From IMG/VR virus record IMGVR_UViG_3300045988_127339, positions 1 through 43,168 of that record: a DNA stretch of 43,168 nt. One strand, given 5' to 3'. The stretch comes from a virus. Below the pieces are notes generated by a model. It made no database searches. It was given only the letters and a program-made list of their open reading frames with translations, and was not told the DNA's origin. Every line of letters starts with the position of its first letter. The first letter of the stretch is position 1. The position numbers and the translations under genes were made by a program. This document shows, piece by piece, positions 1 through 43,168 of this stretch.

Positions 1-24
1 TTGGTGCGAGGGAGGGGATTTGAA
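1..24 (-). repeat. attL core: duplicated 3' fragment of a tRNA (remnant copy)
   Basis: TTGGTGCGAGGGAGGGGATTTGAA is identical to 43145-43168. Its reverse complement reads TTCAAATCCCCTCCCTCGCACCAA, which is T-loop, T-stem, acceptor, discriminator and CCA. The sequence at 25 onward does not continue a tRNA fold. Confidence 0.85.
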
Positions 25-78
25 GCCCTGTTTCTCAACGTGGCATCGATTGATTTCAGGAAATCGACTACAAAGTGA

Positions 79-1266
79 CTACAGGCCCGGCGTCCCGGAG
101 CTTTTGCCGGTCACATAGGCGTCCAGCTGGGCGGTGAAGCGTTGGTTCTCGCTCTCCCGGATGTGCTGGTACACCCGCCGGGTGGTGGTGATGTCCGCAT
201 GGCCCAGAAGGTGCTGGGCCACCATATCCGGCACCCCGGCATAGAACAGGTTGGTGGCAAACAGATGTCGGAACTGGTGGGCCGTGACCACCGGCTTATA
301 GACGGTGCGCTTTACCCGCCGGGCGGGGCGGGTCGCTGTGGCCGGGATCTCCGTCTCCCGGATGTAGGTCTCGCACAGGCCAAGGCCCCGGCAGTAGAGC
401 ATCCACTGGTGGGCATACCGGGTCTCGGTCAGCGGGGCATCGGTGCCCGACAGCACATAGTCCTCGGGAGCGTGGATGGCCTTGCGCAGGGCCAGCAGGG
501 GCCGCAGCGGGGTCAGGATGGGGATGGCCCGGTAGGCCTTTTCCGTTTTCAGCAGCTCTTTATAGGGCTGGTTCCTGTCCCACGGCATGGCCTGCACCGG
601 GGTGATCGTACCAGCATCGAGATCTACGTCCTTCCACTGCAGGCCGTTGGCCTCACCCATCCGCAGGCCGGTGTACTCAAACAGCCACGCCCAGAAGCCG
701 CAGCCCTCGGGATGGGCGTTGATGATGTCCCGCTGCTTCTGGGTGGGCTCTTCCCTGCCGCCCTCCCTCAGCCCCGAGGGCAGCTTTGCCAGCAGCACCG
801 GGTTGCGGGAGCCGTGATAGTTGGTACACCAATAGGTAAACACGCAGGACAGCACGCTCTTGGCGTTTTTCACCGTGTGCTTGCTGTACCCGGCGGCCTT
901 CATGGTCTCCAGATAAGTATACACCGCCTGAGTGTCGATGTCCTCCATGGCGGTGTCCCCAAAATGCTCCTGCGCCGGGTGAATCCGCTTTTTGTAGGCG
1001 TTCACCGTCCCCCGGCGCACCGGCGAGCCCCGGCCCAACTTTTCGATATAGCCCTCATACGCCTCCGACACCTCCCGGAAGGTGTGCCGGGCCTGCAGCT
1101 CCCCCGAGCAGGCCAGCGCCTGAGCCACCACCGCCTGCTGGTACTTCTGCTCTGCCTCGGCCTTTGTGCGGCCGTAAAATACCGTGGCCCGCTCCAGCCC
1201 CCGGGACCGGTGGATCTGCACCCGGCCATCTGCCCGGGCGCCCTTCTTCTTTTTTGTCGTTCCCAT
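79..1266 (-). CDS. int: Tyrosine recombinase / phage integrase
   Basis: The C-terminus carries HQFRHLFATNL...LLGHADITTTRRVYQH (the R..HxxR..Y catalytic signature). I chose the ATG at 1266 (MGTTKKKKGARADGR) because a GGAGG lies 8 nt upstream, so the 438-aa track ORF is probably over-extended. Confidence 0.9.
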   Translation of the reverse strand: MGTTKKKKGARADGRVQIHRSRGLERATVFYGRTKAEAEQKYQQAVVAQALACSGELQARHTFREVSEAYEGYIEKLGRGSPVRRGTVNAYKKRIHPAQEHFGDTAMEDIDTQAVYTYLETMKAAGYSKHTVKNAKSVLSCVFTYWCTNYHGSRNPVLLAKLPSGLREGGREEPTQKQRDIINAHPEGCGFWAWLFEYTGLRMGEANGLQWKDVDLDAGTITPVQAMPWDRNQPYKELLKTEKAYRAIPILTPLRPLLALRKAIHAPEDYVLSGTDAPLTETRYAHQWMLYCRGLGLCETYIRETEIPATATRPARRVKRTVYKPVVTAHQFRHLFATNLFYAGVPDMVAQHLLGHADITTTRRVYQHIRESENQRFTAQLDAYVTGKSSGTPGL

Positions 1267-1410
1267 ATTTTTACTACCTCCATCAGGGTACACTTTGACA
1301 AGCCTGCCCGATGGTGGTACAATACAGTCGTGTAGCTCTGTGTTGTACCGCCATCCGGTAAGCCAGTCTATCAAAACGCTTCGGTGCGCCAACACCGGGG
1401 CGTTTTTTTT

Positions 1411-1640
1411 TGTCTACAAAGACCTCTTTCAGGCGACTACAAACCTGCGCAACGCTTGTAGTCAGAAAAAAGGTGAGTGTTCATGCGGGTTTTTTGGGTT
1501 TTGTCTACGTTGTCTACCATAATCCTTATACAGACCCTGAATAGAAGAAAATAAGAATATACACGCGTATATATAGCCTTATAGCCTTCCCGTGAGGGAT
1601 TTATAGGGATTGACGTAGTTTTGTAGTCCTGTAGTCAGAA
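1411..1640. repeat. CTACA-heptamer cluster plus copy A of a roughly 185-bp duplicated non-coding module (1457-1638)
   Basis: GTCTACA/GACTACA sites occur at 1412, 1435, 1503 and 1512, and TGTAGTC at 1457, 1622 and 1630. The blocks TGTAGTCAGAAAAAAGGTGAGTGTTCATGCGGGTTTTTTGGGTTTTGTCTACGTTGTCTAC and CGTGAGGGATTTATAGGGATTGACGTAGTTTTGTAGTCCTGTAGTCAG are about 90% identical to 12597-12781. Confidence 0.85.
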
Positions 1641-2480
1641 CACCTTCCGGCACTCCACCACGAGGCCGAGCACCCGGACGGGTATCTTTTTCAGGTCGTA
1701 GACTTGCGGCTGGTGGACAGGGTTGAAGCTCTTGGGTGTCAGAATGACCAAATCCCCCTCCCGGCGGAAGTACTTCACGGTAGCCTCGTCGCCGTTAACC
1801 AGCACAACGGCCAGTTGGCCGTTCTCCACTTCGGGCTGTTCTCGCACGAGGATCTGGTCGCCCTCGGCGATGCCTACGGCGTTCATGCTATCGCCCCGGA
1901 CGGTGAGCCAGAAGTATCTCGCCCCGTCGGTCTGCCGGATGGGCAGATAGTCCTCGATGTTCTCCTCTGCGTACATTGGCAGGCCTGCCCGGACAGTGCC
2001 CAGCAGAGGGGCGACCTTTGTCGGGTCGTAGGGTATAGCGCCCGCTTTCTTTGCCCAGTCGTTGCTCTCGTGGTTTTTCACCACGGGAGCATTTTTATTT
2101 TCAGCTTCTTCGTCCTCTTCATACCGCGTATCCCGAGCATCTTTTTCCAGATCCTCTTGAAATCCCACCCAATCCTCCCACGCTGCCGAGACATCCTCGT
2201 GGTGCTTCTTCATCAAATAATCCCACTGCGGCCCATAAACGGTAGCGAGCCGGGCATCCGGATCAGCATCCCAGTCGTACGGATCGTCTGTTTCGTCCAT
2301 AAGGTAGTCCAATGACACGTTGAAGTAATCGGCAATCTTTTTTAGTTGGTCAATCTTTGGAGTGCGGCCTAGTTTTTTCCATGTGGTGACTGCACTTTTG
2401 CTAATCCCCATCTCAACGGCCGCAGTCGAGGGGGCCTTTCCCCGGTCCTTACACAAGCGACAGTATCGTTCATAAAACAT
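1635..2480 (-). CDS. CI/LexA-like phage repressor (N-terminal XRE HTH, C-terminal S24 peptidase)
   Basis: The N-terminus GKAPSTAAVEMGISKSAVTTWKKLGRTP is an HTH. The C-terminus GDSMNAVGIAEGDQILVRE...ATVKYF carries the S24 Ser/Lys signature. A GGAGGT RBS lies 5 nt upstream of the ATG. Confidence 0.9.
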   Translation of the reverse strand: MFYERYCRLCKDRGKAPSTAAVEMGISKSAVTTWKKLGRTPKIDQLKKIADYFNVSLDYLMDETDDPYDWDADPDARLATVYGPQWDYLMKKHHEDVSAAWEDWVGFQEDLEKDARDTRYEEDEEAENKNAPVVKNHESNDWAKKAGAIPYDPTKVAPLLGTVRAGLPMYAEENIEDYLPIRQTDGARYFWLTVRGDSMNAVGIAEGDQILVREQPEVENGQLAVVLVNGDEATVKYFRREGDLVILTPKSFNPVHQPQVYDLKKIPVRVLGLVVECRKVF

Positions 2481-2515
2481 AGTTTACCTCCGTGCACTTT
2501 GTGCAATTCGCTGAA

Positions 2516-2560
2516 GTTTACGAATGTGCACATTTTGCTCTTGCAATGTTTACGAACGTG
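2516..2560. promoter_or_regulatory. Candidate operator repeats GTTTACGAAYGTG (2516-2528, 2548-2560) in the immunity switch region
   Basis: A near-identical 13-mer occurs twice, 32 bp apart, and further GTTTAC half-sites occur at 2482, 2579 (GTTCAC) and 2632-2649 (TGTTTA-N6-TAAACA). The second copy lies between the -35 and -10 of the rightward promoter. Confidence 0.5.
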
Positions 2561-2569
2561 GAATATACT
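2541..2569 (+). promoter_or_regulatory. Candidate rightward early promoter TTGCAA-17-TATACT
   Basis: The hexamers are at 2541-2546 and 2564-2569 with a 17-nt spacer, upstream of the cro-like gene. Confidence 0.5.
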
Positions 2570-2618
2570 AGGCGCAGTGGTTCACGAAGATAAACATTGC
2601 TTACCTGTTGACACCATT

Positions 2619-2647
2619 AGTATAGCATATCTGTTTATTTTTGTAAA
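2619..2647 (-). promoter_or_regulatory. Candidate leftward (repressor) promoter TTTACA-17-TATACT
   Basis: On the minus strand, TTTACA (2647-2642) and TATACT (2624-2619) are separated by a 17-nt spacer. It faces the rightward promoter. Confidence 0.4.
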
Positions 2648-2677
2648 CATATTTCGCGCAGAAAGGAGTGTACAAAC

Positions 2678-2884
2678 ATGAACATCTCTTGGCAAGCAGA
2701 GGTATTTGCGCTGATGAAGGACAACAGCATCAGCCGCAATGACCTCGCCGAAGCCGCAGGCGTCACCCCTGAGTATGTCAGCATGGTGCTGAACAAGCGA
2801 CGCAACCCTGCAGGCGCGGAGAGCAACTTCCGCGCAGCCATTCAAAAATTACTTTATGAAAAGGAGAATACCAACAATGACTGA
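2678..2884 (+). CDS. Cro-like small HTH regulator
   Basis: The 68-aa product contains ISRNDLAEAAGVTPEYVSMVLNKRRNP (HTH). The gene is divergent from the repressor and has an AAAGGAG RBS. Confidence 0.75.
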   Translation: MNISWQAEVFALMKDNSISRNDLAEAAGVTPEYVSMVLNKRRNPAGAESNFRAAIQKLLYEKENTNND

Positions 2885-3674
2885 CATTCAGGTGTTCAAC
2901 AATCCCGAGTTCGGGAGCATCCGCAGCCTCGAGCAGAACGGCGAACCCTGGTTCGTCGGCAAAGACGTAGCCGAGGCGCTGGGCTACGGCAACCCCCAGA
3001 GAGCCATCCGTGACCATGTGGACGCCCTCGACAAGGGGGTGACCGAAATGGTCACCCCCGGCGGTAAGCAACAGATGCCCATCATCAATGAGAGCGGTCT
3101 CTACTCCCTGATTTTCAGCAGCAAGCTGGAAGGTGCACAGCGGTTCAAGCGCTGGGTCACCTCCGAGGTGCTGCCCAGCATCCGCAAACATGGCGCATAC
3201 ATCGCCGGACAGGAGCAGCTCACTAACGAGGAGTTGCTTGCAAAGGCTCTGGTGGTCACCCACAGGATTCTGGAGGAGCGGGACGCCCGGCTTGCTGCGC
3301 AGGATGCCCGCATTTCTGAGCTGACCGTCGCCAACCAGATTGCCGCACCCAAAGCGGAGTACTTCGACGAGCTGGTAGACCGTCGCCTGCTTACCAGCTT
3401 CCGGGATACGTCCAAGCAGCTCGAGGTGGGTGAAAAGGTGTTCATCGGCTTCTTGCTGGAGCATAAGTACATCTACCGGGACAAAAAGGGTCACCTGATG
3501 CCCTACGCCGACAAGAACGACGGTCTCTTCGAGGTGAAGGAAGGCGTCAACCGGAAAACTGCATGGGCGGGCACCCAGACGCTCATCACACCCAAAGGCC
3601 GAGAGACCTTCCGGTTGATGCTGCCTAAAATGCTGGCTACTGAGGCACAGAGGAAGCCTAAGAAGCGCAAGTAA
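2877..3674 (+). CDS. Phage antirepressor (BRO-N domain plus KilAC/ANT C-terminal domain)
   Basis: MTDIQVFNNPEFGSIRSLEQNGEPWFVGKDVAEALGY...SGLYSLIFSSKLEGAQRFKRWVTSEVLPSIRKHGAY is a BRO-N signature, and the C-terminus AAPKAEYFDELVD...FEVKE is KilAC-like. I chose the ATG at 2877 because of its AAGGAG RBS. Confidence 0.85.
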   Translation: MTDIQVFNNPEFGSIRSLEQNGEPWFVGKDVAEALGYGNPQRAIRDHVDALDKGVTEMVTPGGKQQMPIINESGLYSLIFSSKLEGAQRFKRWVTSEVLPSIRKHGAYIAGQEQLTNEELLAKALVVTHRILEERDARLAAQDARISELTVANQIAAPKAEYFDELVDRRLLTSFRDTSKQLEVGEKVFIGFLLEHKYIYRDKKGHLMPYADKNDGLFEVKEGVNRKTAWAGTQTLITPKGRETFRLMLPKMLATEAQRKPKKRK

Positions 3675-3689
3675 AGGAGTGACCCACCC

Positions 3690-3899
3690 ATGAAACGTCC
3701 GGAAGCATGGCATGACGCCTACAGAGCCATCTACGGCAACCTCGGCTGCATCCGCCTGACGGTGGAGCAGGCCGCCGCCCAGATGGGCACCACCGCGAAG
3801 CGCGTCACCCAGCAGTACCCGGACGGTTGGAGTGGGCAGGGCCGGGGCAAGACCATCCGGCTGGACACCCTGCTGGATCAGGAATTCAACTGTTACTGA
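3690..3899 (+). CDS. Hypothetical small protein with a possible HTH (LTVEQAAAQMGTTAKRVTQ)
   Basis: The ORF has an AAGGAG RBS and sits in the early operon. An excisionase-like role is only a guess. Confidence 0.55.
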   Translation: MKRPEAWHDAYRAIYGNLGCIRLTVEQAAAQMGTTAKRVTQQYPDGWSGQGRGKTIRLDTLLDQEFNCY

Positions 3900-3911
3900 G
3901 GAGGTACACCC

Positions 3912-4175
3912 ATGAAGAAGCATGATAACATCACCGTCACCATCACCGGTGGGGTGGCCCTGCTGGCCCTCATCGGGGCCGTCAAGGTGGCCCAGACCGC
4001 CTGCGCACTCATCGCCCTCGCACTGGCCCGCTGGGGCGGCTGGGATATGGCAGAGGCCGCTCAGATCGCCCCCGCCATCCTCGCAGCACTGGCGGGTGGG
4101 CTGGTGCTCACCAGCAAGGGCCTGCTCGAGGAGGACGACAGCTACACCGAAGAAGCGGAGCACCGGGACGTATGA
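3912..4175 (+). CDS. Small membrane protein (two predicted TM helices)
   Basis: It contains the hydrophobic stretches GGVALLALIGAVKVAQTACALIALALA and IAPAILAALAGGLVLT and has a GAGGAGG RBS. Confidence 0.6.
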   Translation: MKKHDNITVTITGGVALLALIGAVKVAQTACALIALALARWGGWDMAEAAQIAPAILAALAGGLVLTSKGLLEEDDSYTEEAEHRDV

Positions 4176-4384
4176 GCCGCCCCACCGTCGCATGGTACAC
4201 CATCTACCTCGCCGCCACCGACGAGATCGTGGCCTGCGGCACGGCTGAGGACTGCGTGCAGGCGCTGGGGTTGTCCAGCGTTCCTGTTTTCCGCAGCATC
4301 GTGAGCCACGCCCGGCACCAGCCGGAGCAATACCCGAGGTATGTGATCCTCACAGAACAAATCAAAAGGAGCGAACTACCATGA
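4172..4384 (+). CDS. Hypothetical protein
   Basis: It is translationally coupled on both sides (ATGA overlaps) and its codon usage matches its neighbours. Confidence 0.5.
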   Translation: MSRPTVAWYTIYLAATDEIVACGTAEDCVQALGLSSVPVFRSIVSHARHQPEQYPRYVILTEQIKRSELP

Positions 4385-5004
4385 AAACCATCAAGGTCAG
4401 ACTGACCTTCACCGAGCCGCTGCTGGGCACTTGGCCCGCAAATCAGAATGTGGCCCGGGAGTACATCGCCAGCAAATCCCCGGACGCTGCCACCATCGAG
4501 GACGAGGTAGCCGCGCTGGGCGCAGAGGCCGCAGCCGACAAGGCGATGACCGTGTTCCCCCGCAGCGCCGAGGGCCAGCCCATCCTCTACGATTACCAAG
4601 TTAAAGGCTTCTTCAAGGATGCCTGCGGGATGCTGGGCCGCATCGGCGGCAAGGACGAGAAGGGCAAGAAGCGGGCCATCAACGAGAGCGGGAAGCTCAC
4701 CGCCTACAAGAAGATCATCGACGGCCTCATCTTTGTCAGCCCCCGCCAGATCCCCCTGACGGTCATCGGCGAGATGAACGAGTGCCAGCGCCCTCTCCGC
4801 GCCCAGACGGCGCAGGGCGAGCGGGTGAGCCTCGCCAACAGCGAGCAGATCCCGGCGGGCAGCACCTGCGAGTTTGAGGTGCTCTGCATGGACGACGCCC
4901 ACGCGGCTGCGGTGATGGAGTGGCTGGACTACGGCCAGCTCCGGGGCCTCGGCCAATGGCGCAACTCCGGCAAGGGCCGGTTCCGCTACACCCTTCTGGG
5001 CTGA
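4381..5004 (+). CDS. Hypothetical protein with a C-terminal glycine-rich loop (GLGQWRNSGKGRF) reminiscent of RAMP proteins
   Basis: The 207-aa ORF has an AGGAG RBS. It starts with a beta-strand-like IKVRLTFTEPLLGT and ends with a GhGxxxxxGxG motif followed by a final strand. Confidence 0.6.
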   Translation: MKTIKVRLTFTEPLLGTWPANQNVAREYIASKSPDAATIEDEVAALGAEAAADKAMTVFPRSAEGQPILYDYQVKGFFKDACGMLGRIGGKDEKGKKRAINESGKLTAYKKIIDGLIFVSPRQIPLTVIGEMNECQRPLRAQTAQGERVSLANSEQIPAGSTCEFEVLCMDDAHAAAVMEWLDYGQLRGLGQWRNSGKGRFRYTLLG

Positions 5005-5405
5005 GTGCAAGGGCATTGCTCCGCTCCGCTTCGTTTGGCAACGGCTAGGCCCCGCGAAGCATAGCAATGGCTTTGCGTAGGACAGCCATGCTTTGACCCG
5101 CAAGGGCAATGGGAGGCATGGCACCGACTTGCAAAGGCAGAGGATAGTACAGCCACGGTCTGCGAGGGCATAGGAAGGCCCAGCTGCGCAGAGGCATAGG
5201 ACGGCACTGAATGGCAACGGCTTTGGATGGCAGGGCTTCGGTTTGCTAAGCTACGGCAAAGTCTGGCTTTGATAAGCACAGTACAGCAAAGGCAAAGCAC
5301 GCCATGGCCAAGCGTTGATACGCATTGCAAGGGCGAAGCTTTGCGAAGCGCAGCGAAGCATTGCGAAGGCACAGGACAGAACAGCTCCGAACTGCAAAGC
5401 ATAGA
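5005..5405 (+). repeat. Non-coding tract with at least 11 same-strand copies of a degenerate TGCRARGGCAWAG-like motif
   Basis: Copies start at 5006, 5054, 5099, 5130, 5161, 5185, 5285, 5326, 5342, 5362 and 5393. GGCAACGGCT also occurs twice (5037, 5213). The tract contains no ORF with an RBS. Confidence 0.75.
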
Positions 5406-5441
5406 TTCGATGGAATCTTTTTATAAAAGGAGCGATTTACA

Positions 5442-5957
5442 ATGACTTTCAATCTGAATCTTTACGGTGACTCCCCCGCCGAGCTGCGGGCGCTCATCAA
5501 CGCGCTGGCAGACCTGCCGGGTGGACTCACCATCGGACACACCCCCAGCGTTCCACACCCTGCGCAGCCCCAGAGCGAAGCTGTGACGCAGCCGGACAAG
5601 GCCAAGGCCCCGGCACCCGTCAAGCCCAAAAAGGCCGCGCAGAAGCCCGCAGCGGCCTCTGCGGAGGCGCAGGCAGACTCTAATTCGGCCGAAGCCCCGG
5701 CTTCTCCTGCGCAGGCGGATGCCGCACCCGCGTCCTCGACCACCTCGCCCGAACCCAAGGCTGACCCCGCCGTGCTGGACAAGATCCGCGACCTCGCCCG
5801 CAGCCTCATCGTACAGGGCAAGCGGGACGGCGTCCAGCAGGCCATCAAGAGCGCCGGAGCTGCCGCCATCTCCAAGCTGCCGCCGGAGAGCTACACCGCA
5901 GTGTGGGAGCAGCTGCTCAAGCTGAAAGACGAGGTGGACGCAGATGCCGCCGGTTAA
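5442..5957 (+). CDS. Hypothetical protein with a Pro/Ala-rich low-complexity linker
   Basis: The 171-aa ORF has an AAGGAG RBS. A short N-terminal domain and a helical C-terminal domain are joined by a roughly 80-aa PAPVKPKKAAQKPAAASAE-type linker. Confidence 0.7.
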   Translation: MTFNLNLYGDSPAELRALINALADLPGGLTIGHTPSVPHPAQPQSEAVTQPDKAKAPAPVKPKKAAQKPAAASAEAQADSNSAEAPASPAQADAAPASSTTSPEPKADPAVLDKIRDLARSLIVQGKRDGVQQAIKSAGAAAISKLPPESYTAVWEQLLKLKDEVDADAAG

Positions 5958-7116
5958 ACACGCCCTGCTGGGCGCGTCCAGCGCGGCCCGGTGGCTGGCC
6001 TGCCCCGCTTCGGCCCGGGCCACCGAGGGTCTGCCGGACGACGAGACCCAGTACACCGCAGAGGGTACCCGGGCGCACGAGGTGTGCGAAGCTCATCTGC
6101 GGCATTGTCTGAAGTACTGGGAAGCCGGGCGGGTAGCTCCTATTCTCGGTGAATCTATTCGTCTGGACGGTCAGCCCGATGATCCAGCTGAAATGGTGCG
6201 CGCCGCAAACCTTTATGCGAACTTTCTCCACGAGCTGTGGGTCGGCTTTCCCCGCCGCCCGGGCGTCTTCATCGAGCAGGAGGTAGACGTCAGCGAGTGG
6301 GTACCCGGCGGCTTCGGCACCTGCGACTGTCTGCTCATCGGCGGAGGACTGCTCCACATCGTAGACTTCAAGTACGGACAGGGCGTTCCGGTCAGCCCGG
6401 TGCACAACCCGCAGCTGATGTACTACGCCCTCGGGGCTTACGCCCTTTTCCGGGACATCGACGACATCGACACCGTCTGCATGAGCATCGTGCAGCCCCG
6501 CATCCAGACCGAGCCGGAGACATGGCAGCTGCCCCTCGCCGACCTTCTGAGCTGGGCCAGAGAGGTGCTGCGGCCCGGGGCCGAGATGGCGTGGAAGGGC
6601 GAGGGTGGCTTCTGCCCCGGCGACCACTGTAAGAAGACCTTCTGCAAGGCTTACCCCAACTGCCGGGCATGGCAGGATAAATACGGCCCACTGGCCGGGT
6701 TTGACCCGCTGCCGGAGGCCGCTACACTGAGCGACGAGGAGCTGGGCGGATGGCTGGCCAAGGTGCAGGGCCTCGCCGCCTACGCCAAGGATCTCGAGGA
6801 CTACGCCCACGACGCCCTTCTGGCCGGGCGCAGCCTGCCCGGCTGGAAGCTGGTGCAGGGCCGCAGCACCCGCAAATGGACCAATCAGGACGCGGCCTTC
6901 CAGCGGATGGAGCGCAGCGGCATCGACGAGGCCCTGCTGTACACCCGCACCCCCGTCTCCCTGACCGTGGCCGAGAAGATGATCGGCAAGAAGAAGTTCG
7001 CCGAGTTGATGTCGGCCTTTATCACCAAAGCCCCGGGAGCACCCAAACTGGCCGCCGCCGGCGACCCCCGCCCGGAGTACAACGCATTAGAGGGCTTCAC
7101 GCCCGAGGAGGACTAG
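5944..7116 (+). CDS. PD-(D/E)XK nuclease, Cas4/DUF2800-like
   Basis: The nuclease core is GTCDCLLIGGGLLHIVDFKYGQG (D...D-x-K). An N-terminal Cys (WLACPAS) plus the C-terminal cluster FCPGDHCKKTFCKAYPNC fits the Cas4/AddB-type Fe-S pattern. Confidence 0.8.
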   Translation: MPPVKHALLGASSAARWLACPASARATEGLPDDETQYTAEGTRAHEVCEAHLRHCLKYWEAGRVAPILGESIRLDGQPDDPAEMVRAANLYANFLHELWVGFPRRPGVFIEQEVDVSEWVPGGFGTCDCLLIGGGLLHIVDFKYGQGVPVSPVHNPQLMYYALGAYALFRDIDDIDTVCMSIVQPRIQTEPETWQLPLADLLSWAREVLRPGAEMAWKGEGGFCPGDHCKKTFCKAYPNCRAWQDKYGPLAGFDPLPEAATLSDEELGGWLAKVQGLAAYAKDLEDYAHDALLAGRSLPGWKLVQGRSTRKWTNQDAAFQRMERSGIDEALLYTRTPVSLTVAEKMIGKKKFAELMSAFITKAPGAPKLAAAGDPRPEYNALEGFTPEED

Positions 7117-7117
7117 T

Positions 7118-7663
7118 ATGAACACAAACGAAGTTATCATCCCCTGCCGCCTTTCCTACGCCAACATCTGGGAGCCGAAGCAGGTCAACGGCACCGGCGA
7201 CCCCAAGTACAGCTGCTGCCTGCTCATCAAGAAGACCGACACCGCCGCCGTGGCTAAGCTCCGCGCCGCCATCGAGGCGGTCAAGCGCGACCCCAAGGCG
7301 CTGGCCAAGTGGGGCGGCAGCGTCCCCAAGAACCTGAAAAGCCCCCTCCGCGACGGCGATGAGGAGAAGGACGACGAGAACTACCTCGGCTGCTTCTTCC
7401 TGAACGCCAACGCCGCCGAGAACCGCCGTCCCCGCATCATCGACCGGGCCTGCAATGAGGTGCTGGATCAGGAGGAGGTCTACAGCGGTTGCTACGCCAA
7501 CGTCAAGGTCGGCCTCTTTGCCTACAGCGCCAGCGGCAACAAGGGCATCGGCGCGGGCCTCGAGGTCATCCAGAAGGTGCGCGACGGCGAGCGCCTGTCA
7601 GGCGGCAGCAGCCTCGAGGGCTTCGAGGTATTGACCGACGAAGACAACGACCTGCTGGATTGA
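7118..7663 (+). CDS. ssDNA-binding protein, T7 gp2.5/DUF2815-like
   Basis: The N-terminus IIPCRLSYANIWEPK, the acidic C-terminal tail LTDEDNDLLD, and the position between nuclease and polymerase all fit. Confidence 0.7.
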   Translation: MNTNEVIIPCRLSYANIWEPKQVNGTGDPKYSCCLLIKKTDTAAVAKLRAAIEAVKRDPKALAKWGGSVPKNLKSPLRDGDEEKDDENYLGCFFLNANAAENRRPRIIDRACNEVLDQEEVYSGCYANVKVGLFAYSASGNKGIGAGLEVIQKVRDGERLSGGSSLEGFEVLTDEDNDLLD

Positions 7664-7670
7664 TCGATAC

Positions 7671-7705
7671 GCCGGAGACCCGCACATCGGGCCTCCGGCC
7701 TTTTT
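7671..7705 (+). terminator. Hairpin plus T-tract between the SSB and DNA polymerase genes
   Basis: GCCGGAGACCCG-CACAT-CGGGCCTCCGGC forms 11 bp with 1 mismatch and is followed by CTTTTT. Confidence 0.55.
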
Positions 7706-7719
7706 GAAAGGAGTACCCT

Positions 7720-9735
7720 GTGGAATTTATCACCGTAGACATCGAGACCTACTCGCCGCAGGACATCACCAAGGTGGGGGCCTACCGGTACGCACAGGAC
7801 CCGGAGCTTGAAGTTCTGCTGCTGGGCTTTGCCATAGGCGATGAAGATGCACCGGAGGTAATAGATCTGACAGATCTGCCAGACCCAGGCGCTGTGCTTC
7901 GGAAGCAGCTGCCGTGGTTGCTGAATGCCAGCTACACCAAGCGGGCGCACAACGCCGCCTTTGAGTGGTGGTGCTTGTCGGAGGCCATGGGCCTGAGCTG
8001 GGAACAGCGGGTGCTTTGGCTGCAGCAGTGGGAGTGCAGCATGATCCACGCCCTCTACTGCGGCCTGCCCGCCCAGCTGGGCGCCCTCGGCAAGGCGCTG
8101 CAGCAGCCGGAGGACGCCCTCAAGATGAAAGAGGGCAAGGCGCTGATCACCTACTTCTGCAAGCCCTGCAAGGCCACCAAGGCCAACGGCGGACGCACCC
8201 GCAACCTGCCCCGGCACGACCCCGAAAAGTGGAAGCTGTTCTGCAAGTACAACGGCATGGACGTCATCGCCGAGCGGGCCAATGACCAGAAGCTCACCCC
8301 ATGGCCGGTGCCAGAAGAGATCATGCAGCAGTGGCGGGAGGATGTGGAGATGAATGCCCGGGGCGTGGCCGTGGACATGGGGCTGGTGGATGCCGCGCAG
8401 GACCTCCTTGAGCGGAACGCCCTGCCCCTCAAGGCGGAGCTGAAGACCCTGACCGGACTCGCCAACCCCGGCAGCCGGGTGCAGCTCCTCGGCTGGCTGG
8501 AGAACCGGGGACTGAAGCTCCCCGGCCTCGGCAAGGACGTGGTAGACGACGCCCTGAAGATGGAGCTGCCCTCAGACGTCCGCCGGGCGCTGGAGCTGCG
8601 CCAGCAGACCAGCAAGGCCAGCAACTCCAAGTACAAGACCATCGCCCTGAGCCGAGGCCCGGACGACCGGATCCGGGGCACGCTGCAATTCTACGGCGCG
8701 TCCCGCACGGGGCGCTGGGCCGGGCGGCTGCTGCAAAGCCAGAACCTGCCCCGCACCTACCTCGACCATCAGGCCGAGTGGCGGGCCATCGTCCAGAGCC
8801 GCGACCTTGAGGGCCTGCAGCTCCTCACCGACAACGTCGCCGACACCCTGAGCCAGCTCATCCGCACGGCGCTGGTGCCTGCCAAGGGCTGCACCTTCGT
8901 GGACGCCGACTTCTCCGCCATCGAGGCCCGGCTCATCGCGTGGCTGGCGGGCGAAGAGTGGGTGCTGGACGTCTTCCGCACCACCGGCAAGATCTACGAG
9001 GCCACCGCAGCCCGCATCTTCGGTGTGCCGTTCGAGAGCATCGTGAAGGGCAACCCCAACTACAAGTACCGCGCCCGGGGCAAGGTGGCCACGCTGGCGC
9101 TGGGATATGAGGGCGGGGTATCCGCCATGAAGCGGATGGGCGGCGACGCGCTGGGCCTCGACGACGAGGGCCTGAAGGACATCGTGAGCCGCTGGCGCAG
9201 GCAGAACCCCAACATCCGCAGCCTCTGGAAAAAGATGCAGGACGCCGCCGTCCACACCATCCGCACCGGGCAGACCACGAGGCCCCGGGCAGGCGTCATC
9301 TTCCGCAAGGAGATGAGCCGGAGCGTCCCCTTCCCTTTTCTGACCCTCCAGCTGCCCAGCGGACGGAAGCTCTTCTACGCGGACCCGAAGCTCGCCCGGG
9401 AGGCCAACTGGCGGGGCGACCACGAGATTTTATATAAGGAATGGGACAACGGCAAATGGCAGGAGTCCAAGACCTACGGCGGCAAGCTCACCGAGAACCT
9501 GACGCAGGCCGTGGGCCGGGACTGCCTCGCCTTTGCGCTGGACAACCTGCGCCGGGCAGGCTACCGGGTGGTCTTCCACATCCACGACGAGGTAGTCATT
9601 GAACTGCCGAACACGCAGGACGCGGAGGCCGCACTGGAGGACGTGATACGCATTATGAGCCGTGTGCCGCCATGGGCCGAGGGGCTGCCCCTGAGCGCCG
9701 CAGGCTGGCACGGAGACTTTTTTACAAAGGACTGA
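7720..9735 (+). CDS. Family A DNA polymerase with a 3'-5' exonuclease domain
   Basis: It carries Exo I VDIETYS, motif A DADFSAIEARLIAWL, motif B RGKVATLALGYEGG and motif C HIHDEVVIE. The GTG start has an AAAGGAG RBS. Confidence 0.9.
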   Translation: MEFITVDIETYSPQDITKVGAYRYAQDPELEVLLLGFAIGDEDAPEVIDLTDLPDPGAVLRKQLPWLLNASYTKRAHNAAFEWWCLSEAMGLSWEQRVLWLQQWECSMIHALYCGLPAQLGALGKALQQPEDALKMKEGKALITYFCKPCKATKANGGRTRNLPRHDPEKWKLFCKYNGMDVIAERANDQKLTPWPVPEEIMQQWREDVEMNARGVAVDMGLVDAAQDLLERNALPLKAELKTLTGLANPGSRVQLLGWLENRGLKLPGLGKDVVDDALKMELPSDVRRALELRQQTSKASNSKYKTIALSRGPDDRIRGTLQFYGASRTGRWAGRLLQSQNLPRTYLDHQAEWRAIVQSRDLEGLQLLTDNVADTLSQLIRTALVPAKGCTFVDADFSAIEARLIAWLAGEEWVLDVFRTTGKIYEATAARIFGVPFESIVKGNPNYKYRARGKVATLALGYEGGVSAMKRMGGDALGLDDEGLKDIVSRWRRQNPNIRSLWKKMQDAAVHTIRTGQTTRPRAGVIFRKEMSRSVPFPFLTLQLPSGRKLFYADPKLAREANWRGDHEILYKEWDNGKWQESKTYGGKLTENLTQAVGRDCLAFALDNLRRAGYRVVFHIHDEVVIELPNTQDAEAALEDVIRIMSRVPPWAEGLPLSAAGWHGDFFTKD

Positions 9736-9740
9736 GGACG

Positions 9741-10010
9741 ATGAAGAAAACAGAATCCCTACCCAGCACCTCGGCGCTGTTCGCCTGCACCTGCGGTGCA
9801 ATGCCCTACGACGCAGAGAAACGCCCGAAGGGCAAAGTCGAGCTAACCCGCTACCGCAAGAGCAGCAGGTACGCAAATGACGGAGGCTGGTCGGTGGTCT
9901 GCACTCGCTGCGGCAGGGTCGGCGAGCGCGGCAGCACACAAATTGACGCAAAGGCCAGATGGAACGCGCACCGCTTCCGCTATGGCCCACTGAAGGAGGG
10001 AGAAGAATGA
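9741..10010 (+). CDS. Small zinc-ribbon protein, Lar-like (putative restriction alleviation family)
   Basis: The 89-aa product has the Cys pairs CTCG and CTRCG and a C-terminal AKARWNAHR that resembles the Lar-family xAxxxWNxR motif. I chose the ATG at 9741, just after the polymerase stop. Confidence 0.5.
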   Translation: MKKTESLPSTSALFACTCGAMPYDAEKRPKGKVELTRYRKSSRYANDGGWSVVCTRCGRVGERGSTQIDAKARWNAHRFRYGPLKEGEE

Positions 10011-12406
10011 GCGACACACTGAAGATCTGCACCGGCTCCAGCCGCACGGCCACCGAGTGGGAGCTGCACGAGCTGAGCTGGGAGGGCTTCGCCTCCACCC
10101 TCTCAGACCGGATGCAGCAAAACTGCGGCACCGAGACCCACGCGGAGTACATGTCCCTGCCCAAGGCGCAGCAAGCCGACCTCAAAGACGTGGGCGGTTT
10201 TGTGGGCGGCACCCTGCGGAACGGAAGCCGCAAGCGAGGCTGCTGCACCGGGCGCAGCCTCATCACGCTGGACATGGACAACTGCGCCCCCGGCAGCACC
10301 GAAGACTGGGTCGCGGCCATCAAGAGCATCGGCACAGCTGCGGTCTACTCCACCCGGAAGCACGACCCGGAGCACCCCCGGCTGCGGGCCATCTTCCCCA
10401 CCGACCGGGTCATGCAGCCGGAGGAGTACCAGCCCTGCGCCCGGATGCTTGCCCAGATGCTCGACCCCACCATGCAGGTGTTCGACTCCACCACCTTCGA
10501 GGCCGAACGGCTGATGTACTGGCCCAGCCGCAGCGCCGACAGCGCATGGGTCTGCGAGGCCACCGAGGACGGCAGCCGCATCTGCGTGGACGACCTGCTC
10601 TGGCTTTACCCGGACTGGCACGACGCCCGCAGCTGGCCTGCCTGCCCCGCAGAGCAGCAGGTCAAGCTGCCCGGCGGCAAGCAGGCTGACCCTACGGCCA
10701 AGCCCGGCGTCGTGGGCGCATTCTGCCGGACTTACGACATCCGGCAGGCTATCGAAAAGTTCCTGCCCGGGGTGTATGTGGATGCAGGGGCAGGACGTCT
10801 GACCTACGCTGCAGGCAGCACCACCGCCGGCGCGGTGCTCTACGACAACGATACCTTTATTTACAGCCACCACAGCACCGACCCCGCAGGAGGCAAGCTG
10901 CTCAACGCATGGGATCTGGTGCGCATCCACCGCTTTGGAGAGCAGGACACGGACGCCGCCCCCGGCACGCCCACCGCCAGCCTCCCCAGCTGGCATCAGA
11001 TGCGGGCGCTGGCCGAGGCCGACGGCCCCACCTCCGCCCTGCTGCGGCAGGAGGCCGTAGACCACGCGATGGAGGGCTTCGAGCCGCTGCCCGAGGAGGA
11101 CACTGACCCGGATAAATGGCAGGAGAAGCTCGACCGCACCCAGAAGGGTGCCATCGCCTGCACCATTCAGAACGCATGGATCATCCTCGAGAACGACCCC
11201 GCCCTCAAGGGCCGTATCTGGATGGACACCTTCTCGGAGCGGCTGCGCTGCAAGGGGCCGTTCCCATGGAACGACCGTGACGCCGAGCGGGACTGGTCGG
11301 ACGAGGACGACGCAGGCATCCGCTGGTATCTCGAGACCATCTACCACTTCAGCGGGGTCAACAAGGCCGCAGACGCCGTCGCCCTGACCGGAGGACGACA
11401 CGCAAAAGACCCGGTGCGGGAGTACCTGCTGGGCCTCGTCTGGGACGGCATGGAGCGCCTCGACACCCTCTTCATCGACTACCTCGGCGCAGAGGATACG
11501 GGGTACACCCGGGCCGTGACCCGCAAGATGTTCACCGCTGCGGTGGCCCGGTGCTTCCGCCCGGGGTGCAAGTTCGACCAGATCTGCATCCTCAGCGGCA
11601 AGCAGGGCATCGGCAAGAGCCTGCTCCTCAGCCGGATGGGCCGGGAGTGGTTCAACGACAGTATCACCAGCTTCGACGGCAAGGACGCCCGGGAGAACCT
11701 GCGGGGCGTCTGGATCGTCGAGCTGGGCGAGCTGACAGCCTTCAGCCGCTCCGAGAGCGAGGCCGCAAAGCAGTTCCTCAGCCAGACCGAGGACAGATAC
11801 CGGGCCGCTTATGGCCGCAGAACGGTGCAGTACCCCCGCAGGTGCGTGTTCTTCGGCACCTCCAACGGCTCCGATTTCCTCCGGGACACCACCGGCAACC
11901 GCCGTTTCTGGCCCATAGACTGCTGCTTCGAGCGCCGCACGAGGGTCGTGCATGACGATTTGACCCCCTCCGAGGTGGACCAGCTGTGGGCCGAGGCCAT
12001 GGCCCGGTACAACGCCGGAGAAGACCTCATGCTCCGGGACGAGCTGCACGCAGCCGCCCTCGCAGAGCAGCAGGCTCACACTGAGCGGGACCCGTGGGAG
12101 GGGGCCATCGCCGACTTCCTCGAGCGTCCGCTGCCCCCGGGCTGGCCCAAGATGACCGTCGAAGAGCGGGTCTGCTGGTGGGAGACCGGCCCCGCCGAGG
12201 GCGTCCCTACGGCCCCCAGAGCCTCCGTCTGTGCCGCCGAGCTGTGGCGGGAATGCCTCGACCGCACCGGCAGAGACCTTGACCGGCAGCAGTCCAAGCG
12301 CATCGCCGCCATCATGAACGGCCTCCCGGGGTGGTCGCCGGTCAAGTATCCCCTGCGCTGCGGCCCCTACGGGATGCAGCGTTCGTGGAGGCGAAATGAG
12401 GAGTAA
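10007..12406 (+). CDS. Bifunctional primase-polymerase / VirE-type (P4-like) helicase
   Basis: It carries an N-terminal LITLDMDN (DxD prim-pol) motif, Walker A SGKQGIGKS and Walker B-like WIVELGEL. The ATG at 10007 overlaps the upstream stop and has a GAAGGAGGG RBS. Confidence 0.85.
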   Translation: MSDTLKICTGSSRTATEWELHELSWEGFASTLSDRMQQNCGTETHAEYMSLPKAQQADLKDVGGFVGGTLRNGSRKRGCCTGRSLITLDMDNCAPGSTEDWVAAIKSIGTAAVYSTRKHDPEHPRLRAIFPTDRVMQPEEYQPCARMLAQMLDPTMQVFDSTTFEAERLMYWPSRSADSAWVCEATEDGSRICVDDLLWLYPDWHDARSWPACPAEQQVKLPGGKQADPTAKPGVVGAFCRTYDIRQAIEKFLPGVYVDAGAGRLTYAAGSTTAGAVLYDNDTFIYSHHSTDPAGGKLLNAWDLVRIHRFGEQDTDAAPGTPTASLPSWHQMRALAEADGPTSALLRQEAVDHAMEGFEPLPEEDTDPDKWQEKLDRTQKGAIACTIQNAWIILENDPALKGRIWMDTFSERLRCKGPFPWNDRDAERDWSDEDDAGIRWYLETIYHFSGVNKAADAVALTGGRHAKDPVREYLLGLVWDGMERLDTLFIDYLGAEDTGYTRAVTRKMFTAAVARCFRPGCKFDQICILSGKQGIGKSLLLSRMGREWFNDSITSFDGKDARENLRGVWIVELGELTAFSRSESEAAKQFLSQTEDRYRAAYGRRTVQYPRRCVFFGTSNGSDFLRDTTGNRRFWPIDCCFERRTRVVHDDLTPSEVDQLWAEAMARYNAGEDLMLRDELHAAALAEQQAHTERDPWEGAIADFLERPLPPGWPKMTVEERVCWWETGPAEGVPTAPRASVCAAELWRECLDRTGRDLDRQQSKRIAAIMNGLPGWSPVKYPLRCGPYGMQRSWRRNEE

Positions 12407-12419
12407 TTACCACCCGAAA

Positions 12420-12782
12420 ATCTGACTACAAACGATGGCCGAAACCACCGTTTTTGTCTACAGACGACTACAAACAAAAAGCTGACTACAGACTACAGAG
12501 AATCCGGCAAACTTTAAGGCAACAAAAGAAAGGAAGAACCGAAAACGCCGCTTGTCTACAAACGACTACAAAGGATTTTCCGTTTGTAGACAGCTTTGTA
12601 GTCAGGAAAAAGCGAGTGTTCATGCGGGTTTTCTGGTTTTGTCTACGTTGTCTACAATAAAATCCCTTGGAAGGAGAAAAAGAAAAGGAAATAAGAAATG
12701 CGCGCGTACACGCGAGAGTCTTATACGCTTCACGTGAGGGATTTATAGGAATTACGTAGTCTTTTGTAGTCCTGTAGTCAGC
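12420..12782. repeat. Iteron-like CTACA heptamer array flanking an A-rich core. It contains copy B (12597-12781) of the duplicated module and is a candidate replication origin.
   Basis: Forward G(A/T)CTACA sites are at 12424, 12456, 12466, 12484, 12491, 12554, 12564, 12641 and 12650. Reverse TGTAG(A/T)C sites are at 12585, 12597, 12755, 12765 and 12773. The A-rich block is at 12656-12700. The array lies immediately 3' of the primase-helicase gene. Confidence 0.8.
12432..12456 (+). terminator. Weak hairpin plus T5 after the primase-helicase gene
   Basis: ACGATGG-CCGAAA-CCACCGT forms 7 bp with 1 mismatch and is followed by TTTTT. Confidence 0.35.
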
Positions 12783-12807
12783 CCGAGAGAAGAGAGGAGA
12801 AACTAAG

Positions 12808-13140
12808 ATGCTGACAAATAAGCCCTTGGAAAAGTCCATCGAGAACGTCCTCCGGGAGGAGGTGGAACGGCAGGGAGGGATGTGCCTGAAGTGGACCTGC
12901 CCCGGACACAGAGGCGTACCCGACCGGATGATTCTCTTCCCCGGCGGCATCATCGCCTTTGTGGAGCTTAAGCGCCCCGGCGCGAAGGTCAAGGCAGGCG
13001 GCTTGCAGGAGTGGTGGCGGGAGAAGATCCAGAGCTTCGGTTTCCGGTGCTACGAGGTCAGCACCGCAGAGCAGGCGAAGAGCATCGTCAGCTTTCTCGA
13101 GACGGAGAGCTTCATCACACTGACAGAGGAGCATCCCTGA
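12808..13140 (+). CDS. VRR-NUC domain nuclease
   Basis: GVPDRMILFPGGIIAFVELKRPG contains the D...ExK core. The 110-aa size and the position next to an SNF2 helicase fit this family. Confidence 0.8.
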   Translation: MLTNKPLEKSIENVLREEVERQGGMCLKWTCPGHRGVPDRMILFPGGIIAFVELKRPGAKVKAGGLQEWWREKIQSFGFRCYEVSTAEQAKSIVSFLETESFITLTEEHP

Positions 13141-13173
13141 CGCACAGAGCTAAAAGAAACGGAGGTCAAAACA

Positions 13174-14547
13174 ATGCAGCAATTTCACCCGCACCCGTAT
13201 CAGCAGGCGGGCATCGAGGCCATTCTGGAAAAGCCCGGAGTGGCCCTCTGGATGGAGATGGGACTCGGCAAGACCGTCGTGACCCTGACCGCCATCGACC
13301 AGCTCCTCTATGACCGGCTGGAGATCCGCCGGGTGCTCATCATCGCGCCCCGGAAGGTGGCCGAAGCGACGTGGCAGGACGAGGCAGCCAAGTGGGAGCA
13401 CCTGCGGCATCTGCGCCTCTCCACCGTGCTGGGCAGCGAGAAGCAGCGTCTCGCCGCGCTGGCTGCCCCGGCGGATATTTACATCATCAACCGAGAGAAC
13501 ACGGCGTGGCTGGTGCAGACGCTGGGCAGGAAGTGGGATTTCGACATGGTGGTGCTGGATGAGGCGTCCAGCTTCAAGAACCATGCAGCCCAGCGCTTCA
13601 AAGCCCTCAAAGCCGTGCGCCCCCGCATCCACAAGCTGGTGGAGCTGACCGGGACGCCCAGCCCCAACGGCCTGCTGGACCTCTGGGCGCAGGTCTGGCT
13701 GCTGGATCAGGGGCAGCGGCTGGGCAGGTACATCACCCACTACCGACAGCAGTACTTCTGGCCCACCCAGTACAGCTACGAGCCGAAAGCAGAGGCTGCG
13801 GAGGCCATCCATACCGCCATCCGGGACATCGTCCTCAGCTTCAAAGCCGCCGACCACCTGACCCTGCCGGAGAAGATCACCGAGGACATCCCGGTGGTGC
13901 TGGACGAAACGGCCCGGGACCTCTACAAGACCCTCGAGCGGGAGTATCTGCTGAACGTGGACGGCGAGGCCATCACCGCCCAGCAGGCCGCGTCCCTCAC
14001 CGGCAAGCTGCTCCAGCTGTGCAACGGCAGCCTCTACGACGAGGCCGGTGCCGTCCACCCGCTCCACCGGTGCAAGCTGGACGCCTTCGATGAGCTGATC
14101 GACGCGCTCGACGGCCAGAGCGCCCTTGTGTTCTACAATTTCCGCTTCGACGAGGAGCAGCTCACCGAGCTTCTGAAGACCCGCCACAGGGGCCTCAGAG
14201 CCGCCGTGCTGCGCTCCGACGCAGAGGCCCGGGCATGGAACGCCGGGGAGCTGGACGTCCTTCTGGCCCAACCTGCCAGCTGCGCCTACGGGCTGAACCT
14301 CCAGCAGGGCGGGCATCACCTCATCTGGTACAGCCTGCCGTGGAGCCTCGAGCTTTATGCGCAGGGCGAAGCCCGACTCTACCGGCAGGGCCAGACCCAG
14401 AGCGTCATCGTCCATCGCCTCATCGTCAAGGGCGGAGCCGACGCGCTGGTGGCAAAGGCCCTCACCCGCAAAGACACCGACCAGAACGCTCTGATGCAGG
14501 CCGTGAAGACCCGCATCCGGGAAGTGCAGAGAGGAGAGCACCCATGA
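13174..14547 (+). CDS. SNF2/DEAD-like helicase
   Basis: It carries motif I MEMGLGKT, motif II VLDEASSFKN, GTPSPNGLLDLW, and the C-terminal helicase motif YRQGQTQSVIVHRL. Confidence 0.9.
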   Translation: MQQFHPHPYQQAGIEAILEKPGVALWMEMGLGKTVVTLTAIDQLLYDRLEIRRVLIIAPRKVAEATWQDEAAKWEHLRHLRLSTVLGSEKQRLAALAAPADIYIINRENTAWLVQTLGRKWDFDMVVLDEASSFKNHAAQRFKALKAVRPRIHKLVELTGTPSPNGLLDLWAQVWLLDQGQRLGRYITHYRQQYFWPTQYSYEPKAEAAEAIHTAIRDIVLSFKAADHLTLPEKITEDIPVVLDETARDLYKTLEREYLLNVDGEAITAQQAASLTGKLLQLCNGSLYDEAGAVHPLHRCKLDAFDELIDALDGQSALVFYNFRFDEEQLTELLKTRHRGLRAAVLRSDAEARAWNAGELDVLLAQPASCAYGLNLQQGGHHLIWYSLPWSLELYAQGEARLYRQGQTQSVIVHRLIVKGGADALVAKALTRKDTDQNALMQAVKTRIREVQRGEHP

Positions 14548-14774
14548 GCATCCGAGCATTCCGTAGGCTGACCCGGACACAGCGCCGGGCCTTTATCGAC
14601 ACCATCACCGACCCCCTCACCCGCCGGGTGTTCGAGATCGCATTCCTCGGTCCCGGCAAGGTCAGCTGGCAGAAAGCCGCCCTGCTCTACGGCGGCGGTA
14701 TTTCCCCGGAAACGCTCCGGGTCTGGGTCTGGCGGGAGCTGCATCGCGCGAGCGCCCGCGCAGAGCGTCCGTGA
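14544..14774 (+). CDS. Small sigma-70 region-4-like / RinA-ArpU-like putative late transcription regulator
   Basis: In the 76-aa product, LTRRVFEIAFLGPGKVSWQKAALLYGGGISPETLRVWVWREL resembles a sigma region 4 HTH. The start overlaps the SNF2 stop (ATGA). Confidence 0.45.
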   Translation: MSIRAFRRLTRTQRRAFIDTITDPLTRRVFEIAFLGPGKVSWQKAALLYGGGISPETLRVWVWRELHRASARAERP

Positions 14775-14855
14775 GCGCTCCGTCTCGCCAGACAGCAGCT
14801 TTCACGCCAAAGCGCCAAAAGCCCCGCACGGAGCCTCGCAGCCGCCAGTGCGTGC

Positions 14856-14893
14856 AAATCGTAACGCTTTTGAGGTTTTACCCATGCTATGCT
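14856..14893 (+). promoter_or_regulatory. Phage-specific promoter-like element AAATCGTAACGSTTT-N17-TAnnnT (copy 1)
   Basis: It reads AAATCGTAACG, 21 nt, then TATGCT. The same architecture and spacing recur at 16646, 17752 and 26113. Confidence 0.55.
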
Positions 14894-14922
14894 TTCTGAG
14901 ATAACGACACAGGAGGCAGAGC

Positions 14923-15597
14923 ATGGGTTTTTCGAATGAACGGATGAGGACGGCGCAGCTGGCGGGATGGTTCCTGCTAGATGGCCTCGAGCTGACCCCG
15001 GCGGGCAACCCCATCACCCAGCCGCAGGAGCTGCCCTTCGGGGTGGATCACCTCATCGGTTTCAATGAGCTGCTGACCTGCAAGCACCCGGAGAGTGCAG
15101 GGGTGCATTTCTTCCTCGACGACTACCAGTTCGAGCGATTCTGGCGTCAGCCGCAGCGGTATCTCGCCGCGCTGGCAAAGTGCCCGTTGGTCATCGGGCC
15201 GGACTTTTCGCTGTACACCGACTTCCCCGCCCCGCTGCAGCGGTGGAACCACTACCGCAATCAGCTGCTCACCGCGTATCTCCAGCGGCAAGGCATCTGC
15301 GCCATCCCTGCTGCCGGATGGGCCGACGATGCCAGCTTTGACTGGTGCTTCGACGGCATCTCCCCCGGAGGGGCAGTGGCGGTAAGCACGGTGGGCTGTC
15401 TTGTGCACAGGCAGGCGGAGGCCGGATTTCTCGCAGGGCTGGAAGAACTGCTGCGGCAGGTGCGGCCCGAGGAGCTGCTGCTCTACGGCAGCGTGACGCC
15501 CGACATCGCAAACCTCCTGCAAAGCAAGAGCATCCCGTGGCAAGCATTTCCACACGGTATGGCGGCCCGCAGAAGGGCCAGAGAGGAGGCGCGGTAA
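14923..15597 (+). CDS. DUF4417-like protein (function unknown)
   Basis: VHFFLDDYQFERFWRQPQRY...PDFSLYTDFP matches my recollection of the DUF4417 signature. It has an AGGAGG RBS. Confidence 0.6.
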   Translation: MGFSNERMRTAQLAGWFLLDGLELTPAGNPITQPQELPFGVDHLIGFNELLTCKHPESAGVHFFLDDYQFERFWRQPQRYLAALAKCPLVIGPDFSLYTDFPAPLQRWNHYRNQLLTAYLQRQGICAIPAAGWADDASFDWCFDGISPGGAVAVSTVGCLVHRQAEAGFLAGLEELLRQVRPEELLLYGSVTPDIANLLQSKSIPWQAFPHGMAARRRAREEAR

Positions 15598-16397
15598 TGG
15601 GCGGCAGAGGAAGCAGCATGAGAGGCAGTCAGGGCATGGGAGGAGGCGCAGGAGCGCCCGCAGCCGCCGCGCAGGCGATGCCCACGGTACAGGCGGCACC
15701 GGCGGTGCAGCAGGCAGGCCCGCCCACCGGCGCAAACGGCTTTGGACATCTGACGCCCCAGCAGGTGGCCGCATTTGAGAACGCCGCCCAGCAGCAGATG
15801 CAGCGCGACCCGGCGCTGGCGGCAGGCGTCGTGGACTACATCAACCCGGTCATGCAGAGCAACGGCAAGGCCCTGAGCCAGAACGCCAACTGGGCCGCAG
15901 CGAACGGTCTGCCCCTGACCAAGCGGCAGCAGGCCATGATGGACGCAGTGGATAAGCTGGCCAAGCCCATCGGGCAGGAGACCACCCTCTACCGCGCCGA
16001 CCACGACGACTTCCTGAAGCGCCTGAAGGTCAACAACTACCAGAGCATGAGCGACAGCCAGCTGCGCAAGGCGCTGGTAGGCAAGACATGGACGAATGAA
16101 TGTCTGGAGTCCACGGCCTACGACAGCCGGGATAACCCCTTCTGGCCGCAGCCGAACGGACGCAGCACCGGCAAGTCCGGGCAAGGCGGCTCCGTCTCCG
16201 GCAACCGCGAGGTACTGATCCGGTACCACACCGCCAAAAGCGCCCGCGCGGCATTCATCCAGCCCAGCCAGTCCGAAGCGGTTCTGGCGGTGGGCACCCA
16301 TCACAAAATCACCGGCGTCCGGTCTACCCGCACCGGACCGTCTCACACATACCTGACCGGCAAACGTGTGATTGAACTGGAAATCGAAGTGTGGTAA
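15597..16397 (+). CDS. ADP-ribosyltransferase, R-S-E type (C3/VIP2-like), with a Gly-rich N-terminal leader
   Basis: It carries TTLYRAD (Arg), LESTAYD (S-T) and QPSQSEAVLAVG (Q-x-E ARTT motif). The leader is MGGRGSSMRGSQGMGGGAG. The start overlaps the upstream stop (TAATG). Confidence 0.75.
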   Translation: MGGRGSSMRGSQGMGGGAGAPAAAAQAMPTVQAAPAVQQAGPPTGANGFGHLTPQQVAAFENAAQQQMQRDPALAAGVVDYINPVMQSNGKALSQNANWAAANGLPLTKRQQAMMDAVDKLAKPIGQETTLYRADHDDFLKRLKVNNYQSMSDSQLRKALVGKTWTNECLESTAYDSRDNPFWPQPNGRSTGKSGQGGSVSGNREVLIRYHTAKSARAAFIQPSQSEAVLAVGTHHKITGVRSTRTGPSHTYLTGKRVIELEIEVW

Positions 16398-16419
16398 AAT
16401 CAATTCGGAGGACTTTACT

Positions 16420-16647
16420 ATGGCAGCAAAGAAAGACCCTTATGCAAAGTTCCGCAAGCTCAAGCAGCACCCGGACTACGACAAAATGACCCCGGCAGAT
16501 CGCCGCCTGTACGGCGAATACCTGCAGTCGGACGAGCAGAAGTTCCGGCCTCTCGACACCCCGAAAACGAGCCGACCTTTCCCCAATCTGGGCATGGAGA
16601 AGCCCGCAGCGAAGAAGAAGACCGCTGCAAAATCGAAGAAAAAGTAA
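16420..16647 (+). CDS. Small basic protein with a Lys-rich C-terminal tail
   Basis: The 75-aa product has a CGGAGGA RBS, contains KDPYAKF and ends PAAKKKTAAKSKKK. Confidence 0.65.
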   Translation: MAAKKDPYAKFRKLKQHPDYDKMTPADRRLYGEYLQSDEQKFRPLDTPKTSRPFPNLGMEKPAAKKKTAAKSKKK

Positions 16648-16683
16648 ATCGTAACGGTTTGCCCCCGCATTTCGTGTTACCCT
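16646..16683 (+). promoter_or_regulatory. Promoter-like element AAATCGTAACG-N21-TACCCT (copy 2)
   Basis: The motif and spacing match copy 1. It lies directly upstream of the second ART-like gene. Confidence 0.45.
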
Positions 16684-16717
16684 TGACCGAGAAATTCACG
16701 GCCAAGGGAGGAAGGAC

Positions 16718-17530
16718 ATGGGCGGCAGAGGCACAAGCATGGGCGGCAGCCACGGCATGGGCGGAGGCGGCGGTGCAGCGAAAGCGGCATCGGCAGCGCC
16801 CCAGACCCGGGAGCAGCAGCTGCTTGCACAGATCAAGGGCAACCCGGCGGCCCTGATGCAGATGAGCGATCAGGACGCGGCAGATACGGTAGCAGCCATC
16901 GAAAAGCTGCCCATCGCCACCGACGGCACCGAGCGAGACTGCTTCATCCAGCGGTACATGAACGCCATCGGATGGAGCAACAACAAGCCCACCGTGCTGG
17001 ACGACAACGCATACGAGAAAGCCCGCAAGCAGGCCGGTGAGGAATCCATGTACCACTCGGCAAAGAACTTTGGCGGCAAGACCGGCGGCGTATTCAACGA
17101 TCAGCTCATGACCGGCAAAACCGCGTTTGCGTTTGAAGGACTGTACGGTGCAGGCACTTACTGGGCGCATGACAGTGCAGGCGCTTCCGCTGGGTACGGC
17201 CCGTATCAGGTCAAAGCATTTCTCAACGGTAAGGCAAAGGTTACGACCACATACCAGCTGAGTCAGGAATGGAATCAGCTCGCAGCAAAAAAGCCCCGGC
17301 TGTTCGCCGCATTAAGCAGTGCAAAGCGAGGCAGCTATGGCGGAGATAACGAAACGATCTACCCATTTCTTGCCGCAGCGAAGGGATTTAACGTCATCAT
17401 CAAAAGCGACTACTCAAACAGCAGCACGTCGCGCAGGCGAGGGCAGTATGTCATTACTTTGGATCGCAGCGTGACCACAATGAGCAGCAAAACCATCAAC
17501 AATGCATGGAGGTCCATGGCAAACTGGTAA
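16718..17530 (+). CDS. Second Gly-leader protein, possibly an H-Y-E (PARP/ART-PolyVal-like) ADP-ribosyltransferase
   Basis: The leader MGGRGTSMGGSHGMGGGGG is paralogous to the one at 15597. ESMYHSAK (His) and GLYGAGTYWAHD (GxGxY[FW]A) resemble H-Y-E ART motifs. Confidence 0.45.
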   Translation: MGGRGTSMGGSHGMGGGGGAAKAASAAPQTREQQLLAQIKGNPAALMQMSDQDAADTVAAIEKLPIATDGTERDCFIQRYMNAIGWSNNKPTVLDDNAYEKARKQAGEESMYHSAKNFGGKTGGVFNDQLMTGKTAFAFEGLYGAGTYWAHDSAGASAGYGPYQVKAFLNGKAKVTTTYQLSQEWNQLAAKKPRLFAALSSAKRGSYGGDNETIYPFLAAAKGFNVIIKSDYSNSSTSRRRGQYVITLDRSVTTMSSKTINNAWRSMANW

Positions 17531-17543
17531 AGGGAGGATACAA

Positions 17544-17753
17544 ATGGCAGAATCCAGATGGGACGAAAAGTTGATTACTCGGTTAGAGGAGAGTCCCGAG
17601 GGACAGAAGCACGGGCAGGGCGCCCGCAAGTACGCAGTCGATTGCTGGTACATCCATATCGGCGAGTGGGAGGCTCCCAAGGGATGGAAAGACCCCTACG
17701 CCAAGCTGGACAAAGCCGCAAAGGCCAAGCCCAAGGCGAAGTCCAAAAAGTAA
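17544..17753 (+). CDS. Small basic protein with a Lys-rich C-terminal tail (counterpart of 16420-16647)
   Basis: The 69-aa product has an AGGGAGGA RBS, contains KDPYAKL and ends KAAKAKPKAKSKK. Confidence 0.65.
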   Translation: MAESRWDEKLITRLEESPEGQKHGQGARKYAVDCWYIHIGEWEAPKGWKDPYAKLDKAAKAKPKAKSKK

Positions 17754-17813
17754 TTCATAACGCTTTTTCCGTAGACTCTCTGGTATAATCGCCAGAGAGT
17801 CTATTTTTGTTTG
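17752..17813 (+). terminator. Degenerate copy 3 of the promoter-like motif overlapping a perfect 12-bp hairpin terminator
   Basis: It reads AATTCATAACG-N21-TATAAT. TAGACTCTCTGG (17772-17783) and CCAGAGAGTCTA (17792-17803) form a stem that encloses the TATAAT in its loop, followed by TTTTTGTTTG. Confidence 0.6.
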
Positions 17814-17828
17814 CCCGGGAGGTATGGC

Positions 17829-19094
17829 ATGGACAGCGCAAAGCACCAGATCGAGTATAAGCGGCTGGACGAGATACGGCCCTACGACAACAATCCCCGG
17901 CGCAACGACGAGGCCGCAAAGGCAGTGGCCAACAGCATCCGGGAGTTCGGCTTCCAGTCCCCCATCATTGTGGACAGGGACGGCGTCATTATCGCCGGAC
18001 ACACCCGGTACAAGGCCGCCCGGAGGCTCAAGCTCCAGACCGTGCCGGTCATCGTGGCCGCAGAGCTGACGCCCGAGCAGGTCAAGGCCCTGCGCATCGC
18101 GGACAACTCCACCGGCGAAGTGGCCGAGTGGGACTTGCAGCTTCTGGTGCAGGAGCTGACCGGCATCGACTACGACATGGCCGACTTCGGTCTGAATCTT
18201 GAGATCAGGGTGGACGAAGAGGTCAAAGAGGACGACTTCGACGCTGAGCCGCCCGAGAAGCCCATCACCCAACGGGGAGACATCTGGCTGCTGGGCGACC
18301 ACCGGGTCATGTGCGGCGACAGCACCAGCCCGCAGGATGTGGAGCGGCTCATGGACGGCCAGCTGGCTGACCTGCTGCTCACCGACCCGCCCTACAACGT
18401 CAACTACGAGGGCAGCAACGGCAAGAAGATCGAGAACGACAACATGGCAGAGAGCGAGTTCCGGCAGTTCCTGCTCAAGGCATACAGCCGGGCCTTCGAC
18501 GCCTGCCGCACCGGGGCCAGCGCGTATATCTTCCACGCCGACACCGAAGGCGAGGCCTTCCGGGCCATGTTCCGGGAGGCTGGCTGGGGGCTGCATGGTT
18601 GCCTCGTCTGGGTCAAGAACAGCCTTGTGCTGGGCCGCAGCGACTACCAATGGCAGCACGAACCCTGCCTGTACGGCTGGAAGCCCGGGGCCAACCACTA
18701 CTTCATCAACGACCGCAGCCAGACCACCGTCATCGACGACGCGAAGCCAGACGACCTGCGGCACATGAAGAAGGACCAACTGCTGGACTGGGCCATCAAG
18801 GCGCAGGCCCTGCTCACCCAGACGCCCAGCAGCGTCCTCCGCTGCGATAAGCCGCCCCGCAACGCAGAGCACCCCACCATGAAGCCGGTGGTGCTCTGCG
18901 GCAGGCTCATCAAGAACAGCTCGAAGCCCGGCCAGACCGTGCTGGACCTGTTCGGCGGCAGCGGCTCCACCCTCATCGCCTGCGAGCAGCTGAGCCGGAG
19001 GTGCTGCACGATGGAGTACGACCCGAGGTATGTGGACGTCATCGTGAAACGGTGGGAGGACTTCACCGGCGAAAAGGCGATCCGCCTCAAATAA
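17829..19094 (+). CDS. ParB-N (sulfiredoxin-like) domain fused to an N6A/N4C DNA methyltransferase (DPPY)
   Basis: The N-terminus is IRPYDNNPRRNDE...IIVDRDGVIIAGHTRYKAA. The methyltransferase motifs are LLLTDPPYNV and, at the C-terminus, VLDLFGGSGSTLIACE. The ATG at 17829 follows a GGGAGG RBS. No cognate restriction enzyme is present in the window. Confidence 0.85.
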   Translation: MDSAKHQIEYKRLDEIRPYDNNPRRNDEAAKAVANSIREFGFQSPIIVDRDGVIIAGHTRYKAARRLKLQTVPVIVAAELTPEQVKALRIADNSTGEVAEWDLQLLVQELTGIDYDMADFGLNLEIRVDEEVKEDDFDAEPPEKPITQRGDIWLLGDHRVMCGDSTSPQDVERLMDGQLADLLLTDPPYNVNYEGSNGKKIENDNMAESEFRQFLLKAYSRAFDACRTGASAYIFHADTEGEAFRAMFREAGWGLHGCLVWVKNSLVLGRSDYQWQHEPCLYGWKPGANHYFINDRSQTTVIDDAKPDDLRHMKKDQLLDWAIKAQALLTQTPSSVLRCDKPPRNAEHPTMKPVVLCGRLIKNSSKPGQTVLDLFGGSGSTLIACEQLSRRCCTMEYDPRYVDVIVKRWEDFTGEKAIRLK

Positions 19095-19151
19095 CCATCC
19101 CCGCCGGGGCCGGGTTTTCTACTCCTTTCCCGCCCCGGTTTTATCATAGCC

Positions 19152-19220
19152 AAAACGGCGCACGCCCGGGTCATCCTCCGCCCGCAGGGCCTCTTCCGAG
19201 GGGCCGGTGTGCGCCGTTTT
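19152..19220 (+). promoter_or_regulatory. Long-range inverted repeat / large hairpin immediately upstream of terS
   Basis: AAAACGGCGCAC (19152-19163) pairs with GTGCGCCGTTTT (19209-19220). This is a 12-bp perfect stem, extendable by CCGG, around a GC-rich 45-nt loop, and it ends in TTTTCTC. Confidence 0.5.
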
Positions 19221-19239
19221 CTCATACGGAGGTGACACC

Positions 19240-19650
19240 TTGGCACGAGAATCCCTCATCAGCAAATGGAACAGTCCCAGCGGCCTGCTGCGATTGCAGC
19301 GGCTGGCTATGCACGGCCTCAACCAGTCCGAGATCTGCGAGCAGATCGGCGTGCCGACCCGCACCTTCCGGCGCTGGTGCACGCAGGACCCCCGCATCGC
19401 ACAGGCCATCAGCGTGGGCGCAGAGGCAGCGCTGGCCAGCGTGGAGAATGCCTTGTTCAAGAAGGCCCAGAGCGGCGATCTGGGGGCGATGTGCTTTTAT
19501 CTGAAGAACCGTGACCCCGAGCACTGGTCAGAGCACCCGGAGCTGCGGGGCTACGACGGAAAGGTGGTGTTTGTGGATGACATACCAAAGACGGAGGCCC
19601 CCAAACCTTCTCAAGCAGCAGCTGAAACTCAGCAGCCTCATCATCCCTGA
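19240..19650 (+). CDS. terS: Terminase small subunit (HTH-containing)
   Basis: It contains MHGLNQSEICEQIGVPTRTFRRWC (HTH) and GDLGAMCFYLKNRDPEHW (typical TerS motif). I chose the TTG at 19240 because of its GGAGGTG RBS. The start is uncertain. Confidence 0.7.
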   Translation: MARESLISKWNSPSGLLRLQRLAMHGLNQSEICEQIGVPTRTFRRWCTQDPRIAQAISVGAEAALASVENALFKKAQSGDLGAMCFYLKNRDPEHWSEHPELRGYDGKVVFVDDIPKTEAPKPSQAAAETQQPHHP

Positions 19651-20869
19651 ATACTACGCCGCCCACACAGCCATCTGGTCGGGTGAGTACAACGAGTATC
19701 TGGGCGACGGCGGACGCGGCTCTCTCAAGTCCACCTTCGCCGCCACCGAAGTGGTGCTGCTCCTCATGCGGGTGCCCAACATCCACGCCGTCGTCCTGCG
19801 CAAGGTGGGCAACACCATCGCCACCAGCGTCTGGCCCGAGTACAACCGGGTCATCGACCGCATGGGCATCCGGCATCTCTGGAAGCAGCAGAAGAAGCCC
19901 TACACCCTCACATACATCCCCACCGGGCAGACCATCCAGTTCTACGGCCTCGACGACCCGGGCAAGCTGAAGTCCATCGCCGTTCCCTTCGGCTACTTCG
20001 GCGTCATGCACTTCGAGGAGTTCGACCAGTACGACGGCCCGGAGGAAGTCCGAAACGTAGAACAGTCCGTCTTCCGAGGCGGACCGTTCAGTTTTTCCTT
20101 CAAGACCTTCAACAGCCCGGCCATGGCCCGGCACTGGGTCAACCGGTACAAGCGGGAGCCGAAGCCCAAGCAGTTCCGCCACCACACCACCTACCTGACC
20201 ACCCCGCCCGAGTGGCTCGGCCCCCGATTCTTCGATGACGCGGAGACCCTGAAACAGCGCGACCCGGTGGCCTACGCCCACGAATATATGGGCGAGGTGG
20301 TAGGCTGCGGCACCGCCGTGTTCGAGAATCTGGAGCTGCGGCCCATCACCAGCGAGGAGATCGCCGGCTTCGACCGGCGCTACTACGGCCTCGACTTCGG
20401 CTGGTATCCCGACCCGAACCACTTCGGCGGAATGAGCTACGACCACGCCCGGCAGACCATCTACATCTTCGAGGAACACCGCGCCCAGAAGGAAACGGAT
20501 GCCCAGCTGGCAGAGGTACTGAAAAAACACCAGCGGGAGACCATCATCGCGGACAGCGCGGCCAACCGCTCCATCGCCACCCTGCGCGACCTTGGCTTCC
20601 GGCAGCTGCGCGGCTGCACCAAGTATGCCCGCAACGGCGGCACCAGCGTGACCGACGGCATGAAGTGGCTGCAGAGCCGGGCCAAGATCGTCATCGACCC
20701 GGCACGCTGCCCGTGGACTGCCCGGGAGTTTTCGGAATATGAGTACGCCATCGACAAAAAGACCGGCGAGGTGGCCCCCGGGTATGTTGATGCCGCCAAC
20801 CACAGCATCGATATGACCCGGTACGCCCTCGAGGACGTCTGGCAGCAGAGAGGAGCACAGAACGCATGA
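19577..20869 (+). CDS. terL: Terminase large subunit
   Basis: It carries Walker A-like LGDGGRGSLKST and the layout of an ATPase plus a nuclease domain, and it lies between terS and the portal gene. The start is either 19577 or 19511 and is uncertain. Confidence 0.8.
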   Translation: MTYQRRRPPNLLKQQLKLSSLIIPEYYAAHTAIWSGEYNEYLGDGGRGSLKSTFAATEVVLLLMRVPNIHAVVLRKVGNTIATSVWPEYNRVIDRMGIRHLWKQQKKPYTLTYIPTGQTIQFYGLDDPGKLKSIAVPFGYFGVMHFEEFDQYDGPEEVRNVEQSVFRGGPFSFSFKTFNSPAMARHWVNRYKREPKPKQFRHHTTYLTTPPEWLGPRFFDDAETLKQRDPVAYAHEYMGEVVGCGTAVFENLELRPITSEEIAGFDRRYYGLDFGWYPDPNHFGGMSYDHARQTIYIFEEHRAQKETDAQLAEVLKKHQRETIIADSAANRSIATLRDLGFRQLRGCTKYARNGGTSVTDGMKWLQSRAKIVIDPARCPWTAREFSEYEYAIDKKTGEVAPGYVDAANHSIDMTRYALEDVWQQRGAQNA

Positions 20870-22392
20870 TAAACCACGCCGACATCGAGAACATCATCGG
20901 CTGCAAAACACTGGTCACCGACCGGATGCAGCAGGCCATCGAAGGGTGGTATGACGCTGCCATCAACGGTCTACCCCTCAGCCGCGACCCGGAGACCCTC
21001 TCTCTGGGCCTGCCTGCGGTCATCTGCAGTGAGCTGGCCCGGCTGACCACGCTGGAGCTGGACGCCAAGGTGGAGGGCAGTCCCCGGGCAGACTGGGTGA
21101 ACGCCCAGCTGCAGCGGGTGCTGGCTCCCCGCAGACGGCGGAAATTCGCCCTCGCGCTGGCGCTGGGTAGCGGCATCTGGAAACCCTACCAGAGCGGCAA
21201 AAGCATGGGCGTCGGCTTCAGCAATGCGAGCCAGTATTTCCCGGTGGCCCACGATGTCAACAGCTGTCTGACCGAGGGCGTGTTTGTGGACACCTTGCAG
21301 GACGGCGGCGAATGCTACCACCGCATCGAATGGCTCCATCTCCTCGAGAGCAGGGCCGACCTGCGGGACGCGGAGCTGGCCCTTTTGGAGGACTACGACC
21401 TCGACCCGCCGGGGCAGTTTCCCTGTGTGCAGGTCATCAATCTGGCGTTTCGCAGTGCTACACGAAGCTCGCTGGGCAGCCCGGAAGACCTGAGCATCCG
21501 CCCCGAGTGGGATGAGCTGCAGCCAGTGGCATGGCTCACCGGGCTGGACAAGCTGCCTCTGGGCTACTTCGTAACGCCCATCGTCAACAACATCGATCCC
21601 GACAGTGAGCTTGGAGCCGCCATGTTCGAGTCCGCCCGGCAGCAGATCATCGACGCAGACGAGCAGTATACCCGGCTGGACTGGGAGTACGAGGGCGGCG
21701 AGCTGGCCGTGGACACCGCAGGCAGCTATCTCAAACCCTCCGGCGTCGGGCAACAGCTCTCCCGCGCCGAGGCGCTGCGCCAGTATGGCGTCCCGCCCGA
21801 GGCCATCGACAGCACCGCGCCCCATCACCGGGAACGGCTGTTCCACGGTCTTGATGTCAACACCGGCATCCTCCAGAGCACCCCCTTCTATCAGGTCTTC
21901 TCCCCCGCCCTGCGGGACGGCAGCTACCTCGCCGGTCTGAACCAGTATCTCCGCAATGTGGAGAGCCACGCGGGTCTGAGCTTCGGCGTCCTCTCGCAGG
22001 TGGCCGACGTGGAAAAGACCGCCACCGAGATCGTCAGCAGCAAGCAGAAGCTCTACGCCACCGTGTCCGACCTTCAGGCAGCGCTGGAGGACGCTCTGCG
22101 GGGCCTCGTCGAGGCGCTGGACTACTGGGCCGACCATATCCCCGACGCCCCGAGGCGGGGCAAGCTGAGCGTCTCCTTCAAGTGGGACGACAGCATCATC
22201 CTCGATCGGCTTTCCGAGATGGCCCAGTGGCAGCAGGAAGTCACGATGGGTCTGCGGGGCAAAGCCGAGTACCGTCAGCACTTCTACGGCGAGGACGAGC
22301 AGACGGCCCGGGCGGCCATTGAAGCCATCCAGCACGAGAACGGCGGCGATGACATTCTGAAAGGAGTCCTGAGCAATGGCAGTGAACACTAA
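20866..22392 (+). CDS. Portal protein
   Basis: The 508-aa ORF lies immediately after terL and its start overlaps the terL stop (ATGA). Its size and position are typical of SPP1/A118-like portals. Confidence 0.75.
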   Translation: MINHADIENIIGCKTLVTDRMQQAIEGWYDAAINGLPLSRDPETLSLGLPAVICSELARLTTLELDAKVEGSPRADWVNAQLQRVLAPRRRRKFALALALGSGIWKPYQSGKSMGVGFSNASQYFPVAHDVNSCLTEGVFVDTLQDGGECYHRIEWLHLLESRADLRDAELALLEDYDLDPPGQFPCVQVINLAFRSATRSSLGSPEDLSIRPEWDELQPVAWLTGLDKLPLGYFVTPIVNNIDPDSELGAAMFESARQQIIDADEQYTRLDWEYEGGELAVDTAGSYLKPSGVGQQLSRAEALRQYGVPPEAIDSTAPHHRERLFHGLDVNTGILQSTPFYQVFSPALRDGSYLAGLNQYLRNVESHAGLSFGVLSQVADVEKTATEIVSSKQKLYATVSDLQAALEDALRGLVEALDYWADHIPDAPRRGKLSVSFKWDDSIILDRLSEMAQWQQEVTMGLRGKAEYRQHFYGEDEQTARAAIEAIQHENGGDDILKGVLSNGSEH

Positions 22393-22564
22393 AAAGGCCC
22401 GGATGGAGCAAGCCGCAGCCCGTCTGGACCATCTGGCAGGCAACGCCAGCGTTCTCCGCTCTCCGGAGCTGTGGGAGCGGTATCATGAAGCCGTAAAGAT
22501 CACCGAGCTGCTGGGCTTCCATGTCACCCAGAGCGGTGGACGCCATACGGTGACGCCATGCTGA
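22376..22564 (+). CDS. Hypothetical small protein
   Basis: The 62-aa ORF has an AAAGGAG RBS and is coupled to both flanking genes. Confidence 0.5.
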   Translation: MAVNTKKARMEQAAARLDHLAGNASVLRSPELWERYHEAVKITELLGFHVTQSGGRHTVTPC

Positions 22565-23766
22565 CGCCGAAGCAGGTAGACCGCTACACCGGCCTGCTGG
22601 CCGCACCATGGGACGAGCTGGGTGAGCGCATCCTCCGGGACATGGTGCGCCGCATCCTCAAGGCAGGGCGGGTCACAGACACTGCCCGGTGGCAGATGCT
22701 CCGTGCGGAGGCACTGGGTGCAAGCCGGGCCTATCTCATCCAGCAGATGAACGCCATCGTGCAGCAGATCAGCCCCAAGGAGGCCGTTCTGTTTGCCCGG
22801 GCGATGCAGGAGGCCTACGACATCGACGGGAAGGACGCAGCCGCAGCGGGCCGTGCATTGCCCCCTCTGGGCGAGAGCGAGGAGGCGCAGCAGATCGTGC
22901 GCAGCGGCTACCGCCGCACCCTGAACACCCTCTACAATCTCACCCAGACCCGGGCGGTCATGGGCAACGACAACATGGTGGAGACCACCCAGCGCCAGCT
23001 GGCCTATTACCTCGACATGGCCCACTCTGACGCCGTTAGCGGGGCGTTCAGCTCCGACGACGCGGCCCGCCGTGCCCTCAACGAGCTGGCGTCCAAGGGC
23101 GTCGGGGCCATCACCTACCCCAGCGGCCATGTGGATACGCTGGATGTGGTGGTGCTGCGGGCCTGCCGCACAGGGGTCAATCAGACCGCAGGAGAGATCA
23201 CCCGGTACAACGCCGACGCCCTCGACTGCGACCTGATGGAGCTGGACGCCCACGTGGGCGCTCGCACCGGCGACGGCGGGCAGGACCTGACCAACCACAG
23301 CTGGTGGCAGGGTCAGATCGTCAGCCGGAGTGGGAAGCACGGCTACCTCTCGCTGGCCGACATCGGCTACGGCGACGTCCGGGGCTTCATGGGGGCCAAC
23401 TGCTCCCACAACTGGTCGATGTACTGGGAGGGGGCGAGCGTGCGCAGCTACACCCCCGAACGGCTGGCGAGGATCAATGCCGCCACCGTCTCCTACAACG
23501 GCAAAGACATCGGGAGGTACGCGGCCACCCAGATGCAGCGTGCACAGGAGCGCCGCATCCGGGCCGAGAAACGGGCCTTTCTTGTTGCCCGGGAAAGCGG
23601 CCAGCATGATATGGAAAAGGCCGCAGCGGACAAGCTGGCCGCCTCTCGTGCGAAGCTGAAGGACTTCTGCCATCAGACCGGTCTCCATTCCTACCAGCTG
23701 CGGGAATCTGTCCCCGGCTTTGGGCGGAGCGAGGCCGCAAGCGCAGCGGCGCAGGCGAGGAAATAA
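22558..23766 (+). CDS. Minor head / head-morphogenesis protein (SPP1 gp7 / minor capsid protein 2-like)
   Basis: The 402-aa ORF follows the portal gene. It contains HVGARTGDGGQDLTNHSWWQGQ and GANCSHNW motifs that resemble the MuF/gp7 family. Confidence 0.65.
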   Translation: MLTPKQVDRYTGLLAAPWDELGERILRDMVRRILKAGRVTDTARWQMLRAEALGASRAYLIQQMNAIVQQISPKEAVLFARAMQEAYDIDGKDAAAAGRALPPLGESEEAQQIVRSGYRRTLNTLYNLTQTRAVMGNDNMVETTQRQLAYYLDMAHSDAVSGAFSSDDAARRALNELASKGVGAITYPSGHVDTLDVVVLRACRTGVNQTAGEITRYNADALDCDLMELDAHVGARTGDGGQDLTNHSWWQGQIVSRSGKHGYLSLADIGYGDVRGFMGANCSHNWSMYWEGASVRSYTPERLARINAATVSYNGKDIGRYAATQMQRAQERRIRAEKRAFLVARESGQHDMEKAAADKLAASRAKLKDFCHQTGLHSYQLRESVPGFGRSEAASAAAQARK

Positions 23767-23821
23767 AAGGCGTCTCGACGCTTTCTGACGCTTATGTTTA
23801 CTGTACTTTCTAAAAGGGGCA

Positions 23822-23830
23822 TGGTATAAT
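23822..23830 (+). promoter_or_regulatory. Extended -10 promoter TGgTATAAT for the lipoprotein moron
   Basis: TGGTATAAT lies 30 nt upstream of the ATG at 23860, in an AT-rich intergenic region. Confidence 0.55.
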
Positions 23831-23859
23831 CAGCCCGCTATAGAAAGTGAGGTTTTGTC

Positions 23860-24399
23860 ATGAAAAACAATCTGTTCCGGATAGGCGCTGCGGCCCTCGC
23901 GCTGGCGGCTTTGCTGACCGCCTGCGGCGGCAGCTCTTCCAGCACGCCTGCATCCAGTGCAGCCCCGGCTGCGGAAAGCGCCGTGAGCGCCGCCAGTGTG
24001 GTGGAGTCCGAGAGTAGTGCCGTTTCTGAAGCAGCATCCGAGAGTGAAACCGGTCTCCAGTCCTACGTTATCGACGGTGTCACCTTCATCGTGGGCAATG
24101 TCCCAAACGACGTTACCGGAAACTGGCGCTTTGCCACGGTTTCGGAGGGCGTCGACATGACCCAGTACGCGGTGGAGTATTATAAGCAGTGCTTCGGCAG
24201 CGACAGTGAGATTCATTTTATCATCGACGATAATAGCGGAACGACCACCAAACTCGCCTATATGTTCGGAAATATTGACGTCCTTGTGAAGGAACACGTC
24301 AAGGATGAAGAGTTTGATGCCAAGACGCTGGGCAACGGTGCTACACTGGCAGAATACTTTGTAGACGTAGAAACCGGCGAGGTCGAAAAGGTTAGCTGA
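23860..24399 (+). CDS. Secreted lipoprotein (moron; possible superinfection-exclusion or lysogenic-conversion factor)
   Basis: The signal peptide MKNNLFRIGAAALALAALLTAC carries an LTAC lipobox and is followed by a Ser/Ala-rich linker. The gene has its own promoter and terminator. Confidence 0.8.
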   Translation: MKNNLFRIGAAALALAALLTACGGSSSSTPASSAAPAAESAVSAASVVESESSAVSEAASESETGLQSYVIDGVTFIVGNVPNDVTGNWRFATVSEGVDMTQYAVEYYKQCFGSDSEIHFIIDDNSGTTTKLAYMFGNIDVLVKEHVKDEEFDAKTLGNGATLAEYFVDVETGEVEKVS

Positions 24400-24413
24400 G
24401 AAATAGACAAGAC

Positions 24414-24450
24414 AAAAGCCCTGAAGGAATGCACCTTCAGGGCTTTTCTT
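24414..24450. terminator. Bidirectional hairpin terminator
   Basis: AAAAGCCCTGAAGG-AATGCA-CCTTCAGGGCTTTT forms a 13-14 bp stem with A/T tracts on both sides. It lies between the convergent lipoprotein gene and the minus-strand operon. Confidence 0.8.
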
Positions 24451-24461
24451 ATTGGGGTAAT

Positions 24462-24740
24462 TCACTTGAAGCGACCCAGCAGTTCATCCACGAAGTCCAT
24501 CGCCTCCTGCGTGGACGGCAGTGTGCACCACCCCCGGTCGTAATAGGCTGCTTCCTGCCAGTACCGGACCTCCCCGGGAGGCAGTTCAGCGATCCAGAGC
24601 TTCGAGACCCTCCCGCCATTGATGCCACACGCGCTGCCCTCGGGGTAGACCTTGGCCTCCCACCGGAACACGTGCCCGTTCCGCTCGGTCTGGCCCTCGT
24701 GCCAGAACTGACCGCCCATCTCCGCGCGGAACCCACGCAT
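24462..24740 (-). CDS. Small protein P5 of the minus-strand operon (hypothetical, 92 aa)
   Basis: It has a GGGAGGTGA RBS and a TGATG overlap with the upstream gene. It contains VFRWEAKVYPEGSACGINGGRVSKLWI...YDRGW. Confidence 0.65.
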   Translation of the reverse strand: MRGFRAEMGGQFWHEGQTERNGHVFRWEAKVYPEGSACGINGGRVSKLWIAELPPGEVRYWQEAAYYDRGWCTLPSTQEAMDFVDELLGRFK

Positions 24741-25006
24741 CACTGATCACCTCCCTCATAGTCCACCACGTAGCCGTTATACTCGAAGGTCACAGCCGCC
24801 AGCGCGGCCTGTGCAAGTCGAGTTGCGAACAGAATAGCATCCTCCGGAGGCTTCGTCCCAAAAGACTCCCACTGGACACCCATCTTCACCGGAGTACCCT
24901 GCCGGGTAAAGTTGCAGTTGTGGATTTGGATGCCTCCATCCTCCGAAAACTGCGCCTGCAACGCATCCAGCGCCGCACCGTACACCCTCACATTGACCTT
25001 CTTCAT
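24740..25006 (-). CDS. Small protein P4 (hypothetical, 88 aa; paralogue of P3)
   Basis: It starts MKKVN after a GAGGAGGG RBS. It shares about one third of its residues with P3 (MKKVN, ALxxLQAxF, VKxGVxW, PE, FA, YNGY). Confidence 0.65.
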   Translation of the reverse strand: MKKVNVRVYGAALDALQAQFSEDGGIQIHNCNFTRQGTPVKMGVQWESFGTKPPEDAILFATRLAQAALAAVTFEYNGYVVDYEGGDQ

Positions 25007-25278
25007 CATGCACCCTCCTCTTCATCAACGACCCGGTACCCATTGTACACGAAGCTCTCTGCCACATCGGCGGCCAGCTGCATCCAGCGTGCAAACCGGA
25101 GAGTCTCCTCCGGGGTCATGTCGTCCCGGTGGGTCCAGCTCACACCCAGCTTCACCTCCGGACGGCCCAGCAAAACGGAGTTCCCCGTCTCGCAGATCTT
25201 CACCCCGCAACCCGCGGGGAATCCCGCCTGCAAGACCTCCAGCGCCGTGCGGTACTCGCTGTAGTTGACTTTCTTCAT
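25006..25278 (-). CDS. Small protein P3 (hypothetical, 90 aa; paralogue of P4)
   Basis: It starts MKKVN after an AAAGGAGAG RBS and is in tandem with P4. Confidence 0.65.
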   Translation of the reverse strand: MKKVNYSEYRTALEVLQAGFPAGCGVKICETGNSVLLGRPEVKLGVSWTHRDDMTPEETLRFARWMQLAADVAESFVYNGYRVVDEEEGA

Positions 25279-25280
25279 CG

Positions 25281-25511
25281 TTACCACTCTCCTTTCTCAG
25301 CGGCCTCACGGATTGCCCGTTCTTCCTTCTCCTCGTCGTAGGCCGCTGCAAACATCTTCAGCGCACCAGCCCGGGTAACAGGCCCGAACTCCTTCACATA
25401 GTAGGCGAACACCCGCTCGTCCCAACACTCGACGTACCCATCGCCGCCCTCGTTGTATTTTGTCTTGGCCAGCGCGATGAACTCCTCGTAGGTCAGATTC
25501 TTCTTTGCCAT
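25281..25511 (-). CDS. Small protein P2 (hypothetical, 76 aa)
   Basis: It has a GAAGGAGGA RBS and an acidic helical C-terminus (DEEKEERAIREAAEKGEW). Confidence 0.65.
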   Translation of the reverse strand: MAKKNLTYEEFIALAKTKYNEGGDGYVECWDERVFAYYVKEFGPVTRAGALKMFAAAYDEEKEERAIREAAEKGEW

Positions 25512-25514
25512 GAT

Positions 25515-25658
25515 TCAGTCCTCCTTCACCAAAATCAGCATCTTGATCACGCGGTTCCACTGCTCCTGCGTGAGGCGGCCTCCGTTATTCACAACAGCCT
25601 GCGCGGCAGCGATTTCCTGCTGCATCTCGGCCTTGCTCATCTCGTTCAGGTTCTTCAT
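25515..25658 (-). CDS. Small protein P1 (hypothetical, 47 aa; not in the ORF track)
   Basis: My own translation gives MKNLNEMSKAEMQQEIAAAQAVVNNGGRLTQEQWNRVIKMLILVKED. A GGAG lies about 10 nt upstream and the stop lies 3 nt before the P2 start. Confidence 0.5.
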   Translation of the reverse strand: MKNLNEMSKAEMQQEIAAAQAVVNNGGRLTQEQWNRVIKMLILVKED

Positions 25659-25708
25659 TTTTCGTTTATCTCCGTTGCTTTTTACTCCGGAACCCTTCCG
25701 GTGGCTGT

Positions 25709-25737
25709 ATGTTACCTCTGCGCAAAGACAAAGTCAA
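25709..25737 (-). promoter_or_regulatory. Promoter of the minus-strand operon, TTGACT-17-TAACAT
   Basis: On the minus strand the -35 is at 25737-25732 and the -10 at 25714-25709, with a 17-nt spacer. The 5'UTR carries a CCGGAA-GGG-TTCCGG hairpin. Confidence 0.55.
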
Positions 25738-25773
25738 GTTGTTTTTGATTTATTATTTAATTTCTTTTTGTTG

Positions 25774-25802
25774 TTGACTTTTGCCCCGGCAAGTCATATC
25801 CT
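25774..25802 (+). promoter_or_regulatory. Divergent promoter TTGACT-17-TATCCT with the palindrome TTGCC-CC-GGCAA in the spacer
   Basis: The hexamers are at 25774-25779 and 25797-25802 and the palindrome at 25781-25792. It lies upstream of the HTH gene. Confidence 0.5.
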
Positions 25803-25826
25803 TGTGACAGAAAGGAGTGACCCGAG

Positions 25827-26051
25827 ATGCCCACATCCAGCCGTGTAAAGGCTCTTCTGGAGCTGACCGAGACCGACCAAAACACCTTCGCCGCAGCCTT
25901 TGGCATGACCACCCCGCAGGCCATGAACAACAAGCTGCGCCGGGATAGCTGGTCAGCAAAAGACCTCGCCCGGGTAGCCGCGATCTGCGGCGCAAAGCTG
26001 GCGTTCATCCTCCCGGATGGCAGCCAGCTCATCCTTGCACCCGAAGAATAA
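25827..26051 (+). CDS. Small XRE/Cro-type HTH regulator (74 aa)
   Basis: It contains LTETDQNTFAAAFGMTTPQAMNNKLRRDSWSAKDL (HTH) and has a GAAAGGAG RBS. Confidence 0.75.
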   Translation: MPTSSRVKALLELTETDQNTFAAAFGMTTPQAMNNKLRRDSWSAKDLARVAAICGAKLAFILPDGSQLILAPEE

Positions 26052-26065
26052 CAGCTACACCCGCA

Positions 26066-26111
26066 AAAGCCCGCCTCAGGGAGAAGCGATTCTCTCATGG
26101 GGCGGGCTTTT
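26066..26111 (+). terminator. Hairpin terminator after the HTH gene
   Basis: AAAGCCCGCC (26066-26075) pairs with GGCGGGCTTT (26101-26110). The loop holds an inner hairpin, GAGAA-GCGA-TTCTC, and a T-tract follows. Confidence 0.7.
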
Positions 26112-26112
26112 C

Positions 26113-26150
26113 AAATCGTAACGGTTTTGGGGATGAAGCTGTGGTACGAT
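26113..26150 (+). promoter_or_regulatory. Promoter-like element AAATCGTAACG-N21-TACGAT (copy 4), upstream of the scaffold/capsid genes
   Basis: The 11-mer and the spacing are identical to copies 1 and 2. Confidence 0.55.
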
Positions 26151-26250
26151 AGCAGACAGAATACACCGCGCACCCGGTGTCAGAGAGGTGCAGGGGCATC
26201 ACGCACGGCAGCGTGTCAGAAACCGCCGTAAGCCCCCACAGGAGGAACAG

Positions 26251-26868
26251 ATGAGACGAGAGGACCTGAGAGCCATCGAGGGCATGACCGAGGAACAGGT
26301 AGAGGCCGTCATGCGGCTGCACGGACAGGACGAAGCGGCCCACAACGCCACGGTGCAGGGGCTGCAGGCGCAGCTGGCCAATGTGCAGCAGAGCCTCGCC
26401 GCCTTTGATGGCGTAGACGTCAACGACCTGCGCAGCCAGATCACCAGCCTCACCACCCAGATGCAGACGCAGGCGGCAGAGTACGCCTTCAACGACGTGC
26501 TCCGCAGCGCGGCCCGGGAGGCTGGTGCGCTGGACGAAGCGGACGTGATCGCTCTGCTGCCGGACAAGACGGTGCTGCAGGCCAGCAAGAACCAGACCGA
26601 GGACGTCAAGGCCGCCTTTGCAGCTCTCAAGACCCACAAGCCCTATCTGTTCGCCGTATCCCCCGCCCCCGAGGGCGGACAGCCGCAGCAGGGCGCGGCG
26701 GAGACAAACCCCATCGTCATCCCCAAGCCCCGTGCGCAGGGCGGCAGCGCACAACCTACACTGGCCGAGTTTCTGAACATGACCGGCGCGGAACGCATGG
26801 CGCTGCGCACCCGGAACCCGGCTCTCTTCCAGCAGCTCTCGGCACAGCTCCGGGCTGCACGATACTAA
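26251..26868 (+). CDS. Scaffolding protein
   Basis: The product is coiled-coil and Gln-rich (LQAQLANVQQSLAAF...). The gene lies directly upstream of the major capsid gene and has a GGAGGAA RBS at its 26251 start. Confidence 0.7.
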   Translation: MRREDLRAIEGMTEEQVEAVMRLHGQDEAAHNATVQGLQAQLANVQQSLAAFDGVDVNDLRSQITSLTTQMQTQAAEYAFNDVLRSAAREAGALDEADVIALLPDKTVLQASKNQTEDVKAAFAALKTHKPYLFAVSPAPEGGQPQQGAAETNPIVIPKPRAQGGSAQPTLAEFLNMTGAERMALRTRNPALFQQLSAQLRAARY

Positions 26869-26882
26869 CGAGGTAACAAACT

Positions 26883-27878
26883 ATGCCCATCTCCGGCACC
26901 TTTGGCGGCTTTCCGTTTGACCCCGAAGTCTATCAGGGCTTCGTGGATCAGGAGGCCACCTTCTCCGACTCCATTCTCGCTTCCGGCATCCTCGCCCGTG
27001 ACCAGTCTTTGGCGACCTCGCTGGACAATGGCGGTGTGCAGGGCACCATCCGCTTTTACAATCCCCTTGACCCCGACAAGGACGCCCCTCTGGTGCGTGA
27101 CGGTGAGACCGACAACGTGCCCACCGAGGTATCCGGTGGCAAGCAGAGCTGGATCCGCATCGACCGTATGAAAGCTTGGAAGGCCACCGAGCTGACCCGT
27201 GAGCTGACCGCAGCCGACCCGATGGCCGCTGTGGCCCGCAACACCGGTCGCTACTGGCGGATGTACAAGCAGGGCTTGCTGATCAAGATGGTCAACGCCG
27301 TGCTGGGCGCTTCCGGCCTCGAGAAGCACAGTCTGACCATCACCAAGGGTGGCGTCACTGCCAACCAGCTCATCGATGTGCAGCAGGCTGCGCTGGGTGA
27401 CATGGCGGGCAAGTTCGGCCTGCTGGTGGTCAACTCCAAGATCTACAGCGAGTACCAGAAGCTGGGCCTGTTGAGCTTCAACAAGTACGTCATCACCAAC
27501 GTGCTCCAGAAAGAGGTCAGCCTGCCCACCATCAACGGTCTGGTGGTCGTCGTGAACGACCGCGGCACCGATGACGGCACCAGCTACAACAGCTTCCTGT
27601 TCGGTCAGGGTTCCGTGCTGACCGCCGACCCCAAGGTCATCACCCCGGACTACACCGAGTACAATGCGGCCAAGGCAGGCGGCACGGACATCCTGTACAA
27701 CAACCGCGCTTTCATCCTGCATCCCAACGGCCTGAGCTTCGACGCCGACGGCATCGACAAGGAGACCCCCACCGACGCCGAGTTTGCCACCACCGGCAAC
27801 TGGAAGCTGAAGTTTGACCACAAGAACGTCCGTATGGGCAAGCTCAGCATCCCCAAGGCGAACTTCACCGAGGAGTAA
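26883..27878 (+). CDS. Major capsid protein
   Basis: The 331-aa ORF follows the scaffold gene and has a strong RBS. The call rests on position and size. Confidence 0.75.
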   Translation: MPISGTFGGFPFDPEVYQGFVDQEATFSDSILASGILARDQSLATSLDNGGVQGTIRFYNPLDPDKDAPLVRDGETDNVPTEVSGGKQSWIRIDRMKAWKATELTRELTAADPMAAVARNTGRYWRMYKQGLLIKMVNAVLGASGLEKHSLTITKGGVTANQLIDVQQAALGDMAGKFGLLVVNSKIYSEYQKLGLLSFNKYVITNVLQKEVSLPTINGLVVVVNDRGTDDGTSYNSFLFGQGSVLTADPKVITPDYTEYNAAKAGGTDILYNNRAFILHPNGLSFDADGIDKETPTDAEFATTGNWKLKFDHKNVRMGKLSIPKANFTEE

Positions 27879-27881
27879 GTC

Positions 27882-28280
27882 ATGGAGAGCTGGCTGACCT
27901 TTGCCGACTATCAGAGCCAGCACCCGGACGCCTCGCTGACGGAGTCGCAGTTCGAGCTGCTGGCCCGGGACGCGGCGCTCTTCATCGAGAACGCTACCCG
28001 TTGGTGCGCTTCCCTCGCCCAGACCGACGGGGAGAAAGCCCTGCTGAGTACCTGTCAGGCCCAGCTCGTCGAGCTGGCCGCCGGCGTCGAGACCGGATGG
28101 GACGGCGTGACCAGCGTGAACAACCACGGCTACACCGAGAGCTATGCCTCCGGCATGGACGTCCAGAAGTACCTCGGTGAACAGCAGCTGGCCATCGTCC
28201 ATCGGACGCTCAGTGCTCCGGCCACCCGCTGGATGCTCTACGCGGGCAGCGGCGTCAGCCGACCGCCCCGCCGCAGGTAG
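27882..28280 (+). CDS. Head-tail connector / adaptor protein
   Basis: The 132-aa ORF is the first gene after the capsid gene and has a GAGGAG RBS. Confidence 0.55.
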   Translation: MESWLTFADYQSQHPDASLTESQFELLARDAALFIENATRWCASLAQTDGEKALLSTCQAQLVELAAGVETGWDGVTSVNNHGYTESYASGMDVQKYLGEQQLAIVHRTLSAPATRWMLYAGSGVSRPPRRR

Positions 28281-28290
28281 GAGGTGTGAT

Positions 28291-28713
28291 ATGCGCTCTC
28301 CTCTCCATGCCGGTCAGAGCATCCGGCTGACACACACGGTGCGCAAGGGTACCGTCACCAACAGCTACACCGTCGTCCTCTCGCGAGTGAGCTGTCATGA
28401 GTCGGACAGTGTACTCCCCTCCTCCCCGGGCTTTTCCCACTCCGGGGGACGCATCGGCGCGACCAGTGTCTGCATCTTTACCGGATGGAGCAAGGCAGCC
28501 CCCGCAGACGCCCCGGAGCAGGCCGCAGACGCCGCCGGGCAGTTTCTCACCCCGGAGGCTTTCAGAGCCGCAGACGAGGCTGTCCGGGCCGCTGGCTGGA
28601 CGCTGGCGCTGGAGGATAAAGTCCTGCTGCCCAGCGGGCGAACAGGTACCGTCACCAGCATTCAGGACAACCGCAGCGGACGCTGCCCGCACTGGTACGT
28701 GGAGGTGAGCTGA
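28291..28713 (+). CDS. Neck / head-closure protein (hypothetical)
   Basis: The ATG at 28291 has an AGGAGGTG RBS. The call rests on position in the neck module. Confidence 0.5.
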   Translation: MRSPLHAGQSIRLTHTVRKGTVTNSYTVVLSRVSCHESDSVLPSSPGFSHSGGRIGATSVCIFTGWSKAAPADAPEQAADAAGQFLTPEAFRAADEAVRAAGWTLALEDKVLLPSGRTGTVTSIQDNRSGRCPHWYVEVS

Positions 28714-29069
28714 TGAGCGACCCCATCTCTCTCCACGTCAAGCTCGGCCCTAACTTTGAGCAGCGGTACGATGCTGCCTTCGCCCGGCTCCAGAAGGAAG
28801 CCGACGCCGAGTGGATACGGCTGATGAAGCCCTATATCCCGAAGCGCACCGGCGCACTCGTGGGCAGCACCGACACCCATACCGTGCTGGGCAGCGGACA
28901 GGTCGTGCAGGCCACGCCCTACGCCGCCGCCCAGTATTACCGCCTGCCCCTCGGGCAGGGCGTCCGGGAGGACGGACGCGGGCCGCACTGGGGCGAGCGC
29001 TGTGCCAACGACCATCGGGAGGATTTCGGCAGCTTTGTGAAAAAGCGTGCTGGGGAGGTAACGAAATGA
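28713..29069 (+). CDS. Neck / tail-completion protein (minor capsid protein-like)
   Basis: It has a GGAGGTG RBS and contains MKPYIPKRTGALVGST, which is typical of HK97 gp10-like neck proteins. Confidence 0.5.
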   Translation: MSDPISLHVKLGPNFEQRYDAAFARLQKEADAEWIRLMKPYIPKRTGALVGSTDTHTVLGSGQVVQATPYAAAQYYRLPLGQGVREDGRGPHWGERCANDHREDFGSFVKKRAGEVTK

Positions 29070-29506
29070 GCCAGACCCCCATCGTGAAAGCCATGCTGGA
29101 CTGGCTGGCCTCCTGCCCGCTGGTCAGCGATTACAACGATGGCGATGTTGCCTTCTCCATCGAGTATCTGGGCGCAGAACCGGCGCAGTTCTCGCTTGAG
29201 GTGTCCCCCAGCGCTCCCACCATCGAACAGTACATCTCCGGCAGCCTCCGGGCGCGGAATTTCGTGCTGGCCTCCCGGATGATCTACTCGCAGGACGAGG
29301 CCCAGCAGGCTGCAAACAGCGGCTTCTGGGAAGAGTTCAGCGACTGGGTGGAGTCCCAGTCCCGCCGGGGCGAGCTGCCCCTTCTCGGCCCGGGCAAAAA
29401 AGCCGAGAAGGTGGTATGCCTTTCCCCCGGGTACATCATCGGGCAGGACGCCAACACCTGCCGCACCCAGATGCAGCTTCAGCTTCAATATTATCAGGAA
29501 GGATGA
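29066..29506 (+). CDS. Neck / tail terminator-like protein (hypothetical)
   Basis: The ATG at 29066 overlaps the upstream stop. The call rests on position just before the major tail gene. Confidence 0.5.
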   Translation: MSQTPIVKAMLDWLASCPLVSDYNDGDVAFSIEYLGAEPAQFSLEVSPSAPTIEQYISGSLRARNFVLASRMIYSQDEAQQAANSGFWEEFSDWVESQSRRGELPLLGPGKKAEKVVCLSPGYIIGQDANTCRTQMQLQLQYYQEG

Positions 29507-29513
29507 TAAGCCT

Positions 29514-30083
29514 ATGACCGTATCAGAAACGCTGGCGGGCATCAAGAAGAAGTTTGGCTTCGAGCCCAGCGCCGGGTATAAGGGTACCGAGGACGCCAAC
29601 GACTTCATCTTTGCCATCCAGACCGACAAGACCACTCAGACCAAGAAAAGCCAGTGGATCGTCGCCGCCGAGCGCGTGAAAGAGCACTCCGGCTCTCTCA
29701 ACGCCTCCACCGAGGACGTCAACTTCATCCGCGCCTCCGCCACCACCAAGGGCACCACCCAGCGCACCTTCTCCATCAACGGCAACCGCTGCGTGGGCGA
29801 TGCATTTCAGGATTTTCTCCTGAGCCACAAGATCGTGTTCGGCTCCGGCTCGGACGTGGTGGTGCCGTATATCTATTTCAGCGCCCGCACCGGCAAGGGC
29901 GAAGTCGGCGAATGCGTCCTTATCGTCACCTCGGACGTGGGCGGCAGCGCCGGCGCAGCCGCCACCTTTGCCTGCGATGCCAAGGGCATCGAGACCCCGG
30001 AGGAGTTCGATTACCTCAAAGAGGAGAACTCCACGTCTCTGGTTGGCGACGCCGTGGTAGGCTCTGCCACCGTAGGCGTATAA
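29514..30083 (+). CDS. Major tail protein
   Basis: The 189-aa ORF lies between the neck genes and the chaperone/TMP genes. Confidence 0.7.
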   Translation: MTVSETLAGIKKKFGFEPSAGYKGTEDANDFIFAIQTDKTTQTKKSQWIVAAERVKEHSGSLNASTEDVNFIRASATTKGTTQRTFSINGNRCVGDAFQDFLLSHKIVFGSGSDVVVPYIYFSARTGKGEVGECVLIVTSDVGGSAGAAATFACDAKGIETPEEFDYLKEENSTSLVGDAVVGSATVGV

Positions 30084-30150
30084 CCGAAAGTTACAATGCA
30101 ATACCGCCCCTGTCGCCTACCGGCAGGGGCGAATTTTATAGGAGGTCAAC

Positions 30151-30705
30151 ATGATCATTTGTGGTCAGGAGTTCGCATTTTCGGCGCTCAACGCCAACGA
30201 CGTGGAGCGAATGGAAACGGCGCAGAAGCACCAGCAGGAGGCCAACGCCGCCGAACAGGAGCGCTACACGGCGGAAAACGTCTCCTATCCCGGCATCCTG
30301 CGCAGCCAGTGCCGGATGATGATGGATTATCTGGACGAAGTTCTGGGCAAGGGCGCATCGGAGCGCCTGCATCTGGACGACGGCGACTTCGGAGCGGTGC
30401 TGAAGGTCTGTGAGAGCTTCAAGCAGGCCATCGCCGCAGAGAAAGCCGCCATCAACGGCCAGCTCTCCGCATCTTTGGAGACACCCCGCAACCGTGCCGA
30501 GCGCCGTGCAGCGGCCCAGAAGGTCACCTCCGGCAGGGTCGTCCCCCTGTCGCCCGTTGTTCTGCCCACGGCGCAACCCGAAGCAACTGCCGAACAGGTC
30601 AAGGCAGCGCTGCCGCAGGCGATGGCGTTTCTCTCCACCCCGGAGGGCGTAAAGATGATGCAGTACTTTATGACCACCTACAAGAACGGCGCAGAGAATG
30701 TCTGA
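30151..30705 (+). CDS. Tail assembly chaperone
   Basis: It is the first of two ORFs between the major tail and tape measure genes and has an AGGAGG RBS. Confidence 0.6.
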   Translation: MIICGQEFAFSALNANDVERMETAQKHQQEANAAEQERYTAENVSYPGILRSQCRMMMDYLDEVLGKGASERLHLDDGDFGAVLKVCESFKQAIAAEKAAINGQLSASLETPRNRAERRAAAQKVTSGRVVPLSPVVLPTAQPEATAEQVKAALPQAMAFLSTPEGVKMMQYFMTTYKNGAENV

Positions 30706-31294
30706 CCTTCTGCTGGACGAGCTGCCCGCCGTATGGGACGGACGAGCGATCGACCCGGACTTCCGGCACATGGTCTGGCTCAGCAACCGCATCCAGCGCA
30801 GGGTCGAGGAGGGCGCAACGTGGGATTTTCTGCGGGAGGCCTTCGGGCGTTTTTACCGGGAGCCGGTCCTCCTGTCCGACCTCGGAGACGCATACCAGAG
30901 CCTCTGCCGCTTTTACGCAGGCATCCCCAATGAACTGGGAAACGGCGATGGCGGAAGCGGCAGCGGAGAACTGACCTGCGACTACCACTGCGATGCCCCT
31001 TACCTCGTCGCCGCGTTCCAGCAGGCATACGGCATCGACCTGACCACAGCGAAGATGCACTGGTGGAGGTTCAGGGCCTTGTTTGCCGCCCTGCCGGAGG
31101 ACACCCGGATGTTTCAGATCCTACACGCCCGGAGCGTTGACCTGTCAAGGCTGGAAGGTGCCGAACGAGAGCACTACGCCCGCATGAAAGAAATGTACGC
31201 CCTGCCCTCCGGGCTGGAAGGAGTGAGACCCATCCACAGTGTCAAGGACCACGACGAAAGCTTCCTCGAGCGTTTCCGGCCTCGGGAAGGATAA
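30698..31294 (+). CDS. Tail assembly protein (A118 gp15-like)
   Basis: This is the second chaperone-position ORF. Its N-terminus, LLDELPAVWDGRAIDPDFRHMVWL, resembles the phage Gp15 family. Confidence 0.55.
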   Translation: MSDLLLDELPAVWDGRAIDPDFRHMVWLSNRIQRRVEEGATWDFLREAFGRFYREPVLLSDLGDAYQSLCRFYAGIPNELGNGDGGSGSGELTCDYHCDAPYLVAAFQQAYGIDLTTAKMHWWRFRALFAALPEDTRMFQILHARSVDLSRLEGAEREHYARMKEMYALPSGLEGVRPIHSVKDHDESFLERFRPREG

Positions 31295-31430
31295 CACCCG
31301 CGCCCCTGTCCGCTGCCCCCTGTGCGGCCATCCGCTGGCCGTCTGGGCAGCATCCGAGGCCCACGCCCGGGGGCTGTGGGTCAAATGCAAGAACCCCGCC
31401 TGTAAGCGGGAGGTAGAGATAAAACTTTAA
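31239..31430 (+). CDS. Zinc-ribbon ORF (CPLCGH...CKNPAC) with no unambiguous independent start
   Basis: The ORF overlaps the 3' end of 30698-31294 by 56 nt in the +1 frame. No ATG, GTG or TTG lies between 31295 and the first Cys codon. Confidence 0.35.
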   Translation: MSRTTTKASSSVSGLGKDNTRAPVRCPLCGHPLAVWAASEAHARGLWVKCKNPACKREVEIKL

Positions 31431-31474
31431 GCCTGTGCCCTTGTGCCCGCGCTCCCGAATGAGAGGTGGACACA

Positions 31475-34400
31475 ATGGCAGACTATACCGTCACCGGCGA
31501 CACCCGGCTTGACACCAGCGGCTTTACTAAGGGCATCAGCTCCATGACTGTGGCGGCAGGCAACCTAATCTCGGGTCTGGTCTCCACCGCCACCAGCAAG
31601 ATGGCCGGGCTGGCCAAGTCCTCGGTCAGCGTCGGTATGAGCTTTGAGGCGTCCATGTCTCAGGTGGCCGCCACCATGGGCAAGAGCACCGAGGAGATCG
31701 AGAGCCTGACCAAAGTCGCCAAAGAGATGGGCAGCTCCACGAAATTCTCCGCTACACAGGCTGCGGACGCCCTGAACTACCTCGCTCTCGCCGGTTATGA
31801 TGCCGACAAGGCCGCCGAGGTGCTGCCCTCGGTGCTGAATCTGGCTGCCGCAGGCGGCATGGACCTCGCCTATGCTTCTGACCTCGTCACGGACGCGATG
31901 GCCTCCCTGAACATCGAGGCCAACAAGAACAATGTAGACGCCTTCGGAAACAAGCTGGCCATGGGCGCCAGCAAGGCCAACGCCACGGTCGCTCAGCTGG
32001 GCGAAGCCATCCTGACGGTCGGCGGCACTGCCGCCAACCTCAAGAACGGCACCACGGAGCTGACCACAGCACTCGGCCTGCTGGCAAACGTAGGCCTCAA
32101 GGGCGCGGAGGGCGGCACCCACCTGCGCAACATCATCCTGTCGCTGCAATCCCCCACCGATGACGCCGCGAAGCTCATACAGCAGCTGGGTCTGCAAGTC
32201 TACGACGCGCAGGGCAATATGCGGGACCTCGACGAGATTCTGGGCGACCTGAACACCCGCATGGTCGGCATGACGCAGGGTCAGAAGGACAGCATCATCA
32301 ATCGGCTGTTCAATAAAACCGACCTCGCAGCCGTCAACGGCCTGCTGGCCGCGCAGGGCGAGCAGTGGGATTCTCTCGCCGCACAGATCGACGCGGCGGG
32401 CGGAGCAATGGAGCAGATGGCCGAGACCCAGCAGGACAACCTGCAGGGCGTCATGACGTCCATGAGCTCCGCCTTTGAGGGTTTGCAGCTGGCCGTATAC
32501 GAGCGGCTGGAGCCTGCACTGACGGACGCGGGCAGCTGGGGCGTCGAGTGCATCCGCACCCTGACCGACGCTCTCAGCAACGGCGGCCCCGAAGCGATGC
32601 TGTCCGCAGCGGGCGGCATCCTCTCTGATTTAGCCGCAGGCATCGTGGAGCAGCTGCCCGGGCTGGCAGCCGCCGGCGTGGACGCCATCACCTATCTGGC
32701 GCAGAGCCTCATAGCAGCTACACCGGAGATGCTGTCCACCGGCGCTTCCATCATCGGCGCACTGGTGGACAGCCTGAGCTCCGCCCTTCCCCAGCTTCTG
32801 CACACCGGCATCGAGATGCTCTCCCAGTTGGGCGAGGGCCTTGTGCAGGGCATCCCGGAGCTGCTGACGCAGGCGCTGCCCATCGTGGCCGACCTTGCCA
32901 GCGGCCTCCGCGAGAATGCCGGGAAACTGGTGGACGCGGGCATCGAGTTCATTTTCAACCTGATGCAGGGCCTGATGGACGGTCTGCCCACCCTCATCGA
33001 GTATCTGCCCGGCATCGTCTCTGACCTTGCGGGCATCATCAACGATAACGCCCCCAAGCTCCTCGCAGCGGGTGCCCACCTCATCGTCATGCTGGGCGAA
33101 GGCCTGCTGGAGGCATTGCCCACCATCATCCAGAACATCCCTCAGATCTGCAAGGCCCTCTTCGACGTGTTCACCGCCTTCCGCTGGCTGGACATCGGCA
33201 GCCAGATCGTATCCGGTCTGTGGAACGGCCTGAAGTCCGGCTGGACGGGTCTCATCTCGAAGGTGCAGGGCCTCGCCCAGCAGCTGCCCGACATCGTGAA
33301 GAAGGTGCTGGGCATCCACTCGCCGTCTCGAGTGTTCTCCGAGATCGGTATGCAGACCTGTGCCGGTCTAGCGCAGGGCATGACACTGGGCAACGCCAAG
33401 GTCAAAAAAGCTGCCAGCGAGGTGCTGGCCTCCGTCACCGAAACCGCGACCCAGATCACCGACGGCGTGACCCGCACGGTGGAGACCACGACCCAGCGGA
33501 TGGCCGATGGTGCCACCAAGCAGGCCCAGACCATCACCTCCACCAGCCGCCAGATGGTGGACGGCGTGCTCAAGGACATCAAGACCGTCGAGACCGTCGC
33601 GGCAGACGGCAAGCGGACGGTCAGCCAGACTATGGAGACTGTCCGGGATGTGGTGGGCACCGTGACGGCCACCACCACGGCCCTCGCGGACGGGGTCAAG
33701 ACCACCACCCAGACCGTGACCAAGACCCTCGCGGACGGCACCACCGAACAACAGCAGGTCATCACCCAGACGCAGGACAAGGTCATCGACGGGGCACTCC
33801 GCACGGTGGAGACCGTCAAGACCATTGCCGCCGACGGCACCGAGCAGGTGGCCGAGACCATCAAGGACAGCGCCGCCAAGACACTGGACGGCCTCTGGTC
33901 TGAACTCAAAGACCGGGCCAACGAGGGCATCCTCGGCACGGTGGGCACCCTGTGGGACGCGGTAAAGAGCGGAGACTGGCTTTCCATCGGCAAGTGGGCG
34001 GCATCCGCCCTCTACGCGGGCCTCACCGCCGACCAGAAGCAGCAGCTCTCCAGCTTCGCCCTGAGCATGGTGGACGGGCTGAACGGCGTCCTCGGCGACG
34101 CGGCGGGCAGTCTGGCGCAGGCGGCGTGGAGCATCGGCCAGAGCCTTTTTGAGGGGATCACCGGAAAGTTCGGAGACATATCCTCCATGGCCGTTAAGAT
34201 GGGCGGAACCCTGAAAAGCGTCTTCGGTGCCCTCAAAACCCCGCTGGCCGCTGCGGCCAAGGCCATCAGCACCGGACTCTCCGGCGGCCTCATGAGTATG
34301 TTCCCCGCCATCTACGCGGGCTTCGCCGGCATGATCGGCACCATCGGCGCTGCCGTCGAAGGAATGCTTATCGCCGTCAGCGCAGCGCTGGAATCCACCC

Positions 34401-34870
34401 TCTTCGGCATCCCGGCGGGCCTCGTGGTGGCCGCTGCCGCTGTCGCTCTGGGCGTCGCCATCGCAGCCATCGTGTCCAAGCTGGGCGGGAGCCACCGCAG
34501 TTCCGGCGGCTCTGGCGGCAGCGGTGGAAGTGGCGGCAGCTCCGGCCTCGACCTCGACACCCCCAGCATCACCGATGAGTCGAACAAGCTCACCGACACC
34601 ATCGACGCCAACACCGACCAGCTCACCGAGATCAACAAGAGCCTCGCTAAGCTGGTCAAGAGCGCCAACGCCCTTGTCCTCAGCGACAACGCGGCCGTGA
34701 GCAGCCGGGTGGCTGCATCCGGCACGGCGCAGATCGCCGCTGCGGCCAGAAGCTACCGCGAGGGCGACACCAACATCACCCAGAACATCTACAGCAGGGC
34801 CCACACCGCCGCCGACCTTCAGCGCGAAGCACGCTGGGAGGCCGACCGCGCCAAGGCCGAGAAACACTGA
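31475..34870 (+). CDS. Tail tape measure protein
   Basis: The product is about 1130 aa and helical, with hydrophobic Gly/Ala-rich segments. It contains a Thr-rich repeat (TVETV.T.AADG twice) and an SSGGSGGSGGSGGSSG linker. The ATG at 31475 follows a GAGAGGTGG RBS. Confidence 0.9.
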   Translation: MADYTVTGDTRLDTSGFTKGISSMTVAAGNLISGLVSTATSKMAGLAKSSVSVGMSFEASMSQVAATMGKSTEEIESLTKVAKEMGSSTKFSATQAADALNYLALAGYDADKAAEVLPSVLNLAAAGGMDLAYASDLVTDAMASLNIEANKNNVDAFGNKLAMGASKANATVAQLGEAILTVGGTAANLKNGTTELTTALGLLANVGLKGAEGGTHLRNIILSLQSPTDDAAKLIQQLGLQVYDAQGNMRDLDEILGDLNTRMVGMTQGQKDSIINRLFNKTDLAAVNGLLAAQGEQWDSLAAQIDAAGGAMEQMAETQQDNLQGVMTSMSSAFEGLQLAVYERLEPALTDAGSWGVECIRTLTDALSNGGPEAMLSAAGGILSDLAAGIVEQLPGLAAAGVDAITYLAQSLIAATPEMLSTGASIIGALVDSLSSALPQLLHTGIEMLSQLGEGLVQGIPELLTQALPIVADLASGLRENAGKLVDAGIEFIFNLMQGLMDGLPTLIEYLPGIVSDLAGIINDNAPKLLAAGAHLIVMLGEGLLEALPTIIQNIPQICKALFDVFTAFRWLDIGSQIVSGLWNGLKSGWTGLISKVQGLAQQLPDIVKKVLGIHSPSRVFSEIGMQTCAGLAQGMTLGNAKVKKAASEVLASVTETATQITDGVTRTVETTTQRMADGATKQAQTITSTSRQMVDGVLKDIKTVETVAADGKRTVSQTMETVRDVVGTVTATTTALADGVKTTTQTVTKTLADGTTEQQQVITQTQDKVIDGALRTVETVKTIAADGTEQVAETIKDSAAKTLDGLWSELKDRANEGILGTVGTLWDAVKSGDWLSIGKWAASALYAGLTADQKQQLSSFALSMVDGLNGVLGDAAGSLAQAAWSIGQSLFEGITGKFGDISSMAVKMGGTLKSVFGALKTPLAAAAKAISTGLSGGLMSMFPAIYAGFAGMIGTIGAAVEGMLIAVSAALESTLFGIPAGLVVAAAAVALGVAIAAIVSKLGGSHRSSGGSGGSGGSGGSSGLDLDTPSITDESNKLTDTIDANTDQLTEINKSLAKLVKSANALVLSDNAAVSSRVAASGTAQIAAAARSYREGDTNITQNIYSRAHTAADLQREARWEADRAKAEKH

Positions 34871-34887
34871 AAGGAGGTCATCCACTC

Positions 34888-35751
34888 GTGCGCAAAGACC
34901 ATCTCCGCCTCGTGACGGACGCCGGGGCCGTTCTCGACCTCGGCTGGGACTACGGCATCCCCTACCAGATGGACAACCTCTCGGGCGTGGATGTCACCCT
35001 CAAGACGGCGCAGGGCGTCAACCAGCAGGGTGTCACCGTGGAAGACCAGAGCGTGGAGGGCGTCACCCATGAGGTCATCGCGGACTTCTGGGGCGCAGAC
35101 GGCGAGGCGCAGGCTGACCGCTTTTTGCAGCTGCTGCCCTTCTTCACCTCGGGCACGGCCTACTTCGGGGACAAATACTTCGCCCGCTTTTTCCTGCAAA
35201 AGACCCCCTACACCGTCCAGCTCCACCCGTACCCCCGCCTCGACTTCATGCTCTACCGCCCGAAGCCCTACTGGTACAGCCTTAGCGAGGAGCGCGCCGA
35301 GATGGGCGGCTTCATCCCGCGCTTCTCGTTCCCAGTCTGCTACGACAGCCACCAGTACAGCGAGTGGCGGCAGAGCTACTTTCTCAACATCCGCAACCCC
35401 GGGGCGCTGCCGGTGCCCTTCACGGCCAAGCTCCGCTCCACCGGGCTTGTGGTCAACCCCGCCATCCGCAACTCCGTTACCGGGGAGCACATCGGCTTCG
35501 ACACTACGCTCAAAGCGGGTGAGGTGCTGGAGATCTACCGCACCACCACCGACCGTCTGGCCGTCAAGCTCACCCGGGACGGCACCGAGTCCAACGCCTT
35601 CGCCCTGCTGGACGAGGACTCCGACCTCACCGAGCTGCACCCCGGGGACAACGTCCTGACCGCCGACGCCGACAGCGGCAAGGCGGGCCTGCAGGTCAGT
35701 GTGAGCTTCTACCCGATGGTGGTTGGAATTCTGCCTGAGGTGATGAAATGA
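34888..35751 (+). CDS. Distal tail protein (Dit-like)
   Basis: The 287-aa ORF lies immediately after the TMP gene. It has a GTG start and an AAAGGAGG RBS. Confidence 0.65.
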   Translation: MRKDHLRLVTDAGAVLDLGWDYGIPYQMDNLSGVDVTLKTAQGVNQQGVTVEDQSVEGVTHEVIADFWGADGEAQADRFLQLLPFFTSGTAYFGDKYFARFFLQKTPYTVQLHPYPRLDFMLYRPKPYWYSLSEERAEMGGFIPRFSFPVCYDSHQYSEWRQSYFLNIRNPGALPVPFTAKLRSTGLVVNPAIRNSVTGEHIGFDTTLKAGEVLEIYRTTTDRLAVKLTRDGTESNAFALLDEDSDLTELHPGDNVLTADADSGKAGLQVSVSFYPMVVGILPEVMK

Positions 35752-36761
35752 CCTTTGACGTACTGGACGAAACCACCCTTGCACGCCTCGGGAACATCGG
35801 CGTATGGGTGTCGGTGTACTGGGATGAGCCGTACAACTCCGAGGGCAGTTTTACCCTCGAGGTGCGGCCTACACCCGAGAACATGGAGCTGCTGCGGGAG
35901 GGCCGCTGGCTCGTCCGCACCGACGCCGTGACCAAAGTGCCCATGCGCATCTGCCATCGCTCCAACGAGAACGAGGACGCCAACCTCGTCGTCACCGGCT
36001 ATCCGGCCACGTGGATCTTCACCAAGCGGGTCAGCGTCTCGGCCATCAAGAAGGAGAACGCCGAGACCGCCATGCTGGCCCTCGCCAAGGCAGCGGCTCC
36101 GTGGCCCAAGCTGGAGGTGGCCGAGCCGAAGGGCTTTGACACCACCTTTGAGCAGCAGACCAGTGGCGCGACCCTGTTTGACTATTTCAAAACGGTGGGT
36201 GCAGCCTGCGACCTCGGCTTCCGGGTCGTCCTCATGGGTAAAAACAGCGCGAAAAAACTAATGTTCGAGGTCTGGCGGCCCACCGCAGACCCCAACAACC
36301 GCTTCTCGCCCAAGTGGGGCAGCCTGCGGGAAGCCAGCTGGGCCTTCGGCGACGGTAGCTATGCCAACGTCGCCCTCGTGCTGGGGGCGGGCGAGGGCGA
36401 GGAGCGGGCCATGGTCTGGGCAGGCGACACCGAGGCTGAAGGAGCGGAGCGCCGGGAGATGATCGTGGACGCCCGGGACATCCAGCCGGACAAGGACAGC
36501 GGCGAGACGGTCAAGAGCGACAGCTACCTCCAGAAGCTGGCCGACCGGGGCGCGTCGAAGCTCCTCGAGCAGCTGCGCACCGGCAGCATCGAGATGACAC
36601 TGGACGCCGACGGCCTCGAGCCGGGCGACGTCTGTTTCTGCTCTCTGCCGGATCTCGGCTACAAGGCCACCGTCCGGGTGGCCGACATCATCATCCAGAG
36701 CCAGACCGATGGCACTACCCGCACTGCGCGGCTGGGCACACCGGTCTGGCACAAGAGCTAG
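35748..36761 (+). CDS. Tail-associated protein (Sipho_Gp37-like / Tal position)
   Basis: The 337-aa ORF follows Dit and its start overlaps the Dit stop (ATGA). Confidence 0.6.
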   Translation: MTFDVLDETTLARLGNIGVWVSVYWDEPYNSEGSFTLEVRPTPENMELLREGRWLVRTDAVTKVPMRICHRSNENEDANLVVTGYPATWIFTKRVSVSAIKKENAETAMLALAKAAAPWPKLEVAEPKGFDTTFEQQTSGATLFDYFKTVGAACDLGFRVVLMGKNSAKKLMFEVWRPTADPNNRFSPKWGSLREASWAFGDGSYANVALVLGAGEGEERAMVWAGDTEAEGAERREMIVDARDIQPDKDSGETVKSDSYLQKLADRGASKLLEQLRTGSIEMTLDADGLEPGDVCFCSLPDLGYKATVRVADIIIQSQTDGTTRTARLGTPVWHKS

Positions 36762-36772
36762 GAGGCGATATT

Positions 36773-37663
36773 TTGAGCACCGCAGGCATCGTGACCTACC
36801 CTCTGGAAGGCGCCACCTACGACGCCGAGGACGCTGCGGCCTACTTTTCCACCCGCACCAGCGGCGTCTTCTCCACGGAGGAGGACTTCGCCGTGGCCCC
36901 GGCAGAGGGCACCAGCGTGACCGTCAGCGGAGGCCGGGCGTGGCTGCATCCCAGTCGTTGGGTCGGATTCAGCGTCACCGCCCGGGAGGACACCACCCTC
37001 ACCCTCCCGCAGGCGGACAGCTATCTTCCCCGCATCGACCGCATCGTGCTGCGGTACGACGCCACCAGCCGCACCACCACACTACAGGTCTTACAGGGGG
37101 CCGCAGGCTCCTCGCCAACGGCCCCGGACATCTCCCGCACCGAGATGGTCTACGACCTCTGCCTCGCCGAGGTCGCACGACCGGCGGGGCAGACTTCCCT
37201 CACCACCGCCGACATCACCGACACCCGCGCCGACGCCGCCCTCTGCGGCCTCATGCGGGACGGCGTCACCGGCATCCCGGTAAATGCGCTGGGCGCACAG
37301 GCGCTGGCAAAGGCCAAGGAGACGGCGGCGCTCTGTGATGCACTGCTGCAAAGCTACACCGGCGGCTATCTCGGCATCTGGCCCGTCACCCTGACGACCA
37401 GCGGATGGGCGAAGTCCACCGACCTTCCCAGCTACCCCTACAAGCAGACCGCCGAGCTTCGCGCCGCCCGAGAGTCCAGCAGACCCGAAGCCGTGCCCGC
37501 CCTCGACAGCTTCAACACAGCCATCGCGGCAGGCATCGCAGGCGTATGCGAGACGAAGGACGGCACGATCACCTTCTGGGCCGAAGAGGTGCCGGAGCAG
37601 GACATCCTGATGCAGGTGACGCTGCTGGGAAAAATGACCGCAGAAAATCAACAGGAGGCATGA
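36773..37663 (+). CDS. Baseplate / tail fibre-associated protein (hypothetical)
   Basis: The 296-aa ORF has a TTG start and a TAGGAGG RBS and lies in the tail tip module. Confidence 0.5.
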   Translation: MSTAGIVTYPLEGATYDAEDAAAYFSTRTSGVFSTEEDFAVAPAEGTSVTVSGGRAWLHPSRWVGFSVTAREDTTLTLPQADSYLPRIDRIVLRYDATSRTTTLQVLQGAAGSSPTAPDISRTEMVYDLCLAEVARPAGQTSLTTADITDTRADAALCGLMRDGVTGIPVNALGAQALAKAKETAALCDALLQSYTGGYLGIWPVTLTTSGWAKSTDLPSYPYKQTAELRAARESSRPEAVPALDSFNTAIAAGIAGVCETKDGTITFWAEEVPEQDILMQVTLLGKMTAENQQEA

Positions 37664-37664
37664 T

Positions 37665-40600
37665 ATGAGTTTGTCTTATACCCCCAATTCGTGGGTCGAA
37701 AAAAAGACCAAGATCCACGCCGAGGACATGACCCGCATCGAGCAGGGCATCCAGACCGTGACACAGGCGGTCAATGCGCTACCGTCTAGTCCTGCTTCCG
37801 CCAGCAGCGTCCTCACCCCCGAGCAGTTCGGCGCGGTGGGCGACGGCGTGGCGGATGATACGGAGGCTCTGAAAGCCGCTATTCAGGCGGCGAGTGAGCA
37901 GAAACAGCCGCTGGAGCTGACGCCCGGCGCGACCTATCGCTTTACGGAAGTGCTGAACCCGAAAGACAATCTGACCATCCACGGCAACGGCGCGGCACTG
38001 CTGAGTGACGTCCAGTGGGCAAAGCAGGAGCAGGACCGCCCCGGCATCTTTGTCATTGGCAGGTCCAACACTGACCTCGTGCAGCACATCCGCATCGAGG
38101 GCCTGACCTTCCGTGCGGCGGACACCTGCCAGACGAACACTATGCTGCGATTTCAGCGCTGCGCTGACGTGGAGGTCAGGGACTGCGTCTTCGACTGCGA
38201 CATCAACACCCAGAACCGTGGCTGTATGGACTTGTACGGCGTTAACCATGATTTCCTCTTCGAGAACGTCGTCTTCCGGCAGCTGAGCGCCTGCAAGGAG
38301 GGCGGCGTCTGGGTGCGCAACTGGCTGAGGGACTATGGTTCTTCGAACATCCGCTTCCTGCATTGCGACTTCTACAAGGCGGGCGGCGATGAAGTTCTGG
38401 GTGTCTGGGGCTGGGGCGGCACCATGGAGCATGTCCTCATCTCGGGCTGCAACTTCTACGATGTGGACGACGAAAAATACCGTGCCCGAGGGTTCTACCC
38501 TGCGTGGTTCATCACGCTGGGCCAGAGCGGCAACCGCACCGATGTCCGGATGGAGAACTGTATTGTTCAGGTAAAGCGCTGCAACGCGCTGTTCCGCATG
38601 GTAGGCGATGGTACCCATACCGTGGTGGACAACTGTGACCTCTACTTAGAGCGGCCTGACGATATGGAAAAAGCGGATGCATATAAGGGTGCGAACCCTC
38701 TGCTGGCGCAGGGCAATGGCCGCACCGATGGCAGTACGGCCATCCAGAACTGCCGCATCCGCCTGAAGGGAGACGGCGGAAGACGCATCTGCTACCAGAT
38801 GGGCGCTCTGCGGAACAATTACTTCGATGTAGAGTGCGGGTACGGACCTTCGAGTACCAAAGAGGTCGTCGGCAACATCTTCCACGGCTCTCTGTACGGC
38901 CTTTTCTGGGACTGCGACATCGTCCGAGACAATGTCGTGGAACTCACGAACTCGGGCGCTGGATGGATGTCCGGCGCAGGCGAGGTCGTCGGCAACCAGA
39001 TCAAAATGGAGATCACCGCAGACGCACAGGGCGGCGCTATCTTCCACAACAACTGGGGTAAAGGCACCATCCGGGACAACAAGTTTGACCTGACCTTCAC
39101 CCAAGAGTGTGATGTGCGCCAGTACGATATGCGCGGCGGCCCCCAGTACGTGCAGAACAACATCATTAACGTCAAGGGCGCACGCTACAACTACCTGCAA
39201 AGCGCCATCAGCGGCCTTATCTATCGCAAGAACAATTTCTTCAACAACGCGCCGGAAAAGCTTTTCGAGTGTACCGGCGTCGCTTTCGATGAAGAGACCC
39301 GCATGGAGCAGTACAAAAAGCATACCCGTCTGGGCGTGACCATTTCCCCCGAAAACTGCACCGACCCCGTCGTCTATACGTGGGAGGATGCGGACGGTGT
39401 TCTGGACGCCGGAGAGTACGGCGCATACCGCCCGCTGAAGGACGGCACGGCCAACGTCACGGTTTCCTGCGGTATGTTCTCGGCGTCCCAGAAGATCACT
39501 GTGAAGCTGATCCCTGTGCCCTGCGAGGACCTGAAACTGAGCCGCGTGACCGCCAAGTGCGGCAAGGGGATGAGCACCTATCTCAAGGCCTTCCCGCAGC
39601 CCTACTGGACGACCGACGACGTCGTCTGGACTTCGGATGCGGAGGATGTGGTCACGGTCACGCAGGACGGCGTGGTATCCGCTCTCAAGACTGGCACGGC
39701 CAACATCACGGTGACCTGTGGCAGCTTTACCGTCACCTGCGCGGTGAATGTGGTGGAGGTTTCGGAACTGCCCACCTACACCGAGGGCGAATGGGCACTG
39801 GACAACACGGTCGCCTACATTCCCATGCCCAACCTTGAGGCAGAACACACCCTGTACGCAGCCTTTGACGTGGACACGGACTGCGTCGATGCGGGCGAAG
39901 AGATCCCCATCATTTCCAGCCTGCTCAGTGGGCAGACCGGGCAGGAAGCCATCAAGCTGGCATTCGGTGCGAGTGGCAAGAACTACAAGACCGTCCGCTG
40001 GTATACGACCAGCAACGAGGCGGACAGCAACGGCAGTACAACACTCTACAGCGTGCCTTATGTCAACACCGGCTTCAAGGAGGACGAACCGGCATCTACT
40101 GCATTCCTCTACCTGATGAGCGGCGTTGCCAACCCGAGCGGCGCTGTCATCTGGGCTTCGCAGACCTCCACCGTCAAGGCTGCACCGAACAGCGGAATCC
40201 TGAGCTTCAACGTGCAGACCAGCGCAGACGACACGCCCATCACCAGCTTTACCAGCGGAGCCGCGCTGGCTGCGGCACTGGCCTCCGGCAGTGTCCACGC
40301 CACCAAGGCCACCGGCTTTAAGCTGCGGGAACTCATCCTGTATACGAACTCGTCTTACACCACGCTGGACGAGGTCAAGAAGTACCGCGAGAATGCCGAG
40401 ATCGACCTGCGCTTCGATGCTGACGGTCATCCGCTCAACGCGGGCACGGCAGGCGATTTCATCATCGCGGACAGCAGCGCAGGCGAGGTCATCCCGGTCA
40501 GCAGCGTTACCCTGAACAAGACTACGCTGTCTCTGACCAAGGGCGGCACGGATACCCTGACGGCCTCCGTCCTGCCCGCTGAGGCCACCGAAAAGACCGT

Positions 40601-41336
40601 GACGTGGAGCGTATCGCCGGAAAATGTCGTGACCCTCTCGGGCACCACCGGCAGCAGTGTCACCGTGACTGCGGCGGCTGCGGGAAAGTGCACCATCACG
40701 GCTGCGGCGGGAGGCAAGACCGTCACCTGCGCGGTGACTGCGGTGGAAGTCTCTTCCGGTGATTCTGACCCTGTACCGGTCTTCTCTCTGCCGAAGACAG
40801 AATTCACTCCTGAAAACGCAACGGTCGTGGATACCGGCATCAAGCCGTTTGAATCGGCAGACGGGGCAAAGGATTACACCATCATCATTTCCCAGAGACC
40901 GCACTCTACAACGAATATCAGTGCGACCGATAGATATTGTCTGCTGCACTGCATGGACGAGACCGACCCGTATCCCGGTCTCGCTATTGCCGGTAGTGGT
41001 GAACGGTATAATATCAGCGCATTCGAGCACAGGACAACTACACTGATTGCGAGGGCTATCGGCTTCGACATCTACAATACTTACGTGTTTGCCCTTCGGG
41101 TCTCCGGTAAGCGTGTGTGGGCGAAAGTTTATAACGCAAACCATAAATCCTACATCGAAAGTAAGGGCTGGGTAGAGATTGCCAATTACGCCGCGGTGGA
41201 TAAGTCCCTGCTCATTGGCGGCTATCAGGCCAGCAACGGCACCAAGGGCCGCTTCTGGGACGGCACAGTGGATTTCTGCAAGATCTACGACAAGCTGCTG
41301 ACCGAAGAGCAGATCAACAAGATCATGGCAGGTTAA
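37665..41336 (+). CDS. Tail spike / receptor-binding protein: pectate-lyase-like beta-helix, several Big_2 Ig-like domains and a C-terminal LamG-like domain
   Basis: TPEQFGAVGDGVADDTEALKAAIQAA is the pectate_lyase_3 N-terminal signature. The Big_2-like segments are ANVTVSCGMFSASQKITV, ANITVTCGSFTVTCAV and VSSVTLNKTTLSLTKGGTDTLTASVLPAEATEKTVTWS. The C-terminus LIGGYQASNGTKGRFWDGTVDFCKIYD is LamG-like. Confidence 0.8.
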   Translation: MSLSYTPNSWVEKKTKIHAEDMTRIEQGIQTVTQAVNALPSSPASASSVLTPEQFGAVGDGVADDTEALKAAIQAASEQKQPLELTPGATYRFTEVLNPKDNLTIHGNGAALLSDVQWAKQEQDRPGIFVIGRSNTDLVQHIRIEGLTFRAADTCQTNTMLRFQRCADVEVRDCVFDCDINTQNRGCMDLYGVNHDFLFENVVFRQLSACKEGGVWVRNWLRDYGSSNIRFLHCDFYKAGGDEVLGVWGWGGTMEHVLISGCNFYDVDDEKYRARGFYPAWFITLGQSGNRTDVRMENCIVQVKRCNALFRMVGDGTHTVVDNCDLYLERPDDMEKADAYKGANPLLAQGNGRTDGSTAIQNCRIRLKGDGGRRICYQMGALRNNYFDVECGYGPSSTKEVVGNIFHGSLYGLFWDCDIVRDNVVELTNSGAGWMSGAGEVVGNQIKMEITADAQGGAIFHNNWGKGTIRDNKFDLTFTQECDVRQYDMRGGPQYVQNNIINVKGARYNYLQSAISGLIYRKNNFFNNAPEKLFECTGVAFDEETRMEQYKKHTRLGVTISPENCTDPVVYTWEDADGVLDAGEYGAYRPLKDGTANVTVSCGMFSASQKITVKLIPVPCEDLKLSRVTAKCGKGMSTYLKAFPQPYWTTDDVVWTSDAEDVVTVTQDGVVSALKTGTANITVTCGSFTVTCAVNVVEVSELPTYTEGEWALDNTVAYIPMPNLEAEHTLYAAFDVDTDCVDAGEEIPIISSLLSGQTGQEAIKLAFGASGKNYKTVRWYTTSNEADSNGSTTLYSVPYVNTGFKEDEPASTAFLYLMSGVANPSGAVIWASQTSTVKAAPNSGILSFNVQTSADDTPITSFTSGAALAAALASGSVHATKATGFKLRELILYTNSSYTTLDEVKKYRENAEIDLRFDADGHPLNAGTAGDFIIADSSAGEVIPVSSVTLNKTTLSLTKGGTDTLTASVLPAEATEKTVTWSVSPENVVTLSGTTGSSVTVTAAAAGKCTITAAAGGKTVTCAVTAVEVSSGDSDPVPVFSLPKTEFTPENATVVDTGIKPFESADGAKDYTIIISQRPHSTTNISATDRYCLLHCMDETDPYPGLAIAGSGERYNISAFEHRTTTLIARAIGFDIYNTYVFALRVSGKRVWAKVYNANHKSYIESKGWVEIANYAAVDKSLLIGGYQASNGTKGRFWDGTVDFCKIYDKLLTEEQINKIMAG

Positions 41337-41365
41337 GGGCGCAGGAAGCATAAGGAGAACGGAAT

Positions 41366-41749
41366 ATGGCATTAGGTTCTGTAAGTATCCCTCCCTTCAC
41401 TCGGGCGGAACTCGTGCGCCTGATAAACCAGAAGTCGTACCCGGATGGGCAGCTGGTGTACACGGCCCGCGCAACTTTCAGCTACAAAAGCAGCGAAATC
41501 CTGACCCTCCCCGCAACGGTCGATTATGTGAAGCTTTCGGGTGGCTCCTATGACTCGTGGGTGCAGGACAGCTACCATGTCCCCGAGGGGACAAAGCTGA
41601 CCAGAGGAAGCTCCTTCCGCACCAATACGGGCAGCTATTACGCCAAAATCACCTTCAGTGAGGACGGAACGCTACGCTTTGATGGGTACGATGCCTCAAG
41701 CAAAACCTACACTGCATCCTTCAACGTCGAGGGCTACCACTACTACTGA
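41366..41749 (+). CDS. Hypothetical protein (tail-fibre-adjacent)
   Basis: The 127-aa ORF has a TAAGGAG RBS. Confidence 0.55.
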   Translation: MALGSVSIPPFTRAELVRLINQKSYPDGQLVYTARATFSYKSSEILTLPATVDYVKLSGGSYDSWVQDSYHVPEGTKLTRGSSFRTNTGSYYAKITFSEDGTLRFDGYDASSKTYTASFNVEGYHYY

Positions 41750-41803
41750 CAAAAACGAAAAGCAGCCCCGGGGTGGAGCTGCAAAAGAAAGGTCGTGACT
41801 TTT

Positions 41804-42223
41804 ATGTCGATTCGTGAATACAGCCTCAGCCGGGACTCCACCCGGCAGCTCTCGCCCAGCTTCAAGGTGCGGGAGTTCGGCTGCAAGGGCAGCGACGTCG
41901 TGCTCCTCGACGAGGAGCTTGTGGTGCTGCTCCAGTGCATCCGGGAGCACTTCGGAAAGCCGGTGCATATCACCAGCGGCTACCGCACCGCCGCCCACAA
42001 TGCCGCCGTAGGCGGCAGCAAGTCCAGCCAGCACCTGCTGGGCCGGGCGGCAGACTTCTACGTCGAAGGTGTGGACGTGACCACTGTGGCCGCCTACGCC
42101 GAGACCCTGCTGCCCGGGCGGGGCGGCATCGGGCGCTACCCGAAGGACGCAAAGCACCCCACCCGCAAGACCGGCTGGGTGCACATCGACACCCGGGCGA
42201 ACAAGAGCCGGTGGAGTATGTGA
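41804..42223 (+). CDS. Endolysin, peptidase M15 (zinc D-Ala-D-Ala carboxypeptidase/L-Ala-D-Glu peptidase-like)
   Basis: SGYRTAAHNAAVGGSKSSQHLLGRAADF...GWVHIDTR contains the H-x6-D...H zinc ligands. No separate cell-wall-binding domain is visible. Confidence 0.8.
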   Translation: MSIREYSLSRDSTRQLSPSFKVREFGCKGSDVVLLDEELVVLLQCIREHFGKPVHITSGYRTAAHNAAVGGSKSSQHLLGRAADFYVEGVDVTTVAAYAETLLPGRGGIGRYPKDAKHPTRKTGWVHIDTRANKSRWSM

Positions 42224-42236
42224 GGGGGTGATTCCG

Positions 42237-42518
42237 ATGCAGTTCATCCTCGAATACTGGGCACAGTGGGCTTTCGCGCTGATGGGCGGGGCCGTCCTCG
42301 CAGCCATCCCCAAGATCAAAGCCCTCTGGCAGGCCGTGCTGGCCCTCCTGCACGACCGAATTTACACCGAGTGTTACCACTTCCTCAGCCTCGGCTATAT
42401 CACCCCCGACGGCCTGCGCAACCTCACTTACCTCTACAAGACCTATCACACGATGGGCGGCAACGGCACCGGCACGGAGCTGTACAACCGCGCCAAGGCC
42501 CTGCCTATCCACGACTGA
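42237..42518 (+). CDS. Membrane protein of the lysis cassette (putative holin-like protein)
   Basis: It has an N-terminal TM segment, WAQWAFALMGGAVLAAI, and lies between the endolysin and the SPP1-type holin. Confidence 0.45.
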   Translation: MQFILEYWAQWAFALMGGAVLAAIPKIKALWQAVLALLHDRIYTECYHFLSLGYITPDGLRNLTYLYKTYHTMGGNGTGTELYNRAKALPIHD

Positions 42519-42550
42519 CCGCCCGGCCTCGCCGGGAGAAAGGACACACC

Positions 42551-42817
42551 ATGAACGCACATATCACCACCACCCGCACCGTCTCCGCTGCCACCATCGC
42601 CCGCACCGCCGTGCTGGCTCTGGCCCTCATCAACCAGATCCTGAGTGCTCTGGGCAAGCCCGTGCTGCCCATCGAGAGCGCCCAGCTCGAGCAGCTCATC
42701 TCCACCGGCTTCACCACCGTGTCTGCGCTGGTCAACTGGTGGTTCAACAACTCCTTCACCAAGGAGGCCCTTCAGGCCGATGCCGAGTTTGAGCGCCTGA
42801 AGAAGAGTGTGCGCTGA
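42551..42817 (+). CDS. Holin, SPP1/XhlB-like family
   Basis: IARTAVLALALINQILSALGKPVLPIESAQLEQLISTGFTTVSALVNWWFNNSFTKEA closely resembles the holin_SPP1 family signature. Confidence 0.8.
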   Translation: MNAHITTTRTVSAATIARTAVLALALINQILSALGKPVLPIESAQLEQLISTGFTTVSALVNWWFNNSFTKEALQADAEFERLKKSVR

Positions 42818-42906
42818 GCGTCACACCTGCCTGCGCAGGCATCGTCCGTATCCCACATCCCTACACCGCGTACCGTGATATGGACAAATAATCCTTACAG
42901 CAAAGT

Positions 42907-42955
42907 CCGCCACCGTCTCTGTACTCGGGAGACGGTGGCGGGCCTTTATTTTTTG
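42907..42955 (+). terminator. Rho-independent terminator ending the late operon
   Basis: CCGCCACCGTCTC (42907-42919) pairs with GAGACGGTGGCGG (42929-42941) in a 13-bp stem, followed by GCCTTTATTTTTT. Confidence 0.85.
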
Positions 42956-43009
42956 ACGACTTTTCGCCCCAGCAAGACCCCGGGAAAACCCTGCTGCGGC
43001 CTACTTTTT

Positions 43010-43080
43010 CCTGACTACAATCCTGACTACAAATCACCCGGCAAAAGCAGGCAATATCCCGCAGTATCTGGCAGTATCCG
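43010..43080 (+). repeat. attR-arm repeats: CCTGACTACAA twice (43010-43020, 43022-43032) and three phased 10-mers GCARTATCYB (43051-43080)
   Basis: These are direct tandem repeats read from the sequence. The same GACTACA heptamer occurs twice in the attL arm (66-72, 77-83). Confidence 0.8.
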
Positions 43081-43094
43081 ACAGTCGCAAATAA

Positions 43095-43140
43095 CAAAAA
43101 ATCCACGAAACATCAATTTTTCATCGACATTTCGTGGATA
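43095..43140 (-). terminator. Phage-supplied intrinsic terminator for the host tRNA (minus strand)
   Basis: On the minus strand, directly 3' of the tRNA CCA end, the sequence reads ATCCACGAAA-19 nt-TTTCGTGGAT followed by TTTTTTG. Confidence 0.65.
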
Positions 43141-43144
43141 CATA

Positions 43145-43168
43145 TTGGTGCGAGGGAGGGGATTTGAA
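43145..43168 (-). repeat. attR core: the 3' end of the intact tRNA gene, whose 5' part lies beyond the window
   Basis: It is identical to 1-24, and its reverse complement ends ...CCCTCGCACCA. The tRNA identity cannot be read because the anticodon lies outside the window. Confidence 0.8.

Follow-up and report, generated by a model that had tools for sequence, protein, structure and literature searches.

Why would a temperate phage code for two ADP-ribosyltransferase (ART)-like enzymes that begin with nearly the same Gly-rich leader and are each followed by a small Lys-tailed protein? The question is raised by a stretch of viral DNA of 43,168 nucleotides (IMG/VR record IMGVR_UViG_3300045988_127339; the window), which has a GC content of 62%. 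The phage is a temperate siphophage of Faecalibacterium and carries integrase and antirepressor genes.

Layout of the locus

The block has the gene order DUF4417, enzyme A, small protein sA, enzyme B, sB and lies between the replication genes and the terminase. All genes of the block, and the regulatory elements described below, are on the + strand. The initial annotation had proposed duplicated two-gene cassettes, and all of their elements were recovered in place: two adjoining cassettes (15597-16647 and 16718-17753), each with an enzyme gene followed by a gene for a Lys-tailed protein of 69-75 aa. Both enzymes consist of a leader (14-19 aa), a disordered linker of variable length and a catalytic domain. 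The small gene does follow shortly downstream of the enzyme gene, but the gaps are 22 nt (A to sA) and 13 nt (B to sB), not 14-23 nt as given before. The DUF4417 gene, which overlaps the start of A, is an element that had been missed. The block closes the replication module, ahead of the terminase, and is outside the head gene cluster. We are highly confident of the descriptive part of this analysis, i.e. two ART-fold enzymes, a conserved modular leader and linkage to DUF4417.

The two enzymes

Enzyme A (266 aa, 15597-16397) is a C3-like R-S-E ADP-ribosyltransferase with a Q-x-E motif, as initially assigned. This is based on Foldseek, on residue conservation and on homologues that carry PF03496. 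The best match in the PDB is C3bot1 (2c8b, E 4.6e-10, probability 1.0); other matches are Plx2a, C3lim, Ia, CDTa and VIP2, and a Listeria ART-ARH effector-immunity pair is also among them. In the alignment, Y132, S172, T173, Q225 and E227 do not vary, and the conservation of R133 is 90% or more (Arg133, 15993-15995; Ser172-Thr173, 16110-16115; Gln225, 16269-16271; Glu227, 16275-16277). PF03496 is carried by homologues of 40-49% identity; A itself is below the Pfam threshold. With the C3 exoenzymes (C3bot1/2, C3lim, C3stau; PF03496), A shares the R / S-T / Q-x-E arrangement and four N-terminal helices ahead of the ART core. It differs from them in that identity is only 15-18%, in the GGRG leader and disordered linker that it has instead of a secretion signal, in a 28-residue insertion of low confidence (residues 175-202) and in its cognate small partner. 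Nothing points to Rho GTPases as the target of A in the bacterial host. The C3 exoenzymes are themselves phage-borne in Clostridium botulinum.

Enzyme B (270 aa, 16718-17530) has an H-Y-type ART fold of the PARP, ART-PolyVal and AcrIF11 kind, without the canonical Glu. Its AlphaFold model (pLDDT 88, pTM 0.83) matches AcrIF11 (6kyf, probability 0.99), PARP4 and tankyrase in the PDB. In BFVD it matches a PolyVal ART (E 3.7e-4), a MuF-fusion protein and polyvalent proteins. PDB entry 6KYF is AcrIF11, a diphtheria-like ART (PMC12421852). An ART fold was thus obtained by structure prediction for both enzymes. In a Pfam search, no member of the B family was above threshold; PARP was sub-threshold in 4 of 41 members (best E 2.9e-4), and ART-PolyVal was matched only in one distant relative of 684 aa (E 0.0028).

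B had been described as H-Y-E/PARP-like. The fold stands, MYHS contains the conserved His (His113, 17054-17056) and GAGTYWA is the conserved Tyr element (Tyr148, 17159-17161). The third residue does not: neither a catalytic Glu nor another acidic catalytic residue is conserved in the alignment. The H-Y-E triad is therefore only two-thirds present, and B may be inactive as a transferase. Two other residues, Arg250 and Asn225, are invariant in the family. The fold, the His on strand 1 and the GxGxY[FW]A element are shared with ART-PolyVal (PF18760), PARP (PF00644) and AcrIF11, and AcrIF11 (H-F-H-D, PMC12421852) is, like B, off the canonical H-Y-E. In addition to the missing acid, B differs from these by an extra N-terminal helical domain (residues 31-106). 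It also is a stand-alone protein with a leader, not a domain of a giant polyvalent protein. The protein P0293 joins MuF, a B-like domain and a Zeta toxin. In one relative (L046), B is pseudogenised.

The shared leader

The leader of A (aa 1-19, MGGRGSSMRGSQGMGGGAG) and the Ala/Pro/Gln-rich disordered linker behind it (aa 20-39) are encoded at 15597..15713, with pLDDT <50 for residues 1-39. The leader of B (MGGRGTSMGGSHGMGGGGG) and its short disordered linker are encoded at 16718..16783 (pLDDT <50 for residues 1-22), and the leader is kept in homologues. Both enzymes start with MGGRG.SM.GS[QH]GMGGG; the general pattern is Met, followed by GGRG[SGT]S, a hydrophobic residue and xxS[QH]G[MV]. The leaders are indeed near-identical (15/19 aa), but at the nucleotide level identity is 81% (46/57 nt) and not about 75%. 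The enzymes behind them had been called different. BLASTP finds no similarity between A and B beyond the leader; in a profile-profile comparison, however, the N-terminal halves align up to LYRAD/LYHSD (probability 97%, with a score that comes largely from the leader). Judged by these profiles, A and B are not wholly unrelated.

A leader of this composition in a GC-rich genome might be chance low complexity, or a functionless remnant of a local tandem duplication. The common cassette layout and the joining of the N-terminal halves would be consistent with this. However, the degenerately back-translated leader occurs at exactly 2 sites in 43 kb (0.01 expected; 0 of 100 shuffles reach 2). It is kept in A and B homologues of about 40% identity, in which the linker length varies, and is still present in B-family representatives as distant as E 1e-15. 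MGGRG starts 84 of 120 A homologues and 82 of 102 B homologues, and most others have alternative variants. Within each genome, A and B have matching variants (six variant classes); a match as good as the one observed is reached by only 2 of 720 permutations. The pairs are MGGRGSSM/MGGRGTSM, MSQGGASY/MSQGGASY, MGGSGSKY/MGGSGSKY and MAKVRRAF/(V)AKVRRSF, with two further classes. Of the 12 shared degenerate codons in the two window leaders, 4 differ, which argues against recent gene conversion. In line with the common targeting or processing signal suggested at the outset, the leader behaves as a modular N-terminal signal and heads unrelated cargo families, in phages of Firmicutes and Actinobacteria with a GC content from 48% to over 60%. 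The conservation data refute chance or a remnant, to which we attach next to no probability, and indicate a real leader under selection.

The second residue is small (G, S or A) in all leader variants, so that a defined free N-terminus is probably produced every time. Seven homologues, from two cargo families, have an L27/Prp-type propeptide directly before GGRG (for example, MLRFDLQLF before GGRGGG and MRLDLQFF before GGRGAS). As in L27 and in the capsid and scaffold proteins of phage 80alpha, these propeptides (M..[DN]L[QR][LF]F) fit MLxx(D/N)LQ(F/L)F' of the Prp cleavage motif MLxx(D/N)LQ(F/L)F'A (PMC9405229). Phage substrates of Prp are capsid, scaffold and tail proteins (PMC5744158). The window proteins differ in that they lack a propeptide and start directly with MGGRG. 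Also, the leader is unlike the A(S/H)KK found after the L27 cleavage site, except for variants such as AKRG and SKRGSGS. In the window phage, no recognisable prohead protease was found, and its capsid and scaffold proteins lack the Prp motif.

Linkage to DUF4417

The DUF4417 gene (224 aa, 14923..15597; PF14386, E 5.8e-49) has a TAA stop that overlaps the ATG of enzyme A by one base. Such a gene is found immediately upstream of the first leader-tagged gene in 14 of 14 contexts examined, among them mycobacteriophages L5 and Turbido, Gordonia phage Strosahl and pneumococcal phage MM1. No gene other than DUF4417 accompanies the leader in all of the phage contexts examined. The window block exemplifies a widespread phage module, in which DUF4417 is directly followed by 1-3 leader-tagged genes of varied cargo. 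The cargo comprises C3/VIP2-like ARTs, PARP-like ARTs, a third family of 125-150 aa (MGGRG start in 51 of 92 members), a RadC/JAB protein and small "LYHRTS" proteins of about 115 aa.

In the contexts examined, the leader genes adjoin or lie within a terminase/portal/MuF module. The order is portal - DUF4417 - leader protein - MuF - scaffold in locus L053, MuF - DUF4417 - leader protein - scaffold in L055, and TerS - DUF4417 - leader protein - TerL in L056, which has a MuF-ADPrib_exo_Tox fusion downstream. In cluster A mycobacteriophages, the module occupies positions 1-2 or 2-3 among the left-arm genes; in the A4 phage Kampy, genes 1-31 are expressed late (PMC4626039).

Actinobacteriophage modules with Turbido gp3, Strosahl gp2 or Ebony gp2 are similar to that of the window. 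They have a DUF4417 gene (annotated "nuclease"), an ART that starts with MGGRGS/K and an ORF of about 100 aa; the leader is followed by a long Gly-rich linker, and the late/structural arm begins with these genes. In its catalytic half, Strosahl gp2 can be aligned with A (hhalign E 2.9e-5). In Turbido and Ebony, the start annotated in GenBank cuts the leader off. Differences are an E-x-E where A has Q-x-E, the absence of a second, PARP-like cassette, and a downstream small protein that is acidic and has no Lys tail, so that the role of the partner may differ between lineages. For stand-alone actinobacteriophage genes annotated as "VIP2-like toxin" or "ADP-ribosyltransferase exoenzyme toxin", the role has been called unclear (PMC7302621).

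The linkage could be read without any packaging. A and B would then be intracellular takeover enzymes like T4 ModA/ModB, active in the producing cell. DUF4417 would recognise the leader as a tag or act on it as a substrate (N-terminal modification, activation or turnover), and the leader would not be a capsid-targeting signal. The strict adjacency of DUF4417, with probable translational coupling to the first leader gene, and the defined free N-terminus suit this reading. Two lineages have the A/B block, one with Terminase_3 and SPP1_portal, the other with TerL_ATPase and Phage_portal. The occurrence of block and leader with two unrelated packaging modules fits a receptor outside the head, and the differing families make a portal-specific leader receptor unlikely. 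Yet the genes always lie at or within the packaging and head module, the other proteins known to have Prp-type propeptides are structural (PMC5744158), and MuF and polyvalent fusions have the same repertoire of cargo. We consider takeover enzymes of this type unlikely.

The small basic partners

Protein sA (75 aa, 16420-16647, pI 10.1) has a core KFRPLDTP...PFPNLGM and a Lys tail KKKTAAKSKKK. Protein sB (69 aa, 17544-17753, pI 9.4) has the Lys tail KAAKAKPKAKSKK and conserved W35, G40, P45 and W48-K-D-P-Y52, as read from an alignment of sB proteins of diverged loci. Shine-Dalgarno sequences of the GGAGG type precede both genes (GGAGG for sA). The KDPYAK[FL] motif and the Lys tails reported in the initial annotation are present in both proteins, with 8 K/R among the last 20 residues. 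The small ORFs are conserved as genes. Their body type varies in step with the subtype of the enzyme, and the Lys-rich C-terminal tail is common to both proteins within a genome. In related loci, three body types of sA follow A; the F..[LR]D[TS]P motif and the tail are retained in all of them. Enzymes and partners are all basic (pI about 9.5-10.1). Actinophage and L048 versions have no Lys tail, and in L049 an sB-like gene is placed upstream of B.

Such pairs may be toxin-immunity or toxin-antitoxin cassettes, with A and B as toxic ARTs and sA and sB as cognate immunity proteins of the lysogen or producing cell. They would serve in prophage addiction, in abortive infection or superinfection exclusion, or in interbacterial competition as for MuF polymorphic toxins, and the leader would be an export or processing signal. 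This is consistent with the gene order and co-varying body types, with the temperate lifestyle (integrase and antirepressor), with the Listeria pair among the matches of A and with the pseudogenised B of L046. Immunity genes come after MuF toxins (PMC5576092). A sigma70-like site just upstream of sA (16372-16400) would also fit, though it is at chance level (1 found, 0.9 expected). However, inhibitor pairs are usually opposite in charge, and here both partners are basic. A secretion signal, a MuF, LXG or Rhs trafficking domain and secretion genes are all absent. The leader is also on small cargo without toxin-like features, always after DUF4417. Immunity gives no explanation for the identical Lys tail on both small proteins, and the upstream position of the sB-like gene in L049 does not suit it. 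On balance, toxin-immunity cassettes appear rather unlikely.

The tails may also point to nucleic-acid-directed ADP-ribosylation. The partners would bind DNA or RNA and recruit both ARTs, either to phage DNA (anti-restriction) or to host nucleic acid and nucleoid proteins, as part of a DNA-modification neighbourhood of DUF4417 and the ParB-methylase. AKKA/KPKK-type Lys-rich tails, such as those in question here, bind DNA on HU, Ku and H1-like proteins, and Q-x-E ARTs include the guanine-specific pierisin/Scabin group. A ParB-N6/N4 methylase and DUF4417 are neighbours in the window, and B has its invariant Arg and Asn instead of a Glu. DUF4417 is often fused to ParB (bioRxiv 10.1101/2025.10.10.680097). 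The top structural matches of A, however, are the protein-targeting C3, Ia, CDTa and VIP2; no DNA-targeting ART is among the 50 matches listed for A (all E <= 2.7e-7), and tail-less partners exist (actinophages, L048). We regard nucleic acid as an improbable destination of the two enzymes.

Promoter-like elements

A common motif had been noted directly after the stop codons of both small genes (TAAATCGTAACG and TAATTCATAACG). It is present at both sites but is not specific to the cassettes, since copies occur at 14855 (before DUF4417) and 26112 (before scaffold). Its interpretation as a cassette boundary signal was rejected; it is part of a promoter-like element common to packaging and capsid operons. 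The pattern TCRTAACG-N21-TANNNT has four matches in the window (0.00 expected) and is conserved in related loci. Element 1 (CAAATCGTAACGCTTT, with TATGCT 23 nt after TCGTAA; 14855..14893) is upstream of the DUF4417-A-sA unit, and element 2 (TAAATCGTAACGGTTT, N23, TACCCT; 16645..16683) is upstream of B. Element 3 (TAATTCATAACGCTTT, N23, TATAAT; 17751..17789) precedes the ParB-methylase/terminase operon, and element 4 (CAAATCGTAACGGTTT, N23, TACGAT; 26112..26150) precedes the scaffold and major capsid genes. In element 3, TATAAT is inside the loop of an intrinsic-terminator-like hairpin (17771..17814, 14-bp stem followed by a T-run), which closes the B-sB unit and is conserved in related loci. 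Element 4 would tie the cassettes to late/structural expression, "late promoter" being a term that we derive from motif sharing only.

Proposed packaging into the virion

We propose that A and B are late-made effectors that are loaded into virions via the leader, probably with DUF4417, and give this mechanism as a whole a probability of about 0.5. The enzymes would be made late, from a promoter type common to the packaging and capsid operons. Their GGRG N-terminus would be exposed by Met removal, or by Prp cleavage in homologues with an L27-type propeptide. It would then serve, probably jointly with DUF4417, as a signal for incorporation or processing that brings the enzymes into the procapsid. 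Along with the DNA they would reach the next host, where they would ADP-ribosylate host targets at an early stage of infection. In the producing cell or lysogen, the small partner would keep the enzyme inactive or folded, and the Lys tail may tether the enzyme-partner pair to nucleic acid.

We favour packaging because head proteins elsewhere have the same cargo covalently fused to them (P0293; the MuF fusion and polyvalent proteins in BFVD), and because of the modular leader with its variants matched within genomes, the L27/Prp-type propeptides of some homologues, the head-module contexts (L053, L055, L056, cluster A) and the shared promoter-like motif. VIP2-MuF fusions are predicted virion components (PMC7302621), and for phage ARTs adjoining terminase or portal genes, packaging in the head has been predicted (PMC9503650). 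MuF polymorphic toxins, MuF-VIP2 and polyvalent proteins carry the same ADPrib_exo_Tox ART, PARP-like ART and RadC/JAB cargo (PMC5576092; PMC7302621; PMC5512222). The MuF fusions also share the terminase/portal/MuF neighbourhood and a small gene downstream, and L056 holds both a MuF fusion and a pair of DUF4417 and leader protein. A and B differ from them in that they have no MuF domain, and the minor capsid protein of the window phage is encoded by a separate gene (22558-23766, PF06152). Head attachment, if any, would therefore be through the leader.

T4 Alt with its capsid-targeting sequence serves as a working analogy, being a late phage ART with a short N-terminal signal that is packaged and injected (PMC9503650). 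There is, however, no sequence similarity, and neither a prohead protease nor an LxE-type cleavage site was found in the window phage, which is a siphovirus and not a myovirus; packaging here is predicted only. Several observations were counted against packaging. In the window, the block is outside the head gene cluster, a recognisable prohead protease is missing, and capsid and scaffold are without a Prp motif; a basic enzyme with a basic partner is unusual for an inhibitor pair; the terminase and portal families differ, the actinophage partner is acidic and tail-less, and B has no conserved catalytic acid.

If A and B are packaged, the leader would replace covalent fusion to MuF or polyvalent proteins, by which these cargo domains are carried in other phages. 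An association of this leader with DUF4417 seems not to have been described before. Since, in every phage examined, the leader is on the protein encoded directly after DUF4417, it probably marks proteins that are delivered with the phage DNA.

Cassette layout and genome context

Two consecutive cassettes are present at 15597-17753 on the + strand, as described in the initial annotation, each consisting of an enzyme gene and a gene for a small protein. The first codes for enzyme A (15597-16397, +, 266 aa) and its small partner sA (16420-16647, +, 75 aa), the second for enzyme B (16718-17530, +, 270 aa) and its partner sB (17544-17753, +, 69 aa). The small genes start 22 nt (sA) and 13 nt (sB) after the stop codon of the enzyme gene, and each has a GGAGG-type ribosome-binding site of its own. 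Directly upstream is a DUF4417 gene (14923-15597, +), the stop codon of which (15595-15597) overlaps the start codon of A by one base.

With 62% GC, the window is the nearly complete genome of a temperate siphophage. Integrase and antirepressor genes come early, followed by those for an exonuclease, a ssDNA-binding protein, a DNA polymerase, a primase-helicase and a SNF2 helicase. Next are the DUF4417 gene, the two cassettes, a ParB-N6/N4 methylase, TerS and TerL, and last are an SPP1-type portal, minor capsid protein 2, scaffold, major capsid, the tail genes and an M15 endolysin. In the window the block lies upstream of the terminase, and across the loci compared the leader genes are at or inside the packaging/head module. 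Prophage copies of the B gene were found in Faecalibacterium MAGs and in Eubacterium sp. CAG:38. In GenBank phage records, neither A nor B had a tblastn match at E <= 1e-5, and blastn of the 8 kb neighbourhood against GenBank phages matched helicase and methylase genes only. An Rfam scan of 14500-18000 matched no family, and none of the four proteins A, B, sA and sB had a usable match in Pfam or PHROGs.

Enzyme A

The R-S-E triad with a Q-x-E motif that had been read from the sequence of A is correct. Among 29 sequences, the strand 1 arginine lies in LYR (Y132 invariant, R133 at least 90% conserved), the strand 2 motif E-S-T-A has S172 and T173 invariant, and the [QE]-x-E of the ARTT loop is Q225-S-E227, with Q225 and E227 both invariant. 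The AlphaFold model (pLDDT 73, residues 1-39 and 175-202 disordered) was compared to the PDB with Foldseek. This gave 140 matches at E <= 1e-3, and the best 50 of these 140 are all ADP-ribosyltransferases (ARTs). Among the PDB matches listed, C3bot1 is closest (E 4.6e-10, TM(target) 0.58-0.63), followed by Plx2a, C3lim, iota Ia, CDTa, VIP2 and Certhrax. A Pfam scan of A from the window gave no hit at E <= 1 and a profile search against PDB sequences none either, while homologues of 40-49% identity (P0104-P0118) have precomputed hits to PF03496 (ADPrib_exo_Tox). As judged by motif and predicted fold, A is a C3-like R-S-E ADP-ribosyltransferase.

An Ala/Pro/Gln-rich linker behind the leader of A (15654-15720) varies in length by tandem units such as AAPAVQ and AAQAMP; this was noted in the window and in P0013, P0033, P0056, L024, L033 and L038 (P-numbers denote homologous proteins, L-numbers related loci). 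Since its length is so variable, the linker fits a flexible spacer that would be under little sequence constraint.

Enzyme B

For B, an H-Y-E or PARP-like type had been proposed. The AlphaFold model is confident (pLDDT 88, pTM 0.83). Among 41 sequences, Y112-H113 is at least 90% conserved and lies on the predicted strand 111-115. The motif G-x-G-x-Y-[FW]-A on strand 2, with G144, G146 and Y148 invariant, aligns with GAGIYFAE of tankyrase-2. The His, the Tyr and an H-Y-type fold are supported, but a conserved catalytic Glu is absent: at the start of strand 5 there is no conserved catalytic Glu, Asp or Gln, and no acidic residue after Y148 is conserved in the 41 sequences. The residue before Y244 is variable (Q, C, D, M, T, G, S), and N225 and R250 are invariant instead. 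That B works like an H-Y ART is supported as far as predicted NAD binding is concerned.

With Foldseek against the PDB, the B model matched AcrIF11 (6kyf, probability 0.99, TM(target) 0.51), PARP4 (E 0.02) and tankyrase-1 (E 0.1). AcrIF11 is a diphtheria-like ART with the non-canonical residues H-F-H-D (PMC12421852). Among predicted viral structures (BFVD), the matches of B were to a 'PolyVal ADP-Ribosyltransferase' (E 3.7e-4, probability 0.99), to a fusion protein of the capsid-protease/MuF type and to several polyvalent proteins of large size. The TM scores of these fold matches are modest (0.25-0.5). The best E-value of the B model was obtained for PDB 9k3a_B (1.4e-3, probability 0.80, low TM), which is a protein of 1071 aa from the pre-ejectosome of cyanophage A4; the match weakly suggests a relation to an ejected protein.

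At the sequence level, a Pfam scan of B from the window had no hit. PARP (PF00644) is found below threshold in 4 of 41 B members (best E 2.9e-4), and ART-PolyVal (PF18760) only in one distant relative of 684 aa, with 18.9 bits against a cutoff of 31.2. B does not reach Pfam-level membership in either family. Comparison of the B profile to PDB sequences retrieved only tankyrase-2 (E about 0.6, at GxGxY[FW]A). An exhaustive profile search yielded 613 B-family clusters. One B-domain relative, P0293, is fused to MuF. In addition, a B-type domain forms the C-terminal half of proteins of ~480-550 aa (P0234, P0257, P0265, P0284 and about 30 similar representatives). Their N-terminal ~250 aa, with a conserved ..LGYRDMNSRF.., have no Pfam or PHROG match, and a PHROGs scan of distant B relatives and of these long fusion proteins returned nothing.

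An ART fold is thus predicted for both enzymes, as initially expected, with A resembling C3bot1 and B resembling AcrIF11 and the PolyVal ARTs, and the models place the two in different clades. Profile-profile comparison of A 1-168 with B 1-138 gave a probability of 97%, with ETTLYRAD aligned to EESLYHSD. Based on this alignment, to which the leader contributes much of the score, the two cassettes may be distant paralogues in their N-terminal halves. BLASTP of A against B found no similarity beyond the leader.

The shared leader

A and B begin with the Gly-rich leaders MGGRGSSMRGSQGMGGGAG and MGGRGTSMGGSHGMGGGGG, respectively, which are identical at 15/19 amino acids and 46/57 nucleotides. A degenerate back-translation of the leader has two sites in the window, those of A and B, with 0.01 expected. 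Both proteins follow the rule derived for the module: Met (or a Prp propeptide), G-G-R-G-[SGAT], and then a low-complexity linker. Absence of the leader from homologues would have spoken for chance low complexity. MGGRG is, however, the start of 84/120 A homologues and 82/102 B homologues, and most of the others start with a variant from a small set of alternatives. Low complexity by chance is thereby excluded. Even among very distant stand-alone members of the B family, many still start with MGGRG[SAG]S.

Scanning IMG/VR with the leader pattern gave 40 loci, most of them with an A-then-B pair ~1.1 kb apart. Wherever the leader differs, A and B have changed alike within each genome. Examples are L041 (MSQGGASYSGSQGV for A, MSQGGASYGGSHGM for B), L043 (MGGSGSKYGSSQGM and MGGSGSKYGGSHGM) and L047 (MAKVRRAFATSHGT and (V)AKVRRSFNTSQGV), and L048 and L049 provide two more matched pairs. 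For six pairs, this degree of matching was reached by 2/720 permutations. In the window, 4/12 shared degenerate codons differ between the two leaders, so that the match is kept at the protein level and very recent gene conversion is no explanation. The leader is conserved, portable and matched within genomes.

Other origins of the leader were considered. An RNA element was rejected: no Rfam family was found, and the nucleotide likeness, with 4/12 degenerate codons differing, fits selection on the protein. Eukaryote-type N-myristoylation (MGxxxS) was rejected as well, since its consensus fits the common leader but not the variants MSQGG, MSKRG and MAKVRR. A resemblance to A(S/H)KK of ribosomal protein L27 is confined to the variants SKRGSGS and AKRG, and mimicry of the L27 N-terminal tail is a weak lead.

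Seven homologues have an extension right before GGRG. It is an L27/Prp-type propeptide, M..[DN]L[QR][LF]F, which occurs in two B-family proteins (P0305, P0239) and five proteins (P0375, P0439, P0441, P0446, P0448) of a third family described below. Examples are MLRFDLQLF|GGRGGG, MVRLDLQLF|GGRGGG and MRLDLQFF|GGRGAS. P0429 has the same propeptide before AKRG. As the propeptide directly precedes GGRG, cleavage by the host Prp is implied in these homologues. An N-terminal M..(D/N)LQ(F/L)F propeptide is absent from A and B of the window, both of which start with MGGRG. The second residue is small in every leader variant, and a small second residue leads to removal of Met by methionine aminopeptidase, which is thus predicted for all variants. 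By either route, Met removal or cleavage by host Prp, the free N-terminus would be the same. The Prp substrates of phage 80alpha are its capsid and scaffold proteins, and other phages have the motif on the capsid or the major tail protein (PMC5744158). In L053, neither the capsid nor the scaffold protein has a Prp motif.

Further proteins with the leader

The leader is not restricted to ARTs. Locus L048 (48% GC, with another terminase and portal family) has the order ParB-DUF4417, A-like, small, B-like, small, TerS, and a third leader protein (3489-3902), starting with MGGRGQAS, is encoded just before TerL. The third family (125-150 aa) comprises 92 clusters (P0369-P0460), 51/92 of which start with MGGRG and 21/92 with MSKRGSGS. 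Its C-terminus reads ...AGLKWDG.TK.W.RK, and its genes are located in the TerS-TerL interval or in the portal-MuF interval. Locus L055 has two MSKRGSGS proteins in succession.

The pneumococcal phages MM1 and IPP48 code for proteins in which ...INFTL|GGGRGANF... is ahead of a RadC/JAB-type motif, HNHPNGS..S..D. These genes (L058, IPP48, 4536-5282; L064, MM1 orf29, 3069-3815) follow ParB-DUF4417. With the JAB assignment made by eye, the pneumococcal protein is a putative further cargo type. In the mycobacteriophages Faith1 and OhShagHennessy, proteins of ~115 aa start with (V)MGGRGGGGGG and MGRGRHSG.

The small partner proteins

Both small proteins are basic (pI 10.1 for sA, 9.4 for sB) and contain KDPYAK[FL] and a Lys tail. 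sB belongs to a real small family with conserved W35, G40, P45 and W-K-D-P-Y, while sA proteins have a short linear motif, F-x-x-[LR]-D-[TS]-P ... PF.[ND]L, in common on otherwise different bodies. The type of body tracks the enzyme subtype. Within a genome, both small proteins end in the same tail, which is ...KAKPKKK in the window lineage and [IF]R[KN]Y[LV]N..K in L048. The arrangement varies at two loci: an sB-like gene is 5' of B in L049 (1411-1889), and B is cut to a 63 aa pseudogene in L046 (6004-6195).

From these sequences, the small basic partners are cognate to the enzymes. Candidate roles are those of a cognate chaperone or inhibitor, or of a nucleic-acid tether via the tail. If they are inhibitors, A/sA and B/sB could be toxin-immunity cassettes, a rival reading that is favoured by the pairing of body type and enzyme subtype; the occurrence of the same leader on the small third family speaks against it. 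If the tails are tethers, they could recruit the ARTs for ADP-ribosylation directed at nucleic acids. The Lys tails common to both partners speak for this second rival, and the actinophage equivalents, acidic proteins that lack such a tail, speak against it.

The AAAAAG-TAA ends of the small genes raised the question of frameshifting or readthrough, which was rejected: each small gene has a Shine-Dalgarno sequence of its own, and in relatives the third copy of the motif that follows these stops comes after a gene ending with TGCAAGTAA, which has no slippery run. A sigma70-like site at 16372-16400 (+; TTGAAC, 17 nt, TAAAAT, with TG) lies within the last part of gene A, just before sA. From this site sA could be expressed on its own, but such sites are no more frequent than chance predicts (1 found, 0.9 expected).

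A promoter-like element

The sA stop is followed by TAAATCGTAACG and the sB stop by TAATTCATAACG. This motif is not a mark of the cassettes, since it also occurs before the DUF4417 gene and before the scaffold and capsid genes. As TCRTAACG-N21-TAnnnT, it has four copies in the window (0.00 expected), all intergenic and on the + strand. They are located at 14855-14893 (core 14859, TATGCT) before DUF4417, at 16645-16683 (core 16649, TACCCT) before B, at 17751-17789 (core 17755, TATAAT) before the methylase/terminase operon and at 26112-26150 (core 26116, TACGAT) before the scaffold and capsid genes. The fuller form is AAnTCRTAACG[CG]TTT, with TAnnnT exactly 23 nt after TCRTAA, and the element and its spacing are kept in relatives. 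Within the portal gene, at 21565, there is a fifth, partial match that has no hexamer. A terminator-like hairpin with a 14-bp stem closes the B-sB unit.

The element looks like a phage-specific promoter, perhaps a late one. Because it is common to the cassettes and to the packaging and head operons, we infer that these are co-expressed. In the cluster A4 phage Kampy, genes 1-31 are expressed late (PMC4626039). A 76 aa ORF (MSIRAFRRLTRTQRR...) is encoded at 14544-14771 (+), just 5' of DUF4417, and its counterpart is fused onto the N-terminus of DUF4417 in L046 (4043-5008). This suspected late activator has no Pfam match; small as it is, it might regulate the promoter-like element.

The DUF4417 neighbour

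In 14/14 contexts, from phages of Firmicutes and Actinobacteria, the first leader gene is directly 3' of the DUF4417 gene, often overlapping it. The adjacency was seen in the window and in L041, L043, L046-L049 and L053-L065, and in this comparison of gene orders the linkage is strict. The position of the pair within the head module differs: L053 and L054 have portal, DUF4417, leader protein, MuF, scaffold, capsid; L055 has portal, MuF, DUF4417, leader proteins, scaffold; and L056 has TerS, DUF4417, leader protein, TerL, portal and a MuF-ADPrib_exo_Tox fusion. The pair is found in the Streptococcus phages IPP48, MM1 and Javan91, in Gordonia phage Strosahl, where gp1 (DUF4417) is followed by gp2 starting with MGGRGSGGGG, and in the mycobacteriophages Turbido, Ebony, Faith1, OhShagHennessy and L5. 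DUF4417 occurs in 492 of 50,697 GenBank phage records, and 385 of these 492 are Mycobacterium phages. A search with its profile gave no credible match among PDB sequences and found no relative of solved structure.

GenBank start assignments appear to truncate the leader in several phages. Turbido gp3 (L057, NC_023707, 1320-2252) is annotated from 1662, and the in-frame ATG at 1320 adds MGGRGSKGG and, behind it, a Gly-rich linker of ~110 aa. In-frame MGGRG starts also exist upstream of 1191 for Ebony gp2 (L059, MH338236) and upstream of 3073 for Javan91_0030 (L062, MK448834). In all three cases, the upstream start overlaps the DUF4417 gene. In L5 (L063, Z18946), MGGRGSKGGPGPG at 1081 opens an MGGRGSKGG ORF. 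Its frame differs by one from that of the annotated gp2, as would result from a 1-nt indel with respect to Turbido.

Comparison with known delivery systems and interpretation

In MuF toxins and polyvalent proteins, the effector is covalently fused to a head domain. A and B, in contrast, have no MuF domain, and the minor capsid protein of the window is encoded by a separate gene (22558-23766). Elsewhere, MuF and polyvalent fusions have the same cargo domains as the leader proteins (here P0293, the BFVD matches and L056; see also PMC7302621, PMC9503650). T4-type targeting, as for Alt and the internal proteins (IPs), uses an N-terminal peptide that a prohead protease removes, and no gene for such a protease was recognised in the window. 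Prp-processed proteins have a propeptide, which A and B lack and some of their homologues have.

We propose that processing of the enzymes, their loading into virions, or both are directed by the leader, with DUF4417 as a probable partner. The enzymes would then be delivered along with the phage DNA. In its full form, the proposal is that the GGRG leader and DUF4417 are an unrecognised, widespread system, in which DUF4417 recognises or modifies the exposed N-terminus and loads the tagged cargo into the virion for co-injection. We would give this roughly one chance in three. The N-terminus would become exposed when Met is removed or when the host Prp cleaves, and among the cargo would be ARTs of two classes, a RadC/JAB protein and several unknown domains. 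The function would equal that of MuF/polyvalent fusions and of the T4 capsid-targeting sequence, while the mechanism would be distinct. A rival reading is that A and B are takeover enzymes that are not packaged, with the leader being a DUF4417 substrate. The strict DUF4417 linkage fits this rival too; location at the head module speaks against it, and the putative co-expression with the packaging and head genes speaks for loading.

Phage ARTs near packaging and terminase genes have already been noted and predicted to be injected effectors (PMC9503650), and cluster A phages are known to encode stand-alone VIP2-like toxins, with their 'role unclear' (PMC7302621). The literature searched has no mention of the shared leader or its co-variation within genomes, nor of its link to Prp-type propeptides or an obligatory DUF4417 neighbour. 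What is new here is a short, conserved and portable N-terminal tag on unrelated cargo, with variants matched per genome and a strict link to DUF4417. There is a substantial chance that this module is a new cargo-marking system.

Should loading into virions or processing be directed by the tag, a function could be assigned to DUF4417, there would be an explanation for dozens of mis-annotated gene starts, and phage-delivered effectors could be found by a simple sequence rule. The tag would also be a possible handle to load designed proteins into therapeutic phages. Phages of both Firmicutes and Actinobacteria carry the module. Among them are L5, mycobacteriophages of clusters A and L, Gordonia phages and the pneumococcal MM1, and the mycobacteriophages and pneumococcal phages are genetically tractable. 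If our proposal is true, the leader would serve phage-delivered proteins as an 'address label' that is portable and defined by its sequence. A and B are candidate host-takeover or anti-defence enzymes of phages that infect Faecalibacterium, an abundant human gut commensal.

Follow-up and report, generated by a model that had tools for sequence, protein, structure and literature searches.

A divergent candidate regulator and a variable small-protein cassette in a Faecalibacterium prophage: a candidate counter-defence island

Faecalibacterium is among the most abundant, health-associated bacteria of the gut, and few of its phages have been cultured. AcrIC5 is an acidic inhibitor of DNA binding by the type I-C Cascade, and anti-CRISPR (acr) loci with their associated regulators (Aca) lie next to head-morphogenesis genes in Mu-like Pseudomonas phages, a position shared by the block described here. 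Lipoprotein genes and HicAB are typical of another class of cargo, the lysogen-expressed morons of lysogenic conversion. Orthologues of AcrIC5 from Firmicutes inhibit diverged type I-C systems (PMC7913775), and type I-C or I-E CRISPR-Cas is present in F. prausnitzii (PMC12716062). Bidirectional control by Aca proteins and Aca control of neighbouring anti-defence operons have both been documented (PMC12282945, PMC13551039), and polyvalent conflict proteins encoded by phages and plasmids typically contain the domains Amidoligase_2, GGACT, LPD18 and DUF3846 (PMC5512222). In the literature, we found no report of anti-defence genes in Faecalibacterium phages.

The window analysed here, 43,168 nucleotides in length, is a complete temperate Faecalibacterium prophage (in this work, a siphophage) integrated within a 185-kb contig. 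Between its minor capsid gene (Phage_min_cap2, E = 1e-79) and its scaffold gene (Phage_scaffold, E = 5e-23) sits a unit consisting of a minus-strand cassette and a divergent candidate regulator gene (Table 1). The first-pass annotation of this DNA had described five coupled ORFs with ribosome-binding sites, two divergent promoters and flanking terminators, and all of these elements were recovered. P3 and P4 overlap by ATGA and P4 and P5 by TGATG, the other gaps measure 2-3 nt, and the ribosome-binding sites are of the GGAG type. Both promoters were located, with their -35 boxes 36 nt apart; the region holds three promoter-like sites where 0.8 are expected. The terminator following P5 has a folding energy of -24.9 kcal/mol on the plus strand (z = -5.0) and -27.2 kcal/mol on the minus strand (z = -6.6), and the one 3' of the regulator gene reaches -35 kcal/mol (z = -6.6). 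The suggested paralogy of P3 and P4 was likewise confirmed (44% identity, E = 3e-17), with VKxGVxW and YNGY common to both.

Table 1. Features of the cassette, its control region and its flanks (positions in the window)
Feature	Position	Strand	Description
P1	25515-25658	-	47 aa, first cassette slot
P2	25281-25511	-	76 aa, acidic, motif GGDGYVECWD
P3	25006-25278	-	90 aa, YNGY-family copy
P4	24740-25009	-	89 aa (88 if started at the second Met), YNGY family
P5	24462-24740	-	92 aa, DUF7678, last cassette gene
Candidate regulator	25827-26051	+	74 aa, divergent from the cassette
Cassette promoter TTGACT-17-TAACAT	25709-25737	-	promoter scan
Regulator promoter TTGACT-17-TATCCT	25774-25802	+	promoter scan; back to back with the cassette promoter
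Palindrome TTGCC-CC-GGCAA	25781-25792		within the spacer of the regulator promoter
Bidirectional intrinsic terminator	24414-24447	both	ends the cassette (-) and the lipoprotein gene (+)
Intrinsic terminator 3' of the regulator gene	26065-26111	+	separates the unit from the scaffold gene
Lipoprotein gene	23860-24399	+	179 aa; neighbouring moron, outside the cassette

The exact sequences of P1-P5 and of the 74-aa protein are all called as genes in public assemblies. Purifying selection acts on all five cassette ORFs, with dN/dS values of 0.15 for P1, 0.24 for P2, 0.26 for P4 and 0.27 for P5 and a value of about 0 for P3 on few comparisons; the regulator gene gave 0.18. P1-P5 are predicted to be soluble (pI 4.9-6.2), and membrane segments are absent. 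An Rfam scan of the window detected no RNA family, CRISPR-repeat-like elements included, and in the window the 5' UTR hairpin of the cassette transcript falls short of significance (z = -1.1).

Searching for the cassette in related prophages, as the first-pass annotation had suggested, revealed a conserved regulator and promoter region next to mosaic cargo. The cargo census covered 92 complete related loci, which fall into 47 cassette architectures of three to eight genes each, drawn from about 16 small-protein families. Slot 1, the hypervariable position filled by P1 (pI 6.2) in the window, changes most. P2, P3/P4 and P5 are near-constant across the lineage: P2 is the only cargo gene present in 92 of the 92 loci, P5 is found in 73 and missing from 19, P3/P4 are missing from some, and the families designated f9, f11 and f33 are optional. 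Outside the window lineage, the P3/P4 duplication itself occurs in only a few relatives. As the conserved anchor of the module, the regulator gene adjoins variable cassettes in more than 120 loci. The cassette promoter is followed by changing genes but is itself nearly invariant in 39 distinct related intergenic sequences; its spacer is variable within the lineage.

The module is also mobile. In the cultured phage Roos it is flanked by lysis genes and integrase and includes DUF7678 and f9-like genes as well as a divergent homologue of the regulator, and in another locus (L059) it is located after the lysis genes, with a 44% identical regulator and a DUF3846 gene. Modules with regulators of 47-59% identity have f9, f11 and f33 in common with the lineage and also hold Amidoligase_2, GGACT and LPD18. 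Most related phage types lack the module. This gain and loss of cargo at shifting hotspots is the behaviour of dispensable accessory genes.

The site between minor capsid protein and scaffold could indicate accessory virion or assembly proteins, such as decoration proteins, head-completion proteins or chaperones, encoded on the opposite strand. We consider this explanation barely credible, given the opposite orientation of the cassette with its own promoter and flanking terminators, the variation of its content among phages whose head genes are 82-100% identical, and the occurrence of P5 and P2 homologues outside structural modules. In line with the first-pass annotation, which had set its reading against such an origin, profile and fold searches (Pfam, PHROGs, Foldseek and BFVD) assigned none of the proteins to a virion, decoration or assembly family.

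The first-pass annotation had called a toxin-antitoxin-like module equally possible; such an addiction unit would use the HTH protein as its transcriptional antitoxin. The genes are indeed small, coupled and located beside an HTH gene, and in two sister loci (L011 and L057) a genuine HicA/HicB pair takes the place of the lipoprotein gene in the adjacent slot. This parity was not upheld: toxin or antitoxin matches were absent from the Pfam, NCBIfam and PADLOC searches, the cassettes comprise five to eight genes instead of two or three, and HicAB, where present, is an additional, separate unit. Moreover, the cassette genes are gained and lost independently, and because a co-dependent pair would not tolerate such freely variable gene content, we regard an addiction module as highly improbable.

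The most informative variation was observed in slot 1. In five of the 92 complete loci, the first cassette gene encodes a protein of the AcrIC5 family (PF22147, E = 1.6e-15, 57 bits vs. a cut-off of 27; PDB 7YHR, E = 1.5e-6). The carriers include L009, L039/L070 and L100, the protein has 51 aa and a charge of -12, and its genes are positioned behind the same conserved promoter and leader as the window cassette. In other gut phages, small regulators accompany the AcrIC5 homologues. Since cassettes of sister phages begin with a known anti-CRISPR gene, we lean modestly towards reading the window block as an accessory counter-defence island under its own Aca-like regulator, with its activity deduced from the genomic context. 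Against this stands that the argument is one of guilt by association and that only these five loci carry the known anti-CRISPR gene; the near-constancy of P2, P3/P4 and P5 is as compatible with a shared conserved function as with an arms race. The Acr/Aca-like layout proposed at first pass was thus borne out in part: AcrIC5 in sister loci, mosaic cargo beside a conserved regulator and a mobile module agree with it, whereas P1-P5 belong to no known anti-defence family and the regulator is divergent and matches no solved Aca protein.

Homology searches with the cassette proteins gave few matches. When P1-P5, the regulator and the lipoprotein were compared with Pfam, PHROGs, NCBIfam and PADLOC, we obtained only DUF7678 for P5, weak repressor matches for the regulator and weak lipoprotein matches in NCBIfam for the lipoprotein. 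No Acr or anti-defence model in Pfam, PHROGs, NCBIfam or PDB matched P1-P5, and PADLOC returned no defence-system match for any of the seven hotspot proteins at E up to 1. None of the five matched the AcrIC5 Pfam model at E up to 1, and P1 thus falls outside the AcrIC5 family; tblastn with the sister-locus AcrIC5 detected no AcrIC5-like ORF anywhere in the window. Sequence and profile searches of the PDB with P1, P2, P3/P4, P5 and the regulator yielded nothing meaningful, and specifically no relative of P1; P2 has no relative in Pfam, PHROG or PDB, and P4 and the YNGY family have none in Pfam or PDB. The DNA of the region matched no GenBank phage, and protein searches of GenBank phages found three DUF7678 relatives only and none for P2 or P4. 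Word-indexed homologue searches were limited in reach to close relatives.

P5 is the one member with a named family. It matches DUF7678 (Pfam PF24726) with E = 2e-18 and 66.6 bits (cut-off 27) over profile positions 2-71 of 72, and also phrog_4709, a PHROG without assigned function. Its AlphaFold2 model (pLDDT 84) had no significant fold match in the PDB, and the sole match in BFVD was the uncharacterised Gp67 of Bacillus phage G (TM 0.71). The AlphaFold2 model of P3 shows a beta-alpha-beta-beta-alpha-beta order (pLDDT 72), again with nothing significant in the PDB (best E = 0.11); for both models the top PDB fold matches were generic ferredoxin-like domains, none with E better than 0.1. Searched with HMMER in full, the P3/P4 profile defined an undescribed family, here termed YNGY, of 139 representative clusters. 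Its members are mostly stand-alone proteins of 80-95 aa, and the fusions examined contained no Pfam partner, save for one HTH_3 fusion.

Homologues of P2 with 56-63% identity are encoded in early operons of other temperate phages, directly after the CI/Cro switch. The cassette might be composed of early host-takeover genes that redirect the host's transcription, replication or metabolism as infection begins, without a role in immunity and with AcrIC5 as an occasional passenger. That P2 relatives head early operons, that P2, P3/P4 and P5 show the near-constancy a core function would have, and that no fold or family links the proteins to defence inhibition would all suit such genes. We nevertheless judge this distinctly unlikely, as whole genes are freely gained and lost, including P5 with its 19 absences, and the module changes hotspots and is not found in most related phage types.

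The 74-aa protein had been annotated as an XRE-type HTH regulator. Weak repressor-type similarity points in this direction, but no Pfam HTH model, HTH_3 and its relatives included, was reached at E up to 1. Comparison with PHROG repressor families gave weak matches (E = 4e-4 to 1e-3), as did hhalign with a DUF739 protein (E = 4e-4, probability 34%), and the family profile aligned below threshold with helices 1-3 of the 434 repressor in the PDB (E = 0.067). We therefore describe the protein as a candidate Cro/CI-like HTH of a family without a Pfam model, a designation based on sequence similarity. The same profile, run against all PDB chains with E up to 10, did not return any Aca protein; structures of Aca1, Aca2 and Aca10 are published and presumably among the chains of the set used. 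The gene is encoded on the strand opposite to the cassette with its own promoter, and is not co-transcribed downstream of the cargo. A homologue in Streptococcus phage Javan630 occurs in an unrelated resistance-gene context and is uninformative.

Even where the regulator has no more than 47-59% identity, the modules retain back-to-back promoters. The palindrome noted at first pass is present in the window, but its conservation is imperfect: among 116 related loci, TTGCC-NN-GGCAA has both arms intact in 67, one arm mutated in about 20 and is replaced in about 20. At most, it is a possible autoregulatory operator of the regulator gene. Besides the palindrome, the control region (25659-25826) contains two TTGACTTT boxes. 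In the related intergenic sequences, we found no conserved inverted repeat at the cassette promoter of the lineage; distant modules carry AGTACA-N9-TGTACT over theirs. A 5' UTR hairpin seen in distant modules shows almost no covariation. A search for operators common to the cassette region and the CI/Cro region recovered only the ribosome-binding site, and the cassette control region lacks the CI-operator-like repeats seen in the immunity region.

This absence of CI-operator-like repeats is also what a lysogen-expressed moron cluster would show, serving the host or the prophage in superinfection exclusion, anti-phage defence or host physiology. Its own promoters and terminators, set within a late operon that the lysogen keeps silent, the integrated state of the window prophage and the neighbours in the hotspot all speak for such a cluster. 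The adjacent 179-aa lipoprotein ORF has a signal peptide and a lipobox (LTAC), and from the presence of either this gene or HicAB at the same hotspot it follows that the site collects several kinds of accessory gene. Most exclusion proteins act at the envelope, whereas the five cassette products include no membrane or secreted protein. In addition, PADLOC found no defence match, AcrIC5 occupies slot 1 of sister loci, P2 homologues are located in early lytic operons of other phages, and distant modules carry as cargo polyvalent-protein domains tied to invading elements. Taken together, we rate a moron cluster as unlikely, if not negligibly so.

For the counter-defence reading, we propose the following mechanism. 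A small Cro/CI-like regulator and a divergent cassette would be controlled by the back-to-back promoter pair. Taken to be independent of the phage CI switch, the cassette promoter should fire immediately once the DNA enters the cell, and weak activity could persist in the lysogen. The small, soluble and mostly acidic products would act as stoichiometric inhibitors of host immunity, directed at type I-C or I-E CRISPR-Cas and perhaps at further systems. The regulator would then bind DNA and damp both promoters by repression, in the manner of Aca proteins. Cargo may be exchanged by recombination, both between the genes and at the conserved promoter and leader, and each phage lineage would thereby acquire a set fitted to its hosts' defences. 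More tentatively, and somewhat short of an even chance, the 74-aa protein may found a new Aca-type family over a plug-in cassette in phages infecting Faecalibacterium and its relatives among the Oscillospiraceae, with at least one of P1-P5 inhibiting type I-C/I-E CRISPR-Cas or other defences of Faecalibacterium.

If the counter-defence reading is true, the regulator-anchored hotspot offers a handle with which counter-defence genes can be sought throughout the phages of Oscillospiraceae. About 16 small-protein families would be shortlisted, three of them near-universal in the lineage, as possible inhibitors of type I-C/I-E or other systems, and the cultured phage Roos permits testing of the module. 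The Aca concept would also come to cover a divergent layout with a new regulator family in Gram-positive anaerobes. If the 74-aa protein does found a new Aca-type family, the YNGY, GGDGYVECWD and DUF7678 families, with folds absent from the PDB, would be covered as inhibitors, and the regulator, as a guilt-by-association anchor, would open the way to new inhibitor families, about 16 or more, from a major commensal of the gut.

Compared with prophage morons (lambda-type, Ltp-type lipoproteins), the block is similar in being an autonomous promoter/terminator unit in a late operon, and its lipoprotein neighbour fits that class, but what the cassette encodes is cytoplasmic and acidic, relatives are found in early lytic operons, and sister loci have an anti-CRISPR gene. 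Anti-defence islands and polyvalent-protein sets (Iyer et al., 2017; PMC5512222) share LPD18, DUF3846, Amidoligase_2 and GGACT with the modules of distant regulators; here, however, the domains are separate small genes and not parts of one giant polypeptide, and P1-P5 match no named LPD domain. AcrIC5 itself is represented in slot 1 of sister loci, whereas P1, which fills this slot in the window, is dissimilar to it (47 aa, pI 6.2). In canonical acr-aca loci the regulator is the last gene of the operon; in the window it is divergent and, having no match among the solved Aca proteins, is placed in no recognised Aca family, the cassette is long (5-8 genes) and no inverted-repeat operator was found in its promoter. 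With acr-aca loci, including the bidirectional Aca11/Aca13 types, the block has in common a conserved small candidate regulator beside strongly promoted, freely exchanging small and mostly acidic proteins without a known fold, the location in a phage hotspot and an AcrIC5 member in sister loci.

Every element of the gene cassette described in the first-pass annotation is present in the window. The five minus-strand ORFs P1 to P5 (47, 76, 90, 89 and 92 aa) have GGAG-type ribosome-binding sites and are coupled, their start and stop codons either overlapping or standing 2-3 nt apart. Their promoter (TTGACT-17-TAACAT) lies back to back with the plus-strand promoter (TTGACT-17-TATCCT) of a divergent 74-aa ORF, the regulator. 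Both strong terminators fold stably (z = -5 to -6.6), and P3 and P4 are paralogues (44% identity, E = 3e-17). Judged by their sequences, the cassette and regulator ORFs are real genes: gene calls on tens to hundreds of public contigs encode all six exact proteins, and their dN/dS values against relatives (0.15-0.27) are similar to that of the neighbouring capsid gene (0.14).

Main features of the window
Feature	Position	Strand	Remarks
Integrase	79-1395	minus	
CI-type repressor	1635-2480	minus	S24 peptidase domain
Bro-N/ANT antirepressor	lysogeny/early region		
Replication genes			DUF2800 nuclease, PolA, VapE, SNF2; then ParB-fused DNA methyltransferase
Late genes		plus	terminase, SPP1-type portal, Phage_min_cap2, scaffold, major head protein, tail, lysis
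Phage_min_cap2	22558-23766	plus	
Lipoprotein gene	23860-24399	plus	179 aa; lipobox LTAC; own terminator
Terminator	24414-24447		-25 and -27 kcal/mol on its two strands
P5	24462-24740	minus	
P4	24740-25009	minus	
P3	25006-25278	minus	
P2	25281-25511	minus	
P1	25515-25658	minus	
Regulator	25827-26051	plus	74 aa
Terminator	26065-26111		-35 kcal/mol
Scaffold	26188-26868	plus	

The 43-kb genome (62% G+C) is complete, temperate and of siphovirus type. A 185-kb metagenomic contig contains an identical copy, Faecalibacterium MAGs hold close relatives, and the minor capsid protein of the nearest GenBank phage, FP_Lugh, is only 34.5% identical; the window therefore represents an uncultured Faecalibacterium prophage lineage. 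Directly upstream of the terminase genes, a ParB_N domain is fused to an N6/N4 DNA methyltransferase (17811-19094, plus). This fusion, kept in all sister loci, looks like an orphan methylase and could shield the phage from restriction. A 62-aa ORF (22376-22564, plus), which runs from the 3' end of the portal gene into the 5' end of the minor capsid gene, is a called gene in all sister contigs.

P1-P4 had no match in Pfam, PHROGs, NCBIfam or PADLOC, and P5 belongs to two uncharacterised families, Pfam DUF7678 (66.6 bits) and phrog_4709. All five proteins are soluble, without membrane segments (pI 4.9-6.2). Neither the P5 model (pLDDT 84) nor the P3 model (pLDDT 72, beta-alpha-beta-beta-alpha-beta) significantly matched a solved structure; the sole protein resembling P5 is Gp67 of Bacillus phage G, itself uncharacterised. 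The P3/P4 family (signature LGVNW-x-A-x-GT ... F-x-YNGY) is not in Pfam and had no relative in a PDB search, and a profile search of 1.84 billion proteins returned 139 representative clusters, mostly stand-alone proteins of 80-95 aa. One representative (P0194, 161 aa) has an HTH_3 domain fused to its N-terminus, an architecture reminiscent of AcrIIA1, which combines a regulator and an inhibitor domain. In about half of the loci (e.g. L012, L030, L033) the P2 gene encodes 142 aa, of which the N-terminal 66 form an extension that matches nothing in Pfam; the P2 domain evidently exists alone and as a fusion. The cassette bears no structural or defence-system signatures. A structural role is extremely improbable, and a toxin-antitoxin module, also considered initially, scarcely less so.

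The divergent gene had been read as an XRE-type HTH gene. The gene is there, but its HTH identity is less secure: no Pfam HTH model was reached, and weak similarities point to phage repressor PHROGs, the 434 repressor (helices 1-3, E = 0.067) and a DUF739 protein. The protein is probably a Cro/CI-like regulator and would bind DNA. The 170-bp control region is nearly invariant across 92 loci reaching from Phage_min_cap2 to the regulator; within the window's lineage, the cassette promoter has a variable spacer. The palindrome pointed out earlier does lie in the regulator's own promoter, but both arms are intact in just 67 of 116 loci, arm mutations and full replacements being common. Free variation of its central dinucleotide mildly supports constraint on the arms. 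Distant lineages have an inverted repeat, AGTACA-N9-TGTACT, overlapping their cassette promoter. A hairpin, GTAAGG...CCTTAC, recurs in distant modules (L145-L154, L053, L054, L059) in the 5' UTR of the cassette mRNA, between the predicted transcription start, which it directly follows, and the ribosome-binding site. This hairpin resembles recently reported Aca-bound 5' UTR motifs, with minimal covariation (one compensatory pair); the window's cassette 5' UTR has no significant counterpart.

Repeats of GTTTACGAA[T/C]GTG lie in the gap separating the CI-like repressor gene from a small Cro-like ORF that begins near 2678: copies at 2516-2528 and 2548-2560, and a third, degenerate one near 2580. 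The window holds five matches at up to two mismatches versus 1.1 expected, both exact copies falling in this intergenic site, and the repeats are probable CI operators. The CI-operator-like repeat of the immunity region, GTTTACGAANGTG, occurs in two exact copies. Such repeats are absent from the cassette control region, where the ribosome-binding site is the only common element, which argues that the cassette unit is probably not tied to the lysis-lysogeny switch.

Using the regulator as anchor, we gathered more than 120 loci and limited the architecture census to the 92 reaching from Phage_min_cap2 to the regulator. These comprise 47 distinct architectures of 3-8 genes from about 16 families. 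P2 is found in all 92, P3/P4 in at least 82, P5 and family f9 in 73 each and f11 in 63, while the remaining families are sporadic. Variability is greatest in the first slot, the one that follows the conserved leader directly; it holds P1, f29, f41, f42, f44 or f60, among others. In five loci it is filled by a 51-aa protein of net charge -12, clearly of the AcrIC5 family (PF22147, E = 1.6e-15, 57 bits, cut-off 27; PDB 7YHR, E = 1.5e-6). AcrIC5 keeps type I-C Cascade from binding DNA and is effective across diverged I-C systems, and Firmicutes have orthologues (PMC7913775; bioRxiv 10.1101/2025.06.06.658234); type I-C or I-E systems are present in F. prausnitzii (PMC12716062). AcrIC5 homologues in other gut phages adjoin other small regulators, at prophage ends. 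We lean towards the cassette being a counter-defence island with its own Aca-like regulator. Its proteins would then be inhibitors, expressed when the DNA enters a cell and, weakly, in lysogens, and recombination would exchange the cargo.

The regulator-plus-cassette module is mobile. The cultured Faecalibacterium phage Roos encodes a regulator homologue (35% identity, E = 3e-7) opposite a cassette of four genes, among them an f9-like one and one for a DUF7678 protein (44% identical to P5); this cassette is located between lysis genes and integrase. The paper describing Roos does not discuss this module. It corresponds to orf41 and orf40-orf37 (L067, PP479939.1, 4578-6249) and adjoins a DGR reverse transcriptase and the integrase. 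Orf41 is annotated with 142 aa, the family match being confined to the C-terminal ~70 aa, and its true start is probably an internal Met. Modules with regulators 47-59% identical keep the divergent back-to-back promoters, share f9, f11 and f33 with the window's lineage and also carry Amidoligase_2 (E = 4e-61), GGACT and LPD18 (E = 9e-24). A more distant one (L059, regulator 44% identical), situated after lysis genes, contains DUF3846. These four are domains of polyvalent proteins, phage and plasmid weapons in host conflicts (PMC5512222). Upstream of the regulator homologue, L137-L140 and L155 have an Amidoligase_2 gene, followed in L137-L140 by a GGACT (gamma-glutamyl cyclotransferase-like) gene; the two may form a recurring enzymatic anti-defence or modification pair. 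In Clostridium phage NatCom_42228 (L068), a DUF7678 gene lies upstream of terS, near a GGACT-type gamma-glutamyl cyclotransferase gene. Other temperate phages encode P2 homologues (56-63% identity) as early genes directly 3' of their CI/Cro switch. That the cassette serves host takeover without relation to defence is improbable.

The chief alternative is that the cassette is a cluster of morons expressed in the lysogen and serving some other role, which we consider unlikely, if less so than takeover. In its favour, the lipoprotein gene, whose product is a candidate superinfection-exclusion factor, occupies the same hotspot between Phage_min_cap2 and scaffold, and two sister phages (L011, 1663-2304; L057) have a HicA/HicB toxin-antitoxin pair in its place. 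The hotspot therefore collects accessory genes of several kinds.

The favoured counter-defence locus would function as acr-aca loci and anti-defence islands do, though its membership among them is incomplete. The case for the proposed anti-CRISPR/Aca-like layout is strengthened by the mosaic cargo, the mobility and AcrIC5 in sister loci; in contrast to acr-aca loci, the window itself has no known Acr, and its divergent regulator, whose family profile hit no Aca protein among PDB chains, fits no recognised Aca family. The literature documents Aca proteins that regulate in both directions or control adjacent anti-defence operons (PMC12282945, PMC13551039), and the divergent layout therefore has precedent. 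The kind of locus is already known; new here are the protein families and the candidate regulator family.
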